Source of the DNA: Escherichia coli
GTDB lineage: Bacteria > Pseudomonadota > Gammaproteobacteria > Enterobacterales > Enterobacteriaceae
Reading direction: 5' to 3' (one strand)
Assembly: GCF_029227855.1 (NCBI RefSeq)
Contig: NZ_CP074356.1
Length of the DNA: 64,000 nucleotides
In this document: in pieces, positions 1 to 64,000 of the stretch
Position numbering within the stretch: the first letter of the stretch is position 1
How the letters are laid out: each line of letters opens with the position of its first letter
Program-made: the position numbers and the translations under genes
The notes under the pieces: model-generated
Told to the model about the DNA's origin: nothing
Database searches by the model: none
The model's input: only the letters and a program-made list of their open reading frames with translations

Positions 1-1520
1 AATACGGGTATTACATTCGTTTTCTTATTTATTACCCACGGTGGAGCGACAAATAGCTCCGGCAACATATCCGCAGTGGCGTATTCACATTCTTCAGCGA
101 CTAACTGAGTACGACATTCAGATAAGATGCCTGCCGCTTTAGCATTAACCCAGGGAATGACGTCAGTGACTAAATCTGGCGTGGCGGTAATCAGTTTGAC
201 AAGCGCTTTACGCCACTGTGCATCTTCATGTATTGCCAGTAAAGTTGCATAAGCGGCAAGAGCCGCAGCGGGATGTTTTTGACAGGCTTTGCTTAAGTAT
301 TCCAGGTGCTTTTTCTTGCCAATTACACCGAGGATCAGAATTTGAATCGCATCCGGGTGATTCGTTTTCCATAGCCATTTGACAAGATCTTCAGTCTCGC
401 TGATGCGCTCGAAGAGATAAGTGGGATTGTCAGAATGCTCTTCCGTAAACTCAAGAAGTATCCGGCTTACACCGCGCACCCCATTATTTGCCAGCAACAT
501 TGCCAGATAAGCGCGAAAATCATGATACAACGGTGGGAAGTCGTATTTTTCTGCTGTAGTCAGAGCGGCGTCATCGGTTACCACCAGTCTTAACCAGGTC
601 ATCGCCGGAACGTTTTGATCTGCATAACGTAGCGCCATAGCATTGGCAATATCCGGGCGTTCAGGGAGCAGTAACGCCGCAAAAGGTTGCCGTGCTGGGG
701 ATAGCGAGGGAATAGCAGCGAGAACTTTATCTACACAGCGTTGCCACTCATCTTCTGAAGCGAGTGAAAGATGATGACATAGACGTTGATGCCAGTTCGG
801 TAGTGATTCTGCTTTGAGATCAGGGGGAATAATGGTGGTGACGTCGGCTTTTACTGGTTTATATTTGAGTTGAAGAGCGAGAAGGGCGATTTCAACGGTA
901 GTTTCCAGACCACAGCGAATGACTAAGTCATCGACCAGTTCATCTGTAGAGTAAGAGTTCCATAAATTCCAGAGCAATGCCGCATCAGATTGTATACTTC
1001 CTGTTTGTTGATTATTCAGAATTCGCCTTTGTAACTCGGCAAACGCCAGCTGCCAGTTTTCAGGATAAGAGCGGTAATTATTGTCGGGGTCATATGCCCT
1101 GGTGTTATTCGCGATGCGCTTCCATATTTGGCCATCTTTGTACAGATAATTGATCTCTCTGGGGCGAGAGCGATGAGGAAAAGCAAATCGATTAATATCG
1201 CCAGTTACCGGAATGACTGCATCATCAGCCACCCATGGGCGTTTGTTTTTACTCTCAGGGGAGGTTTCAACTTCAGGAGTGGCTTTGGTGATGGGGGGGA
1301 TATGCACGTTTGCTAAAGCATTTTCCACATAGCCTTTTTTCGTTTTCTCTGCGATCAGCTTAAGCTCCGCTTTTGCCGCTGCCGCAGCATCCGCAAAACT
1401 TTTTACCTGGTTTTGCCCTTTGGTGCCAACTTTTCCCCAACAGATATGCAACTCGTTTCCCTGTTGCTCCACCGCCCAGAATTTATGTGATTTTTCGTCC
1501 TGAAAGATAAAGTGCCTCAT
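1..1520 (-). CDS. molR: MolR-like protein, N-terminal part with WGR-type domain; gene runs off the window start
   Basis: Manual minus-strand translation from the ATG at 1518-1520 gives MRHFIFQDEKSHKFWAVEQQGNELHICWGKVGTKGQ (WGR-like); the same frame is still open at positions 3-59 (..ELFVAPPWVINKKTNVIPV). Not in the ORF track because no stop lies inside the window. Internal frame continuity was not checked codon by codon. Confidence 0.55.
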   Translation of the reverse strand, partial: MRHFIFQDEKSHKFWAVEQQGNELHICWGKVGTKGQNQVKSFADAAAAAKAELKLIAEKTKKGYVENALANVHIPPITKATPEVETSPESKNKRPWVADDAVIPVTGDINRFAFPHRSRPREINYLYKDGQIWKRIANNTRAYDPDNNYRSYPENWQLAFAELQRRILNNQQTGSIQSDAALLWNLWNSYSTDELVDDLVIRCGLETTVEIALLALQLKYKPVKADVTTIIPPDLKAESLPNWHQRLCHHLSLASEDEWQRCVDKVLAAIPSLSPARQPFAALLLPERPDIANAMALRYADQNVPAMTWLRLVVTDDAALTTAEKYDFPPLYHDFRAYLAMLLANNGVRGVSRILLEFTEEHSDNPTYLFERISETEDLVKWLWKTNHPDAIQILILGVIGKKKHLEYLSKACQKHPAAALAAYATLLAIHEDAQWRKALVKLITATPDLVTDVIPWVNAKAAGILSECRTQLVAEECEYATADMLPELFVAPPWVINKKTNVIPV

Positions 1521-1619
1521 TCTGCATCCCTGTAATTTTATCCAGTTGAATGCTGATGCTACCAGTATTTATGCGGGTTAGAGAGAGACAAAATCGCAAG
1601 AAAACAACTTTAGGAATTT

Positions 1620-2330
1620 ATAAATAAATATCCTCCGGCATAGCCGGAGGTTTTTCAAATGCGCCTATAAGGCTCTCTTACCAGCCGCGCCCTAACAGGC
1701 GCACACGATCTGACATTTGCATCCAACTTCGTTACTTACGGCCCGTAAACGGGCTGCCCGGATAGGGAATCGATAACTGCTCTCCCATTTTATCCTCTTC
1801 AAGCTGGTGCTTTATGTAATCCTGTATCTTCGCCGTGTTCTTACCCACCGTATCGACGTAATACCCTCTGCACCAGAACTCCCTGTTCCTGTATTTGAAT
1901 TTCAAATCACCAAACTGCTCGTAAAGCATCAGACTGCTTTTCCCTTTCAGATATCCCATAAAGCCTGATACGCTCATTTTGGGCGGGATCTCCACAAGCA
2001 TATGGATATGATCTGCACAGCATTCAGCTTCCAGAATCCGTACACTTTTCCACTCACACAGCTTTCTCAAAATACAGCCTATTGCTCTACGCTTCTCTCT
2101 GTAGAACACCTGTCTTCGGTATTTTGGCGCAAATACTATGTGATATTTACAGTTCCATCGGGTGTGCGCTAAGCTCTTTTCGTTCCCCATTGGGACCCCC
2201 TTTTGATTTCTTGTTTGACACTTGCAGTTGCCAGACCGCAAGGTGTTTTAACAAATCAAAAGGGGTTTTAATAACTGGCTCAAAGCTGAAAGCTTTCCGG
2301 AACCCCCAGCCTAGCTGGGGGTTTTCTGTG
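1620..2330 (-). mobile_element. IS200 insertion sequence (IS200/IS605 family), ends approximate
   Basis: Carries a 152-aa HuH Y1 transposase gene; perfect palindrome aacccccagcctagctgggggtt at 2301-2323 plus a downstream aaaacccctttt / aaaaggggg pairing upstream of tnpA match the IS200 left-end structures; hairpin cctccggcatagccggagg at 1632-1650 near the other end. Boundaries inferred from the expected ~0.7 kb element size, not from alignment. Confidence 0.7.
1732..2190 (-). CDS. tnpA: IS200 transposase TnpA (HuH single-strand DNA transposase)
   Basis: ORF 1732..2241; start placed at the internal Met (MGNEKSLAHTRWNCKYHIVFAPKYRR..), giving 152 aa; HuH motif HIHMLVEIPP and conserved Tyr-containing C-terminal region. 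Confidence 0.85.
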   Translation of the reverse strand: MGNEKSLAHTRWNCKYHIVFAPKYRRQVFYREKRRAIGCILRKLCEWKSVRILEAECCADHIHMLVEIPPKMSVSGFMGYLKGKSSLMLYEQFGDLKFKYRNREFWCRGYYVDTVGKNTAKIQDYIKHQLEEDKMGEQLSIPYPGSPFTGRK

Positions 2331-2360
2331 CACAAGAAAAGGCGCTGTCGATACAGCGCC
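2331..2360 (-). terminator. Probable rho-independent terminator of metG
   Basis: Stem ggcgctgt/acagcgcc (2341-2360) followed on the minus strand by a T-rich run (complement of cacaagaaaa at 2331-2340), just downstream of the metG stop. Confidence 0.5.
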
Positions 2361-2371
2361 TTGAAAGGAGA

Positions 2372-4405
2372 TTATTTCACCTGATGACCCGGTTTAGCAC
2401 CGGCATCCGGGCTTAGCAGGAAAATATCTTTCCCGCCAGGACCGGCAGCCATCACCATGCCTTCGGAGATACCGAAGCGCATTTTACGTGGTGCCAGGTT
2501 AGCCACCATAATGGTGTGACGACCAATCAGTGCCTGCGGATCCGGGTAAGCAGAACGAATGCCGGAGAAGACATTGCGTTTTTCACCGCCGAGATCCAGC
2601 GTCAGGCGCAGCAGTTTGTCGGAACCTTCAACAAACTCTGCGTTTTCAATCAACGCCACGCGCAGGTCAACTTTGGCGAAGTCGTCAAAGGTGATGGTTT
2701 CCTGAATCGGATCATCTGCCAGTGGGCCAGTTACTGGCGCGGCAGTGGCTTTCACTTCTTCTTTAGAGGCTTCCACCAGTGCTTCAACCTGCTTCATGTC
2801 GATGCGGTTATACAGCGCTTTGAACGGATTCACTTTATGGCCCAACAGCGGTTGCTGGATACCATCCCAGGTCAGTTCCGTATTAAGGAATGCTTCTGCA
2901 CGCTCGGTCAGTTTCGGCAGTACCGGCTTCAGGTAAGTCATCAGCACGCGGAACAGGTTTATGCCCATCGAGCAAATTGCCTGCAGGTCGGCATCGCGGC
3001 CTTCCTGTTTTGCGACTACCCACGGAGCCTGTTCATCGACATAACGGTTAGCAAGATCAGCCAGCGCCATGATTTCGCGGATCGCTTTACCAAATTCGCG
3101 GCTTTCCCACGCTTCACCAATCACTTCAGCGGCATCAGTGAAGGTTTTGTACAGTTGCGGGTCAGCCAGTTCGCTTGCCAGCACACCGTCAAAACGCTTG
3201 TTGATAAAGCCCGCGTTACGGGAGGCCAGGTTAACCACTTTATTCACGATATCGGCATTCACACGCTGAACGAAATCTTCCAGGTTGAGATCGATATCAT
3301 CAATGCGCGAAGAGAGTTTCGCAGTGTAGTAGTAACGCAGGCTGTCGGCGTCAAAATGATTCAGCCAGGTGCTGGCCTTAATAAAGGTACCGCGAGACTT
3401 AGACATCTTCGCGCCGTTCACCGTCACATAGCCATGAACAAACAGGTTAGTCGGCTTGCGGAAGTTGCTGCCTTCCAGCATTGCTGGCCAGAACAGGCTG
3501 TGGAAGTAAACAATATCTTTGCCGATGAAGTGATACAGCTCGGCGGTGGAATCTTTCTTCCAGTATTCATCGAAGCTGGTGGTGTCGCCGCGTTTGTCGC
3601 ACAGATTCTTGAAGGAACCCATGTAGCCAATCGGCGCATCCAGCCAGACGTAGAAATATTTGCCCGGTGCGTTCGGAATTTCAAAACCGAAGTATGGCGC
3701 ATCGCGGGAGATATCCCACTGTTGCAGGCCAGATTCAAACCACTCCTGCATTTTGTTTGCCACTTGCTCCTGCAACGCGCCGCTGCGGGTCCATGCCTGC
3801 AACATTTCGCTGAAAGAGGGCAGATCAAAGAAGAAGTGTTCAGAATCACGCATTACCGGCGTAGCACCAGAAACCACCGATTTAGGCTCGATCAGCTCAG
3901 TCGGGCTGTAGGTCGCGCCACAAACTTCACAGTTATCGCCGTATTGATCCGGGGATTTACATTTCGGGCAGGTGCCTTTTACAAAACGGTCCGGCAGGAA
4001 CATGCCTTTTTCCGGATCGTACAGCTGAGAGATAGTGCGGTTTTTAATAAAACCGTTCTCTTTCAGGCGAGAATAAATAAGTTCTGACAACTGGCGGTTC
4101 TCTTCGCTGTGCGTCGAGTGATAGTTGTCATAGCTGATGTTAAAGCCTGCGAAATCAGTCTGATGCTCCTGACTCATTTCGCCAATCATCTGCTCCGGGG
4201 TGATACCAAGCTGCTGAGCTTTCAGCATGATCGGTGTGCCGTGGGCATCGTCGGCGCAAATGAAGTTGACCTCGTGGCCGCGCATTCGCTGGTAACGGAC
4301 CCAGACATCAGCCTGGATGTGCTCCAGCATATGGCCGAGGTGGATTGAGCCGTTAGCGTACGGCAGTGCGCACGTCACCAGAATTTTCTTCGCGACTTGA
4401 GTCAT
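2372..4405 (-). CDS. metG: Methionine--tRNA ligase
   Basis: 680-aa ORF with class I HLGH (HIGH) and KMSKS motifs; start placed at [12 protein letters not shown] to give 677 aa. Confidence 0.95.
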
Positions 4406-4536
4406 AGTAGGCATTACTTCTTAATAGTGAAAAGGGGTTAGATAGTACCAAATGGGAAAATGTTAAGTAAGTACTTCTCTATATTCTTCAGGTAAACTAT
4501 CAGCTGATGGTTTATCTATACAAAAAAGGAGTCGGG

Positions 4537-5646
4537 ATGAACGAACAATCCCAGGCCAAATCACCAGAAGCCTTGCGCGCAATGGTCGCCGGGACACTGG
4601 CCAATTTTCAGCACCCAACCCTGAAGCATAACCTCACCACGCTGAAAGCGTTGCACCATGTCGCCTGGATGGACGACACGTTGCATGTGGAACTGGTTAT
4701 GCCATTCGTCTGGCATAGCGCGTTCGAAGAGTTAAAAGAGCAATGTAGCGCCGAACTGCTGCGCATCACCGGGGCGAAAGCTATCGACTGGAAACTGTCG
4801 CACAATATCGCCACCTTAAAACGCGTGAAGAATCAGCCGGGAATTAACGGCGTGAAGAACATCATTGCGGTCAGCTCCGGTAAAGGCGGCGTGGGTAAAT
4901 CTTCCACGGCGGTAAACCTGGCGTTGGCACTCGCGGCGGAAGGGGCGAAAGTCGGCATTCTGGACGCCGATATCTACGGCCCATCAATCCCCACCATGCT
5001 GGGCGCAGAAAATCAGCGTCCAACTTCGCCGGACGGTACCCATATGGCACCGATTATGTCTCATGGACTGGCAACCAATTCAATTGGTTATCTGGTCACT
5101 GACGACAATGCGATGGTGTGGCGTGGTCCGATGGCGAGCAAGGCGTTAATGCAGATGTTGCAGGAAACCTTGTGGCCGGATCTCGACTATCTGGTGCTTG
5201 ATATGCCGCCAGGCACCGGTGACATTCAATTGACACTGGCACAAAACATTCCAGTAACTGGCGCGGTAGTGGTCACCACCCCGCAGGACATTGCGTTGAT
5301 CGATGCGAAAAAAGGCATTGTGATGTTCGAGAAAGTCGAGGTTCCGGTGCTCGGTATTGTCGAGAACATGAGTGTGCATATTTGCAGTAACTGTGGTCAC
5401 CATGAACCGATTTTCGGTACCGGTGGTGCTGAGAAACTGGCTGAAAAATACCACACACAGCTGCTGGGGCAGATGCCGTTACACATCTCCTTACGTGAGG
5501 ATCTCGATAAAGGCACGCCAACGGTTATCAGCCGTCCGGAGAGCGAATTTACCGCTATCTACCGCCAGCTGGCTGACCGCGTTGCAGCTCAGCTCTACTG
5601 GCAGGGTGAAGTCATTCCAGGCGAGATTTCCTTCCGCGCGGTCTAA
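4537..5646 (+). CDS. apbC: Fe-S cluster carrier ATPase Mrp/ApbC
   Basis: ORF 4507..5646; start placed at MNEQSQAK (369 aa); Walker A GKGGVGKSST and ParA/MinD-like fold motifs. Confidence 0.9.
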   Translation: MNEQSQAKSPEALRAMVAGTLANFQHPTLKHNLTTLKALHHVAWMDDTLHVELVMPFVWHSAFEELKEQCSAELLRITGAKAIDWKLSHNIATLKRVKNQPGINGVKNIIAVSSGKGGVGKSSTAVNLALALAAEGAKVGILDADIYGPSIPTMLGAENQRPTSPDGTHMAPIMSHGLATNSIGYLVTDDNAMVWRGPMASKALMQMLQETLWPDLDYLVLDMPPGTGDIQLTLAQNIPVTGAVVVTTPQDIALIDAKKGIVMFEKVEVPVLGIVENMSVHICSNCGHHEPIFGTGGAEKLAEKYHTQLLGQMPLHISLREDLDKGTPTVISRPESEFTAIYRQLADRVAAQLYWQGEVIPGEISFRAV

Positions 5647-5675
5647 CGCCTATTAACCATTCTGGTTATTCTTCA

Positions 5676-5717
5676 TACACCGCAGAGATGTTACATTGAT
5701 GCGGTGTATTTGTTTTT
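5676..5717 (+). terminator. Rho-independent terminator after apbC
   Basis: Inverted repeat tacaccgca (5676-5684) / tgcggtgta (5700-5708) followed by tttgttttt. Confidence 0.5.
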
Positions 5718-5908
5718 GCCGCATTAATGAACACTTATTTAATACTGCGAATATTCTGCGGACCTTCGTCCGAAACTCTACAAAGTCGATTGATCGTACA
5801 GGCAATGCTTCATTATCATCCTTCGTGGCTGTGTAGTGGATGTACAGCTATAGTTTGTTATGCACTCATTCTATCCAGGCATAACCTTTACTACAGGGAT
5901 AACGTTCA

Positions 5909-6190
5909 ATGAATAAGTATTGGCTGTCAGGAATTATTTTTCTTGCCTATGGATTGGCTTCTCCCGCATTCTCTTCAGAGACTGCCACATTAGCGATTAA
6001 TGGCAGGATCAGTCCCCCAACATGCAGTATGGCTATGGTTAATGGTCAACCTCAACAGCATTGTGGTCAGTTAACGTATGATGTTGATACCCGTCATCAG
6101 GTTTCTTCGCCAGTCAAAGGTGTAACGACAGAAGTGGTTGTTGCAGGTAGCGATAGCAAACGTCGAATCGTGTTAAATCGCTACGATTAA
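5909..6190 (+). CDS. yehE: Small secreted protein YehE (DUF2574-like)
   Basis: 93-aa ORF with N-terminal signal peptide (..AYGLASPAFSSE), located upstream of the yeh fimbrial operon. Confidence 0.6.
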   Translation: MNKYWLSGIIFLAYGLASPAFSSETATLAINGRISPPTCSMAMVNGQPQQHCGQLTYDVDTRHQVSSPVKGVTTEVVVAGSDSKRRIVLNRYD

Positions 6191-6486
6191 TTTGCCACCC
6201 TGGTTTTTTAATCGAATTTAGAAAGCTGAAATCATCCGTGTGAATGATTTCAGCTTTTTTATTGATATCAATAATACCATTTACAAAAATCTGCATTAAT
6301 TAATAGATGTGATAAATATTTAATATGCTTAAGTATTTGTTGTATTTATATTGCAATAGTTAATTTGTTTTAAATCAATAAAACAATATGTTTACATTGC
6401 TGCAACTTTTTTTTGATGTGAGAAATTTGTTTCCAAGAGATACAGACTCTTAACAACCAAAAATAAATTTTATTAAGGAACATATT

Positions 6487-7029
6487 ATGAAACGTTCAAT
6501 TATTGCTGCCGCTGTCTTTTCTTCTTTTTTTATGAGCGCTGGGGTATTTGCCGCAGACGTTGATACCGGAACATTAACCATTAAAGGGAATATTGCAGAA
6601 TCTCCGTGTAAATTCGAAGCGGGTGGCGATTCAGTAAGTATTAATATGCCAACTGTACCAACCACTGTCTTTGAAGGTAAAGCTAAATACTCGACCTATG
6701 ATGATGCAGTCGGTGTAACCAGCAGCATGTTAAAAATTAGCTGTCCGAAAGAAGTTGCTGGTGTAAAACTCTCGTTGATTACCAACGATAAAATAACCGG
6801 AAACGATAAGGCGATAGCCAGTAGCAACGATACCGTGGGGTACTATCTCTATTTAGGTGATAACAGCGATGTCCTGGATGTTTCTGCACCTTTTAACATT
6901 GAGAGTTATAAAACAGCGGAAGGTCAATATGCTATTCCGTTTAAAGCAAAATACCTGAAGCTGACAGATAATTCAGTGCAATCAGGTGATGTGTTATCTT
7001 CTCTGGTTATGCGTGTGGCGCAGGATTAA
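6487..7029 (+). CDS. yehD: Fimbrial major subunit (chaperone-usher pathway)
   Basis: 180-aa ORF, signal peptide (..SAGVFAADV), conserved Cys pair and size typical of type 1-like pilins; first gene of a subunit-chaperone-usher-adhesin array. Confidence 0.8.
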   Translation: MKRSIIAAAVFSSFFMSAGVFAADVDTGTLTIKGNIAESPCKFEAGGDSVSINMPTVPTTVFEGKAKYSTYDDAVGVTSSMLKISCPKEVAGVKLSLITNDKITGNDKAIASSNDTVGYYLYLGDNSDVLDVSAPFNIESYKTAEGQYAIPFKAKYLKLTDNSVQSGDVLSSLVMRVAQD

Positions 7030-7109
7030 TAAATAAAATTTCAAGTTTCTCCAGGTAATAAACATGGCCGCTATCCCCATGGCGGCCTTTTAATTTAAGA
7101 GGCATTAAG

Positions 7110-7784
7110 ATGAAAGGATTATTTGCTTTACTCATTTCTTCTATGGTCCTTCCTGCACATGCCGGTATTGTTATCTACGGGACGCGTATTATTTACCCGG
7201 CAGAAAATAAAGAAGTGATGGTGCAGTTGATGAATCAGGGAAACCGTTCTTCGCTGCTGCAGGCGTGGATTGATGATGGTGATACGTCGTTACCACCAGA
7301 AAAAATTCAGGTTCCTTTCATGTTAACGCCACCAGTGGAAAAAATAGGGGCAAATTCCGGGCAGCAAGTAAAAATCAAAATTATGCCGAATAAACTGCCC
7401 ACTAATAAAGAGAGCATTTTTTATCTAAATGTTCTGGATATTCCACCAAATAGTCCAGAGCAAGAGGGCAAGAATGCACTGAAATTTGCAATGCAAAACA
7501 GAATCAAATTGTTTTACCGGCCTGCGGGTATTGCACCGGTAAATAAAGCGACATTTAAAAAGTTACTGGTAAATCGCAGTGGCAATGGATTGGTGATAAA
7601 AAATGACTCAGCAAATTGGGTAACGATTTCGGATGTCAAAGCTAATAATGTCAAAGTCAATTATGAAACTATTATGCTTGCCCCCTTAGAAAGTCAGAGT
7701 ATTAATGTCAAAAGTAATAATGCGAATAACTGGTATCTGACCATTATCGATGACCATGGCAACTATATTAGTGACAAAATTTAA
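7110..7784 (+). CDS. yehC: Periplasmic fimbrial chaperone (PapD-like)
   Basis: 224-aa ORF with signal peptide and PapD-like sequence pattern (..GTRIIYPAENKEVMVQLMNQG..). Confidence 0.85.
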   Translation: MKGLFALLISSMVLPAHAGIVIYGTRIIYPAENKEVMVQLMNQGNRSSLLQAWIDDGDTSLPPEKIQVPFMLTPPVEKIGANSGQQVKIKIMPNKLPTNKESIFYLNVLDIPPNSPEQEGKNALKFAMQNRIKLFYRPAGIAPVNKATFKKLLVNRSGNGLVIKNDSANWVTISDVKANNVKVNYETIMLAPLESQSINVKSNNANNWYLTIIDDHGNYISDKI

Positions 7785-7799
7785 TTGCAGGAGCTGCCT

Positions 7800-10280
7800 A
7801 TGTTGAGAATGACCCCACTTGCATCAGCAATCGTAGCGTTATTGCTCGGCATTGAAGCTTATGCAGCTGAAGAAACCTTTGATACCCATTTTATGATAGG
7901 TGGAATGAAAGACCAGCAGGTTGCAAATATTCGTCTTGATGATAATCAACCCTTGCCGGGGCAGTATGACATCGATATTTATGTCAATAAGCAATGGCGC
8001 GGGAAATATGAGATTATTGTTAAAGACAACCCGCAAGAAACATGTATATCAAGGGAAATTATCAAGCGGTTAGGCATTAATACCGATAACTTTGCCAGCG
8101 GTAAGCAATGTTTAACATTTGAGCAACTTGTTCAGGGTGGGAGCTATACCTGGGATATCGGGGTTTTTCGTCTCGATTTCAGTGTACCGCAGGCGTGGGT
8201 GGAAGAACTGGAAAGTGGCTATCTTCCACCGGAAAACTGGGAGCGGGGTATTAATGCGTTTTATACCTCTTATTATGTGAGTCAGTATTACAGCGACTAT
8301 AAAGCGTCGGGTAATAGCAAGAGTACATATGTACGTTTTAACAGCGGGTTAAACTTACTGGGGTGGCAACTGCATTCTGATGCCAGTTTCAGTAAAACAA
8401 ATAACAATCCAGGGGTGTGGAAAAGCAATACCCTGTATCTGGAACGTGGATTTGCCCAACTTCTCGGCACGCTTCGCGTGGGTGATATGTACACATCAAG
8501 CGATATTTTTGATTCTGTTCGCTTCAGCGGTGTGCGGTTGTTTCGTGATATGCAGATGTTGCCTAACTCGAAACAGAATTTTACTCCACGGGTGCAGGGG
8601 ATTGCTCAGAGTAACGCGCTGGTAACTATTGAACAGAACGGTTTTGTGGTTTATCAGAAAGAGGTTCCTCCTGGCCCGTTTGCGATTACAGATTTGCAGT
8701 TGGCCGGTGGTGGAGCAGATCTTGATGTCAGCGTGAAAGAGGCGGACGGTTCGGTAACCACCTATCTGGTGCCTTATGCAGCGGTGCCGAATATGCTGCA
8801 ACCTGGCGTGTCGAAATATGATTTTGCGGCGGGTCGTAGCCATATTGAAGGGGCGAGCAAACAAAGTGATTTTGTCCAGGCGGGTTATCAGTATGGTTTT
8901 AATAACTTATTGACGCTGTATGGCGGATCGATGGTCGCGAATAATTATTACGCGTTCACTTTGGGGACTAGCTGGAATACACGCATTGGTGCCATTTCCG
9001 TCGATGCCACGAAGTCGCATAGTAAACAAGACAACGGCGATGTGTTTGACGGGCAAAGTTATCAAATTGCCTACAACAAATTTGTGAGCCAAACGTCGAC
9101 GCGTTTTGGTCTGGCGGCCTGGCGTTATTCGTCGCGTGATTACCGGACATTTAACGATCACGTTTGGGCAAACAATAAAGATAATTATCGCCGTGATGAA
9201 AACGATATCTATGACATTGCCGATTATTACCAGAACGATTTTGGCCGTAAAAATAGCTTTTCTGCCAATATGAGCCAGTCATTGCCAGAAGGCTGGGGTT
9301 CTGTGTCCTTAAGTACGTTATGGCGAGATTACTGGGGGCGTAGCGGCAGCAGTAAGGATTATCAGTTGAGTTATTCCAACAACCTGCGACGGATAAGCTA
9401 TACCCTCGCGGCAAGCCAGGCTTATGACGAGAATCATCATGAAGAGAAACGTTTTAATATTTTTATATCGATTTCCTTTGATTGGGGTGATGACGTTACG
9501 ACGCCTCGTCGGCAAATATATATGTCTAACTCAACGACGTTTGATGATCAGGGTTTTGCCTCAAATAATACGGGATTATCGGGAACCGTTGGAAACCGGG
9601 ATCAATTTAACTATGGGGTCAACCTGAGTCATCAGCATCAGGGAAATGAAACAACAGCTGGAGCGAATTTAACCTGGAACGCGCCGGTGGCAACGGTGAA
9701 TGGCAGTTATAGTCAGTCGAGTACTTATCGACAGGCTGGAGCCAGTGTTTCAGGGGGCATTGTCGCCTGGTCGGGTGGCGTTAATCTGGCGAACCGTCTT
9801 TCCGAAACGTTTGCAGTGATGAATGCGCCAGGAATTAAAGATGCTTATGTCAATGGGCAAAAATATCGCACAACAAACCGTAATGGAGTGGTGGTATACG
9901 ACGGAATGACACCTTATCGGGAAAATCACCTGATGCTGGATGTGTCGCAAAGCGATAGCGAAGCAGAATTGCGCGGTAACCGGAAAATTGCCGCACCTTA
10001 TCGCGGCGCGGTTGTACTGGTTAATTTTGATACCGATCAGCGCAAGCCCTGGTTTATAAAAGCGTTAAGAACGGATGGGCAACCATTAACGTTTGGTTAT
10101 GAAGTCAATGATATCCATGGTCATAATATTGGCGTTGTCGGCCAGGGAAGCCAGTTATTTATTCGCACCAATGAAGTTCCGCCATCGGTTAATGTAGCAA
10201 TTGATAAGCAACAAGGACTTTCATGCACAATCACCTTCGGTAAAGAGATTGATGAAAGTAGAAATTATATTTGCCAGTAA
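7800..10280 (+). CDS. yehB: Outer-membrane fimbrial usher
   Basis: ORF 7785..10280; start placed at MLRMTPLASAIVA (826 aa); size and signal peptide typical of FimD/PapC ushers. Confidence 0.85.
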   Translation: MLRMTPLASAIVALLLGIEAYAAEETFDTHFMIGGMKDQQVANIRLDDNQPLPGQYDIDIYVNKQWRGKYEIIVKDNPQETCISREIIKRLGINTDNFASGKQCLTFEQLVQGGSYTWDIGVFRLDFSVPQAWVEELESGYLPPENWERGINAFYTSYYVSQYYSDYKASGNSKSTYVRFNSGLNLLGWQLHSDASFSKTNNNPGVWKSNTLYLERGFAQLLGTLRVGDMYTSSDIFDSVRFSGVRLFRDMQMLPNSKQNFTPRVQGIAQSNALVTIEQNGFVVYQKEVPPGPFAITDLQLAGGGADLDVSVKEADGSVTTYLVPYAAVPNMLQPGVSKYDFAAGRSHIEGASKQSDFVQAGYQYGFNNLLTLYGGSMVANNYYAFTLGTSWNTRIGAISVDATKSHSKQDNGDVFDGQSYQIAYNKFVSQTSTRFGLAAWRYSSRDYRTFNDHVWANNKDNYRRDENDIYDIADYYQNDFGRKNSFSANMSQSLPEGWGSVSLSTLWRDYWGRSGSSKDYQLSYSNNLRRISYTLAASQAYDENHHEEKRFNIFISISFDWGDDVTTPRRQIYMSNSTTFDDQGFASNNTGLSGTVGNRDQFNYGVNLSHQHQGNETTAGANLTWNAPVATVNGSYSQSSTYRQAGASVSGGIVAWSGGVNLANRLSETFAVMNAPGIKDAYVNGQKYRTTNRNGVVVYDGMTPYRENHLMLDVSQSDSEAELRGNRKIAAPYRGAVVLVNFDTDQRKPWFIKALRTDGQPLTFGYEVNDIHGHNIGVVGQGSQLFIRTNEVPPSVNVAIDKQQGLSCTITFGKEIDESRNYICQ

Positions 10281-10295
10281 TAGTCAGGTGGTTCT

Positions 10296-11330
10296 ATGAA
10301 AATTCGCATAATGCTATTTATATTAATGATGATGGTTATGCCAGTGAGCTATGCAGCATGTTATAGTGAGTTATCTGTTCAGCACAATTTGGTTGTTCAG
10401 GGGGATTTTGCACTTAGTCAAACACAAATAGCGACATATGAGCATAATTTTAATGATTCGTCATGCGTGAGTACAAATACTATCACCCCTATGAGCCCGT
10501 CGGATATTATTGTTGGACTTTATAACGATACCATTAAATTAAATTTACATTTTGAATGGACCAATAAAAACAAAATCACGTTGTCAAATAATCAGACCAG
10601 TTTCACCAGTGGTTATTCGGTAACGGTGACACCTGCGGCCAGTAATGCAAAAGTGAATGTTTCTGCGGGGGGCGGCGGTTCAGTAATGATTAATGGTGTT
10701 GCAACATTATCCAGTGCTTCATCATCGACACGCGGGAGTGCTGCAGTACAATTTTTACTGTGTTTATTCGGTGGCAAGTCATGGGATGCATGTGTAAATA
10801 GCTACAGAAATGCATTGGCACAAAATGCAGGTGTCTATTCCTTTAATCTGACATTGTCATACAACCCGATAACCACAACCTGCAAACCGGACGATTTATT
10901 AATTACTTTAGAGAGTATTCCCGTTTCACAATTACCAGCCAAAGGTAACAAAGCAACAATAAATAGTAACAAAGGGGATATTGTTCTGCGTTGTAAAAAC
11001 TTATTAGGTCAACAAAATCAAACATCACGGAAAATGCAGGTGTATTTATCAAGTTCTGACTTGTGGGGCAGTAGTAACACGATCCTGAAAGGTGCGGAAG
11101 ATAATGGCGTAGGATTTATTCTTGAAAGTAATGGTTCGCCAGTCACACTTTTAAATATCACTAACAGCAGTAAAGGATATACAAATTTAAAGGAAGTTGC
11201 TGCGAAGTCAAAACTTACAGATACAACGGTTTCAATTCCGATAACTGCCAGTTACTACGTCTACGATACAAACAAAGTTAAATCTGGCGCACTGGAGGCA
11301 ACCGCATTAATCAACGTGAAATACGACTAA
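10296..11330 (+). CDS. yehA: Fimbrial adhesin-like subunit
   Basis: 344-aa ORF with signal peptide; terminal gene of the chaperone-usher operon. Confidence 0.75.
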   Translation: MKIRIMLFILMMMVMPVSYAACYSELSVQHNLVVQGDFALSQTQIATYEHNFNDSSCVSTNTITPMSPSDIIVGLYNDTIKLNLHFEWTNKNKITLSNNQTSFTSGYSVTVTPAASNAKVNVSAGGGGSVMINGVATLSSASSSTRGSAAVQFLLCLFGGKSWDACVNSYRNALAQNAGVYSFNLTLSYNPITTTCKPDDLLITLESIPVSQLPAKGNKATINSNKGDIVLRCKNLLGQQNQTSRKMQVYLSSSDLWGSSNTILKGAEDNGVGFILESNGSPVTLLNITNSSKGYTNLKEVAAKSKLTDTTVSIPITASYYVYDTNKVKSGALEATALINVKYD

Positions 11331-11385
11331 TAACAAGCAAGACGAGCAAGTGGCTAATAATAAAAATAATAAGGTGTCTGCATTT

Positions 11386-11413
11386 CCCCCTCTCTTCGAG
11401 GGGGCTTTTTTTT
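11386..11413. terminator. Bidirectional rho-independent terminator between yehA and rcnB
   Basis: Stem ccccctc / gaggggg (11386-11404) flanked by an A-run upstream and a T-run downstream. Confidence 0.5.
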
Positions 11414-11750
11414 AGCGATGATAAAAAATCTCACCGTCGTAGGCTTTAATGATTTTACCGTCGGTGTCGCTGATCAACACGTACGCGCCACCCATATAGG
11501 TCCAGTGTGTCCCGGCATCAGGCGCGGGCAGGTTACGTAACTGCCACTGCTTAATGTTGTACTCATCGGTGCGGTACATCTCTGGGACGGTATCGCCTGG
11601 TTTGAAATGCTTAAAGTCAGCAATGAAACTGCTTAACTCATACTTAGAAATTCCCGAGGTATTGGTCGAACCCGCGGTGGCTGGTGCGGCCCAGGCGGCA
11701 CTGGTAACCAGCAAAAGCACACCCAGCAACATCTTATTTTTAATGGTCAT
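11412..11750 (-). CDS. rcnB: Periplasmic nickel/cobalt homeostasis protein RcnB
   Basis: ORF 11412..11930; start placed at MTIKNKMLLGVLLLVTSAAWA (112 aa, signal peptide); immediately downstream of rcnA. Confidence 0.85.
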   Translation of the reverse strand: MTIKNKMLLGVLLLVTSAAWAAPATAGSTNTSGISKYELSSFIADFKHFKPGDTVPEMYRTDEYNIKQWQLRNLPAPDAGTHWTYMGGAYVLISDTDGKIIKAYDGEIFYHR

Positions 11751-11968
11751 AAACTCTCCACTTTGGGGATCTGTAATATCAGTCGCATATCTTTCCTGCC
11801 ATACAATATAACTGACAAGCGATATTTTGTTAGTGATCCCATGATTTCGTAAAAAGTGTAAATGAAAGGATGCCCTAAAAGCATCCTTAGCGAGCAGAGA
11901 GTCAGCGGAAATAGCTGATTTAAGAATCATCCTGGGCTGAAGATAACATGCAAGCCTAAAGGATTGAG

Positions 11969-12793
11969 TTATCGCATTATGCCCATGAAGCCATGTACGC
12001 CCATATACACACCAACTAAGCCAATCAACAGACTGGAAAAATAGGGAGCGCGTTTAGCGAGAGTGTTAAATCCGCTCCAGCGTTTTGCGACCTGCTGAAC
12101 GCTGATTGCTGCGCCAACGCCTACGGTGACAAGCGTTAACGCCAGGCCGAGGCTGAAACTGACGACCAGTGTTGCGCCCAGTGTCAGGGCTTTCAACTGA
12201 ATGCAAATCAACAGCACGGTAATTGCTGCCGGGCAGGGGATAAGGCCACCGGTTAAGCCAAATAGCAAAATTTGCCAGTTGGTGACCTCTCTACCATCAA
12301 AGCGTCGTTTAATGTCATTGGCATGGGCTCGTGCATGGGCATCCTGATACTCGCCATGTTCGTGATGGTGATGATGTCCATGGTCGTGGTGATCTTCGTG
12401 ATCGTGGTGATGATGCTCATGATCATGCTCGTGCATATTCTCCAGCCAGTTGCGTTCGCCGCGCCAGGTACGCCAGAACATCCAGAACGCGGTGCTAATA
12501 ATGATCACTGCGGAAATCAACTGGAGCCACGGTTCTGCTGATTGAGCAGTAAAGCGTTTGCTGATCACCATCCCGCCAAAGGCAATTAACCAGACCACTG
12601 CGGTATGCGAAATAGTTGCTGCCAGTCCAAGCATCACCGCCTGTTTAATGGTGCCTTTGATGGCGATGATAAACGCCGCCATCATCGTTTTTGAGTGCCC
12701 CGGTTCCAGGCCATGAAGCGCACCAAGTAAGATGGCGCTGGGGATGAAGAACCAGGCGTTTCCTTGCTGAAGAAGTGTTGTAAATTCGGTCAT
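11969..12793 (-). CDS. rcnA: Nickel/cobalt efflux transporter RcnA
   Basis: 274-aa membrane protein with an extremely His-rich loop (HEHDHEHHHHDHEDHHDHGHHHHHEHGE). Confidence 0.9.
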   Translation of the reverse strand: MTEFTTLLQQGNAWFFIPSAILLGALHGLEPGHSKTMMAAFIIAIKGTIKQAVMLGLAATISHTAVVWLIAFGGMVISKRFTAQSAEPWLQLISAVIIISTAFWMFWRTWRGERNWLENMHEHDHEHHHHDHEDHHDHGHHHHHEHGEYQDAHARAHANDIKRRFDGREVTNWQILLFGLTGGLIPCPAAITVLLICIQLKALTLGATLVVSFSLGLALTLVTVGVGAAISVQQVAKRWSGFNTLAKRAPYFSSLLIGLVGVYMGVHGFMGIMR

Positions 12794-12830
12794 GATAATA
12801 ATTCTTAGTATTAATTCGGCAATCTGATTC

Positions 12831-12865
12831 TACTCCCCCCCAGTACCTGATACTACCCCCCAGTA
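12831..12865. promoter_or_regulatory. Tandem RcnR operator motifs (TACT-C/G tract-AGTA) in the rcnA-rcnR divergent promoter region
   Basis: tactcccccccagta at 12831-12845 and tactaccccccagta at 12851-12865; matches the G/C-tract inverted repeat recognised by RcnR. Confidence 0.6.
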
Positions 12866-12913
12866 GATTAATAGTGCTATGATTTTTCATATTCTTGTTA
12901 ACCAGGTGTTGCC

Positions 12914-13186
12914 ATGTCTCATACAATCCGTGATAAACAGAAACTGAAAGCGCGTGCCAGTAAGATTCAGGGCCAGGTCGTGGCGCTCAAGAAAATGCTC
13001 GACGAACCGCATGAATGCGCTGCAGTATTACAACAGATTGCTGCTATCCGTGGCGCGGTAAACGGTCTGATGCGGGAAGTGATTAAAGGCCATCTGACGG
13101 AACACATCGTTCACCAGGGGGATGAGCTAAAACGTGAAGAAGATCTGGATGTCGTTCTGAAGGTGCTGGATTCTTATATCAAATAA
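12914..13186 (+). CDS. rcnR: Ni/Co-responsive transcriptional repressor RcnR (CsoR/RcnR family)
   Basis: 90-aa [24 protein letters not shown]..; divergent from rcnA. Confidence 0.9.
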
Positions 13187-13274
13187 TTTCACAACGTTAT
13201 TGTAATACCGCCGTTTTTCCCCGTTTACAACGCGTGCGCTGGACATTACCATCCTCCTCTGCGATTTATTATCG

Positions 13275-13400
13275 CAACCAAACGACTCGGGGTGCCCTTC
13301 TTTGTGAAGGCTGAGAAATACCCGTATCACCTGATCTGGATAATGCCAGCGTAGGGAAGTCACGGACCACCAGGTCATTGCTTCTTCACGTTATGGCAGG
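13275..13400 (+). promoter_or_regulatory. TPP riboswitch (THI element) in the thiM leader
   Basis: Conserved thi-box core ..ggggtgcccttc..gtgaaggctgagaaatacccgtatcacctgatctggataatgccagcgtagggaagtc.. immediately upstream of the thiM start; ends approximate. Confidence 0.8.
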
Positions 13401-13408
13401 AGCAAACT

Positions 13409-14197
13409 ATGCAAGTCGACCTGCTGAGTTCAGCGCAATCTGCGCACGCGTTACACCTTTTTCACCAACATTCCCCTCTTGTGCACTGCATGACCAACGA
13501 TGTGGTGCAAACTTTTACTGCCAATACCTTGCTGGCGCTCGGCGCATCGCCAGCGATGGTTATCGAAACCGAAGAGGCCAGTCAGTTTGCGGCTATCGCC
13601 AGTGCCTTGTTGATTAACGTTGGCACGCTGACGCAGCCACGAGCGCAAGCGATGAGTGCTGCCGTTGAGCAAGCAACACGATCACAAACGCCCTGGACGC
13701 TTGATCCGGTTGCGGTTGGTGCGCTCGATTATCGCCGCCGTTTTTGTCTGGAACTTCTGTCCCATAAGCCAACCGCCATACGTGGTAATGCTTCGGAAAT
13801 CATGGCATTAGCTGGCGTTGCTAATGGTGGACGGGGAGTGGATACCACTGATGCCGCAGCTAACGCGATACCTGCTGCACAAACACTGGCACGGGAAACT
13901 GGCGCAATCGTCGTGGTCACAGGCGAGGTGGATTATGTTACCGATGGTCATTGCACCGTTGGCATTCACGGTGGCGATCCGCTAATGACCAAAGTGGTAG
14001 GAACTGGCTGTGCATTATCGGCAGTTGTCGCTGCCTGTTGTGCGTTACCAGGCGATATGCTGGAAAATGTCGCATCTGCCTGTCACTGGATGAAACAAGC
14101 CGGAGAACGCGCAGTCGCCAGAAGCGAGGGGCCAGGCAGTTTTGTTCCACATTTCCTTGATGCGCTCTGGCAATTGACGCCGGAGGTGCAGGCATGA
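13409..14197 (+). CDS. thiM: Hydroxyethylthiazole kinase
   Basis: 262-aa ORF downstream of the TPP riboswitch; ThiM-like sequence. Confidence 0.9.
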
Positions 14198-14994
14198 AAC
14201 GAATTAACGCTCTGACGATTGCTGGTACTGATCCGAGTGGTGGTGCGGGGATTCAGGCCGATCTTAAAACCTTCTCGGCACTTGGCGCTTATGGTTGCTC
14301 AGTGATTACTGCACTGGTGGCGCAAAATACCCGTGGCGTACAGTCGGTGTATCGCATTGAGCCTGATTTTGTCGCCGCCCAGCTCGATTCGGTGTTCAGC
14401 GATGTGCGAATCGACACCACTAAAATCGGTATGTTGGCGGAAACCGATATTGTTGAAGCGGTGGCAGAACGGTTGCAACGTTATCAGATCCAAAACGTGG
14501 TACTCGACACCGTTATGCTGGCAAAAAGCGGCGACCCACTGCTTTCACCTTCGGCAGTTGCCACGCTACGCAGTCGATTATTGCCACAGGTTTCATTAAT
14601 AACGCCAAACTTGCCCGAAGCTGCCGCCTTGCTCGACGCGCCACACGCGCGCACCGAACAGGAAATGCTGGAACAAGGGCGATCGCTGTTGGCGATGGGC
14701 TGTGGCGCAGTGCTAATGAAAGGTGGTCATCTGGATGATGAGCAAAGCCCGGACTGGCTGTTTACTCGCGAGGGAGAACAACGATTTACTGCACCGCGCA
14801 TTATGACCAAAAACACCCACGGCACTGGTTGTACGCTCTCTGCGGCGTTGGCTGCACTACGCCCGCGCCATACAAACTGGGCTGACACCGTACAGGAGGC
14901 AAAAAGCTGGCTTTCATCGGCGTTAGCCCAGGCCGACACGCTGGAAGTTGGTCACGGTATTGGTCCGGTTCACCACTTCCACGCCTGGTGGTGA
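14194..14994 (+). CDS. thiD: Hydroxymethylpyrimidine / phosphomethylpyrimidine kinase
   Basis: 266-aa ORF, start overlaps the thiM stop (ATGA); PfkB-like ribokinase fold motifs. Confidence 0.9.
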
Positions 14995-15058
14995 GCACCG
15001 TACTATAGCTGCTTTGGTTATTGTCAGCCTTTGGCACTGACATTCAGGGATGAAACCA

Positions 15059-15877
15059 ATGCAGCTAAGAATCACCAGTCGAAAAAAACTCACCGCTTTA
15101 TTATGCGCTCTTAGGCTAATTTCCATCGTTGCGATTCATCCGCGTCAGACGGTGAATTTTTTCTATTCGACAGCAATTCAGATTAAAGACTACATCCACT
15201 TCTACGGTTATCGCCCGGTTAAATCTTTCGCTATTCGCATTCCTGCCAGTTACACCATTCACGGAATAGATGTTTCGCGCTGGCAGGAGCGAATCGACTG
15301 GCAGCGGGTGGCAAAAATGCGCGATAACGGTATTCGCTTGCAATTTGCCTTTATCAAGGCGACGGAAGGCGAAAAGCTGGTGGACCCCTATTTTTCGCGT
15401 AACTGGCAACTAAGCCGCGAAAATGGCCTGCTGCGCGGGGCGTATCATTATTTTTCCCCGTCGGTATCCGCTTCAGTTCAGGCGAGATTATTTCTGCAAA
15501 CGGTGGATTTCTCACAAGGCGATTTCCCTGCCGTGCTGGACGTAGAAGAACGGGGAAAATTATCGGCAAAAGAATTACGCAAGCGGGTAAGTCAGTGGCT
15601 AAAAATGGTCGAAAAAAGTACGGGGAAAAAGCCGATTATTTACTCAGGAGCCGTTTTTTATCACACGAATCTGGCGGGCTTTTTCAATGAATATCCGTGG
15701 TGGGTGGCTCATTACTATCAACGTCGTCCGGACAATGACGGCATGGCCTGGCGCTTCTGGCAGCATTCCGACCGTGGACAGGTAGATGGCATCAATGGTC
15801 CGGTGGATTTTAATGTGTTTAATGGCACGGTGGAGGAGTTGCAGACATTCGTTAATGGGATTAAAGAAACTCCTTAA
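15059..15877 (+). CDS. yegX: Glycoside hydrolase family 25 (lysozyme-like) protein
   Basis: ORF 15050..15877; start placed at MQLRITSRKK (272 aa); GH25-like pattern (..IHGIDVSRWQ..FAFIKATEG..). Confidence 0.7.
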   Translation: MQLRITSRKKLTALLCALRLISIVAIHPRQTVNFFYSTAIQIKDYIHFYGYRPVKSFAIRIPASYTIHGIDVSRWQERIDWQRVAKMRDNGIRLQFAFIKATEGEKLVDPYFSRNWQLSRENGLLRGAYHYFSPSVSASVQARLFLQTVDFSQGDFPAVLDVEERGKLSAKELRKRVSQWLKMVEKSTGKKPIIYSGAVFYHTNLAGFFNEYPWWVAHYYQRRPDNDGMAWRFWQHSDRGQVDGINGPVDFNVFNGTVEELQTFVNGIKETP

Positions 15878-15928
15878 ATAAGAAGCAGTGATATACTCCC
15901 ACCAGACTCCCTGGCAGGAAAAAGACAA

Positions 15929-16675
15929 ATGGAACAAGCGCATACCCAGCTGATTGCCCAACTGAACGAACGTATTTTAGCGGCGGATAACACGCCGCTT
16001 TATATTAAGTTTGCCGAAACGGTAAAAAATGCCGTGCGCAGCGGGGTGCTGGAGCATGGCAATATTTTGCCCGGTGAGCGTGATTTAAGTCAGTTAACCG
16101 GCGTTTCGCGCATTACGGTGCGCAAGGCGATGCAGGCGCTGGAAGAAGAGGGCGTGGTGACGCGTTCGCGTGGTTACGGTACGCAGATCAACAACATCTT
16201 CGAATACTCGTTGAAAGAAGCGCGAGGTTTTTCTCAGCAGGTGGTATTGCGCGGGAAAAAGCCCGATACACTATGGGTTAACAAGCGTGTCGTGAAATGT
16301 CCCGAAGAAGTCGCGCAGCAGCTAGCGGTCGAAGCAGGAAGTAATGTCTTTTTGCTTAAGCGTATTCGCTATGTCGATGAAGAAGCGGTATCAATTGAGG
16401 AATCGTGGGTTCCTGCGCATTTAATTCATGATGTTGATGCCATCGGAATTTCTCTTTATGACTACTTCCGCAGCCAGCACATTTACCCACAACGTACGCG
16501 TTCCCGCGTTAGCGCCCGGATGCCGGATGCCGAGTTTCAGTCACATATTCAGTTAGATAGCAAAATACCGGTGCTGGTGATCAAGCAAGTGGCGCTTGAC
16601 CAACAGCAACAGCCTATTGAGTACAGCATCAGCCACTGTCGCAGCGATCTATACGTTTTTGTGTGCGAGGAGTAG
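15929..16675 (+). CDS. yegW: GntR-family transcriptional regulator (HTH plus UTRA-type effector domain)
   Basis: 248-aa ORF; N-terminal GntR HTH (..LPGERDLSQLTGVSRITVRKAMQAL..). Confidence 0.8.
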   Translation: MEQAHTQLIAQLNERILAADNTPLYIKFAETVKNAVRSGVLEHGNILPGERDLSQLTGVSRITVRKAMQALEEEGVVTRSRGYGTQINNIFEYSLKEARGFSQQVVLRGKKPDTLWVNKRVVKCPEEVAQQLAVEAGSNVFLLKRIRYVDEEAVSIEESWVPAHLIHDVDAIGISLYDYFRSQHIYPQRTRSRVSARMPDAEFQSHIQLDSKIPVLVIKQVALDQQQQPIEYSISHCRSDLYVFVCEE

Positions 16676-17614
16676 TTCCTCGCGCGTTGGCGCACAATCA
16701 CCGCCCCGATGCCCGACAACCCACGACGCCACTGCATTGCCCAGTAATACGGCATCCGCCAGTGGCAGACCAGAGGCTAGCCCGGCAAGTACGCCACCTG
16801 CATGACTGTCGCCCGCCCCAATGGTGTCTACTACTTGCGTTGGAAATGCCGGAATGCAGCCAGAAGCGTCGTTGCTGAAATACCATGCGCCCTCTTTATC
16901 GAGACGAATGATCAACGGCGCGGCAAATTTCTCCTGCCATTGCTTGCCAAGTGTTGTTATCTCTGCGGATAAAGCAAAACGTTCGGCGGCAATCTCAGCC
17001 TCCTGACGATTGAGTGACACTAAAGGTCGACAGGCCATGATCCGCGCCAGCAATGCATCCGGGATATCGCCAATACGTGGGCCAAAATCGATAAACGGCG
17101 TCACGTCTTGCAGCTTTTCCAGCCATTCCACTAATAATTCGCCGCAGGGCGAGGCCAGTTGATAACCGGAAAAATAGAGCAGGCTGCCAGGCGCAACGGT
17201 TAATCGCGCCAGCCACTGGCGATTCCACTGATTTTCCACACCGCTGAATGACATAAAAGTGCGTTCGCCATCCGGCTCAACCAGCGCCAGACACCAGCCG
17301 TTATCACCTTCGGCGTTATCGATCAGGCTGATTAAGCCCTCTTTTGCCATCCGGTTGCGAATAATCTCCGCCCACACGCCCTGACCGAGCGGCAAGGCGT
17401 TACCCGCTTCGATGCCGAGGCGCTTTAACGCCACGGCAATATTCAGTGCGCAGCCGCCAACGTTAACGCTCTGCTGTTTCAGTTCGATATCGCACCCACG
17501 CCAGGGGAGGGCATAAGCGTCGGCGATCACATCAATGACCGCCGCGCCGACGACCATCACCGGCTGACGCGTGGCTAATTCAGGCAGCAGCGTGTGTAAT
17601 CGAGCGCCGCTCAT
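16649..17614 (-). CDS. yegV: PfkB-family carbohydrate/nucleoside kinase
   Basis: 321-aa ORF with the PfkB signature GAGDSHAGGVLAGL; 3' end overlaps the convergent yegW 3' end. Confidence 0.8.
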   Translation of the reverse strand: MSGARLHTLLPELATRQPVMVVGAAVIDVIADAYALPWRGCDIELKQQSVNVGGCALNIAVALKRLGIEAGNALPLGQGVWAEIIRNRMAKEGLISLIDNAEGDNGWCLALVEPDGERTFMSFSGVENQWNRQWLARLTVAPGSLLYFSGYQLASPCGELLVEWLEKLQDVTPFIDFGPRIGDIPDALLARIMACRPLVSLNRQEAEIAAERFALSAEITTLGKQWQEKFAAPLIIRLDKEGAWYFSNDASGCIPAFPTQVVDTIGAGDSHAGGVLAGLASGLPLADAVLLGNAVASWVVGHRGGDCAPTREELLLAHKNV

Positions 17615-18615
17615 ATCGCCTCCCGTTGTTGGCGATACTTCGCCAGCGCCGTGGCATAGCGGTTGAAATCAAGCTGATTTACCGCATCCAGTTCCGCCTT
17701 TAACGCAGGAACGATAGCGTTAATGCCATGCAACGCGCCGCAGATTGCCGTCGCCATAGCACCGATGGTGTCTGTATCGCCGCCAAGGTTAGCGCAGAGG
17801 ACGGCGCAACGGTTCGGATCGGTTTGTGCCAGTTCAACCAGCGCAATGGCGCACGGAACGGACTCAATAGTGCTGGTACCTGCGCCAACGACCTGGTAAA
17901 GCTGTTCGCTGGCGGATTCGGTGCCGTCGGCATTGCGCACAATTTTCAGCGCAATCTCCAGGCGCGCCGCCAGTGAGGCGCTGAAGGTAGTGATGCGTTT
18001 TTGTTGAGCATGTCGCGCAATTGAAGGCAGTGAATCAACAATTGCTGACCAGCTTTCTCCGTCAATGGCACGAGAAATCGCCCATGCGATGACTACCGCC
18101 CCCGCAACCGCCAGATCGGATTTATGTGTCGGGCTGGAGGCCAGCGCCACATCATCAATAAAGGAATCAACATCACGCGCCGGAAGCAAACAACCTAATG
18201 GCGAGACGCGCATCGCTGCGCCGTTGGTCACGCCGTTATTTTCCAGTTCAGCAACGGGTTTACCGTCGCGAATGGCGTTAAGCGCAATCTTCGAGGTCGG
18301 ACCTAGTACGTTTTTGTTAAAGGCGTCGAAACGCAGCGCCCAGTCGAGAATATTACGCCCAATCAGATCCGGATCGATCTTGCCTTTACGTTCCAGTAAC
18401 GCATCCGCCAGACACAGCGCCATCGAGGTATCGTCGGTGAATTCGGCGCGGTTAAAATAACAGGCCGCGTTATTCTCCTTTGGTCCAGGCAGAAAACGGT
18501 CAATCCAGCCAAAGTGTGCTTTAACGCGGCTGCGTGGCCAAAGCTCGGAGGGCATCCCCATCGCATCCCCTAACGCCTGCCCATAAAGAGCACCGAGAAT
18601 ACGTTCTGTTTTCAT
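17611..18615 (-). CDS. yegU: ADP-ribosylglycohydrolase-family protein
   Basis: 334-aa ORF; DraG/ARH-like motifs (..GALYGQALGDAMGMP.., ..GGDTDTIGAMATAI..). Confidence 0.8.
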   Translation of the reverse strand: MKTERILGALYGQALGDAMGMPSELWPRSRVKAHFGWIDRFLPGPKENNAACYFNRAEFTDDTSMALCLADALLERKGKIDPDLIGRNILDWALRFDAFNKNVLGPTSKIALNAIRDGKPVAELENNGVTNGAAMRVSPLGCLLPARDVDSFIDDVALASSPTHKSDLAVAGAVVIAWAISRAIDGESWSAIVDSLPSIARHAQQKRITTFSASLAARLEIALKIVRNADGTESASEQLYQVVGAGTSTIESVPCAIALVELAQTDPNRCAVLCANLGGDTDTIGAMATAICGALHGINAIVPALKAELDAVNQLDFNRYATALAKYRQQREAI

Positions 18616-19889
18616 TTAACTTCCCCTTGTGTCAACGCAATATCGCGATCATCGACCTTGATAGCCGTAATTTCGTTGTCGGATTCGCGGAAAAAAATCA
18701 TGAACAGCACGGCGATAATGGCAATCATCACCGCGCCAAAAGTCCACATCCCGGACCAGTTGAAAGTCAGTCCGTTTACCGGTTCCTGATAAGCGAACAT
18801 CTTTTCCATCATCACACCGCCAAGACGATAGCCGAGCAAACTGCCGAAGCCCTGGCAGCAGAGTGTGATCAGCCCCTGCGCGGCGGTACGCATATGCACG
18901 GGGGCTTTTTTATCGACATAGATGTAAGCGGTAACGTAGTAAAAATCGTAACTTACGCCGTGCAGCAAAATGCCGAGGAACAGTAACGCGTAGGTGAAAT
19001 ATTCATCCGCACTACCGTAAATAAAGAAGCCATAGCGGATCGCAGCGGTGACCAGACCAAGTAATAATACCTTTTTGATACCAAAGCGTTTGGTGAAAAA
19101 CGGCAATGCCAGCATAAAGAAGATTTCAGAGAACTGGCCGAGCGTCATCCAGCCAGTGGCGTTTTTCATACCGACTTCGGTCAGATAACCGTTGGCAAAG
19201 ATGTAATAGAACGCCAGTGGCATCGCAAACAGGAATGAACAGAAGAAAAAGACGAGGAAGTTTTTATCGCGCAGCAGGATCAGCGCATCCAGGCCGAGCA
19301 TGACTTTAATGTCCATTTTGCCGGTGCTTTTTGGCGGCGTGTCGGGCAGGAAAAACGCAAACACACCGAGCAGAGCAGAACTTCCGGCGGTAATCAGCAG
19401 CGGGATGTTAGTCGGAGAGATATCGGCATAACCCAGCATTTGCGGCAAAAATCCACATGCAAGACCGGAGGCAATCCAGCCGATAGTGCCCATCACACGA
19501 ATGCGTGGGAAATCACGCTCCACATCCGGCACGTTGGCAAAAGCGATACTGTTAGTCAGCGCAATGGTCGGCATATAGGTTAGCGAGTAGGCCAGCAGTA
19601 ACGGGAAGAACCCGGCAAAAGTGGTCTGTTGCGCAGCGAAATACATCAGCGCCGCACCAGCGAACATCAATACCGCCAGCACTTTCTGCGCCGAGAAAAA
19701 GCGGTCAGTGATGGAGCCAACCAGAATTGGCGACAGGATCGCCGCAATGGCGGTACAGGCATACGACCAGCCAATTTCTCCGGCACTAAAACCGCTTTTA
19801 CTTAACCACAACCACAATGGCACAAACCACGCGCCCCAGATAAACCATTCAACAAACATCATGAACGACAGCTTTGCTGTTGTTTTCAT
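18612..19889 (-). CDS. yegT: Nucleoside:H+ symporter-family MFS transporter
   Basis: 425-aa polytopic membrane protein; start of yegU overlaps its stop. Confidence 0.8.
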   Translation of the reverse strand: MKTTAKLSFMMFVEWFIWGAWFVPLWLWLSKSGFSAGEIGWSYACTAIAAILSPILVGSITDRFFSAQKVLAVLMFAGAALMYFAAQQTTFAGFFPLLLAYSLTYMPTIALTNSIAFANVPDVERDFPRIRVMGTIGWIASGLACGFLPQMLGYADISPTNIPLLITAGSSALLGVFAFFLPDTPPKSTGKMDIKVMLGLDALILLRDKNFLVFFFCSFLFAMPLAFYYIFANGYLTEVGMKNATGWMTLGQFSEIFFMLALPFFTKRFGIKKVLLLGLVTAAIRYGFFIYGSADEYFTYALLFLGILLHGVSYDFYYVTAYIYVDKKAPVHMRTAAQGLITLCCQGFGSLLGYRLGGVMMEKMFAYQEPVNGLTFNWSGMWTFGAVMIAIIAVLFMIFFRESDNEITAIKVDDRDIALTQGEVK

Positions 19890-20145
19890 CTTTTAATTCC
19901 TTCATGACAGGTAATGTAAGGTACGCGATGACAATACCATTTAATAATACCTTTTAAATACCTTTGCGGTGAAAACTTGACCGCGGTAACATTTTTTCTG
20001 ATGAATCGAGCCAACAGAAAACGCTGAAAAAACATCCAAAAGATGGAAAAACTCGCCTGTAACGATCAGGATTATGATTGCCCGCAAAAGGCGGGCCAGG
20101 ACAATCCATAGCCGATATCCAATCGGAATTTACGGGAGCATAGTA

Positions 20146-21198
20146 ATGACAGATATTGCGCAGTTGCTTGGCAAAGACGCCGACAACCTTTTACAGCACC
20201 GTTGTATGACTATTCCTTCTGACCAGCTTTATCTCCCCGGACATGACTACGTAGACCGCGTGATGATTGACAATAATCGCCCGCCAGCGGTGTTACGTAA
20301 TATGCAGACGTTGTACAACACTGGGCGTCTGGCTGGCACAGGATATCTTTCTATTCTGCCCGTTGACCAGGGCGTTGAGCACTCTGCCGGAGCTTCATTT
20401 GCCGCTAACCCGCTCTACTTTGACCCGAAAAACATTGTTGAACTGGCGATCGAAGCGGGCTGTAACTGTGTGGCGTCAACTTACGGCGTGCTGGCGTCGG
20501 TATCGCGGCGTTACGCGCATCGCATTCCATTCCTCGTCAAACTTAATCACAACGAGACGCTAAGTTACCCGAATACATACGATCAAACGCTGTATGCCAG
20601 CGTGGAGCAGGCGTTCAACATGGGCGCGGTGGCGGTTGGTGCGACTATCTATTTTGGCTCGGAAGAGTCACGTCGCCAGATTGAAGAAATTTCTGCGGCT
20701 TTTGAACGTGCGCACGAGCTGGGCATGGTGACAGTGCTGTGGGCCTATTTGCGTAACTCCGCCTTTAAGAAAGATGGCGTTGATTACCATGTTTCCGCCG
20801 ACCTGACTGGTCAGGCGAACCATCTGGCGGCAACCATAGGTGCAGATATCGTCAAACAAAAAATGGCTGAAAATAACGGCGGCTATAAAGCGATTAATTA
20901 CGGTTATACCGACGATCGCGTGTACAGCAAGTTGACCAGCGAAAACCCGATTGATCTGGTGCGTTATCAGTTAGCTAACTGCTATATGGGCCGCGCAGGG
21001 TTGATAAACTCCGGCGGTGCTGCAGGCGGTGAAACTGACCTCAGCGATGCAGTGCGTACTGCGGTTATCAACAAACGCGCTGGCGGAATGGGGCTGATTC
21101 TTGGACGTAAGGCGTTCAAGAAATCGATGGCTGACGGCGTGAAACTGATTAACGCCGTGCAGGACGTTTATCTCGATAGCAAAATTACTATCGCCTGA
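20146..21198 (+). CDS. fbaB: Fructose-bisphosphate aldolase class I
   Basis: ORF 20074..21198; start placed at [14 protein letters not shown] (350 aa). Confidence 0.9.
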
Positions 21199-21282
21199 TA
21201 CGCCTTATACGAACAGCACTACCCCGTATGACGGAAAAGGCGTTTACGTCGCATCCGGCATAAAAACACGCGCACTTTGCTA

Positions 21283-21312
21283 CGGCTTCCCTATCGGGAG
21301 GCCGTTTTTTTG
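21283..21312 (+). terminator. Probable terminator after fbaB
   Basis: Imperfect hairpin cggcttccc / gggaggccg followed by ttttttt. Confidence 0.4.
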
Positions 21313-21371
21313 CCTGTCATTCTGATTAATTTTCGAATTGTCGTTTTTGTGATCGTTATCTCGACATTTAA

Positions 21372-23571
<2,200 letters not shown>

Positions 23572-23580
23572 GGACGGTAT

Positions 23581-24033
23581 ATGACTAACCTGTTTGTTCG
23601 TAGCGGAATTTCTTTTGTCGATCGTAGCGAAGTTTTAACCCATATCGGTAATGAGATGCTCGCGAAAGGTGTGGTTCATGATACCTGGCCACAGGCATTA
23701 ATTGCCAGAGAAGCAGAATTCCCTACCGGGATAATGCTTGAGCAGCACGCCATTGCAATACCGCATTGTGAGGCGATTCATGCTAAGTCGTCAGCCATTT
23801 ATCTGTTAAGGCCAACAAATAAAGTTCATTTTCAGCAAGCGGATGATGATAACGACGTGGCGGTATCGTTGGTTATTGCGTTAATTGTGGAAAATCCGCA
23901 GCAGCAATTGAAACTTTTACGCTGTTTATTTGGCAAGTTACAACAGCCCGAGATCGTCGAGACACTAATCACTCTTCATGAAACCCAGTTAAAGGAATAC
24001 TTCACAAAGTATGTTTTAGATTCAGACGAATAA
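23581..24033 (+). CDS. gatA: PTS galactitol-specific EIIA component
   Basis: 150-aa ORF in the gat operon. Confidence 0.9.
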   Translation: MTNLFVRSGISFVDRSEVLTHIGNEMLAKGVVHDTWPQALIAREAEFPTGIMLEQHAIAIPHCEAIHAKSSAIYLLRPTNKVHFQQADDDNDVAVSLVIALIVENPQQQLKLLRCLFGKLQQPEIVETLITLHETQLKEYFTKYVLDSDE

Positions 24034-24063
24034 ATCCCTCTGTAACAATAAAAAGGACTATTT

Positions 24064-24348
24064 ATGAAACGCAAGATTATTGTCGCTTGCGGAGGCGCGG
24101 TTGCGACCTCTACGATGGCGGCGGAAGAAATTAAAGAGTTGTGTCAGAGTCATAATATTCCTGTTGAATTAATCCAGTGTCGGGTTAATGAAATAGAGAC
24201 CTATATGGATGGTGTGCATTTGATATGTACTACCGCCAAAGTTGACCGTAGTTTTGGCGATATTCCGTTAGTTCACGGCATGCCTTTTGTTTCTGGTGTC
24301 GGTATCGAAGCATTACAAAATAAAATTCTGACTATCTTACAGGGGTGA
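24064..24348 (+). CDS. gatB: PTS galactitol-specific EIIB component
   Basis: 94-aa ORF with N-terminal active-site Cys ([16 protein letters not shown]). Confidence 0.9.
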
Positions 24349-24351
24349 CCT

Positions 24352-25707
24352 ATGTTTTCAGAAGTCATGCGTTATATTCTCGACCTCGGCCCTACGGTGA
24401 TGCTGCCGATTGTCATCATTATTTTTTCTAAAATATTAGGCATGAAGGCAGGCGATTGCTTTAAAGCAGGTCTGCATATCGGGATTGGCTTTGTTGGCAT
24501 TGGCCTTGTGATTGGCTTAATGCTGGATTCCATTGGTCCGGCGGCGAAAGCGATGGCGGAAAATTTCGACCTGAATCTGCATGTGGTCGATGTCGGCTGG
24601 CCGGGCTCTTCACCAATGACCTGGGCGTCGCAAATTGCGCTGGTGGCGATTCCGATTGCGATTCTGGTTAACGTGGCGATGTTACTGACCCGTATGACGC
24701 GGGTGGTAAATGTTGATATCTGGAATATCTGGCATATGACCTTCACCGGCGCGTTGCTGCATCTGGCAACCGGTTCATGGATGATAGGGATGGCGGGTGT
24801 GGTAATTCACGCGGCGTTTGTTTATAAGCTCGGCGACTGGTTTGCCCGCGATACCCGAAATTTCTTTGAGCTGGAAGGCATTGCTATTCCGCACGGTACG
24901 TCGGCGTATCTGGGGCCAATTGCGGTGCTGGTCGATGCTATCATCGAGAAAATCCCAGGCGTTAACCGAATTAAATTTAGTGCCGATGATATTCAGCGCA
25001 AGTTTGGCCCATTTGGCGAACCTGTCACCGTGGGTTTTGTGATGGGGCTGATTATCGGCATCCTCGCGGGTTACGATGTCAAAGGTGTATTGCAGCTGGC
25101 GGTAAAGACGGCGGCAGTTATGCTGCTGATGCCGCGGGTGATTAAACCCATCATGGATGGTTTAACGCCCATCGCTAAGCAGGCCCGTAGTCGTTTACAG
25201 GCGAAGTTCGGCGGTCAGGAGTTCCTGATTTGCCTTGATCCGGCGTTGCTGCTGGGGCATACGGCGGTGGTATCGGCAAGCCTGATTTTTATCCCTCTCA
25301 CCATTTTAATTGCTGTTTGTGTTCCGGGTAATCAGGTGCTGCCGTTTGGCGATCTTGCAACTATCGGCTTCTTCGTGGCGATGGCGGTCGCGGTGCATCG
25401 TGGAAATCTGTTCCGCACCTTAATCTCGGGTGTCATCATTATGAGCATCACCCTGTGGATCGCGACGCAAACTATTGTTTTGCACACCCAACTGGCGGCT
25501 AATGCTGGGGCGTTAAAAGCCGGGGGTATGGTGGCTTCAATGGATCAGGGCGGTTCTCCCATTACCTGGTTACTGATTCAGGTTTTCTCCCCGCAAAATA
25601 TTCCCGGTTTCATTATTATCGGTGCCATTTATCTTACCGGTATTTTCATGACCTGGCGTAGAGCGCGCGGCTTTATTAAACAAGAGAAAGCCGTTCTCGC
25701 AGAATAA
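24352..25707 (+). CDS. gatC: PTS galactitol-specific EIIC permease
   Basis: 451-aa polytopic membrane protein. Confidence 0.9.
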   Translation: MFSEVMRYILDLGPTVMLPIVIIIFSKILGMKAGDCFKAGLHIGIGFVGIGLVIGLMLDSIGPAAKAMAENFDLNLHVVDVGWPGSSPMTWASQIALVAIPIAILVNVAMLLTRMTRVVNVDIWNIWHMTFTGALLHLATGSWMIGMAGVVIHAAFVYKLGDWFARDTRNFFELEGIAIPHGTSAYLGPIAVLVDAIIEKIPGVNRIKFSADDIQRKFGPFGEPVTVGFVMGLIIGILAGYDVKGVLQLAVKTAAVMLLMPRVIKPIMDGLTPIAKQARSRLQAKFGGQEFLICLDPALLLGHTAVVSASLIFIPLTILIAVCVPGNQVLPFGDLATIGFFVAMAVAVHRGNLFRTLISGVIIMSITLWIATQTIVLHTQLAANAGALKAGGMVASMDQGGSPITWLLIQVFSPQNIPGFIIIGAIYLTGIFMTWRRARGFIKQEKAVLAE

Positions 25708-25754
25708 TTTTTACCTGAGGGGGAGGTTATCCCCCTTAATAATCAGGAGTTTTT

Positions 25755-26795
25755 ATGAAATCAGTGGTGAATGATACTGATGGTATCGTGCGCGTTGCAG
25801 AAAGCGTCATTCCTGAAATTAAACATCAGGATGAGGTGCGGGTAAAAATTGCCAGCTCGGGATTATGTGGTTCCGATTTACCCAGGATATTTAAAAATGG
25901 TGCACATTATTATCCAATAACGTTAGGCCATGAATTTAGCGGCTATATTGATGCGGTGGGATCCGGTGTTGATGATTTACACCCTGGCGATGCGGTTGCC
26001 TGTGTGCCGTTATTACCCTGTTTTACTTGTCCAGAGTGTCTAAAAGGGTTTTATTCCCAGTGCGCAAAATATGATTTTATTGGCTCGCGGCGTGATGGTG
26101 GATTTGCTGAATATATTGTCGTTAAGCGAAAAAATGTCTTTGCTCTACCCACGGATATGTCTATTGAGGATGGGGCTTTTATTGAGCCGATTACCGTTGG
26201 CCTGCATGCTTTTCATTTAGCGCAAGGTTGTGAGAATAAAAACGTTATTATTATTGGTGCCGGAACCATTGGCCTGCTGGCAATTCAGTGCGCTGTCGCG
26301 CTGGGAGCAAAGAGTGTGACGGCTATCGACATTAGCTCAGAAAAACTGGCACTGGCAAAATCTTTCGGTGCGATGCAAACATTTAACAGCCTTGAAATGA
26401 GCGCGCCGCAAATGCAGGGCGTTTTACGCGAGCTGCGCTTTAATCAGCTTATCCTCGAGACGGCTGGTGTCCCGCAAACCGTCGAACTGGCGGTAGAGAT
26501 TGCCGGGCCTCATGCCCAGCTGGCGCTGGTGGGCACGTTGCATCAGGATCTGCATTTAACATCGACAACGTTTGGCAAAATATTACGTAAAGAGCTGACG
26601 GTTATCGGCAGCTGGATGAACTACTCCAGCCCTTGGCCGGGGCAGGAGTGGGAAACGGCGAGCCGGTTGCTGACAGAACGTAAGTTAAGCCTGGAGCCAT
26701 TAATCGCTCACCGTGGAAGCTTTGAAAGCTTCACCCAGGCGGTGCGTGACATCGCTCGTAATGCTATGCCGGGCAAAGTGTTGCTCATTCCCTGA
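25755..26795 (+). CDS. gatD: Galactitol-1-phosphate 5-dehydrogenase (Zn-dependent MDR)
   Basis: 346-aa ORF; GHEFSG Zn-ADH motif and GAGTIGL Rossmann motif. Confidence 0.9.
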   Translation: MKSVVNDTDGIVRVAESVIPEIKHQDEVRVKIASSGLCGSDLPRIFKNGAHYYPITLGHEFSGYIDAVGSGVDDLHPGDAVACVPLLPCFTCPECLKGFYSQCAKYDFIGSRRDGGFAEYIVVKRKNVFALPTDMSIEDGAFIEPITVGLHAFHLAQGCENKNVIIIGAGTIGLLAIQCAVALGAKSVTAIDISSEKLALAKSFGAMQTFNSLEMSAPQMQGVLRELRFNQLILETAGVPQTVELAVEIAGPHAQLALVGTLHQDLHLTSTTFGKILRKELTVIGSWMNYSSPWPGQEWETASRLLTERKLSLEPLIAHRGSFESFTQAVRDIARNAMPGKVLLIP

Positions 26796-26900
26796 AACCG
26801 CGGGCCAGCGTGATGCTGGCCCGGTATTGTGCAAAACAGATCATTCACCAATGGTCCCCCTTCGTTTACACTAGCCACAATTGAATATGGGTAAATGACG

Positions 26901-27674
26901 ATGAATTCATTCGAGCGAAGGAATAAGATCATCCAATTAGTGAATGAACAGGGAACCGTGCTTGTTCAGGATCTGGCGGGAGTATTTGCTGCCTCGGAAG
27001 CGACAATCCGTGCCGATTTGCGCTTTCTCGAACAAAAAGGCGTGGTTACGCGCTTTCATGGCGGTGCGGCGAAAATAATGTCCGGTAATAGTGAAACCGA
27101 GACCCAGGAAGTCGGGTTTAAAGAGCGATTTCAGCTCGCCAGCGCGCCAAAAAACAGAATAGCGCAGGCGGCAGTCAAAATGATCCACGAAGGGATGACC
27201 GTTATTCTCGACAGCGGAAGTACGACAATGCTTATCGCCGAAGGATTAATGACCGCCAAAAATATCACGGTGATTACCAACAGTCTCCCGGCAGCATTTG
27301 CCCTTTCCGAAAATAAAGACATTACTCTGGTCGTCTGTGGTGGGACCGTCCGCCATAAAACACGCTCGATGCATGGTTCCATTGCCGAGCGTTCATTGCA
27401 GGATATTAATGCCGATTTAATGTTTGTCGGTGCTGATGGTATTGATGCGGTTAATGGTATTACGACCTTTAATGAAGGTTATTCGATTAGCGGGGCGATG
27501 GTTACAGCCGCAAATAAAGTGATTGCCGTTCTCGATTCATCGAAATTTAATCGTCGCGGTTTTAATCAGGTACTGCCAATCGAAAAAATTGACATTATTA
27601 TTACCGATGATGCCGTGTCAGAGGTGGATAAACTGGCATTGCAGAAGACACGGGTGAAATTAATTACGGTGTAG
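26901..27674 (+). CDS. gatR: DeoR-family repressor of the galactitol operon (uninterrupted)
   Basis: ORF 26895..27674; start placed at MNSFERRNKIIQL (alternative start two codons upstream); DeoR HTH plus sugar-binding domain; reading frame is continuous. Confidence 0.85.
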   Translation: MNSFERRNKIIQLVNEQGTVLVQDLAGVFAASEATIRADLRFLEQKGVVTRFHGGAAKIMSGNSETETQEVGFKERFQLASAPKNRIAQAAVKMIHEGMTVILDSGSTTMLIAEGLMTAKNITVITNSLPAAFALSENKDITLVVCGGTVRHKTRSMHGSIAERSLQDINADLMFVGADGIDAVNGITTFNEGYSISGAMVTAANKVIAVLDSSKFNRRGFNQVLPIEKIDIIITDDAVSEVDKLALQKTRVKLITV

Positions 27675-27685
27675 TATTGCTCTGT

Positions 27686-27719
27686 ATGCCGGATAAAGTT
27701 TTTACACCGCATCCGGCAT
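27686..27719. repeat. REP-like palindromic element / terminator
   Basis: atgccggat (27686-27694) ... atccggcat (27711-27719). Confidence 0.4.
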
Positions 27720-27755
27720 TACGGATTCTCCCTGGTTCAAGAGAGAATAGTGTGA

Positions 27756-28655
27756 TTAACGCAACAATGGGCAATCTGGTGGTAATCGACAACGCAACGC
27801 CGCCGGAAGTATTTCAATATGAAAGTTTTGTCCGCTCAACGGTTCGCCATCAAGATTAAAAGTGATTTCGTGTGGGGCTTGTATATCAAACCACGACGAA
27901 GCGCCTTCGATAATATTCGGGTTATCTTCGTCAGATTTTAATGTTGATACGAGAGCCGGAAGAATTTCATCGCCGGTAAAAATGCGCAGTTGCAGCAAGC
28001 CATCGTTAATTAACGCGTTCGGGCACAATTGCTGACCGCCACCGGCCTGACGCCCGTTACCAATACCAATGACCAGGGCGTCACCTTGCCAGTGAAAGTT
28101 TTCACCGCGGATCTCACAACGGTCCGGTTGCAGAGTATCCATGCGCATTAAGCCATGAATGATGTAAGAGACGCCACCCAGCGCGGCTTTTAATTTTTCC
28201 GGCGTTTCTGTGGTAATACGCGTCCCAAATCCGCCTGTCGCCATATTAATAAAACAGGTTTGTTTGTTGACCTGCGCCATATCTATCGCAATGGCGTCAC
28301 CGGCAATTGCCAGTTTCAGCGCCTTATCCAGTGCCTCAGGAATCCTTACACTGGTGGCAAAATCATTGGCGGTTCCTAATGGCAAAATTCCTAGCGCGGG
28401 TATGTCATCCCCCTCACACTGAATCAACGCCGTAGAAACTTCATTAATGGTGCCATCGCCACCACCGGCAATCACCGTTGCGACGCCCAACTTCCGGGCC
28501 TCCTCTACATATCGTGCGGCATCGCCTTTCTCCCAGGTGACCCGCACATGGATCGTCATTCCTTCCTCACGCAACAGCATAATTGCTTCGCGCAATGGTA
28601 AATTGTCAGTACTTTTGCCATTAAGAATCAGTAAGCTGGCGGGAAATTCTGCCAT
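27756..28655 (-). CDS. yegS: Lipid kinase YegS (diacylglycerol kinase catalytic domain family)
   Basis: 299-aa ORF with DAGK-type nucleotide-binding pattern (..[13 protein letters not shown]..). Confidence 0.85.
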
Positions 28656-29069
28656 GATCGTATGTGCCTTTATGATTGGTCTGTAGATAGTGTATAGCAG
28701 AAAAGAAAAGGTGGAGTCAGAACAGGATGAAAGTCGGAGGATAAAAAATCAGTTCAAGTATGGAGGATTCAGTGGTTACCACCAGGAGCTTGCAATGGGG
28801 ACAGTGAATGTTAACGGTAGCCACCGGTAAATTTCAAAAAAGAGCATATACCTAATATTCAACTAAACAGTGGCATCTTCAATATACTATTAAAAATATA
28901 TTAACCCCCCCATGGGGTTACCCGGAAGGGCCTCCGTGTATGTAATTCCTACTTATGTAGGAAATGTTGTACAGAACATTTATTATAATCCTATTCAATT
29001 ATAATAATCATGCCATTATTATATTTAAACACCAGAGCGTGTCGTTGGTATTTAATGGGGGAAGGTGAG

Positions 29070-29387
29070 ATGAAAAAGATAGCTGCTATATCATTAATTA
29101 GTATTTTTCTTATGTCTGGTTGTGCTGTGCATAATGATGAAACAAGTATCGGTAAATTTGGTCTTGCATATAAAAGTAATATTCAGCGTAAACTCGATAA
29201 CCAATACTACACCGAAGCCGAAGCTTCTTTAGCCAGGGGCAGAATTTCTGGTGCAGAAAATATAGTAAAAAATGATGCAGCTCATTTCTGTGTTACTCAG
29301 GGCAAAAAAATGCAGATAGTTGACCTGAAGACAGAAGGTGCAGGATTACATGGCGTCGCTCGTCTGACATTCAAATGTGGAGAGTGA
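29070..29387 (+). CDS. yegR: Small lipoprotein-like protein YegR
   Basis: ORF 29010..29387; start placed at MKKIAAISLISIFLMSGC (105 aa; lipobox LMSGC). Confidence 0.7.
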   Translation: MKKIAAISLISIFLMSGCAVHNDETSIGKFGLAYKSNIQRKLDNQYYTEAEASLARGRISGAENIVKNDAAHFCVTQGKKMQIVDLKTEGAGLHGVARLTFKCGE

Positions 29388-29557
29388 GAATATTTTTTGG
29401 TAAGCGTCAAACATGCGCGTTCTGATTGTGCGTAGCCGGAACCTGTACGAGCACGATGCCGTTAAGTGAAAGGCATCGTGCTATGAAGGGGGATTCTATC
29501 GATGTGGTCAATGGAAGACGGTCACCTGGGATCAATCCGTCTCTATGGTTTATGCAC

Positions 29558-29584
29558 AAAAAATAAGCCCGTGTAAGGGAGATT
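29558..29584. other. Phage P2-type attachment core (attB) overlapping the CyaR 3' end; appears unoccupied
   Basis: Sequence aaaaaataagcccgtgtaagggagatt equals the P2 att core as recalled from memory; no ogr/P2-like genes flank it here. Confidence 0.45.
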
Positions 29585-29644
29585 ACACAGGCTAAGGAGG
29601 TGGTTCCTGGTACAGCTAGCATTTTATGGGTTATGTTTTTCAGC
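29558..29644 (-). ncRNA. cyaR: CyaR (RyeE) Hfq-dependent small RNA
   Basis: Minus strand reads GCUGAAAAACAUAACCCAUAAAAUGCUAGCUGUACCAGGAACCACCUCCUUAGCCUGUGUAAUCUCCCUUACACGGGCUUAUUUUUU, matching the CyaR sequence as recalled, including the terminal hairpin and U-tail. Confidence 0.8.
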
Positions 29645-29728
29645 GAAACAGATGATAACCTTAATAAATGCAGCTGTATGTGATCGGTTTCTAAGAATTT
29701 TCCATCCGGGAAAAATAATCGAAATTAA

Positions 29729-31090
29729 TCACTTACCGTGGGGGTTACGCGTGGTTTCCCCGGAGAAATTACGCATCAGCAGCGCGTAATTTAGCTCAAG
29801 ATCCTGCGGCACCGGGATCCACACAGTATAACCATCGCCCGGTGCGACCGGCATTGCTTCGCCTTTGGCGTTTTCCATGTGCTCAAGGGTAAAGTTAATG
29901 TTCCCTTGCGGCGTCATCAGCTCAAGGCTGTCGCCAACGGAGAATTTATTTTTCACCGCTACCGCCGCGAGGTCGCCCTTGCGCTCACTGGTAAACTCAC
30001 CAACAAACTGCTGGCGGTCAGAAACTGAATAACCGTATTCGTAGTTCTGATAATCGTCGTGAGTATGACGACGCAGGAAACCTTCGGTATAGCCACGATG
30101 CGCCAGACCTTCCAGGGTTTCCAGCAGGCTGGTATCGAATGGTTTTCCCGCAGCTGCGTCATCGATAGCTTTACGGTAAACCTGCGCGGTGCGTGCGCAA
30201 TAGTAGAAAGATTTGGTACGGCCTTCGATTTTCAGCGAATGCACGCCCATTTTGGTCAGGCGTTCAACATGGGCGATGGCGCGCAGATCTTTCGAGTTCA
30301 TGATGTAAGTGCCGTGCTCATCTTCAAACGCGGTCATATACTCGCCCGGACGCTGGGCTTCTTCGATCATAAACACTTTGTCGGTTGGTGCGCCGATCCC
30401 CAGCGTCGGTTCAACGTTTTGCACCGGAATCGGTTCGTACTTGTGTACGATGTTGCCGACGTCATCTTCTTTCCCTTCCTGGACGTTATACTCCCAGCGG
30501 CAGGCGTTGGTGCAGGTGCCCTGGTTCGGGTCGCGCTTGTTGATATAGCCAGAGAGCAGGCAGCGACCGGAGTAGGCCATGCACAGCGCGCCGTGAACGA
30601 AGATTTCGATCTCCATATCTGGCACCTGATTGCGGATCTCTTCAATCTCTTCCAGTGACAGTTCGCGAGAGAGGATCACGCGGGTCAGACCCATTTGCTG
30701 CCAGAATTTCACCGTCGCCCAGTTCACGGCGTTAGCCTGTACTGAGAGATGGATCGGCATTTCAGGGAAGTGCTCGCGCACCAGCATAATCAGCCCTGGA
30801 TCAGACATAATCAGCGCATCCGGCCCCATTTCCACCACCGGTTTCAGGTCACGGATAAAGGTTTTCAGCTTGGCGTTGTGCGGTGCAATGTTGACCACGA
30901 CATAAAACTTTTTCCCCAGCGCGTGGGCTTCATTGATGCCGAGCTGAAGATTTTCGTGGTTGAATTCGTTGTTGCGCACACGCAGGGAGTAACGCGGCTG
31001 GCCCGCATAAACAGCATCTGCGCCATAAGCGAAAGCGTAACGCATATTTTTCAGCGTTCCCGCCGGGGAAAGGAGTTCCGGTTTAAACAT
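29729..31090 (-). CDS. yegQ: Peptidase U32-family protein (tRNA hydroxylation protein TrhP / YegQ)
   Basis: 453-aa ORF with U32-family conserved Cys-rich region. Confidence 0.85.
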   Translation of the reverse strand: MFKPELLSPAGTLKNMRYAFAYGADAVYAGQPRYSLRVRNNEFNHENLQLGINEAHALGKKFYVVVNIAPHNAKLKTFIRDLKPVVEMGPDALIMSDPGLIMLVREHFPEMPIHLSVQANAVNWATVKFWQQMGLTRVILSRELSLEEIEEIRNQVPDMEIEIFVHGALCMAYSGRCLLSGYINKRDPNQGTCTNACRWEYNVQEGKEDDVGNIVHKYEPIPVQNVEPTLGIGAPTDKVFMIEEAQRPGEYMTAFEDEHGTYIMNSKDLRAIAHVERLTKMGVHSLKIEGRTKSFYYCARTAQVYRKAIDDAAAGKPFDTSLLETLEGLAHRGYTEGFLRRHTHDDYQNYEYGYSVSDRQQFVGEFTSERKGDLAAVAVKNKFSVGDSLELMTPQGNINFTLEHMENAKGEAMPVAPGDGYTVWIPVPQDLELNYALLMRNFSGETTRNPHGK

Positions 31091-31291
31091 AATTCTCTCG
31101 TTCTGATGACAGGTCAGATCCGCTTCACCTGATGAAGCGGCCAGGGGAGTGCCCCCACTTTAAGGGCGGGCATTGTAGCGCAATCGTCGGGGTTGGCTCC
31201 AGTGTAATTGTGATGAGCTTTTCGATGCCTGGCGTACAATTGACATCAGAATTGAGTATATTTACGACCGTGAATGTTAAGGAGTTAAAAC

Positions 31292-31897
31292 ATGTGGATG
31301 TTAAAGAAGGGATTCACTCTGGCTCTGTTGGTTCTGTTTTCTCTGCCCGCTACTGCCGGTCTTTCGCTGGAGGAGACTGCTCGCAAGGTGATTATCGGCT
31401 TTCAGCAAGAAGATGCTCAATTAATCAACTCATTAATTGATAAAAAAACGGGGTTGTATGTTCTTTTCCACCGTGGCGCTTCGATGGATGTCGAAAATTT
31501 TAAGTCAATTGATTTTAAAACGCCTGTTCCCGAGTATTTGCTGTGGCCTTCGGCAGGGGAGCATATTCCGCGAGATGAAGAGTTTGATAAGAAAACTATC
31601 CCGGAATTTGACTGTGAACGTGGCTGGAATAAGCACGGATATTTTATTAGCAGCAGCGATACACACCATAAAGTCAGCCGTAATTTGGTCTTCACGCAGA
31701 TGTTTGGTTCACCGCGAAACACTATTTCTGATGCGCAGATTGCCGCAGCGCGTCGAATGGAGTACGGGGCCGTGCGTGTGGTCGCTGCGCCAGAAAAGGG
31801 TAGCGACGGACTGGTATTTTATTTAAGTCAACTTTACGGTTATGACACTGACTGGTATCTGACGGTGGTGGATCAGATTGGTGATTGTGGGGCGTGA
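31292..31897 (+). CDS. Hypothetical secreted protein (signal peptide), unknown function
   Basis: 201-aa ORF; N-terminus MWMLKKGFTLALLVLFSLPATAGLS resembles a Sec signal peptide; no family motif recognised. Lies in a segment I do not recall at this position in K-12. Confidence 0.55.
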   Translation: MWMLKKGFTLALLVLFSLPATAGLSLEETARKVIIGFQQEDAQLINSLIDKKTGLYVLFHRGASMDVENFKSIDFKTPVPEYLLWPSAGEHIPRDEEFDKKTIPEFDCERGWNKHGYFISSSDTHHKVSRNLVFTQMFGSPRNTISDAQIAAARRMEYGAVRVVAAPEKGSDGLVFYLSQLYGYDTDWYLTVVDQIGDCGA

Positions 31898-31927
31898 TAA
31901 AGATTTATCCGCCCGCAAGCAGTGATG

Positions 31928-33328
31928 TTATTTGAAGGGAATGTAACCCCATAATCTGTTGTGAAGTTCCGGATTGCGGGTAAAAAGCGCCTGAAGTTGC
32001 TGACGCTGGGGAGCATTCGGTTGAATGCCTGAAAGATTGAAATTGCGTTGCCATATTGCGAGCTGTTTATCTGCAAATTCTTCAGTTAGCTTGTGTTGCG
32101 ATTGCAGAAGAAGAATTAAACCGTCCCATTTGTTCAAGTTAGGATACAACCGACAATATGCGCAAGCATGTTTAACTGACGGTGCGTTTTCCAGCAACTG
32201 ACGTATTTCCTCGAACGTGAGCGGAACTCGACACCATACACAGATGTTAACCATAAATCGAAGCCCGGAGGCGTCCGGGTTAGCCAGTGTGGTCAGAATA
32301 ATCCCTTTGACACCACCATCAGGATTGGCTTTCGCAAGAATATACATAGCGGCTAATCGCAGTGGGAATACATCCTGTAATAATCCCCATTCTGCCAGTT
32401 TTAAAATATTGGCATCATGAATGGAGTCCAGCCCGTATAAAGCTGCCCGGCGCTGTGAGGGAGTATATTCAGTCGAGGTGACAACATGACGCCAGAATTG
32501 CGCAACATCCATGACGTCATTAAGCATGTTTTTAGCGCGTAGACGGATCAACATATTGTTATCCAGCAGTAATGCGCCGTACAACTCCGGAGGAATTTCT
32601 ATAGCTCGGTCAGTAAGGCTAAACAACGTTGCTTGTCGAATACGCGGCCAGCGGTCTTTTAACAGACGAGTTAATACCGCTTCGCTTAACGGTAATTGTT
32701 GACGCAGCCAGTGGGTGACCGCCAGCATTCGTAACCCTTCGTCGGGCTGCTTGAGTATTAAAAGCAGCGAAGATTCATCATTAAAGTAGCCATATTCAAT
32801 CAGCGTTTGTAATACTGCGCGGGAGAGTTTTTTATCAGGGCAAGTAAGCCAACACGTTAATTGTGGACGGCTATTTTCTGTCAATAAAAATCTAAGTATC
32901 TCGTCTACAAATGCACGGTGATCGTAACGCTGGCATTGGAGAAGGTTACGTATCATGGGAAGATTAACGGCAAATGCCGCTGCATTCTTACCCTTCTTTA
33001 AATGACGTAACGCTATGGTTGCAGCAAGGCGAACCTCTTTTACCCAGTCATTAGCTGCAAGTAATAATTCTTCTATAGCTGCAACATCCTCTTTTTGTCC
33101 CAGACATTGCACGGCCTTTTCTCGTATATATCCATTGTGGTGATAGGTAAGCTGGCAAAGAACCAGAGTATTGTTGAGATCACAATCATGCGCTATATAA
33201 TTGCCTGGATCGGCTATCATCGCCTGGAGTTGTTGCTGGATAAGAAATAATTCACAGTCAACAGAATTATTCATTTCGACGTTAAACAAAACCCTGCGTG
33301 TAAATAATGTACGCAATCCTTTGAGCAT
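31928..33328 (-). CDS. Hypothetical HEAT/ARM-like repeat protein, unknown function
   Basis: 466-aa ORF; alpha-helical repeats resembling PBS-lyase HEAT repeats (..REKAVQCLGQKEDVAAIEELLLAANDWVKEVRLAATIALRHL..); convergent with the 201-aa gene. Confidence 0.55.
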   Translation of the reverse strand: MLKGLRTLFTRRVLFNVEMNNSVDCELFLIQQQLQAMIADPGNYIAHDCDLNNTLVLCQLTYHHNGYIREKAVQCLGQKEDVAAIEELLLAANDWVKEVRLAATIALRHLKKGKNAAAFAVNLPMIRNLLQCQRYDHRAFVDEILRFLLTENSRPQLTCWLTCPDKKLSRAVLQTLIEYGYFNDESSLLLILKQPDEGLRMLAVTHWLRQQLPLSEAVLTRLLKDRWPRIRQATLFSLTDRAIEIPPELYGALLLDNNMLIRLRAKNMLNDVMDVAQFWRHVVTSTEYTPSQRRAALYGLDSIHDANILKLAEWGLLQDVFPLRLAAMYILAKANPDGGVKGIILTTLANPDASGLRFMVNICVWCRVPLTFEEIRQLLENAPSVKHACAYCRLYPNLNKWDGLILLLQSQHKLTEEFADKQLAIWQRNFNLSGIQPNAPQRQQLQALFTRNPELHNRLWGYIPFK

Positions 33329-33410
33329 AATTTTCCTTATCAGTTATGAGGAGAAAACTCATTTCATGATTAATAATTTCTTGAGGGATAGTAACTCTGT
33401 GATGAGAGAA

Positions 33411-33445
33411 AATAAAGCCGGACGCCAACAACACGCGCCCGGCAT
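33411..33445 (-). terminator. Probable rho-independent terminator of yegP
   Basis: Minus-strand hairpin gccgggcgc ... gcgtccggc followed by tttatttt. Confidence 0.4.
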
Positions 33446-33450
33446 CGTAA

Positions 33451-33783
33451 TTACGTATTGTCTTTTACCGTCTGGCTTGTGCCATTGGCTTTAACGGAGG
33501 CAATTCCGGTTTCACGAGATTGCGCGGTGGCGTACATTTGGCTGGAGCCGATAATTTGATGATTGGCGGCTTTCAGATTGAAATAGAATTTGCCGTTGCT
33601 TGCCGTTTTTTTCTCATAGCGTTCTTCTTGCGGGCTGTTGCTACGCACCGACGCGATACCCTTTTCCGCAGAGGCTTTTGAGGTATACAGCTCGCTGGTG
33701 AGGATAGTCTCACCATTGCCCGCTTTTAGCACAAACCGGAACTGATTATCACTGCTCTTACTGAGTTCAAACCAACCAGCCAT
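33451..33783 (-). CDS. yegP: UPF0339-family protein YegP (tandem DUF1508 repeats)
   Basis: ORF 33451..33822; start placed at MAGWFELSK (110 aa); two internal repeats (..FRFVLKAGNGETI.. / ..FYFNLKAANHQII..). Confidence 0.8.
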   Translation of the reverse strand: MAGWFELSKSSDNQFRFVLKAGNGETILTSELYTSKASAEKGIASVRSNSPQEERYEKKTASNGKFYFNLKAANHQIIGSSQMYATAQSRETGIASVKANGTSQTVKDNT

Positions 33784-33962
33784 AATGACTCCTTGATTGA
33801 AATTGCGTATCGAAAACAGCATCTAAAGGTACTGTTTGCCAATTAAAGTATGAGCGATTTTCTGGTGCCTGCCAGGGCGGAGAGATCATGTCAGTTTGCT
33901 GACCATGCGTGGGATAATGTTGCCGGATCTGGTCTGAAGGCCATCTCCGGCAGGTAAAAATG

Positions 33963-34685
33963 TTAAACGATGCGGCAGGCGTCGGCTTCCCAGCGGTAAC
34001 CGACGCCGTAAACGGCACGGATAAAGGACTGTTCGGCGTCGAGAGATTCCAGCTTGCGACGCAGGTTTTTAATGTGGCTGTCGATGGTGCGGTCGGTTAC
34101 TACGCGGTAGTCGTCATAAAGATGATTGAGCAATTGCTCGCGGGAGAACACTTTTCCTGGTTCATGAGAGAGCGTTTTCAGCAGACGAAATTCCGCAGGC
34201 GTCAGGTCAAGCATTTTTCCGCGCCATGAAGCCTGAAAACGACCTTCGTCGATAATCAACGGGCTTTCAGCATCCTGTTGCTGCAACTCACGCTGCGGTT
34301 TGCAACGGCGCAAAATGGTTTTGACGCGCGCTACCACTTCCCGTGGGCTGTACGGCTTGCAGATATAATCATCTGCGCCAATTTCCAGCCCCAGCAGGCG
34401 GTCGATCTCTTCGATTTTTGCTGTCACCATCACGATCGGAATGTCAGAAAAACGACGAATTTCCCGACACAGCGTCAGGCCATCGGTGCCAGGGAGCATC
34501 AGATCCAGCAGGATCAGATCCGGTGGTGTCTGGCGCACATACGGCAGTACCTGATCGCCGTGGCTAATCAACGTTGGCGCATAGCTCGCAGCACGCAGAT
34601 AATCAATGAGTAACTGCCCCAGCTTCGGTTCATCTTCCACGATCAAAATACGCGGTGTGTTTTCGTCGATTGGTAACTCGGTCAT
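33963..34685 (-). CDS. baeR: Envelope-stress response regulator BaeR (OmpR family)
   Basis: 240-aa ORF; receiver domain (..ILIVEDE.., ..[10 protein letters not shown]..) plus winged-helix output domain. Confidence 0.9.
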
Positions 34686-36085
34686 ACTTCTCTCTGTAAA
34701 TCCCGTTCCAGCGGTAACTCTACTGTAATGCTTACCCCGCCAAAAGGCGAATGGGCAGCAATAATGCGGCCATTATGGGCTTCAACAATGTTCAGGCAAA
34801 TCGCCAGCCCCAGCCCGGAACCGCCGCTGGCGCGGTTGCGGGAGCCTTCGGCGCGATAAAAACGTTCAAACAATTTTTGTAGCTGATCGTCACTGACGCC
34901 CGGCGCGCTGTCGGCAAAGGTCAGTCGCACCGTTTTGTCGTGCTGCTCGGCAGAGATTTTCAGGCTGCCGCCGCTGTCAGTGTAGCGCAGGCTGTTTTCA
35001 AGTAAGTTATTGAATAACTGCATTAAACGGTCGCGATCGCCAAATACGGTAATACTGTCTGGCAGGGAGAATTGCAGTTTCAGGCCACGGCTGGCAAATC
35101 GTTCGCGAAATGCGCCGCCCGCTACTTCCAGCAGTGGGATCAAATCTACCGGTGCTTTTTGATAGGCGAGAGCGCCTTCATCAGACATCGACAACTGATG
35201 GAGATCGTCAACCAGTTTGGTCAGTGTACCGACCTCCGCCTGTAAAGACGCCACCGTCTCCGGCGTGAATTTACGCACGCCATCCTGAATGGCTTCCAGT
35301 TCACCGCGCAGCACCGCTAATGGCGTACGCAGTTCGTGAGAAATATCGGCCATAAAATCGCGGCGCATTTGCTGGTTTTTCTCCAGCGTGCTGGCGAGCT
35401 GGTTGAAGTCCTGCGCCAGTTTGCCCAGTTCATCTTCACTGGTGGGCGTCACGCGGGTTGTGAAATCGCCCGCCGCCAGTTTGTGCGTGCCGTCCACCAG
35501 CCGTTTGACCGGGGCCAACAGACCACGCGCCAGCAGAAAGGTGGCGAGCGCCGCGAGTAACGTTGCCAGGGCGACAATCAGCCAGCTGGTTTGCCGCTGT
35601 TGTTTATCGAAATTGATATCAGTATTGCGGGTCAGTCGCTCAACAGGGGAGGCAATCACCGCACCCACTTCCGCACCGTTGACCAGAATGGGTCGCCGTG
35701 TACCGTCAGGTGGAATCGGCGCTCGCGGACCAACCAGCACCTTGTTGTTTTGATCAACCACCCAGAACTGAGTACGCCAGCCGTGCGGCGGCATACCCGG
35801 GCCGGGTTTATCTTCCGAATTATCGTGTTCAAATGAACGCAGGATCTGAAAGACAAAGCGATCGTTGTTGCGCAGGAAGCGCCAGTTACCATGCTGCGCA
35901 TACTGCTCGCCAAGCGCATCACTTAACAGCTGTAATCGCTGTTCATTGCCGTGTTTGATGTAATCAATAAAGCCACGCTCAAAACTGATACGCACCGCCC
36001 AGTGCATACTGATCAGCAAGACAATGCAGGTGGCGAAAATCGCCAGAAACAGTTTGCCGGTAATACCAGGTCGCCAGAACTTCAT
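34682..36085 (-). CDS. baeS: Sensor histidine kinase BaeS
   Basis: 467-aa ORF; HAMP domain, H-box ISHELRTPL and ATPase G-boxes; stop overlaps the baeR start. Confidence 0.9.
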
Positions 36086-37497
36086 TGCGCGCTCCTTTTT
36101 CGCCGCGAAATAGCTACATTTTGATGCGTATCGTTCGGCACTCTGGCAAAGATGAACGCCGGAAGGGCGATGATAAACGCCATGCTAAACCAGGTGTACA
36201 TAAAGACGGTTTGTGTGGTGCCGCTGTCGACGCTGACATGCTGCGAACCAAAAAGCCCCAGCAACAGCCCGGCGATGGTGACGCCGATACTCATCGACAA
36301 TTGCATAATCATCGACAGCAGGCTGTTTCCGCTGCTCGCCAGATTGTCCGGGAGATCTTTCAGCGTCAGGGTGTTCATGGAGGAGAAACGGGTCGAGTTG
36401 ACCATCCCTTGTAAAAACAGGACGAACGGCAAAACGTAGTACCAGCCCAGCAGAGCAGTGGTCATAAACAACAGGGTGACCAGCGACAGACCCAGCGTGG
36501 TCGCCACCAGTACCCGACGGTAGCCAAAGCGATTCACCACCTGTACCATAATTCGCTTCATTCCCATGCTGCCAAGCACCATCGGGATCATCATCAGTCC
36601 GGCATGAAACGGTGAGAAGCCAAGGCCAATTTGCAGGAAAACCGGTGTCATAAAGGGCAACATGCCACTGCCAATACGTCCGGCAAAGCTCCCCGCCAGG
36701 CCCAGCGAAAAGGTACGAGTGCGGAACAGTTTCAGACTGAACAGGGCGCGGTTGTTATTTCTGGCGTGCAGCAGATAAAGCACCAGTGCCACCACGCCAA
36801 CTGCGACCAGGCCAGCAATCGCCAGCGGCGATAAACCTGTACCTTTACTGCCGTCCAGTGCCAGGGTTAATACCGCCATGCCAACCGCCAGCAATAAAAA
36901 GCCGGAAAGATCAAAGCGCCGCGTCTGCATGGTGTAGTTCGGCATTAACATCAGTGTGGCGATCGCGCCAATAATCCCCACCGGAATGTTGATCAAAAAG
37001 ATCCAGTGCCACGACGCGTATTCCACCAGCAGACCGCCGAGCGCCGGACCGAGCAGCGGACCGACCTGACCGGGTAACGTGACAAAGGTCATCGCCGCCA
37101 TATATTGCTCGCGCGGTACGATTTTCATCACCGTCAACCTGCCGACCGGCACCATCATCGCGCCGCCAACGCCCTGTAACGCGCGTGCCAGCAACAGTTC
37201 GTTCAGCGTGCCGGAAAGCGCGCAAAACAGTGAACCGAGAGTAAACAGCACGATGGCGGTAAAGAAAATATTGCGCACGCCGACTTTGTCCGCCAGCCAG
37301 CCGCTGGCGGGCAGCATCACCGCCACGGTCAGTACATAAGAGACAATGACCATGTGCATATGCAACGGACTTTCCCCGAGGCTTTGCGCCATTGAGGGAA
37401 GCGCGGTGTTAACGATGGTGGTGTCCAGCGACTGCATAAAGAAGCCGAAAGCCACAATCCACAATTGCCAGCGGGTGCTGTCGGGAAGATCTGTCAT
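36082..37497 (-). CDS. mdtD: MFS efflux transporter MdtD (IceT)
   Basis: 471-aa 14-TMS-like MFS protein; coupled to baeS. Confidence 0.9.
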
Positions 37498-40400
37498 TTA
37501 CTCGGTTACCGTTTGTTTAGGTTTACGCGAAAAACGCAGCCGCAGACGGTCGAAAAAGAGATACACCACCGGCGTGGTATACAGCGTCAGAAGCTGGCTC
37601 ATTACCAGACCGCCGACAATGGTGATCCCCAGGGGTTGGCGCAGCTCCGAGCCGTCACCGCCCGACAATACCAGCGGCAGCGCGCCAAACAGCGCCGCCA
37701 GGGTAGTCATCATAATCGGGCGAAAACGCAGCAGACAGGCCTGGAAAATAGCTTCCTGCGGCGTCAGGTTACCGTGCCGTTGGGCTTCAAGCGCAAAATC
37801 GACCATCATAATGGCGTTTTTCTTCACGATGCCGATTAATAGCATGATCCCTATCAGGGCGATTAGGCTGAACGGGGCATTGAACAGCTCCAGCGCCAAC
37901 AGCGCTCCAACGCCCGCCGAGGGCAGGGTGGAGAGAATCGTCAGCGGATGTACGTAACTCTCGTAAAGGATACCCAGCACGATATACACCGTGGCGATGG
38001 CGGCGATAATCAGGATCACCTGCGAGTTCATCGTCTCCTGGAACACCTGCGCCGTGCCGGCAAAACTACCGCGCACCGTCGAAGGCACACCAAGCTGGGT
38101 CATTGCGCGATCGATCGCCGCACTGGCGTCCGAGAGCGATTTCCCGGTCGGCAGGTTAAACGAAATGGTCGAGGCCGCCGATAATCCCTGATGATTCACC
38201 GACAGCGGAGCATTCGCCGGTTGCCATTTAGCGAAATACGACAGCGGGATCGCTTTTCCTTCGTTATTGATAACGAACATTTTTTCCAGCGCGCTGATGT
38301 CCTGGGTATAGCGCGGATCCACTTCCATCACCACTTTGTACTGGTTCATCGGCTGGTAAATGGTCGAGATTTGCCGCTGACCGAAGGCGTTATTTAACAG
38401 GCTGTTGGCGGCCTGCACGTCGATTCCCAGCCGCGCCATGGTGTCGCGGTCGTAAACCAGATTCATCTCCGCGCCGTTATCCTGCTGATCGGAGTTCACG
38501 TCCGCCAGTTCCGGCAACGTTGCCAGTTTTTTGCGGATTTTCGGCTCCCATTCGCGCAGTGCCGCCAGGTCGTCGGATAACAACGTGTACTGGTAACTGG
38601 CGTTCGACTGACGTCCGCCAACGCGAATATCCTGTACCGCCATCAGGAACAGATTCGCCCCCGGTTCTTTCGCCAGTTTTACGCGCAGACGGTCGATAAT
38701 TTGCTGCGCCGTTTCGCTGCGTTCGTCGCGTGGCTTGAGGGTGATAAACATCATCCCACTGTTCACCCGCGAACCGCCGGTAAAGCCGGTGACATTATCC
38801 ACCGCCGGATCGTCACGGATAATTTTCATAAAATCCTGCAACTTACCGCGCATCGCCTGAAACGAAATACTCTGATCCGCCTGTATCCCGCCCATCAACA
38901 CGCCGGTGTCCTGCTCCGGGAAGAAGGTTTTCGGGATCGAGATATATAGCCAGATATTCAGCGCAATGGTGCCAAGCAGCACCACGCCCACCAGACGGGT
39001 ATGATTGAGCACCCATTTCAGCGACTTGCCATAGCCTTGTTGCAGGGCTACCAACATGCGACCAAAACCACGCAGTCGCTTTTGCTCGCGCGGCTTGCTG
39101 GCTTTTAGCATCCAGCCGCACATCATCGGCGTTAGCGTCAGGGAAACCAGCAACGAAATACCAATGGCGACAGAAAGCGTCACGGCAAACTCGCGTAACA
39201 GTCTGCCCGGCAATCCGCCCATCAACAGCAGCGGCAGAAACACCGCCACCAGTGACAGACTCATCGACAGCACCGTAAAACCGACTTCGCGAGTACCTTG
39301 CAGTGCGGCCTGTAGTGGTTTTATCCCCGCTTCCAGGTGACGGGCAATGTTTTCCAGCACCACGATGGCGTCATCCACCACGAAACCAGTAGCAATAGTG
39401 AGCGCCATTAACGACAGGTTATTGAGACTGAATCCGCACAGGTACATCGCCGCAAACGTACCAATCAGCGAAACCGGCACCGCAACGGCGGGAATAATAG
39501 TGGCGCGACCCGAGCGCAGGAATAAAAACACCACCAGAATCACCAGCGCCACCGAGATAATCAGCGTTTGCTCGACTTCTTCCAGCGAGGCGCGAATGGT
39601 GGGGGAGCGATCCTGGGCAATTTGCAGATCAATCGCCGCCGGAATGGTCTCCTGCAACTCCGGTAATTTTGCCCGGATGCTGTCAACCGTCTGGATTATA
39701 TTGGCTTCCGGCAGCTTGCGGATCATCAGCAAAATAGCCGGTTTGGCGTTGGTCATCCCGGCGTTACGTACATCTTGTACAGAGTCGGTCACCGTCGCCA
39801 CATCGCCCAGACGAACCGCGCCGCCGTTGTTGTAATGAATAATCAACGGCTGATATTCAGCGGCGGTTTTCAGTTCATCGTTAGTCTGGATCTGCCAGCG
39901 GTGAGTATCATCTTCCAGCGCCCCCTGCGGTTTACGCACGTTGGCATTGCTGATGGCGGTGCGCACATCGTCCAGCGACACGCCCTGATTAAACAGCGCC
40001 TGCGGATTCAGCCCGACGCGTACGGCGGGCAGCGAGCTGCCGCCAACATCGACATCACCGACACCGTCGATTTGCGAAATCGTCGGAGCCAACTGCGTCG
40101 AGGCGAAATCGTACAGTTCACCCTGCGAATAAGTATCGGACGTCAGCGTCAGGATCATTATTGGCGCATCCGACGGGTTCGCTTTGCGATAGGTCGGACG
40201 GCTGGGCATCCCGCTAGGCAGCAAACTTTGTGCGGCGTTGATCGCCGCTTGCACATCGCGCGCTGCGCCGTTGATATCGCGGTCAAAATCAAACTGCAAA
40301 ATAATGCGCGTGCTGCCGAGCGAACTGCTGGAGGTCATTTCACTGACCCCGGCAATGCGCCCAAGCGAACGTTCCAGCGGCGTGGCAACGGAAGACGCCA

Positions 40401-40575
40401 TTGTTTCTGGTGACGCACCGGGCAGCGAGGCGCTGACCATAATCACCGGAAAATCGACCTGCGGCAGTGGGGCGACCGGCAGCATACGGAAGCCCAGTAT
40501 GCCGCACAGGGTAATGGCGACCGACAGTAAAATCGTCGCCACCGGGCGGTAAATGAAGAGGGCAAAAAACTTCAC
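37498..40575 (-). CDS. mdtC: RND multidrug efflux permease MdtC
   Basis: 1025-aa AcrB-family ORF. Confidence 0.95.
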
Positions 40576-43500
40576 TTACGCCTCCTCTTCATGGCGAGCA
40601 AAGCGACTTTTGGTCCACAATGCCAGGCGGTCGAACAGCAGATAAATCACCGGCGTGGTGAACAGCGTCAGCACCTGGCTGACAATCAGACCGCCGACCA
40701 TGCCGATACCTAACGGACGACGCAGTTCCGCGCCGACCCCGGTACTCAACATCAGCGGCAGCGCGCCAAGCAGAGCCGCCAGAGTGGTCATCAGGATCGG
40801 ACGAAAACGTAACAGACAAGCCTGGTAGATTGCCTCGCGCGGCGACATGCCTTGCTCGCGCTCAGCAGCCAGCGCGAAGTCGATCATCATGATGGCGTTC
40901 TTCTTCACGATACCGATCAGCAAAATAATGCCGATAATCGCAATCACATCCAGCTCGCTACCGGCAATCAGTAACGCCAGCAGTGCGCCGACCCCTGCGG
41001 TGGGTAGCGTCGAGAGAATGGTGATCGGGTGAATAAAGCTCTCGTACAGAATGCCGAGCACGATATACATCGCCACCACCGCCGCGACAATCAGCCAGAC
41101 AGTGCTGCCCAACGCCGACTGGAAGGCGAGGGTGCTGCCCTGGAACTGCGTGGTGATATCCACCGGCAGATTCAGCGTCTTTTCGGTGTCCATAATCGCC
41201 TGCACCGCATCGCCCAGCGAATAGTTATCCGGCACGTTAAAGGAGATGGTCGTTACCGGGAACTGATCCAGATGGTTGATGGAAAGCGGCGCAAAACGCT
41301 GCTCAATTTTGGCAATTGAGCTTAACGGCACCACTCCACCGTCGCTGCTGGTCAGGCGAATGGTATCCAGCGCCGCGAGGCCTGGGGTATTTTCGGTGTT
41401 GTGTTCCAGCACCACGCGATACTGGTTAGCCTGAGTATAAATAGTGGAAATCAGCCGCTGACCAAACGCGTTGTACAGGGCGTTATCGACATCCGCCATG
41501 CTGATCCCCAGACGGCTGGCGCTGTCGCGATCAACATTGACATACGCCACCAGCCCTTTGTCCTGCCAGTCGCTGGAGACATCAGATAGCTGTGGCAGCT
41601 GCTGGAGTTTTTCCATCAACTGTGGCACCCAGGTACTGAGCGCATCCAGTGACGTGGCCTGCAAGGTAAACTGGTACTGGGTGCGGCTGACCTGAGTATC
41701 GATGGTCAGGTCCTGCGTTGGTTGCAGGAAGAGATCGACGCCCGGCACTTTATCCACCGCCGTTTGCAGACGGGCGATGACTTTTTGCACCCGATCATCA
41801 CGTTCATCCAGCGGTTTGAGGTTGATCTGCAAACGCGCACTGTTCAGCGACGGGTTAGTGCCATCAACGCCAACAAATGAGGTCAGACTTTGCACTGCCG
41901 GATCCTGCAAAATCACGTCCGCGACCTGGCGTTGCCGCTGGGCCATATTGGCAAAGGAGCTGGATTGCGGTGCCTGCAAAGTGCCCTGAATAATGCCGTT
42001 ATCCTGTACCGGGAAGAAACCTTTCGGAATGAACACCCACAACAGCACGCTAAGCAGCAGCGTGCTGAGTGCCACGCTTAAGGTCAGCCACGGATGATTC
42101 AGCACTTTCGCCAGTCCACGACCATAGGCGGCGATTATCCTGTCGAACATTTTCTCCGAGGCTCGGGAGAAGCGATTCTGTTTACGCAGCGACTCCTGGC
42201 TGAGCATCCGCGCGCACATCATCGGCGTCAGAGTCAGCGACACCACGGCTGAGATCAAAATTGCTACCGCCAGGGTAATGGCAAACTCGCGGAACAGTCG
42301 CCCGACGATATCGCCCATAAACAGTAGCGGGATCAGCACTGCAATCAGCGAGAAGGTCAGCGAGATAATGGTAAAACCGATTTCACCTGCGCCTTTGAGC
42401 GCCGCCGCCAGCGGTTTTTCGCCTTTTTCGATATAGCGCGAAATGTTCTCGATCACCACGATGGCGTCATCGACCACGAATCCGGTGGCGATAGTTAACG
42501 CCATCAGCGTCAGGTTATTGATCGAAAAATCGAGAAACACCATGACTGCGAAGGTGCCGATTAACGACAGCGGCACTGCGACGCCAGGAATAATGGTCGC
42601 CGGAATATTGCGCAAAAACAGGTAGATAATCATGACTACCAGCGCGATAGCCATCATCAGTTCAAACTGGGTATCGTCGACCGATGCGCGGATGTTGGTG
42701 GTGCGGTCAGAAAGCACCGTCACTTTTACCGATTTCGGCAAACTCTCGGTGAGTTGTGGCAGCATCTGCCGGATGCTGTCGGCGGTGGAGATAATGTTAG
42801 CACCGGGCTGGCGCTGAACATTCATCACAATGGCCTGTTCTTTGTTCGCCCACGCGCCGAGCCAGCTGTTTTCTGCTCCTTGCTCTACGGTTGCGACATC
42901 GCCCAGACGAATCGGCGCGCCGTTCTGGTAGGCGATGATCAGCTGGCGATACTCTTCGGCGGATTGCATCTGGTCGTTCGCGGAAAGTGTGACCGCACGG
43001 GAAGGGCCGTCGAGGCTACCTTTTGCCGAGTTAACGTTAGCGCCGGTAATAGCGGTGCGCACGGTTTCGCTGGTCAGGCCGAGGGCGGCAATCGCCTGGG
43101 CGTTAAGTTTGACGCGAACAGCCGGACGCTGGCCGCCGGAAAGCGTCACCAGGCCGACGCCGGAAATCTGCGAGATTTTTTGCGCGACGCGGGTTTCCAC
43201 CATATCTTCCACTTGCGTCATCGGCATGGCGGTTGAGGTGACAGCGAGCGTCATGATTGGCGGATCTGCCGGGTTCACTTTGCTGTAAACCGGCGGGTTA
43301 GGCAGATCGCTCGGTAGCAGGTTGGTCGCAGCGTTAATCGCGGCCTGCACTTCCTGCTCGGCGACATCCAGCGGTAATGTTAGCTGGAACTGCAAAGTGA
43401 TAACTGACGCACCGCCGGAACTTTGCGACGACATCTGTTTCAGGCCGGACATCTGCCCGAACTGGCGTTCGAGCGGCGCGGTAACGGCAGAGGTCATGAC

Positions 43501-43698
43501 ATCCGGGCTGGCACCTGGGTAGAGGGTGACCACCTGAATGGTTGGATAGTCCACTTCCGGCAGCGCCGAAACGGGCAGGGCACGATAACCGATAATCCCG
43601 GCGAGTAAGATCGCCACCATCAGCAGCGTGGTGGCGACAGGACGCATAATAAACAGGCGCGATGGGCCGCCTGTGCTGCTCGGGGGTAACACCTGCAT
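40576..43698 (-). CDS. mdtB: RND multidrug efflux permease MdtB
   Basis: 1040-aa AcrB-family ORF immediately upstream of mdtC. Confidence 0.95.
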
Positions 43699-44945
43699 CA
43701 GGAGCGTGCTCCTTTTTTCGCGTATTCGCGGCTGGTGGCTTTCTCTTCCGGAGTGGTGGCGCTCTGGGCTTCCACTACTTCCACTTTCGCCCCTTCGGTC
43801 AGGCGATCAATGCCGTCTGTCACTACGCGGTCGCCCGCAGAAATACCTGCGCGGATCACCACTTTCTGACTGTCCTGAATGCCCGGCGTCACCAGATGTT
43901 TGCTGACCTTGTTTTCGCTATTCAGCACCCAGACAAAATGGCCTTCATTGCCCATTTGCAGGGCGGCGGTGGGGATCACCACGGCGTTTTGTTCGGTGTC
44001 GACTAACATACGCGCGTTAACAAACTGATTGGGAAACAGTGCATCATCCTGATTATTAAAGCGTGCTTTCACTTTAATCGTACCGGTAGTGGCATCGATT
44101 TGGTTATCGAGGCTTAACAGCGTGCCTTCACTTAATTTCTTCGAGTTGGTGCGATCCCAGGCTTCAACAACCAGCGGTTTTCCGGCTTTTTGCGCCTGTA
44201 CTACGGTAGCGATATCGCTTTCCGGCAGGGTAAAGACTAAATCGATAGGGTGCGTCTGGGTGATCACCACAATCCCGGTGGTATCACCACTGGAGATTTG
44301 GTTACCAACATCAACCTGCTTGAGACCAACGCGACCATCGACTGGTGCGGTGATGCGGCTCCAGTCGAGTTGCAGCTGCGCGCTGGCGACGCTTGCTTCA
44401 TCAGCCTTAATGGTGCCTTCGGTTTCACTGACCAGCGCCTGTTGGGCATCCAGCTCCTGACGAGATACGAGATTGGTTTTTACCAGTTGTTGATAACGCG
44501 CCAGGTCACGGCGGGCGTTGGCAAGCGTGGCTTTATCTTTTGCCAGTTGGCCCTGGGCTTGTGCTAATGCAACTTTGAACTGGCTTGGGTCAATTTCTGC
44601 CAGTAAATCGCCTGCTTTGACCTGCTGGCCTTCCTGGAAATGTAACGCTATCAGTTGGCCGTCCACGCGGCTGCGCACCGTAACGGTATTAGCGGCGGTA
44701 ATGGTGCCAAGCCCGGTGAGGTAACGCGGAACTGCCTGTTCTACGGCGGTCGCCGCCTGAACCGGGGCTAATGGGCCGGAACGCATACCACGGCGACCAC
44801 CCGCTGGCGATTGCTGCGCTTGTTTCGTCGCCCCTGGGGCTGCACTCCGGGAGTCATTGCGGCCTTGCCAGAACCAGAATGCGGCGATGGCGGCGATAAC
44901 CACCACGATTACGATTACCCAACGGGATTTATAACTGCCTTTCAT
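43698..44945 (-). CDS. mdtA: RND efflux membrane fusion protein MdtA
   Basis: ORF 43698..45092; start placed at [16 protein letters not shown] (415 aa). Confidence 0.9.
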
Positions 44946-44998
44946 CGTTAAGAGTTTCTCTTCCTGAAACGTTTCGCGGAATGATACTAGTGTAGCCA

Positions 44999-45016
44999 GC
45001 CAATAAGGGAGAAAAA
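44999..45016 (-). promoter_or_regulatory. Putative BaeR binding box upstream of mdtA
   Basis: Minus strand reads tttttctcccttattggc, close to the BaeR box consensus as recalled (TTTTTCTCCATDATTGGC). Confidence 0.5.
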
Positions 45017-45169
45017 TGGAGGAATTATGAAACACTATCGGGAATCGTCTGAATGGCGGGCACATTTGCGAGCACGCATCCAGTAATAACACATGAAACT
45101 ATTTTATCTACGCGTTAGCGATAGACTACGTGCATGGCGAAAGGAGGTAAGCCGATGATTTCAGCGGGA

Positions 45170-45310
45170 CGCTGAAACGGGAAAGCCCCTCCCGAGGAAG
45201 GGGCCATAAATAAATAAGGAAAGGGTCATGATGAAGCTACTCATCATCGTGGTGCTCTTAGTCATTAGCTGGCCAGCTTACTAAGACTACCAGGGCGGGG
45301 GAAACCCCGC
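45170..45310 (-). ncRNA. sib: Sib-family antisense sRNA (antitoxin) covering ibs copy 1; ends approximate
   Basis: Sib antitoxins are encoded fully antisense to ibs; minus-strand hairpin gcccctc/gaggggc at 45184-45204 followed by a U-rich stretch could be the 3' end. Confidence 0.5.
45228..45284 (+). CDS. ibs: Ibs-family type I toxin (18 aa, MMKLLIIVVLLVISWPAY)
   Basis: Small hydrophobic ORF preceded by aaggaaagggtc SD; matches the Ibs toxin family pattern. Below the ORF-track length cutoff. Confidence 0.75.
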   Translation: MMKLLIIVVLLVISWPAY

Positions 45311-45497
45311 TCTACCCTCACTCCTGAAAGTATGCCTTCACGATAAGATTGTCAATCTGCAGGCTTTGCAGTCTGCGATCCTGCCAGCAAATATTCTTTG
45401 CGAGACGTTACGCAATAATCACACTGGAAACTATTTTATCCGCAAGTCAGCGATAGACTGCATACAGGGCGAAAGGAGGTAAGCCGACGATTTCAGC

Positions 45498-45638
45498 GGG
45501 ACGCTGAAACGGGAAAGCCCCTCCCGAGGAAGGGGCCTTAAATAAGGAAAGGGTCATGATGAAGATACTCATCATCGTGGTGCTCTTAGTGATTAGCTAC
45601 CCAGCATACTAAGACTACCAGGGCGGGGGAAACCCCGC
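45498..45638 (-). ncRNA. sib: Sib-family antisense sRNA covering ibs copy 2; ends approximate
   Basis: Position inferred by repeat periodicity relative to copy 1. Confidence 0.45.
45556..45612 (+). CDS. ibs: Ibs-family type I toxin (18 aa, MMKILIIVVLLVISYPAY)
   Basis: Second repeat unit; same SD and ORF architecture. Confidence 0.75.
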   Translation: MMKILIIVVLLVISYPAY

Positions 45639-45826
45639 TCTACCCTCACTCCTGAAATTATGCCTTCACGATAAGATTGTCAATCTGCAGGCTTTGCAGT
45701 CTGCGATCCTGCCAGCAAATATTCTTTGCGAGTCGTTACGCAATAATCACAGAGGAAACTATTTTGTTCACGCGTTAGCGATAGACTGCATTCAGGGCGA
45801 AAGGAGGTAAGCCGACGATTTCAGCG

Positions 45827-45967
45827 GGACGCTGAAACGGGAAACCCTCTCCCGGAGAAGAGGGCTTTTAATAAGGAAAGGGTTATGATGAAGCACGTCA
45901 TCATACTGGTGATACTCTTAGTGATTAGCTTCCAGGCTTACTAAGAACACCAGGGGGAGGTGGAAAC
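45827..45967 (-). ncRNA. sib: Sib-family antisense sRNA covering ibs copy 3; ends approximate
   Basis: Position inferred by repeat periodicity. Confidence 0.45.
45885..45944 (+). CDS. ibs: Ibs-family type I toxin (19 aa, MMKHVIILVILLVISFQAY)
   Basis: Third repeat unit; variant C-terminus (FQAY). Confidence 0.7.
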   Translation: MMKHVIILVILLVISFQAY

Positions 45968-46164
45968 CTCTCCCTAACCCTCACTCCTGAAATTATGTCA
46001 CTCCGCCCTTAGTGTCAATCGACGGCTCTCCGTTCTTGCGAGGCGAATAGCAAAATTTTCTGCGCCGCCGGGCCTAATTCTGAAAGTTTCTTCGTTTGCT
46101 CTTATTTCATTATTGCAGTCGGTATGATACCGGACCTCAATAATTCTCTAAGAAAGGATTTCTT

Positions 46165-46824
46165 ATGAGCGAACAAATCACGTTTGCCACCAGCGATTTT
46201 GCCAGTAACCCGGAACCACGTTGCCCCTGCATTTTGCTGTTGGATGTTTCTGGTTCGATGAGTGGTAGACCTATTAATGAACTTAACGCCGGATTGGTTA
46301 CCTTTCGCGATGAGCTGCTTGCCGATTCGCTGGCCTTAAAAAGAGTGGAACTCGGTATTGTGACGTTCGGCCCGGTGCATGTGGAACAACCCTTTACCAG
46401 CGCCGCTAATTTTTTCCCGCCCATCCTGTTTGCCCAAGGCGATACACCAATGGGGGCCGCCATTACCAAAGCCCTGGATATGGTTGAGGAGCGCAAACGT
46501 GAGTATCGCGCCAATGGTATTTCCTATTATCGTCCGTGGATTTTCCTGATCACTGATGGCGCACCAACCGATGAGTGGCAGGCTGCCGCCAACAAAGTGT
46601 TTCAGGGGGAAGAAGATAAGAAGTTTGCCTTCTTTTCCATCGGTGTTCAGGGGGCGGATATGAAGACTTTGGCACAAATCAGCGTTCGTCAGCCTTTGCC
46701 ACTGCAGGGATTACAATTCCGTGAACTGTTTAGCTGGTTATCCAGTTCGCTGCGTTCGGTTTCCCGCTCCACGCCGGGAACGGAAGTTGTGCTGGAAGCG
46801 CCAAAAGGCTGGACGTCAGTGTGA
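46165..46824 (+). CDS. yegL: von Willebrand factor A (vWA) domain protein
   Basis: 219-aa ORF with MIDAS motif [11 protein letters not shown]. Confidence 0.8.
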
Positions 46825-47582
46825 GCTGGCGTCTGGTCTATGCATCAACCGTTGGAACGTCGCACATCAGCGCGGACTTGCCTTGCCAGGATGCCTGCCA
46901 GATGCAGGTTGCCTGGTTAAATGACCAGCAGCCATTATTGTCGGTATTTGTCGCTGATGGCGCAGGCAGTGTCTCGCAGGGTGGCGAAGGCGCGATGCTC
47001 GCCGTCAATGAAGCGATGGCTTATATGTCGCAAAAAGTGCAGGGCGGGGAATTGGGGCTTAATGATGTCCTCGCCACGGATATTGTGCTGACCATTCGTC
47101 AACGACTTTTTGCCGAGGCGGAAGCCAAAGAATTAGCGGTTCGCGATTTTGCCTGCACATTTCTGGGACTGATTTCATCGCCTGACGGCACCTTGATTAT
47201 GCAGATTGGCGATGGCGGCGTGGTGGTAGATTTGGGTCACGGTCTGCAATTGCCTCTCACGCCGATGGTGGGTGAATATGCCAACATGACGCACTTCATT
47301 ACCGACGAAGATGCCGTTTCCAGACTGGAAACTTTCACCAGCACTGGGCGTGCGCATAAAGTTGCAGCATTTACGGATGGTATTCAGCGACTGGCGTTAA
47401 ATATGCTGGATAATTCTCCGCATGTGCCTTTCTTTACCCCGTTTTTCAATGGACTGGCGTCAGCAACGCAGGAACAACTCGATTTATTACCTGAATTGTT
47501 AAAGCAGTTTTTGTCCAGCCCGGCGGTAAACGAGCGTACCGATGATGATAAAACGTTGGCACTGGCGCTGTGGTTACCATGA
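46821..47582 (+). CDS. yegK: PP2C-family Ser/Thr protein phosphatase
   Basis: 253-aa ORF; PP2C-like motifs (..[10 protein letters not shown].., ..IGDGGVVV..); GTG start overlapping the yegL stop. Confidence 0.8.
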
Positions 47583-49519
47583 AACCCACTTTATATACTG
47601 CTACTGGTGAGTGCGTTACGCCAGGCCGTGAACTGGGCAAAGGTGGCGAAGGCGCGGTTTATGATATCGAGGAGTTTGTCGATAGCGTCGCTAAGATTTA
47701 TCACACGCCGCCACCCGCCTTAAAACAGGACAAACTTGCCTTTATGGCTGCGACAGCTGACGCGCAGTTGTTGAATTATGTCGCCTGGCCGCAGGCAACG
47801 CTTCACGGTGGACGAGGCGGAAAGGTTATCGGTTTTATGATGCCAAAAGTTTCTGGTAAAGAACCGATTCATATGATCTATAGCCCGGCACATCGTCGCC
47901 AGAGTTACCCTCATTGTGCGTGGGATTTTCTACTCTATGTTGCGCGCAATATTGCTTCATCTTTTGCTACGATTCACGAGCACGGGCACGTCGTGGGTGA
48001 CGTAAACCAGAATAGCTTTATGGTAGGTCGCGACAGCAAAGTGGTGTTGATTGATAGCGACTCCTTTCAGATTAACGCTAATGGCACGTTGCATTTATGC
48101 GAAGTTGGCGTGTCGCATTTTACGCCGCCAGAGCTACAAACCTTGTCGTCATTTGTCGGCTTTGAACGCACAGAAAATCACGATAATTTTGGCCTAGCGT
48201 TGCTGATTTTTCACGTCTTGTTTGGTGGGCGGCATCCTTATTCTGGTGTGCCGCTTATCTCTGATGCGGGGAATGCACTGGAGACGGATATTGCCCATTT
48301 CCGTTATGCCTACGCGTCAGATAATCAGCGACGTGGTTTAAAACCGCCGCCACGATCTATTCCGCTGTCGATGTTACCGGGCGATGTTGAAGCCATGTTT
48401 CAGCAGGCATTCACGGAAAGTGGCGTGGCAACCGGGCGTCCGACGGCAAAAGCGTGGGTAGCGGCACTTGATTCTCTACGCCAACAGTTAAAGAAATGTA
48501 CCGTTTCGGCAATGCATGTTTACCCCGGTCATTTGACTGACTGCCCGTGGTGTGCGCTGGATAATCAAGGCGTTATCTATTTTATTGATCTCGGCGAAGA
48601 GGTCATTACCACCGGCGGTGATTTTGTGCTGGCGAAAGTCTGGGCGATGGTGATGGCGTCAGTAGCACCGCCAGCATTGCAACTGCCATTACCCGATCAT
48701 TTTCAACCGACCGGCAGGCCGCTTCCTTTAGGCCTGTTACGGCGTGAATACATCATTCTGATTGAGATCGCACTGTCAGCGTTATCGCTGTTGCTTTGCG
48801 GCCTTCAGACAGAACCGCGTTATATTATTTTGGTTCCTGTGCTGGCGGCTATCTGGATTATTGGCAGCCTGACAAGCAAAGCGTACCAAGCAGAAATCCA
48901 GCAACGCCGTGAGGCGTTTAATCGTGCGAAAATGGACTATGACCATTTAGTCAGCCAGACCCAACGGTTGGGCGGGCTGGAAGGTTTTATAGCCAAACGG
49001 ACGATGCTCGAAAAAATGAAGGACGAAATTCTTGGGTTACCGGAAGAAGAAAAGCGCGATCTGGCAGCACTTCAGGACACCGCAAGGGAACGGCAGAAGC
49101 AGAAGTTTCTGGAGGGATTTTTTATTGATGTTGCCTCTATTCCCGGCGTTGGCCCTGTGCGTAAAGCGGCGTTACGGTCCTTTGGTATTGAAACGGCGGC
49201 AGACGTTACCCGACGGAGCGTTAAGCAAGTGAAAGGTTTTGGTGATCATCTGACCCAGGCGGTTATCGACTGGAAAGCGAGTTGCGAACGCCGTTTTGTT
49301 TTCAGGCCGAACGAAGCGGTAACGCCTGCAGACAGACAAGCGGTAATGGCAAAAATGGCCGCCAAACGACATCGGCTGGAATCGGCGCTGACTGTCGGCG
49401 CGACAGAGTTGCAGCGATTCCGCCTTCATGCTCCAGCACGGACCATGCCGTTGATGGAACCGTTACGTCAGGCGGCAGAAAAACTGGCTCAGGCGCAGGC
49501 AGATTTAAGCCGCTGCTGA
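47579..49519 (+). CDS. yegI: Eukaryotic-like (atypical) Ser/Thr protein kinase with C-terminal extension
   Basis: ORF 47570..49519; ATG at 47579 overlaps the yegK stop (ATGA); Gly-rich loop LGKGGEGAVY, catalytic-loop-like HGHVVGDVNQNSF and DSDSF; predicted TM segment and helix-hairpin-helix-like C-terminus. Confidence 0.8.
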   Translation: MKPTLYTATGECVTPGRELGKGGEGAVYDIEEFVDSVAKIYHTPPPALKQDKLAFMAATADAQLLNYVAWPQATLHGGRGGKVIGFMMPKVSGKEPIHMIYSPAHRRQSYPHCAWDFLLYVARNIASSFATIHEHGHVVGDVNQNSFMVGRDSKVVLIDSDSFQINANGTLHLCEVGVSHFTPPELQTLSSFVGFERTENHDNFGLALLIFHVLFGGRHPYSGVPLISDAGNALETDIAHFRYAYASDNQRRGLKPPPRSIPLSMLPGDVEAMFQQAFTESGVATGRPTAKAWVAALDSLRQQLKKCTVSAMHVYPGHLTDCPWCALDNQGVIYFIDLGEEVITTGGDFVLAKVWAMVMASVAPPALQLPLPDHFQPTGRPLPLGLLRREYIILIEIALSALSLLLCGLQTEPRYIILVPVLAAIWIIGSLTSKAYQAEIQQRREAFNRAKMDYDHLVSQTQRLGGLEGFIAKRTMLEKMKDEILGLPEEEKRDLAALQDTARERQKQKFLEGFFIDVASIPGVGPVRKAALRSFGIETAADVTRRSVKQVKGFGDHLTQAVIDWKASCERRFVFRPNEAVTPADRQAVMAKMAAKRHRLESALTVGATELQRFRLHAPARTMPLMEPLRQAAEKLAQAQADLSRC

Positions 49520-49531
49520 GCCATTTTTCAA

Positions 49532-50884
49532 TTAACGAAACACCACTTCCGCCCAGCGTGCCAGCCCGGCGGTGACGGAGCCAAAGTCATCGCCGCCTGC
49601 AATCGGAATGCCCGGCAACTGTTCTGCCAGCGCTTTTTTAATCAGCGGCGAACGGGCGCTACCGCCGGTCAGGTAGATGACATCCGGTTTTTCCTGGGCG
49701 TTATCCAGCGCCAGTTGCACCTGTTCCAGAATCCGCATCAGTGGCTGGTTGAGGGCGCTTTCCAGCCCTTGCTGGCTAATCAGCGTAGCCAGTTCATCGC
49801 TGATAAACGGCAGTGAGGCGCGGGTTTCCGCTACGCTTGAAAGCGCAATTTTGCTCTCTTCTGCGCTACGTACCAGGCGATAGCTTAAACGCTGACGCCA
49901 GACTTTCTGTAACAGGGCCACTTTTTCCGGTTCGCGGGCATCGCGTACCAGATCGTTAAGCAGACGACCGTTGGCACTACTGTAGAAATCACTTTGCGCA
50001 GGTACGTCGTTGATGGCAACCGCATTCCACCACGGCAGAATCGGCAGGGCGATGCCTTTTTCGGTTTCGCCACCCATGCCCAGTAACGGCATCAGGTTTT
50101 TAAACGCCAGTGCGATATCCAGATCGTTACCGCCAATACGGCAACCACTGTGACCCAGCAGGCTGGCTTCACGATCGAGACGCGAACGCCACTGCGGCCC
50201 CATCAGCAGCAATGAACAGTCAGTCGTACCACCGCCGATATCCACCACCAGCACCCGTTTTTCTTCCTGCAAGGTGGCTTCGTAATCCAGCCCAGCCGCG
50301 ACCGGCTCGTACTGGAATACCACATCCTTAAACCCGGCACGCTTCGCCGCGCGTTCCAGAATCCCCTGCGCCTGGGTGTTTGCTTCATCGCCGCCCAGCC
50401 CCTGGAAGTTGATAGGGCGACCAATCACCGCCTGAGTAATCGCTTCTGGCAGCTGTGCCTGCGCCTGCTGGCGAATGTGCAACATCATTGCGCAGACCAG
50501 ATCCTCAAACAGCGCTACCTGCTGCGGTTTTAAGCCGCTGGCACCGAGGAACGATTTTGGTGATTTCACAAACCACACTTCTTCTGGATCATCAATGTAC
50601 TGTGCCAGTGAGGAAAGACCGAACTGCACGCTTTTCGCCGTAACATCGATATCTTCTTCGCGGTTATAACGAATCGCCCGACGCAACAGCGCCTGCGTTT
50701 CATCGTCGTCTGCCGGAACATCATGATGGCGGTACAGCCATTCGCTTACCGCTTCACGCGTTGGCGCGCAAAGCATTGAAGGCAGCAGCGTGCTGTCGTT
50801 TTCCATTTTCAGTAATTGCGGCTTACCGTCGCGCATGACCGCCACTGAACAGTTTGCTGTACCGTAATCAAAACCAATAAACAC
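49532..50884 (-). CDS. yegD: Hsp70-family (actin-like ATPase) protein YegD
   Basis: ORF 49532..50947; start placed at the GTG giving (M)FIGFDYGTANCSVAV (450 aa); DnaK-like phosphate-1 motif. Confidence 0.85.
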   Translation of the reverse strand: MFIGFDYGTANCSVAVMRDGKPQLLKMENDSTLLPSMLCAPTREAVSEWLYRHHDVPADDDETQALLRRAIRYNREEDIDVTAKSVQFGLSSLAQYIDDPEEVWFVKSPKSFLGASGLKPQQVALFEDLVCAMMLHIRQQAQAQLPEAITQAVIGRPINFQGLGGDEANTQAQGILERAAKRAGFKDVVFQYEPVAAGLDYEATLQEEKRVLVVDIGGGTTDCSLLLMGPQWRSRLDREASLLGHSGCRIGGNDLDIALAFKNLMPLLGMGGETEKGIALPILPWWNAVAINDVPAQSDFYSSANGRLLNDLVRDAREPEKVALLQKVWRQRLSYRLVRSAEESKIALSSVAETRASLPFISDELATLISQQGLESALNQPLMRILEQVQLALDNAQEKPDVIYLTGGSARSPLIKKALAEQLPGIPIAGGDDFGSVTAGLARWAEVVFR

Positions 50885-51017
50885 GAAATAATCCCCATGC
50901 CGGTGAAGAAGGGGCGTGACTTTAGCGAAATGTTGCCGTCGCGACAACCGGAATATGAAAGCAAAGCGTAGCGTCTGAATAACGTTTATGCTGAAAGCGG
51001 ATTAACAAGGAGATGCG

Positions 51018-51875
51018 ATGTATACCTTGAACTGGCAGCCGCCGTATGACTGGTCGTGGATGTTGGGATTTCTCGCCGCCCGTGCGGTGAACGGTGTGGA
51101 AACGGTCGCTGACGATTATTATGCCCGTAGTCTGGCGGTGGGCGAATGTCGCGGCGTGGTGACTGCTATTCCGGATATAGCCAGCCATACTCTGCACATA
51201 AATTTAAGTGCAGGTTTAGAACCCGTTGCCGCAGAGTGTCTGGCGAAAATGAGCCGCCTGTTTGATCTGCAATGTAACCCGCAGATTGTTAACGGTGCGT
51301 TGGGCAAGTTAGGCGCGGCACGGCCCGGATTGCGTTTACCCGGTTGTGTTGATGCTTTTGAGCAGGGCGTGCGGGCGATTTTAGGCCAGCTGGTGAGCGT
51401 GGCGATGGCGGCAAAATTGACCGCCAGAGTGGCACAGCTTTATGGCGAACGGCTGGATGATTTTCCGGATTATGTCTGCTTCCCCACGCCTCAGCGGCTG
51501 GCAGCAGCCGACCCGCAGGCATTAAAAGCGTTAGGTATGCCGTTGAAACGGGCAGAGGCGCTGATTAATCTGGCAAATGCGGCGCTGGAGGGCACCTTAC
51601 CAATGACAATTCCGGGCGACGTAGAGCAAGCGATGAAAACGCTGCAAACTTTTCCGGGTATCGGGCGCTGGACGGCGAATTATTTCGCCTTACGTGGCTG
51701 GCAGGCGAAAGATGTTTTCCTGCCGGATGATTATCTGATTAAACAGCGATTTCCGGGAATGACACCGGCACAAATCCGCCGTTATGCCGAACGCTGGAAG
51801 CCCTGGCGTTCTTATGCGCTGTTGCATATCTGGTATACGGAAGGCTGGCAACCAGACGGAACGGACGAATTGTAG
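51018..51875 (+). CDS. alkA: DNA-3-methyladenine glycosylase II
   Basis: 285-aa ORF; HhH-GPD motif region (..TFPGIGRWTANYFALRG..). Confidence 0.9.
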   Translation: MYTLNWQPPYDWSWMLGFLAARAVNGVETVADDYYARSLAVGECRGVVTAIPDIASHTLHINLSAGLEPVAAECLAKMSRLFDLQCNPQIVNGALGKLGAARPGLRLPGCVDAFEQGVRAILGQLVSVAMAAKLTARVAQLYGERLDDFPDYVCFPTPQRLAAADPQALKALGMPLKRAEALINLANAALEGTLPMTIPGDVEQAMKTLQTFPGIGRWTANYFALRGWQAKDVFLPDDYLIKQRFPGMTPAQIRRYAERWKPWRSYALLHIWYTEGWQPDGTDEL

Positions 51876-51896
51876 GCCTGATACGCCGCATCAGGC
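51875..51896. repeat. REP-like palindrome
   Basis: gcctgatacgccgcatcaggc between the convergent alkA and dgcE. Confidence 0.4.
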
Positions 51897-51912
51897 GATG
51901 GGGAAGCTCGCC

Positions 51913-54900
51913 TCAGTTAATCGCGAAATAACTGCTATTCACCAGCAAATCCAGCGGTTGGGCATCGGCAATCACATCGCCATAAATCAGATCGACGCCG
52001 ATGCCAGAAAGCGTATCCATCACCAGGGGTAAAACTACTGGCCCGGCGATGGTCTTCATCCCGAGCCGCTGAGCGTGCCCCTGAATGATCGTAATCAGCA
52101 TCTCATCCATCAAATTTCCCTGCACGTTGGCGCATAACTCACCATCAAGTAGTAGGTAATCTGCCATATTTGCTTTCAGCGAGTTGAAGATTTGCAGATC
52201 GCGGCCCACCTGACTGAATACGATCCGACATCCCGCCAGCCGCAGTTTTTGCACGCTTTCTGCGTGATCTAAAATCGCTTCTGCCGGAATAATCAGATGT
52301 AATAACCGTGGTGGTAAAGGGCTGTTTTCCAGCTGTTCAAGCAGTTCATTTACCAGTGTGGCGCTACTCAAACCGGCAACAGAAAGGGGGAGGGCGATGC
52401 TTATGCCTTTACTGGCAATCGCTTTTGCGGCCTGCTGGAAAAAATCGTGGAATACCCGTCGGTCAAGAGCATGGCTAAGTGCCGGATCGCTGAAGCTACG
52501 ACGAAATGTTTGTTCATCAATAATCTCGCCTTCGCAACTCCAGAGCTTAAGTGAAATCAGCCACAAATTACGTGCTTCCGGGATCCGCGGCGAAGCGACA
52601 CCGTGGGCGATCATCATCAACTGATTCTCTTTAATCATCCGCCACTGTTCATCAAGCGACATCGCCGCCCGTTCGCTATGTGCGGTAGCTTGCTGCGGTT
52701 CGTAAATCGTCACCCGGCCCCGGCCACCATTTTTGGAGGCATAACAGGCGATATCAGCCTGCGACATCACTTCAGCCGCCTGATGATTGTTGTCATCAAT
52801 CAAGGTAATCCCGGCACTGGCACCTACCCGATGTACACGTCCTTCCCAGATAAAGTGATAGTCATTCACGGCGCTGATAATGCGTGTAGCGATAAAACGC
52901 GCACTTTCGACATTACAATCTGGCAGCAGCAGACCAAATTCATCGCCACCGAGTCGCGCCAGCACGTCGCTGGAGCGCAGCATACTCAGCATCAACGACG
53001 CCAGTTCGCGCAGTAAAGCGTCGCCAGCGGCGTGCCCGGCGCTGTCATTCACCGCTTTAAAGCGATCAAGATCGATAAACACCAGTGCATGTCGCTGATG
53101 TGTACTGTTTACCGTTTGCAGCAGGATGCGTAGTTGCTTCTCAAAACTGGCGCGATTGGCGAGATGCGTCAGTGCATCATGGGAGGCGCTGTAGCTCAGC
53201 TGGCGCAGCATTTTGCGCGATTCGGTGACGTCCTGAATCACCAGAACCGAGCCTATATTGCTGCCGTCCAGAGTACTTAACGGCGTAATACTATAATGCA
53301 CGTCGTAGCTGCCGCCGCTCCGACAGTGCAACACCACATCTTGTTCAATCGCGGAACGTGAGGTGTCGGCACTGTAAATGTTCTCCATTAATGGTCCGTT
53401 GTCGCCAAAAGTAATATGCAACACCGTTAGGAGCGGAACACCTAATGCTTCTTCCTGCGTCCAGCCGCTCATCTTCTCCGCCACCGGATTCATAAAGGTA
53501 ATTTTCATCGCCATATCAATACAGACCACGGCTTCACCGATGGAGTCCAGCGTAATGTGCAGGCGCTCTTTTTCCTGAAACAATGCCTCGTTAAGCTGTT
53601 TCACTTCGGTCATATCCATATTAATGCCGAGCAGGCGTTCGACTTCGCCTTCTTTATTCAGTACCCGGTTAGCGAGGGCGCGGATATGGCGAATGCCGTC
53701 TTTCACGGTAATGCGAAATTCCAGTTTAAAGGGAGAGCGTGATTGCAATGAATCGCGAATCACTTTTTCGGCGTGCTGGCGATCTTCCGGCAGCACGCAC
53801 TCGTACCACACCTGCCAGTTCGGTTTGATATGCGGAGGAATTTCATACAGCTCGAACATCCGCTTATCCCAGCTAAAAATATTCGGCTTTAGCTCCCACT
53901 CCCAGATGCCAATCCCGCCCGCTTCGTTAGCCAGCGTGATGCGCTCCATCAGTTGCTGATTCACCTGTTCGGTGCGTTTTAGCTCGTTAATGTCTTCAAT
54001 CTGAGCGATAAAATAGAGCGGCGTGCCATCCGTGTGGCGTACCAGTGAGACGGCAAGCAACGCCCAGACAACATCGCCATTGCGGTTGTAGTAGCGTTTT
54101 TCCATTGAATAGGTGTTTATTTCACCGCTGATCAGCTTTTCAACCTGTTGCAGATCTTTATTGAGATCCTCCGGCCAGGTCAGTTGCTGAAAGGTGAGTC
54201 CGCGCAGTTCTTCCTGACTGTAACCGAGAAACTGGCAGAGTGCTTTGTTGGATTGCAGCCATTGCCCTTCGGTGCCCACTAATGCCATGCCGATGGCGGA
54301 ATATTCCATCGCGTTACGAAAACGGGTTTCGCTTTCGGAAATGTGTTTGCGTTCCGCACGAAAGGCATACATCACCATGGTCATGATGTTGGCGGGCAGC
54401 AGGATCAGCAAAAACGGTAGCCACGGCATATGGCTCATCAGGTATGTACGCGGCGTAGCAAGCAGGGAGGGATCAGCGGCCATCATCAGTGACACCATCA
54501 TCACCGTGGTAAGGAAGATCAAAAAGGCTTCCATTCGTGGCAGGCGCACGGCGCTCCACATCAACAGCACAATAATGAAAGTAAAAGGCCACGGCAGATA
54601 CAGCATCGAAAGCCAGCTTAACGTCAGTGTGATGGCTAACGTGAGCAGCGACTCAAAAAGCAACCGTGGGTTGCGATGGCGCAGCAGATAGTGTGGTTTA
54701 AATAACAACCCCAGCGGCACCAGTGCCAGTGCGCCGATGGATTCTGAAAGTACCCATATCAAAAATGCCCTGAGAGGATCGTCTCCGGGCGTCAGCAGGA
54801 CAACCAGAACACCCCCCAACAGAGGCGGAACAATGGCGCTGCCGAGTGCCAGACGCAGCCAGTCAGCCAGATTTTGCAATGGGTTATACCACGGCAGCAA

Positions 54901-55230
54901 TTTACGCAGTAGCACTGCCCCGACCACGGCTTCAACAATATTGATGGTCGTCCAGGTCATGTTCAGCGAGCTGGTGGAAAAAAGCAGGATGGATGCGGCG
55001 ATATTTCCCAGCGAGCAGCTCAGCGCAATCCCCGGCCACATGCGCCCGGCATGGCGATAAAACGCCACCATCATGATGGACGTCGGGAACCACAATGGGG
55101 CGAGTTGGGTGCCAAACTGCGAAAGCTCAAGCGAGAAAAGGGTAAAGATAAACGAGACTAAACCTAAACTGACCAGGTGAAGCAGCGGGTGGGGCAGGGC
55201 AATTAATACATGCTGTGATTGTTTGCTCAT
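51913..55230 (-). CDS. dgcE: Multidomain diguanylate cyclase DgcE (MASE1-PAS-GGDEF-EAL)
   Basis: 1105-aa ORF; N-terminal membrane MASE1-like region, PAS repeats, GGDEF motif (RLGGDEFGLLL) and a C-terminal EAL-like domain. Confidence 0.9.
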   Translation of the reverse strand: MSKQSQHVLIALPHPLLHLVSLGLVSFIFTLFSLELSQFGTQLAPLWFPTSIMMVAFYRHAGRMWPGIALSCSLGNIAASILLFSTSSLNMTWTTINIVEAVVGAVLLRKLLPWYNPLQNLADWLRLALGSAIVPPLLGGVLVVLLTPGDDPLRAFLIWVLSESIGALALVPLGLLFKPHYLLRHRNPRLLFESLLTLAITLTLSWLSMLYLPWPFTFIIVLLMWSAVRLPRMEAFLIFLTTVMMVSLMMAADPSLLATPRTYLMSHMPWLPFLLILLPANIMTMVMYAFRAERKHISESETRFRNAMEYSAIGMALVGTEGQWLQSNKALCQFLGYSQEELRGLTFQQLTWPEDLNKDLQQVEKLISGEINTYSMEKRYYNRNGDVVWALLAVSLVRHTDGTPLYFIAQIEDINELKRTEQVNQQLMERITLANEAGGIGIWEWELKPNIFSWDKRMFELYEIPPHIKPNWQVWYECVLPEDRQHAEKVIRDSLQSRSPFKLEFRITVKDGIRHIRALANRVLNKEGEVERLLGINMDMTEVKQLNEALFQEKERLHITLDSIGEAVVCIDMAMKITFMNPVAEKMSGWTQEEALGVPLLTVLHITFGDNGPLMENIYSADTSRSAIEQDVVLHCRSGGSYDVHYSITPLSTLDGSNIGSVLVIQDVTESRKMLRQLSYSASHDALTHLANRASFEKQLRILLQTVNSTHQRHALVFIDLDRFKAVNDSAGHAAGDALLRELASLMLSMLRSSDVLARLGGDEFGLLLPDCNVESARFIATRIISAVNDYHFIWEGRVHRVGASAGITLIDDNNHQAAEVMSQADIACYASKNGGRGRVTIYEPQQATAHSERAAMSLDEQWRMIKENQLMMIAHGVASPRIPEARNLWLISLKLWSCEGEIIDEQTFRRSFSDPALSHALDRRVFHDFFQQAAKAIASKGISIALPLSVAGLSSATLVNELLEQLENSPLPPRLLHLIIPAEAILDHAESVQKLRLAGCRIVFSQVGRDLQIFNSLKANMADYLLLDGELCANVQGNLMDEMLITIIQGHAQRLGMKTIAGPVVLPLVMDTLSGIGVDLIYGDVIADAQPLDLLVNSSYFAIN

Positions 55231-55547
55231 TACCGCTTTATCCGCAAGACCAGGTCGCCAGTATTCGTTTCTGTGTTTATGCTAGTACAAAAGTTTTACA
55301 TTTTATATGCGAATTGCTCATAAAGTGACGTAAAGGCGGATAATTTGCGCAACTTCGTATAACAATTTTTACCTTGCATTAAAACTGAACAACGTAATTT
55401 GCCACCGGGAATTATTCGTCAACAATTACTCTGAGCGCGCGGCAACGCTATTCGACTGGTATCAGGCGGATGAAATCCCTATAATTGCCGCGTTTGGCGC
55501 TTCGTCGCCCCCTTCCTAACATCCAGGTTAATCAGGTCGCTAAATAT

Positions 55548-56189
55548 ATGACTGATCAGTCTCATCAGTGCGTCATTATCGGTATCGCTGGCGCATCGGC
55601 TTCCGGCAAGAGTCTTATTGCCAGTACCCTTTATCGTGAATTACGTGAGCAAGTCGGTGATGAACACATCGGCGTAATTCCCGAAGACTGCTATTACAAA
55701 GATCAAAGCCATCTGTCGATGGAAGAACGCGTTAAGACCAACTACGACCATCCCAGCGCGATGGATCACAGCCTGCTGCTTGAGCATTTACAAGCATTGA
55801 AACGCGGCTCGGCCATTGACCTGCCGGTTTACAGCTATGTTGAACATACGCGTATGAAAGAAACGGTGACGGTTGAGCCGAAGAAAGTCATCATTCTCGA
55901 AGGCATTTTGCTGCTGACGGATGCGCGTTTGCGTGATGAACTTAACTTCTCAATTTTCGTTGATACCCCGCTGGATATCTGCCTGATGCGCCGCATCAAG
56001 CGTGACGTTAACGAGCGTGGGCGTTCAATGGATTCAGTGATGGCGCAATATCAAAAAACCGTGCGCCCGATGTTCCTGCAATTCATTGAGCCTTCTAAAC
56101 AATATGCGGACATTATCGTGCCGCGCGGCGGGAAAAACCGCATCGCCATCGATATATTGAAAGCGAAAATAAGTCAGTTCTTTGAATAA
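55548..56189 (+). CDS. udk: Uridine/cytidine kinase
   Basis: ORF 55485..56189; start placed at [22 protein letters not shown] (213 aa; Walker A). Confidence 0.9.
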
Positions 56190-56280
56190 GCTTGATAAAT
56201 TGTGTACCGTTCAGTGATAACCTGGTATGCCCTTGACGTAATTGGCGTTAAGGGAGTGATGCGCGAAAGGAGAAAATGCC

Positions 56281-56862
56281 ATGCGTCTGTGTGACCGAGA
56301 TATTGAAGCCTGGCTTGATGAAGGCCGTTTGTCGATCAACCCACGTCCGCCAGTGGAGCGTATTAACGGCGCGACGGTGGATGTACGCCTGGGCAATAAA
56401 TTTCGTACCTTCCGTGGTCACACGGCAGCGTTTATCGATCTGAGCGGTCCCAAAGATGAAGTGAGCGCCGCGCTTGACCGCGTGATGAGCGATGAGATCG
56501 TTCTCGATGAAAGCGAGGCGTTCTATCTTCACCCAGGAGAGCTGGCGCTGGCGGTGACGCTGGAGTCGGTGACGCTGCCAGCCGATCTGGTGGGCTGGCT
56601 GGACGGGCGTTCCTCATTGGCGCGTCTGGGGCTGATGGTGCACGTCACCGCGCACCGCATCGATCCGGGCTGGTCTGGCTGCATTGTGCTGGAGTTCTAC
56701 AACTCCGGTAAGCTGCCGCTGGCGCTGCGTCCGGGCATGTTAATTGGTGCGCTGAGCTTTGAGCCGCTTTCCGGCCCGGCGGCGCGACCATACAACCGCC
56801 GCGAAGATGCGAAATATCGCAACCAGCAGGGCGCGGTAGCCAGCCGAATCGATAAAGACTAA
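56281..56862 (+). CDS. dcd: dCTP deaminase
   Basis: 193-aa [20 protein letters not shown].. Confidence 0.9.
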
Positions 56863-56883
56863 TTCAGGCCCATTGAGGATACC

Positions 56884-58737
56884 ATGAGACGATTTCTGAC
56901 GACGCTGATGATACTCCTGGTCGTGCTGGTGGCCGGGTTATCTGCGTTAGTGTTGCTGGTGAATCCGAATGATTTCCGCGACTATATGGTCAAGCAAGTT
57001 GCTGCACGTAGCGGTTATCAATTGCAGCTCGACGGGCCACTGCGTTGGCACGTCTGGCCGCAGCTTAGTATCCTCTCCGGGCGAATGTCTCTCACTGCCC
57101 AGGGCGCGAGCCAGCCACTGGTTCGCGCAGACAACATGCGTCTGGACGTGGCGCTTTTACCACTGCTGAGTCATCAACTGAGCGTTAAGCAGGTGATGCT
57201 AAAAGGGGCAGTGATTCAACTGACGCCGCAGACGGAAGCGGTGCGCAGTGAAGACGCTCCGGTTGCACCGCGCGACAATACCTTGCCGGATCTGTCAGAC
57301 GATCGCGGATGGTCGTTTGATATATCCAGTCTTAAGGTGGCGGACAGCGTGCTGGTGTTCCAGCATGAAGATGACGAGCAGGTGACAATCCGCAATATTC
57401 GCCTGCAAATGGAACAAGATCCCCAACATCGTGGTTCATTTGAGTTCTCCGGGCGGGTTAATCGCGATCAGCGCGATCTCACGATATCCCTTAACGGTAC
57501 GGTAGATGCTTCTGATTATCCGCATGATTTAACGGCGGCTATTGAACAAGTTAACTGGCAGTTGCAGGGTGCAGATTTACCAAAACAAGGTATTCAGGGG
57601 CAGGGGAGTTTCCAGGCCCAGTGGCAGGAGTCACATAAACGCCTTTCATTTAACCAAATTAGTTTGACCGCCAATGACAGTACGCTGAGCGGGCAAGCAC
57701 AGGTCACGCTGACAGAGCAACCGGAATGGCAGCTGAGACTGCAATTTCCGCAACTGAATCTTGACAACCTCATCCCGCTTAATGAAACAGCGAACGGTGA
57801 GAACGGTACCGCGCAGCAAGGGCAGAGCCAATCAACGTTGCCGCGCCCGGTCATTTCTTCGCGTATTGATGAACCGGCCTATCAGGGACTGCAAGGCTTT
57901 ACGGCTGATATTTTGTTGCAGGCCAGTAACGTGCGCTGGCGCGGAATGAATTTTACAGATGTTGCCACGCAAATGACCAACAAGTCGGGTTTGCTGGAAA
58001 TTACTCAACTGCAGGGCAAACTTAACGGTGGACAGGTTTCACTGCCGGGCACGCTGGACGCGACATCAATAAATCCGCGGATAAACTTCCAGCCACGGCT
58101 GGAAAACGTTGAGATTGGTACCATTCTGAAGGCGTTTAACTATCCGATTTCGTTGACCGGAAAGATGTCACTGGCTGGTGATTTCTCCGGTGCTGACATA
58201 GATGCCGACGCATTCCGCCATAACTGGCAAGGACAGGCACATGTCGAAATGACCGACACGCGCATGGAAGGGATGAACTTCCAGCAGATGATTCAGCAAG
58301 CGGTAGAACGTAATGGTGGTGATGTGAAGGCCGCTGAAAACTTCGATAACGTAACGCGTCTTGACCGCTTTACCACCGATTTGACGTTGAAGGATGGCGT
58401 CGTGACGTTAAACGACATGCAAGGTCAATCGCCCATGCTGGCGCTTTCCGGGGCTGGTACGTTGAATCTGGCGGAGCAAACCTGTGACACCCAGTTTGAT
58501 ATTCGGGTCGTGGGGGGCTGGAACGGGGAAAGTAAACTGATTGATTTCCTGAAAGAAACGCCAGTACCGCTGCGGGTTTATGGCAACTGGCAGCAACTCA
58601 ATTACAGCCTGCAAGTGGATCAGTTACTGCGCAAACATCTACAGGACGAAGCGAAACGTCGCCTGAATGACTGGGCCGAGCGGAATAAAGATTCCCGCAA
58701 TGGCAAAGATGTGAAGAAGTTGCTGGAGAAGATGTAG
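56884..58737 (+). CDS. asmA: Outer-membrane assembly protein AsmA
   Basis: 617-aa ORF with N-terminal membrane anchor. Confidence 0.85.
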   Translation: MRRFLTTLMILLVVLVAGLSALVLLVNPNDFRDYMVKQVAARSGYQLQLDGPLRWHVWPQLSILSGRMSLTAQGASQPLVRADNMRLDVALLPLLSHQLSVKQVMLKGAVIQLTPQTEAVRSEDAPVAPRDNTLPDLSDDRGWSFDISSLKVADSVLVFQHEDDEQVTIRNIRLQMEQDPQHRGSFEFSGRVNRDQRDLTISLNGTVDASDYPHDLTAAIEQVNWQLQGADLPKQGIQGQGSFQAQWQESHKRLSFNQISLTANDSTLSGQAQVTLTEQPEWQLRLQFPQLNLDNLIPLNETANGENGTAQQGQSQSTLPRPVISSRIDEPAYQGLQGFTADILLQASNVRWRGMNFTDVATQMTNKSGLLEITQLQGKLNGGQVSLPGTLDATSINPRINFQPRLENVEIGTILKAFNYPISLTGKMSLAGDFSGADIDADAFRHNWQGQAHVEMTDTRMEGMNFQQMIQQAVERNGGDVKAAENFDNVTRLDRFTTDLTLKDGVVTLNDMQGQSPMLALSGAGTLNLAEQTCDTQFDIRVVGGWNGESKLIDFLKETPVPLRVYGNWQQLNYSLQVDQLLRKHLQDEAKRRLNDWAERNKDSRNGKDVKKLLEKM

Positions 58738-58761
58738 GTTACCAGGTGACTTGTCCTGTAG

Positions 58762-58793
58762 GCCTGATAAGACGCCTGAAGCGTCGCATCAGG
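58762..58793. repeat. REP-like palindrome
   Basis: gcctgataagacgcctgaagcgtcgcatcaggc downstream of asmA. Confidence 0.4.
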
Positions 58794-59029
58794 CGTTCGT
58801 GGCGGCACCATTATATTCTGAATATGTAAGATCGAAGGCTGTTCCGTTCACTTGATGTTCCTCGTTACTATGTAACGCTCAAGCCGGTGAACGTGCCAGG
58901 GTGGCTCAATCTCCACCACCCTGGCAACCCGGGCCCACACCCCCGCTGTGATGTCCGTTTACCACAGACAACGCTTCATTGCTGAAGTTATAAGGCGTTA
59001 CGCAGCATCGGGTAAAATGACCGATACCA

Positions 59030-60613
59030 TCACACCTCGTACTCCATCTCGCCATCCTTATGCAGCGGAATAATCTGCACCTTCTGCACGCGATGGCTTT
59101 CCACCTGCAACGTTTTGAGCAAGTAATCCCCTACCTGAACTTCTTCGCCAGGTTTTGGAATACGCTGCAAATATTCCATCAGCAGCCCGGCAATGGTGTG
59201 ATATTCGCGTTTCTCATCCAGCGGTAGCGGCACATATTGCACCAGATCTTCCAGCGGCATATGACCATTCGCCGTCCAGGAACCGTCCGCATTTTTCTGA
59301 ATATCATGGCGGGCGTCGATCTCTTCCACTTCGTTCGGTAAGTTACCGGCAATGGTTTCTGTGACGTCACTTAATGTCACAATCCCTTCCACTGAACCAA
59401 ACTCATCCACCACAAAAGCAAAGTGCGTGCGGGCATTACGGAACTGCTCCAGGGCTGGTAACAACGGCAAGGTTTCCGGGAACACCAGCGGCTGGCGAAT
59501 CAACACCCGCAGGTTGAGCGGTTCGCCGCGCAGTGACTGTTGTAGCAGGTCGATAACGTGAACAACACCGAGCAAATCTTCTGCGTCATCACCGTCGGTA
59601 ACCACCAGCCGCGTATGCTGATTTCGCTCCAGCAACTGGCGGATCTCGTCTTCCGGCGCGTTGAGATCGATATGCTCAATATCGTGGCGCGACGTCATAA
59701 TGCTGCTGACGGTACGCTGATTAAGATTAAGGACCCGCTCAATCATCCGCCGTTCCTGCGGGTTAAAGATCTGCTGGTTACCATGATCCACCAGCATGGA
59801 CGCGGTTTCGGCGTCCAGTTCCGCATCTTCTTTTTGCCCGCTAAGCAGGCGCATTACCGCTTCGGTAGTCCGCTGGCGCAGCGTCTGGTTAGCGGAAAGA
59901 AAACGTCGCCGGTTAAAGATAGCCAACTGATTGAGCGCCTCGATCATCACCGAGAAACCAATGGCAGCGTACAGGTAGCCTTTCGGAATGACGAAGCCGA
60001 AACCTTCCGCCACCAGGCTAAAGCCAATCATCAACAGGAAACTTAAGCAGAGTATGACGATGGTCGGGTGGCTATTAACAAACTGAGTTAACGGCTTGCT
60101 GGCCATCAACATCAGGCTGATAGCGATAACGACGGCGGCCATCATGACCAGTAAATGGTCGACCATTCCGACGGCGGTAATCACCGAGTCGAGTGAGAAG
60201 ATGGCGTCCAGCACCACAATTTGCGTCACCACCCCCCAGAACTTCGCACCTTTGCGTTGCGTGGGGTTATTGCTGTCTTTCCCTTCCAGCCGTTCGTTCA
60301 ACTCCATCGTGGCTTTGAACAACAGGAAGAAACCACCAAACAGCATGATTAAGTCGCGGGCGCTAAAGGTAAACGAGCGGAAGCTGAACAGTGGTTGCGT
60401 CAGGGTGACCAGCCAGGAGATTGACGCCAGCAGTAACAGGCGCATTAACATTGCCAGCAGCAGCCCGGTAACTCGTGCGCGGTCACGCTGCTTCGGCGGT
60501 AGTTTTTCGGCGAGGATGGCAATAAAGACCAGGTTATCAATGCCGAGGACCAGTTCGATCACAATCAGCGTGATTAACCCGGCCCAGATAGACGGATCGG
60601 CAATCCATTCCAT
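59030..60613 (-). CDS. yegH: TerC-family membrane protein with CBS pair and CorC/HlyC domain
   Basis: ORF 59030..60652; start placed at [13 protein letters not shown] (527 aa). Confidence 0.8.
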
Positions 60614-61071
60614 AGTAAGTACAAAACCTATTCGTTGTATGACAAATGTCACAATTCGATCATGGATAAATCAGGGCAAAAATGCAATGTTACGGCACTA
60701 TTTATCTCACATTATTTGAGGATTATAACATCGCATTATCCCTGAATTAAAAGTGGTAATAATAAAATATTATTTAAGAAATATCGCATATAGATACGCC
60801 GTATTAAATATTGTCAACATAAAGAAACTCCTAAAAAATACCACACATGACACTTAATATAATTCTTAAAAATAGCCAATTGCCGATTTGTTACCTTGCC
60901 TGCAATTCCGTTAGCTGTAACACTTCCTCCTGCATTATTGTAGAGCTAATATTCAATTACCATAATGCCACCTTATATCTGGAAAATTAATATCCGGAAT
61001 AACGCTTTTTCATAAACGACTGCGTTAGAAAATCTAAGCTAAATCAGTGTATTGGTAGCTAAAAAGCCAGG

Positions 61072-61083
61072 GGCGGTAGCGTG
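61072..61083 (+). promoter_or_regulatory. ops element (RfaH recruitment site) within a JUMPstart-like leader upstream of wza
   Basis: Exact ggcggtagcgtg in the long AT-rich leader about 180 bp upstream of the wza start. Confidence 0.6.
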
Positions 61084-61261
61084 TCTGGATGCCTGAAAGA
61101 CCAGTCTGAATTATTCTTTCAATAGCCTGCGGATGAAATCAATTTTTTTAGGACTGATGCCAGTTAAATTTTTATTCAATTAACTGCAAGGTAAATGTGC
61201 ATGGCGACATTGCTATTAATAGTGCACAGGATAATTACTCTGCCAAAGTGATAAATAAACA

Positions 61262-62401
61262 ATGATGAAATCCAAAATGAAATTGATGCCATTATTGGTG
61301 TCAGTAACCTTGATAAGCGGTTGCACAGTACTTCCGGGCAGCAATATGTCTACGATGGGTAAAGACGTCATCAAACAGCAGGACGCTGATTTCGATCTCG
61401 ACAAAATGGTGAATGTTTATCCGTTGACCCCGCGCCTGATTGATCAATTACGCCCACGCCCCAACGTAGCGCGCCCCAATATGACGCTGGAAAGCGAGAT
61501 CGCGAATTACCAGTATCGCGTCGGGCCGGGGGACGTTCTTAATGTCACCGTCTGGGATCACCCGGAGCTCACCACGCCAGCCGGTCAGTACCGCAGCTCC
61601 AGCGACACCGGCAACTGGGTACAGCCTGACGGCACCATGTTCTACCCGTATATCGGCAAGGTTCACGTCGTGGGGAAAACGCTCGCTGAAATCCGCAGTG
61701 ATATTACCGGGCGCTTAGCGACGTACATCGCTGATCCGCAGGTGGACGTTAATATCGCCGCCTTCCGCTCACAAAAGGCCTATATCTCCGGTCAGGTGAA
61801 TAAATCCGGTCAACAGGCGATCACCAACGTGCCACTGACCATTCTCGATGCCATCAACGCCGCAGGTGGCCTGACCGACACCGCTGACTGGCGCAACGTG
61901 GTGCTAACACACAATGGTCGTGAAGAACGCATTTCTTTGCAGGCGCTGATGCAAAACGGCGACCTCAATCAGAACCGACTGCTTTATCCTGGCGATATTC
62001 TCTACGTGCCGCGTAATGATGATCTGAAAGTGTTTGTGATGGGTGAAGTGAAAAAACAGAGCACCCTGAAAATGGACTTTAGCGGCATGACCCTGACTGA
62101 AGCCCTGGGCAATGCTGAAGGCATCGACATGACCACCTCCAACGCCAGCGGCATCTTTGTCATTCGTCCGCTGAAAGGCGAGGGCGGGCGTAACGGCAAG
62201 ATTGCCAATATCTATCAGCTGGATATGTCCGATGCCACGTCGCTGGTGATGGCGACAGAATTCCGCCTGCAACCTTATGACGTGGTGTATGTCACCACCG
62301 CACCGGTTTCCCGCTGGAACCGTCTGATCAATCAGTTGCTGCCAACTATTAGCGGTGTCCGTTACATGACGGATACAGCCAGCGACATTCATAACTGGTA
62401 A
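61262..62401 (+). CDS. wza: Colanic acid / group 1 capsule export outer-membrane lipoprotein Wza
   Basis: 379-aa ORF with lipoprotein signal (..LISGCTVLP). Confidence 0.9.
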
Positions 62402-62406
62402 TCGTC

Positions 62407-62850
62407 ATGTTTAACAACATCTTAGTTGTCTGCGTCGGCAATATTTGCCGTTCCCCGACGGCGGAACGCTTACTGCAACGTTATCACCCGGAGCTAAAAG
62501 TGGAGTCCGCTGGACTCGGCGCGCTGGTCGGAAAGGGCGCTGATCCTACCGCTATCAGCGTCGCCGCAGAACATCAACTGTCTCTGGAAGGTCATTGCGC
62601 ACGGCAAATCAGCCGCCGTCTGTGTCGCAACTACGACCTGATTCTGACCATGGAAAAGCGCCATATCGAACGCTTATGCGAGATGGCACCGGAGATGCGC
62701 GGCAAAGTGATGCTGTTTGGTCACTGGGATAACGAATGTGAAATCCCCGATCCGTATCGCAAAAGCCGGGAAACGTTTGCAGCGGTGTACACATTACTTG
62801 AACGGTCTGCCCGCCAGTGGGCGCAGGCATTGAACGCAGAGCAGGTATAA
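62407..62850 (+). CDS. wzb: Low-molecular-weight protein-tyrosine phosphatase Wzb
   Basis: 147-aa ORF with the CX5R P-loop (VCVGNICRSP). Confidence 0.9.
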   Translation: MFNNILVVCVGNICRSPTAERLLQRYHPELKVESAGLGALVGKGADPTAISVAAEHQLSLEGHCARQISRRLCRNYDLILTMEKRHIERLCEMAPEMRGKVMLFGHWDNECEIPDPYRKSRETFAAVYTLLERSARQWAQALNAEQV

Positions 62851-62852
62851 GA

Positions 62853-64000
62853 ATGACAGAAAAAGTAAAACAACATGCCGCTCCGGTAACGGGCAGTGAT
62901 GAAATCGATATTGGTCGCCTGGTCGGCACCGTCATTGAAGCGCGCTGGTGGGTGATTGGCATCACCGCCGTATTTGCCCTCTGTGCCGTGGTTTACACCT
63001 TCTTCGCCACGCCGATTTATAGTGCCGACGCACTGGTACAAATCGAGCAAAACAGCGGCAATTCGTTAGTGCAGGACATTGGTTCGGCATTAGCCAACAA
63101 ACCGCCAGCATCGGACGCCGAGATCCAGTTGATTCGTTCGCGTCTGGTGCTTGGTAAAACGGTGGACGATCTCGACCTCGATATTGCAGTGAGCAAAAAC
63201 ACGTTCCCGATTTTCGGTGCGGGCTGGGATCGCCTGATGGGACGCCAGAACGAGACGGTAAAAGTGACCACCTTTAACCGCCCGAAAGAGATGGCGGATC
63301 AGGTGTTTACGCTTAATGTGCTGGACGATAAAAACTACACTCTGAGCAGCGATGGCGGCTTTAGCGCCCGTGGGCAAGCGGGCCAGATGCTGAAAAAAGA
63401 AGGCGTCACACTGATGGTTGAAGCCATTCACGCCAGCCCGGGCAGTGAGTTTACCGTCACCAAATACTCCACGCTGGGGATGATCAACCAACTGCAAAAC
63501 AGCCTGACGGTAATGGAGAACGGCAAAGACGCAGGCGTACTGAGCCTGACTTATACCGGTGAAGATCGCGAACAGATCCGCGACATTCTTAACAGCATCG
63601 CTCGTAACTATCAGGAACAAAATATTGAGCGCAAATCGGCGGAAGCGTCGAAAAGCCTCGCTTTCCTCGCGCAACAGTTACCGGAAGTACGTAGCCGCCT
63701 TGATGTTGCCGAAAACAAACTGAATGCCTTCCGTCAGGATAAAGATTCTGTTGATCTGCCGCTGGAAGCGAAAGCGGTGCTCGATTCGATGGTGAACATC
63801 GACGCGCAGTTGAACGAACTGACCTTTAAAGAGGCGGAAATCTCCAAGCTGTACACTAAAGTTCACCCGGCGTACCGCACGCTGCTGGAGAAACGGCAGG
63901 CGCTGGAAGACGAAAAAGCCAAACTGAACGGGCGTGTAACGGCGATGCCGAAAACCCAGCAGGAAATTGTCCGTCTGACCCGCGATGTCGAGTCTGGTCA
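62853..64000 (+). CDS. wzc: Tyrosine autokinase / co-polymerase Wzc, N-terminal part; gene runs off the window end
   Basis: ATG at 62853 opens a frame (MTEKVKQHAAPVTGSDEIDIGRLVGTVIEARWWVIGITAVFALCAV..) with no stop before the window end. Confidence 0.85.
   Translation, partial: MTEKVKQHAAPVTGSDEIDIGRLVGTVIEARWWVIGITAVFALCAVVYTFFATPIYSADALVQIEQNSGNSLVQDIGSALANKPPASDAEIQLIRSRLVLGKTVDDLDLDIAVSKNTFPIFGAGWDRLMGRQNETVKVTTFNRPKEMADQVFTLNVLDDKNYTLSSDGGFSARGQAGQMLKKEGVTLMVEAIHASPGSEFTVTKYSTLGMINQLQNSLTVMENGKDAGVLSLTYTGEDREQIRDILNSIARNYQEQNIERKSAEASKSLAFLAQQLPEVRSRLDVAENKLNAFRQDKDSVDLPLEAKAVLDSMVNIDAQLNELTFKEAEISKLYTKVHPAYRTLLEKRQALEDEKAKLNGRVTAMPKTQQEIVRLTRDVESG

Follow-up and report, generated by a model that had tools for sequence, protein, structure and literature searches.

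A TerY-P-like vWA, phosphatase and kinase triad of Escherichia coli with a possible role in defence

The closest described relatives of the locus considered here are the TerY-P triads, a concept due to Anantharaman, Iyer and Aravind (2012) and taken here as summarised in PMC11090510 and PMC4978471, according to which they were originally proposed to be a metal-sensing stress switch. In anti-phage assays in E. coli (Gao et al. 2020) and P. aeruginosa (Costa et al. 2024), TerY-P triads conferred protection against T7-like phages (Autographiviridae), and the cultures did not collapse. Kaur, Burroughs, Iyer and Aravind (2020) described ternary systems, in which a MoxR AAA+ ATPase and a vWA partner are joined by a third component, VMAP or iSTAND, as well as conflict systems combining an Hsp70 without its peptide-binding domain, or a kinase, PP2C and vWA set, with GTPases.

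The yegL-pphC-yegI operon is already named in E. coli and its enzymes are already characterised. We analysed it within a 64,000-nucleotide stretch of contig NZ_CP074356.1 (the window) and, on balance, favour the view that it is a TerY-P-type phosphorylation or conflict module, horizontally acquired, that likely serves in defence against phages or invading DNA and is silent in laboratory E. coli.

Three coupled genes and their products

The initial annotation described a translationally coupled set of vWA, PP2C and Ser/Thr kinase genes, and both points were borne out by Pfam VWA and PP2C_2 matches, a kinase-fold model and the junctions themselves. On the + strand, yegL (46165-46824, 219 aa), pphC, also called yegK (46821-47582, 253 aa), and yegI (47579-49519, 646 aa) share a GTGA overlap (yegL TGA, pphC GTG start) and an ATGA overlap (pphC TGA, yegI ATG); these open reading frames agree with the RefSeq annotation of a 100% identical E. 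coli chromosome. Not all E. coli have the pphC-yegI coupling: yegJ, present in 1933 of 5426 genomes (36%), K-12 included, lies between the two genes in K-12; some genomes carry IS1 copies inside yegJ. A promoter search of the presumed yegL promoter or leader (46056..46164, + strand) gave no signal above chance. The Dworkin laboratory detected no transcription of the locus under the laboratory conditions it tried; weak yegI expression, in stationary phase only, and recurrent yegI mutations in long-term evolution lines have been described.

YegL (Pfam VWA, E = 2e-9) is a stand-alone, metal-binding vWA protein with a full MIDAS motif. Its DVSGSMSG segment spans residues 27-34, the translated DxSxS core (DVSGS; 46243..46257, + strand) has invariant D27, S29 and S31, and these residues together with T94 and D131 are each at least 95% conserved among 66 sequences. 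Across phyla YegL retains 58-79% identity, and yegL dN/dS is 0.04-0.07. The 15-residue Ser-rich C-terminal tail (46735..46779, + strand), in which W191, L192, S193, S195, S200 and S202 are invariant, is a candidate phospho-acceptor. PphC (Pfam PP2C_2, E = 2e-52) has conserved aspartates at D24, D46, D131, D186, D242 and D243.

YegI had been called, correctly, an atypical kinase with a long C-terminal extension. The kinase domain (aa 1-300; 47579..48478, + strand) has a divergent Hanks-type fold: YegI itself gave no match to Pfam Pkinase, which matched 40 of 50 family members, and its AlphaFold model (pLDDT 92.4) resembles PknB, the closest solved structure, and other kinases. Residues K39, D141, N143 and D159-S-D161-S162 are invariant, and activity is lost in K39D, D141N and DSD-loop mutants. 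The enzymatic check that the initial annotation called for is already in print: in vitro, YegI is a kinase that prefers Mn2+ and autophosphorylates on Ser153/160/162, and PphC is a phosphatase that removes these phosphates (Rajagopalan and Dworkin), the pair being an on/off switch kept off by PphC.

Immediately after the kinase domain lies a CHCC motif (C307-H313-C322-C325; 48497..48553, + strand), a predicted zinc knuckle or ribbon that is invariant among 50 sequences of 33-63% identity. A hydrophobic hairpin follows (aa ~389-435; 48743..48883, + strand), a two-pass membrane anchor; 49 of the 50 family members have a hydrophobic segment, though its sequence is poorly conserved, and PhoA-LacZ fusions place YegI in the inner membrane with both termini in the cytoplasm (N-in/C-in). 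For the remainder (48884..49519, + strand) we infer a cytoplasmic stalk, an antiparallel coiled coil, that carries a helix-hairpin-helix (HhH) head (about 49121-49291, aa 515-571), from an AF2 model (pLDDT 96.3), a Pfam HHH_5 match (E = 0.002; 17 of 50 family members at E <= 0.1) and a match to the Pol IV HhH region of NCBIfam. The model matches coiled-coil stalks and, locally, the N-terminal domain of Dmc1, which we take to be an HhH-type DNA-binding domain. Relatives carry an OB fold, a zinc ribbon or a topoisomerase C4 zinc finger at the same position, and together with the HhH head these nucleic-acid-binding domains suggest that the kinase is probably activated by DNA, or recruited to it, near the membrane. 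YegI is thus an unusual Ser/Thr kinase, anchored in the membrane and probably DNA-binding. A link to DNA exists in E. coli as well, where YegL and YegI each count as "DNA-damage-up" proteins when overproduced.

Conservation and acquisition of the triad

Co-conservation of the three genes, on which the initial annotation depended, was found well beyond E. coli. The vWA and PP2C genes are adjacent, on the same strand and directly upstream of the kinase gene in 65 of 68 testable bacterial and archaeal loci, and the PP2C gene adjoins the kinase gene in 67. These loci span Proteobacteria, Actinobacteria, Firmicutes, Acidobacteria, Chlorobi, Synergistetes, Cyanobacteria, Planctomycetes and Methanomicrobia, and exact 4-nt overlaps occur at many of their junctions. 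Because order and tight spacing repeat in 65/68 independent loci across phyla, the arrangement is beyond chance, and no fourth gene recurred beside the triad in 80 loci. Judged from these sequences, the triad is a self-contained, horizontally spread three-gene module.

Within E. coli the region is present in 5423 of 5426 complete genomes, 5398 of which keep at least 80% of it at 95-99% identity. In Salmonella and Citrobacter the gene order is alkA-yegD-ibs-mdtA and the triad is absent; alignment of the ibs-to-yegD spacer with theirs puts an insertion junction near 46055, where homology stops. Because the syntenic locus is free of the triad, the triad is a ~3.5 kb insertion, with yegD and the ibs/sib repeats as bystanders; roughly 46056-49531 was acquired horizontally in the Escherichia lineage and inserted between yegD and the repeats. 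The closest non-Escherichia relatives, ~60% identical, are in Betaproteobacteria and, sporadically and at another locus, in Klebsiella. GC content of the region is ordinary, and neither integrase nor mobile-element scars were found around the triad in the window or the RefSeq annotation. All three genes have dN/dS of 0.04-0.22, even between divergent Escherichia lineages, a pattern by which the triad is under purifying selection since its acquisition.

A role in defence and its alternatives

Judging from gene neighbourhoods, the cassette in other microbes is usually located among anti-phage genes. Relatives of the triad reside on plasmids of Pseudomonas, Cupriavidus, Ralstonia, Mesorhizobium and Sphingobium, and known defence genes lie nearby in 6 of 8 PADLOC-sampled loci, a count without a formal background control (Avs2; the Gabija genes GajA and GajB; the Uzume gene UzuA; PDC-S01; PDC-M08B with TniQ; mad2 with a methyltransferase). 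Further neighbours of YegI relatives are an SLFN-type helicase, MazG-like, ScoMcrA, SNase, BrxR and JetB; AbiH, a KAP NTPase and Tn7 genes; GmrSD, SymE and type I RM; AbiJ; and Mrr, the TIR-NLR type TIR-NB-ARC-TPR and toxin-antitoxin pairs. Because of this genomic company and the published TerY-P phenotypes, defence against phages or invading DNA is the most likely role. In that case DNA close to the membrane would activate or recruit YegI, and with the balance tipped towards the kinase its substrates would be YegL and/or proteins of the host or invader. Within YegL the invariant Ser-rich tail would be the best candidate acceptor, and the MIDAS site of YegL would then engage a ligand.

Counting against a defence role, the literature reports no phage or plasmid phenotype for yegL-pphC-yegI. 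E. coli B strains, the classical T7 hosts, carry the operon intact and coupled, so the native locus is evidently no block to T7. Since it is core (5423/5426), fixed in position, free of scars and ordinary in GC, the triad is also unlike typical accessory defence systems. Undetected transcription, the failure of PADLOC TerY-P models to recognise the proteins and the occurrence of yegJ in 36% of genomes were further observations against the defence reading.

It is possible, if somewhat doubtful, that the triad was instead co-opted after acquisition for endogenous signalling, for example in stationary-phase, envelope, metal or DNA-damage responses, with no role against invaders. Such domestication would suit the core status and fixed position of the gene set (5423/5426 genomes), strong purifying selection, weak stationary-phase yegI expression with recurrent mutations in evolving lines, the rise in endogenous DNA damage when YegL or YegI is overproduced, and the metal-sensing switch first proposed for TerY-P in the work summarised above; however, the triad is missing from the syntenic Salmonella and Citrobacter locus, and the family is patchy in bacteria and archaea, plasmid-borne and mostly set amid defence and mobile genes. 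Nor has any endogenous substrate or phenotype been described for it.

We regard as improbable that the operon is a silent relic, intact, unused in E. coli and heading for decay. Transcription undetected under the laboratory conditions tested, yegJ in 36% of genomes (lying between pphC and yegI in K-12, and holding IS1 copies in some genomes), an internal yegI stop in Escherichia sp. MOD1-EC7003 and many truncated YegI clusters in databases would all fit decay, but the low dN/dS of all three genes across divergent Escherichia, the 5398/5426 genomes that retain 80% or more of the region (95-99% identity) and the in vitro activity of both enzymes argue against it.

The initial annotation had correctly noted a convergent Hsp70-like gene and adjacent ibs/sib repeats, and had hinted that they might belong with the triad. 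yegD (49532-50884, - strand, 450 aa) encodes an Hsp70-family ATPase (NCBIfam equivalog, "molecular chaperone", 810 bits) and its stop codon lies 12 nt from that of yegI; upstream, three ibs (+ strand)/Sib RNA (- strand) type I toxin-antitoxin repeats occupy 45213..46018 (three Rfam SIB_RNA hits of 140-149 bits, three annotated ibs CDS). That YegD and/or the ibs/sib toxins work with the triad as a four-part system is very unlikely. The yegI and yegD transcripts must overlap, yegJ overexpression induces yegD, and Kaur et al. described Hsp70, or kinase, PP2C and vWA, in conflict systems with GTPases; yet a YegD-like gene was found in none of the non-Escherichia triad loci examined, only Escherichia loci having one, whereas YegD orthologues 88-90% identical abut ibs-mdtA in triad-free Salmonella and Citrobacter, and the 80 loci show no recurrent fourth gene. 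Synteny thus largely refutes a partnership with YegD, and, with an ibs gene at the equivalent ancestral position in Salmonella and Citrobacter, the ibs/sib adjacency is ancestral synteny rather than a functional link, as far as gene order tells.

The conflict or stress class suggested by the initial annotation stands as a proposal made for such sets, but its "ternary" label does not: identity with the MoxR-vWA systems of Kaur et al. 2020, which share a vWA/MIDAS component within a multi-gene conflict system and three genes as the sole resemblance, is extremely improbable and was rejected on gene content, since the MoxR AAA+ ATPase, VMAP and iSTAND are all missing from the window and related loci and no effector is fused to the vWA.

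Comparison with known systems

Single-gene defence kinases, PD-T4-6 and Stk2 of Staphylococcus, likewise use a Ser/Thr kinase as immune effector or sensor, and YegI weakly matches the PADLOC PD-T4-6 kinase domain (E = 2e-4); the similarity is confined to ~100 catalytic-core residues, and these systems lack an HhH domain as well as any PP2C or vWA partner. The Hanks-type kinase/PP2C pairs (PknB-PstP, PrkC-PrpC, Stk1-Stp1) share with YegI the bilobal fold, the catalytic Lys and Asp, and activation-loop Ser autophosphorylation undone by a cognate PP2C. YegI differs in its VGDxxQxS catalytic loop (HRDxxxxN in Hanks-type kinases), in DSD for DFG, in escaping Pfam Pkinase, in an obligatory vWA partner, and in lacking a PASTA or sensor domain outside the cell, its two termini being cytoplasmic.

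The TerY-P triad of 2012, as far as the summaries describe it, is the same set of stand-alone vWA/MIDAS protein, PP2C phosphatase and Ser/Thr kinase, with a zinc or nucleic-acid-binding C-terminal extension on the kinase, linkage to restriction and DNA-processing genes and to mobile islands, and a proposed phosphorylation switch. Relative to that description, the CHCC motif of YegI-type kinases is followed by two additions, a membrane hairpin and a coiled-coil stalk bearing the HhH head, and the E. coli triad has no adjacent tellurite-resistance genes or DNA-processing partners. From the TerY-P systems of Gao et al. and Costa et al. it differs in being core rather than accessory, in the membrane segment, coiled coil and HhH head that replace the OB fold fused to the Gao kinase, and in being missed by the PADLOC models built on them, which gave E = 0.012 for TerY on YegL and, for PphC and YegI, nothing more than generic kinase similarity. 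With these assayed systems it nevertheless shares an identical complement of three stand-alone genes, and the YegI family, like them, is found in defence islands.

The yegL-pphC-yegI operon and its neighbours

The three genes follow one another on the plus strand as open reading frames, yegL (46165-46824), pphC, also called yegK (46821-47582), and yegI (47579-49519), and both junctions are four-nucleotide start/stop overlaps, GTGA at 46821-46824 between yegL and pphC and ATGA at 47579-47582 between pphC and yegI, just as the initial annotation had drawn this operon of vWA, PP2C phosphatase and kinase genes. E. coli strain JNEC-KY178 has the same 4.7-kb region at 100% identity, and 5423 of the 5426 complete genomes of this species carry it. 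That the three genes are conserved together, a point on which the initial annotation had made its reading depend, is borne out by genome-neighbourhood analysis. Scanning a single genome for each species yielded at least 568 tblastn-confirmed YegI relatives, and the 80 loci that were kept come from Gamma-, Beta- and Alphaproteobacteria, Actinobacteria, Paenibacillus, Clostridiales, Acidobacteria, Chlorobi, Synergistetes, Cyanobacteria, Planctomycetes and Methanomicrobia. Among the 68 loci with sufficient upstream DNA, a PP2C gene lies directly upstream of the kinase gene on the same strand in 67, and vWA and PP2C genes both do so in 65; exact four-nucleotide overlaps are common at the triad junctions of other loci. 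All-against-all clustering of the flanking ORFs returned no fourth conserved gene, the lone recurrent extra being a clade-specific TetR-like gene in Competibacteraceae.

Two neighbours to which the initial annotation had attached weight, the convergent ORF yegD (49532-50884, minus strand) and the ibs/sib toxin repeats, are bystanders. The yegD gene has been passed down vertically in the enterobacteria, its product 88-90% identical in Salmonella and Citrobacter, and these genera have the order dgcE-alkA-yegD-ibs-mdtABC without the triad, showing the synteny of yegD and ibs to be ancestral; among the triad loci surveyed, YegD-like ORFs are confined to Escherichia. An Hsp70-assisted conflict system including yegD is thus rejected, since the two do not co-occur in the surveyed loci outside Escherichia, and Salmonella and Citrobacter possess yegD but no triad. 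In the window, three tandem ibs/Sib type I toxin-antitoxin units (45213-46018; Rfam SIB_RNA, 140-149 bits each) lie upstream of the triad and are followed by mdtA, with Sib RNAs on the minus strand at 45213-45355, 45541-45683 and 45870-46018 and ibs ORFs on the plus strand at about 45228-45284, 45556-45612 and 45885-45944. The number of units varies, with three in the window strain, two in K-12 (ibsA/sibA and ibsB/sibB) and, at the corresponding position in the Salmonella and Citrobacter loci examined, a single called ibs gene. The flanks (40576-45092 and 51018-55230) hold ordinary genes that share the Salmonella/Citrobacter synteny, namely mdtB and mdtA (RND efflux, minus strand), alkA (plus strand) and dgcE (minus strand).

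When the junction was aligned, homology to the Salmonella and Citrobacter spacer ended at about 46055, which, taken with the triad-free synteny, shows the triad and a leader of about 110 nt to be an insertion; it occupies some 3.5 kb, about 46056-49531, between yegD and an ibs/sib unit. We found no compositional trace of recent transfer, GC content being 50-55% across the triad, and the insertion is thus old. At its far end the stop codons of yegI and yegD converge 12 nt apart (49517-49534) with no terminator-like structure between them, so that the two transcripts must enter each other's gene. Promoter and terminator scans of the locus gave no signal beyond chance level; an ORF of O157 that runs antisense to yegI (Z3239) was classed as sigma-S dependent in a run-off study performed in vitro.

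Architecture and constraint of the three proteins

YegL is a 219-aa protein with a single vWA domain (Pfam VWA, E = 2e-9). The DVSGSMSG MIDAS motif noticed by the initial annotation is found at residues 27-34, and the MIDAS is complete, with D27, S29, S31, T94 and D131 each at least 95% conserved in the family alignment; the tail is invariant at W191, L192, S193, S195, S200 and S202. Identity is 58-79% across phyla, archaea included, as between E. coli (46165-46824) and the Firmicutes, Acidobacteria and methanogenic archaea (comparison loci L008-L082), while the kinases encoded beside these YegL-type vWA genes are only about 33-60% identical. For a protein of this length, such conservation suggests either unusually strong constraint or recent transfer.

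PphC matches Pfam PP2C_2 (E = 2e-52), and its metal-binding aspartates D24, D46, D131, D186, D242 and D243 are conserved. It is an active PP2C that dephosphorylates YegI, and its B and K alleles differ in activity (bioRxiv 10.1101/303594). The pphC gene of E69 (comparison locus L027, 2980-3741) has 80.8% DNA identity to that of the window (46821-47582), with a dS of 0.80, whereas the yegL and yegI genes flanking it are 92-93% identical (dS 0.26-0.31); it looks like a divergent or recombinant allele. Within Escherichia, dN/dS is 0.04-0.07 for yegL, 0.13-0.22 for pphC and 0.10-0.14 for yegI, indicating purifying selection on all three genes. The yegI of Escherichia sp. MOD1-EC7003 (comparison locus L006, 8671-10617) has one internal stop, its ORF ending after 462 aa, and the remainder still has 90.5% DNA identity in the alignment; either the gene is a pseudogene or the stop is a sequencing error.

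Pfam Pkinase does not match E. coli YegI, for which just a marginal HHH_5 match at residues 515-551 was returned, but the same model matches 40 of 50 family members, and the family profile retrieves eukaryotic-type kinases among PDB sequences. The AlphaFold model (pLDDT 92.4) superposes best on PknB (Foldseek E = 2e-7) and other kinases, with a bilobal kinase fold in which K39 is the catalytic lysine of subdomain II and D141 the aspartate of subdomain VIb. Both are invariant in an alignment of 50 homologues with 33-63% identity, as are N143, D159, D161 and S162; the canonical HRD and DFG motifs are replaced by VGDxxQxS and DSD. YegI autophosphorylates at Ser153/160/162 with a preference for Mn2+, the changes K39D and D141N and changes in the DSD loop abolish its activity, and it crosses the inner membrane twice, so that its two ends lie in the cytoplasm (bioRxiv 10.1101/819920). 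Published in vitro activities of both enzymes thus answer one half of the refutation proposed in the initial annotation, which would have required YegI to lack kinase and YegK to lack phosphatase activity.

Immediately C-terminal of the kinase domain, C307, H313, C322 and C325 are invariant in the 50 homologues, a CHCC motif that we read as a predicted zinc knuckle. Residues 389-435, approximately, are poorly conserved in sequence and yet hydrophobic in 49 of 50 members, fitting the published membrane hairpin. Modelled separately, residues 436-646 fold into an extended antiparallel coiled coil that bears a small head of helices (pLDDT 96.3). This model had no global match in the PDB; its matches there are coiled-coil stalks (dynein stalk, SMC, Rad50, SH3BP5), and the head locally resembles the N-terminal domain of Dmc1, a DNA-binding domain of HhH type (probability 0.96, 60 columns). 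The HhH glycines and W565/F573 are invariant in the C-terminal region of the 50 homologues. We thus conclude that YegI is composed of kinase, CHCC motif, transmembrane hairpin, coiled-coil stalk and HhH head, and the modelled fold suggests that the head may bind DNA. In three longer relatives (P0168, P0123 and P0223; 770-1160 aa), the C-termini weakly match PADLOC LmuB or JetC, which are SMC-like coiled coils, so that the C-terminal module is evidently swapped or expanded within the family.

Distribution of the family and a possible role in defence

The YegI family is large, with 9,696 matching representatives of 50%-identity clusters at E <= 1e-3 and 3,236 at E <= 1e-30, and YegI-type members occur in bacteria and archaea. 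The closest relatives outside Escherichia, about 60% identical, are in Betaproteobacteria and a few Klebsiella, where they sit at another chromosomal site than the Escherichia triad. Full-length copies are found on Pseudomonas megaplasmids and on plasmids of Cupriavidus, Ralstonia, Methylocystis and Mesorhizobium; a search of phage genomes for a YegI-type kinase returned essentially none, with one weak match. On the conjugative plasmid pBSY17_2 of Sphingobium sp. RAC03 (comparison locus L087, 5528-9115), a triad variant has a longer kinase (719 aa), for which the annotation lists a topoisomerase DNA-binding C4 zinc finger. Immediately downstream of this variant are genes for an integrase and a GIY-YIG nuclease, and upstream of it is one for an "ATP-binding protein".

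The family lives in defence islands as well as on plasmids. Pfam annotation identified SLFN-type helicase, MazG-like, ScoMcrA-N/NOV_C, HIT, SNase, BrxR and JetB genes at a Piscinibacter locus, AbiH, KAP NTPase and Tn7-like genes at a Chromobacterium locus, GmrSD, SymE and type I RM at a Klebsiella locus, AbiJ at another, and Mrr, a TIR-NB-ARC-TPR protein, PIN and several ParE/Phd pairs at a further one; one locus so annotated had no defence-type neighbours. When PADLOC was run on the five nearest ORFs of eight additional, taxonomically spread loci, Avs2 was called in Rhodoferax (2926 bits), GajA and GajB directly upstream in Pseudomonas alcaligenes, UzuA directly upstream in P. arcuscaelestis, PDC-S01 directly downstream in Synergistaceae, TniQ and PDC-M08B in Paenibacillus, and a type II methyltransferase and mad2 in Methanomicrobiales, with nothing convincing among the five nearest ORFs in Georgenia and Acidobacterium. 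Defence neighbours were thus present in 6 of 8 loci as compared to about 1 in 8 expected, a rough figure that assumes a few per cent of genes to be defence genes and has no formal background control.

According to published experiments, YegI and PphC together act as a switch at the inner membrane, on its cytoplasmic side. Most likely, the stalk-mounted HhH head would couple YegI kinase activity to nucleic acid, its equivalents in relatives being an OB fold, a zinc ribbon or the zinc finger of a topoisomerase, and YegL, the most constrained of the three proteins, would serve as the dedicated partner of the pair, with its invariant Ser-rich tail as a plausible phospho-acceptor site and a MIDAS that would bind a ligand or phospho-epitope. 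The output would probably be protection against invading DNA. Consistent with an activity directed at DNA, endogenous DNA damage in E. coli rises when YegL or YegI is overproduced. In a bolder reading, which we consider less likely than not, YegL-PphC-YegI would be a distinct, very widespread, stand-alone immune module missed by current defence finders, its membrane-tethered kinase sensing invading DNA at the inner membrane through the HhH head, PphC setting the threshold and YegL phosphorylation executing the response, with a silent core copy in E. coli that is interrupted by yegJ in K-12.

Alternatively, the triad may possibly have been domesticated for stress signalling, or may possibly just persist in silence in E. 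coli. The association with mobility and with restriction or DNA-processing genes holds for the family, whereas the E. coli copy is transcriptionally silent under laboratory conditions and is core, fixed in position and flanked by housekeeping genes, all of which speaks against a defence role there. So do E. coli B strains with an intact operon, which are T7-sensitive hosts of that phage and argue against protection at native expression. A third objection is yegJ, carried by 1933 of 5426 complete E. coli genomes, K-12 included; IS1 interrupts some copies of it. In K-12 MG1655 (comparison locus L093, 4686-5147), yegJ (DUF2314), encoded on the opposite strand, separates pphC from yegI at a site corresponding to the pphC/yegI junction of the window (47579-47582), where it breaks the ATGA coupling and alters the N-terminus of YegI (648 aa in K-12). 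According to a paper of 2026, YegJ is a binding partner of RNase E, and yegJ overexpression induces yegD.

Comparison with TerY-P and other known systems

The triad is already known, and since earlier publications cover its genes, the activities of their products and the concept of such a triad, the advance is incremental. What is new is the history of the insertion, the domain layout of YegI, the finding that neither yegD nor ibs/sib is a partner, the correction of the comparator to TerY-P, and the finding that the family keeps the company of defence systems and yet escapes the PADLOC TerY-P models. This is a blind spot of those models, in that a family of thousands of clusters beside Avs, Gabija and Uzume goes uncalled. 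The triad is also among the very few Ser/Thr kinase/phosphatase pairs of E. coli, and its interest would grow if the intact operon restricted phages or plasmids.

The individual enzymes compare readily with known classes. YegI resembles Hanks-type kinases in its bilobal fold, its catalytic K39 and D141 and its dead K39D/D141N mutants but differs in having VGDxxQxS/DSD and, in E. coli, no Pkinase match, while PphC shares with PP2C (PPM) phosphatases its fold, metal-binding aspartates and published activity. Domain-level HMM and structure comparison, proposed in the initial annotation as a check, upheld the kinase, PP2C and vWA domains and gave no match to the PADLOC TerY-P profiles at E <= 0.01. 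The "ternary signalling systems" to which the operon had been assigned are, in Kaur et al. 2020, a MoxR AAA+ ATPase and a vWA protein with VMAP or iSTAND as third component; this assignment is rejected, as these elements are absent here, no AAA+ gene being found at the locus or in related loci and no effector being fused to the vWA domain of the 219-aa, single-domain YegL.

The closer comparator is TerY-P, a triad of TerY-like vWA, PP2C and kinase with a C-terminal zinc ribbon that, as relayed by papers citing the 2012 proposal of Anantharaman et al. (PMC11090510, PMC4978471), was envisaged as a phosphorylation switch tied to DNA-processing and restriction systems; CoCoNuT-linked TerY-P kinases are likewise described as kinase-zinc-ribbon fusions. 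According to papers citing Gao 2020 (PMC11090510, PMC4978471, PMC7699616), E. coli is protected from T7-like phages by a TerY-P-like triad with an OB fold on its kinase, and Costa et al. 2024 describe a P. aeruginosa TerY-P that confers protection against Autographiviridae with no collapse of the culture. The primers that the latter study used for cloning and sequencing matched none of the viral contigs, metagenome contigs or fetched loci, and a Pseudomonas YegI-type kinase used as query gave no P. aeruginosa-named protein among its best 120 matches. No paper in the literature searched ties YegI, PphC or YegL to TerY-P or phage defence.

Assignment to TerY-P by PADLOC fails. No profile of PADLOC-DB 2.0 recognised YegL or PphC at E <= 0.01, and PDLC02224, the sole TerY profile compared, matched YegL weakly (E = 0.012, 13 bits); YegI matched generic kinase models only (PD-T4-6 and MkoA), and ten more distant YegI relatives had no PADLOC TerY-P match. 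Judged by its sequence, however, the E. coli triad appears to have the architecture that defines TerY-P: a stand-alone vWA protein with an intact MIDAS, a PP2C gene in the same operon joined by the GTGA overlap, and a kinase gene joined by the ATGA overlap, whose product has a CHCC and HhH extension predicted to bind zinc and nucleic acid. Where the Gao 2020 kinase has an OB fold, the C-terminus of YegI is all-helical, with transmembrane hairpin, coiled coil and HhH. Because the profiles miss the triad and the kinase C-terminus differs, we file it as a TerY-P-type system of a distinct, HhH variety outside the Gao/PADLOC family.

Follow-up and report, generated by a model that had tools for sequence, protein, structure and literature searches.

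JUMPstart/ops elements precede the waaQ (rfa), rfb/wzx, hly, kps and tra operons, where they are said to have been described by Hobbs and Reeves in 1994 and by Bailey et al. in 1997. Knowledge that the colanic-acid leader contains a JUMPstart dates from the 1990s, and control of colanic acid by RfaH was reportedly described by Navasa in 2014 for E. coli K92. As for transcription initiation, the consensus of the RcsAB box reportedly goes back to Wehland and Bernhard in 2000; both the wza start site and its RcsAB box are said to have been mapped in that work and by Stout in 1996 (J Bacteriol 178:4273). The RcsAB box has the consensus TaAGaatatTCctA (PMC4325325) and the RcsB box reads TN(G/A)GAN4TC(T/C)NA (PMC7913699). 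A paper of 2023 attributes both JUMPStart-RfaH antitermination and RcsA/RcsB activation to the wca operon (PMC9976346), and RfaH-dependent operons typically carry no ribosome-binding site (review PMC6358824). In strain CFT073, the ops of wza is the 12-mer GGCGGTAGCGTG, located at -190 in the UTR and on the non-template strand (PMC9765446). RfaH was found there by ChIP in an hns stpA double mutant and the signal is absent in an rfaH mutant. RfaH was not detected at wza in wild-type CFT073 growing in rich medium because the promoter is off. H-NS covers this promoter in the wild type, and wza was termed a 'cryptic' RfaH locus (PMC9765446).

The window analysed here, a 64-kb stretch of E. coli DNA, includes the locus orthologous to the K-12 cps/wza promoter-leader, with the same yegH-wza arrangement. 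The 809 bp around ops are 100% identical to strain JNEC-KY178, where asmA, yegH (-), wza, wzb and wzc (+) are annotated. The divergent gene yegH, encoding a TerC-family membrane protein, occupies 59030-60613 on the - strand according to the RefSeq annotation of NZ_AP045174.1, a record with 100% identity. The first three genes of the colanic-acid operon follow on the + strand: wza (61262-62401), wzb (62407-62850) and wzc (62853 onward, the window ending inside the gene). With yegH starting at its annotated position 60613, the yegH/wza intergenic spacer extends from 60614 to 61261 (648 bp) and makes up the control region of the colanic-acid (wza-wcaM) operon. The initial annotation described the region upstream of wza as AT-rich, and its G+C content is indeed 0.27-0.40 across 60600-61300 versus about 0.50-0.60 (~53%) in the flanking genes. 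However, the left boundary given there, 60653, is wrong because of an over-long yegH ORF call: the ORF list prolongs this gene to a GTG at 60652 and the spacer already starts at 60614. The proposal of a leader of ~600 bp likewise holds in part. A transcribed leader is present but does not run the full length of the region: only ~330 nt of the spacer are likely to be leader, and roughly the left half is promoter/operator DNA.

Among the systems compared, the group 1 capsule clusters (K30/Klebsiella cps) have a homologous wza-wzb-wzc module which is preceded by JUMPstart/ops as in the window. They also carry an RcsAB box, for instance TAAGATTATTCTCA in K. pneumoniae. However, their JUMPstart is located between galF and wzi and their RcsAB box belongs to a separate promoter upstream of galF, whereas the window has no wzi and combines the JUMPstart and the candidate RcsAB boxes in a single spacer before wza. 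The best explanation of this spacer, which we hold to be highly probable, is an RfaH-loading, RcsAB-gated and H-NS-opposed regulatory region of the colanic-acid operon.

The JUMPstart occupies 61045-61083 on the + strand. It matches the Rfam family RF01707 over the full length of the model (positions 1-38) with 57.3 bits, for a gathering score of 35 (E 2.8e-12). The ops forms its 3' end (61072-61083), on the wza-sense, non-template strand and 190 nt before the wza ATG. It reads GGCGGTAGCGTG and agrees exactly with the 12-nt ops consensus GGCGGTAGnnTG. It lies downstream of both candidate promoters discussed below (-10 at 60858-60863 or 60919-60924) and upstream of the first gene, wza. The same 39-nt element is found at the waaQ (rfa), rfb/wzx, hly, kps and tra operons, and the window 12-mer is identical to the ops of wzx, rfaQ, tssH and c4518 in CFT073, which are also on the non-template strand of a 5' leader (PMC9765446). 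The JUMPstart/ops before wza is therefore a real but already known, textbook element.

An exact ops at 61072-61083 had been reported in the initial annotation and is confirmed both by its uniqueness and by the RF01707 match. It could nevertheless be thought that a 12-mer of this kind arises by chance in AT-rich intergenic DNA. One-mismatch versions occur in 33 of 100 shuffles, indicating that the exactness of the ops and its context matter, and the 8-mer core is present nine times in the window. In contrast, the exact 12-mer has a single copy in the 64-kb window and appears in none of 100 dinucleotide-preserving shuffles. Together with the E-value of the 39-nt JUMPstart and the orthologous conservation in many genera, this led us to reject a chance match, whose probability we regard as negligible. 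Counted on both strands of the whole window, the 8-mer GGCGGTAG has nine copies, compared with 1.18 expected from shuffles, and none of 100 shuffles reaches this number. The other eight were rejected as ops elements since they have neither the CGTG tail nor the JUMPstart context; the enrichment may result from codon or oligomer bias.

In Rfam, JUMPstart is represented as an RNA motif whose 5-bp hairpin is formed in the window by UUGGU (61052-61056) and GCCAG (61066-61070). This raises the question of whether the element acts mainly as RNA, the hairpin or a short ops-containing leader RNA binding a factor or titrating RfaH in the manner of RirA, a 73-nt ops-containing RNA from the waaQ 5' UTR that binds RfaH (review PMC6358824). 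The pairs of the hairpin are indeed kept in 54 orthologues. However, the changes observed are one-sided only (U-G/U-A), with no compensatory double change, and ops is established to act as exposed non-template DNA. In addition, the whole leader folds no better than shuffled sequences (z = -0.06). The only conserved structures detected in it by RNAalifold are the JUMPstart hairpin and a short hairpin overlapping ops, again with no compensatory changes. A predominant role as RNA thus appears very doubtful.

To assess the conservation of the element, we compared loci anchored on Wza from 80 Enterobacteriaceae species, 79 of these loci being informative. The genera include Escherichia, Citrobacter, Salmonella, Enterobacter, Lelliottia and Kosakonia as well as Phytobacter, Franconibacter, Atlantibacter, Trabulsiella, Cedecea and Buttiauxella; 74 of these species and the window were used for the conservation profile. 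In 75 of the 79 informative loci, a JUMPstart with GGCGGTAG is located 186-199 nt upstream of the wza ATG. It is missing in three species of the Pseudescherichia vulneris group, which retain wza as well as the promoter block and the blocks of the distal leader, and Citrobacter sp. On2M exhibits a single ops mismatch (GGACGGTAG instead of GGCGGTAG). Some lineages can therefore dispense with the element, and these JUMPstart-loss species, together with Citrobacter sp. On2M, constitute natural variants for testing its contribution. They might also suggest that the JUMPstart is an inherited relic, RcsAB-dependent initiation alone setting expression and RfaH adding nothing measurable. The three species that keep wza and the remaining leader in spite of the loss are consistent with this, as is the lack of an RfaH signal at wza when wild-type cells grow in rich medium (PMC9765446). 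However, the sequence of the element and its distance from the ATG are maintained in 75 of 79 species while the adjoining leader drifts, and RfaH loads at the CFT073 wza once the promoter fires (PMC9765446). A relic is accordingly very improbable, even slightly more so than the RNA role discussed above.

The wza promoter was predicted from a phylogenetic footprint. A -35-like TTGCCT (60896-60901, + strand) is present in 67 of 74 species. An extended -10-like element, TGTAACACT (TGT followed by AACACT), covers 60916-60924 on the same strand with its hexamer at 60919-60924; its counterpart is TG(C/T)AACAAT in 68 of 74 species, and the block reads TGCAACAAT in most genera. The -35/-10 block aligns without gaps, which indicates a constant spacer of 17 bp. 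The sequence of this spacer is variable, and cross-species conservation ceases just downstream of the -10-like element. The combination of a conserved -35, a conserved TG-extended -10, a variable 17-bp spacer and the loss of conservation downstream places the predicted sigma-70 promoter of the wza operon at 60896-60924 (+ strand). This promoter would be weak, with a start near 60931, giving a predicted leader of ~330 nt in which ops would be at about +142. With 7/12 positions in agreement with the consensus, it is too weak to be called by a simple promoter scan. Alternatively, the TATAAT at 60858-60863 might serve as the -10, with a start near 60870. RNAalifold supported no conserved RNA structure in the block 60867-60972.

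The sole match of the promoter scan, TTGTCA-17 bp-AAAAAT (60811-60839), was rejected: its -10 is not conserved and shuffles give 3.4 matches per region. This site combines a universally conserved TTGTCA with an AAAAAT that is AAAACC in K-12, for 9/12 positions of the sigma-70 consensus. It overlaps box P (see below) and may resemble a promoter by chance.

An RcsAB box had been expected in this region, and a motif scan now places two conserved candidates there, at 60775-60788 and 60820-60833. Both precede the predicted promoter, and their conservation extends across genera. The first, box U (TAAGAAATATCGCA, 60775-60788, + strand), keeps T1, A3, G4, T10, C11 and A14 of the consensus TaAGaatatTCctA (9/14 overall) and is the only 14-mer of the spacer matching all six of these positions. 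It also fits the RcsB box except at one position (PMC7913699). Box U is identical in K-12 and O157, and its counterparts at the corresponding alignment position in other genera are TAGGAAATATCGCA, TAGGATATATCGCA and TCGGATATTTCGCA. The second candidate, box P (TAAAGAAACTCCTA, 60820-60833, + strand), directly follows TTGTCAACA in a block (60811-60833) that shows a column conservation of about 0.9 over 74 species. It matches 10/14 positions of the consensus, and its right half, TCCTA, is a perfect RcsB half-site. Better, near-consensus RcsAB matches are found at the aligned place of box P in several genera (TGAGGCTAATCCTA, TGAGGATAATCCTA and TAAGTTAATTCCTA). The two candidates resemble the RcsAB box in sequence, box U at the six positions and box P in the RcsB half-site.

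A weaker RcsAB-like match, block M (CTTAATATAATTCTTAAAAAT, 60853-60873, + strand), shows 4 mismatches to the consensus and contains the TATAAT mentioned above. In most species it reads CTTAATATTAATCTTAAAA, which includes a palindrome, and its conservation is at least 0.9. Boxes U and P and block M are all free of differences from K-12 despite the many substitutions in this allele. Box U is our slightly favoured candidate for the published wza RcsAB box; box P is a tentative second choice and block M would be an unlikely one. Boxes U and P may also both be used. Full-text literature searches for the three candidate box sequences returned no relevant match.

The ops heads a surface-polysaccharide operon (wza-wzb-wzc) whose first gene has no Shine-Dalgarno sequence, as described for RfaH-dependent operons (PMC6358824). 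No Shine-Dalgarno-like GGAG, GAGG or AGGA occurs within 20 nt of the wza ATG when the sequence is read directly. This absence was observed directly here, as were the ops motif itself, the strand on which it lies, the family to which it belongs, its placement with respect to wza and its conservation. RfaH-dependent read-through of wza-wzb-wzc, as implied in the initial annotation, is supported by the JUMPstart context, by the conservation in 75 of 79 species, by the ChIP results in CFT073 (PMC9765446) and by the 2023 study of the wca operon (PMC9976346).

The mechanism of RfaH and its occupancy of the orthologous site are taken from the literature; we infer where exactly the promoter lies, where transcription starts and which box is bound by RcsAB. 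In the proposed scheme, transcription would initiate at the weak sigma-70 promoter formed by TTGCCT, the 17-bp spacer and TGTAACACT, near 60931. This promoter would be silent unless RcsA-RcsB binds the upstream box(es) at 60775-60788 and/or 60820-60833 and overcomes H-NS. RNA polymerase would reach the JUMPstart ~140 nt into the transcript, and its pause at ops would expose the non-template GGCGGTAGCGTG. RfaH would then bind the exposed ops strand together with the polymerase, exclude NusG and suppress pausing, Rho-dependent termination and H-NS roadblocks, and its refolded C-terminal domain would recruit the ribosome to a message devoid of a Shine-Dalgarno sequence. The expected outcome is read-through of the roughly 20-gene operon. 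No intrinsic-terminator-like site was found on the + strand in 61000-64000, and the absence of such terminators from the part of the operon included in the window fits an anti-Rho/anti-H-NS role. RfaH action at wza is conditional on RcsAB-driven initiation. In this respect the wza operon differs from the other JUMPstart operons cited above: it is normally silent and needs RcsAB to start.

As a discovery the RfaH site itself carries little weight, RfaH binding at the wza ops having been shown by ChIP in 2022. The contribution made here is a base-level map of the region, which shows its boxes and likely promoter, the parts of the leader that vary and those that are invariant, the JUMPstart-loss variants and a rare promoter allele. 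Such a map could guide colanic-acid engineering, or the study of Rcs activation, H-NS silencing and RfaH anti-termination at one operon.

The leader can be subdivided according to its conservation. Its proximal part (60935-61040, + strand) is variable across genera, and the distance from the -10 to ops ranges from 142 to 180 nt among species. The distal part (61109-61261, + strand), downstream of ops, contains highly conserved blocks in the conservation profile: ATTATTCTTTCAATAG (61109-61125), TTTTAGGACTGATGCCAGTTAAATT (61146-61170), ATTAACTGCA (61179-61188) and a fourth one that reaches the wza ATG (61224-61261), all on the + strand. These four blocks are near-invariant across many genera. 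From the JUMPstart to the ATG (61041-61261), the window differs from K-12 at 1 of 221 bp, versus about 2.5% in the flanking genes, and 4205 of 4818 E. coli genomes share this segment with an identity of 99% or higher. The post-ops blocks are also far more conserved within E. coli than the synonymous sites of the flanking genes. Neither a supported RNA structure nor codon periodicity was seen in them, and they persist in the species that lost the JUMPstart. This raises the possibility, which we consider rather unlikely, that the post-ops leader with its four blocks is an uncharacterised control layer. An RNA-binding protein or an sRNA could bind to the blocks; alternatively, they could form a Shine-Dalgarno-independent ribosome-loading platform used with RfaH. 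GGA motifs are present in two of the conserved blocks (TTTAGGACTG and CACAGGATAA).

A 16-codon ORF, MKSIFLGLMPVKFLFN (61134-61184), overlaps the conserved TTTTAGGACTGATGCCAGTTAAATT block and has its stop codon inside ATTAACTGCA. An in-frame start codon is present in 37 of 54 species. The ORF was nonetheless rejected as a leader peptide: conservation exhibits no codon periodicity (0.79, 0.69 and 0.72 at positions 1, 2 and 3) and Trabulsiella carries an in-frame stop. It is probably non-coding.

The segment of the window that holds the promoter and the variable leader corresponds to a rare allele. While 61041-61261 is 99.5% identical to K-12 and the flanking genes about 97.5%, the 340 bp of 60701-61040 are only 83.8% identical, and an 11-bp deletion relative to K-12 occurs near 61023, just before the JUMPstart. 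In spite of this divergence, the conserved boxes of the K-12 locus are intact in the window. Of 4821 E. coli genomes, just 3 match the allele of 60701-61040 with an identity of at least 99%, and 4684 are 80-90% identical to it. Its nearest relative among the fetched loci is that of E. whittamii (92%).

At the yegH end of the spacer, three additional conserved blocks, CGATCATGGATAAATC, AAAATGCAATG and ATTTATCTCA, are located in 60659-60708. They likely correspond to the divergent yegH promoter or to its 5' UTR. In many RefSeq E. coli records, a 'hypothetical protein' of 49 aa is also annotated on the minus strand, spanning the wza promoter region; in O157:H7 (locus L003, 1262-1411) it corresponds approximately to window positions 60814-60963 on the - strand. 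The window allele contains no ORF of at least 40 aa on the minus strand at ~60814-60963, and this 49-aa protein is likely an annotation artefact. Elsewhere in the window, Rfam matches at gathering level are found for three tandem Sib antitoxin RNAs (45213-46018, - strand), STnc490 (2200-2323, - strand), CyaR (29561-29646, - strand) and a TPP riboswitch (13278-13374, + strand).
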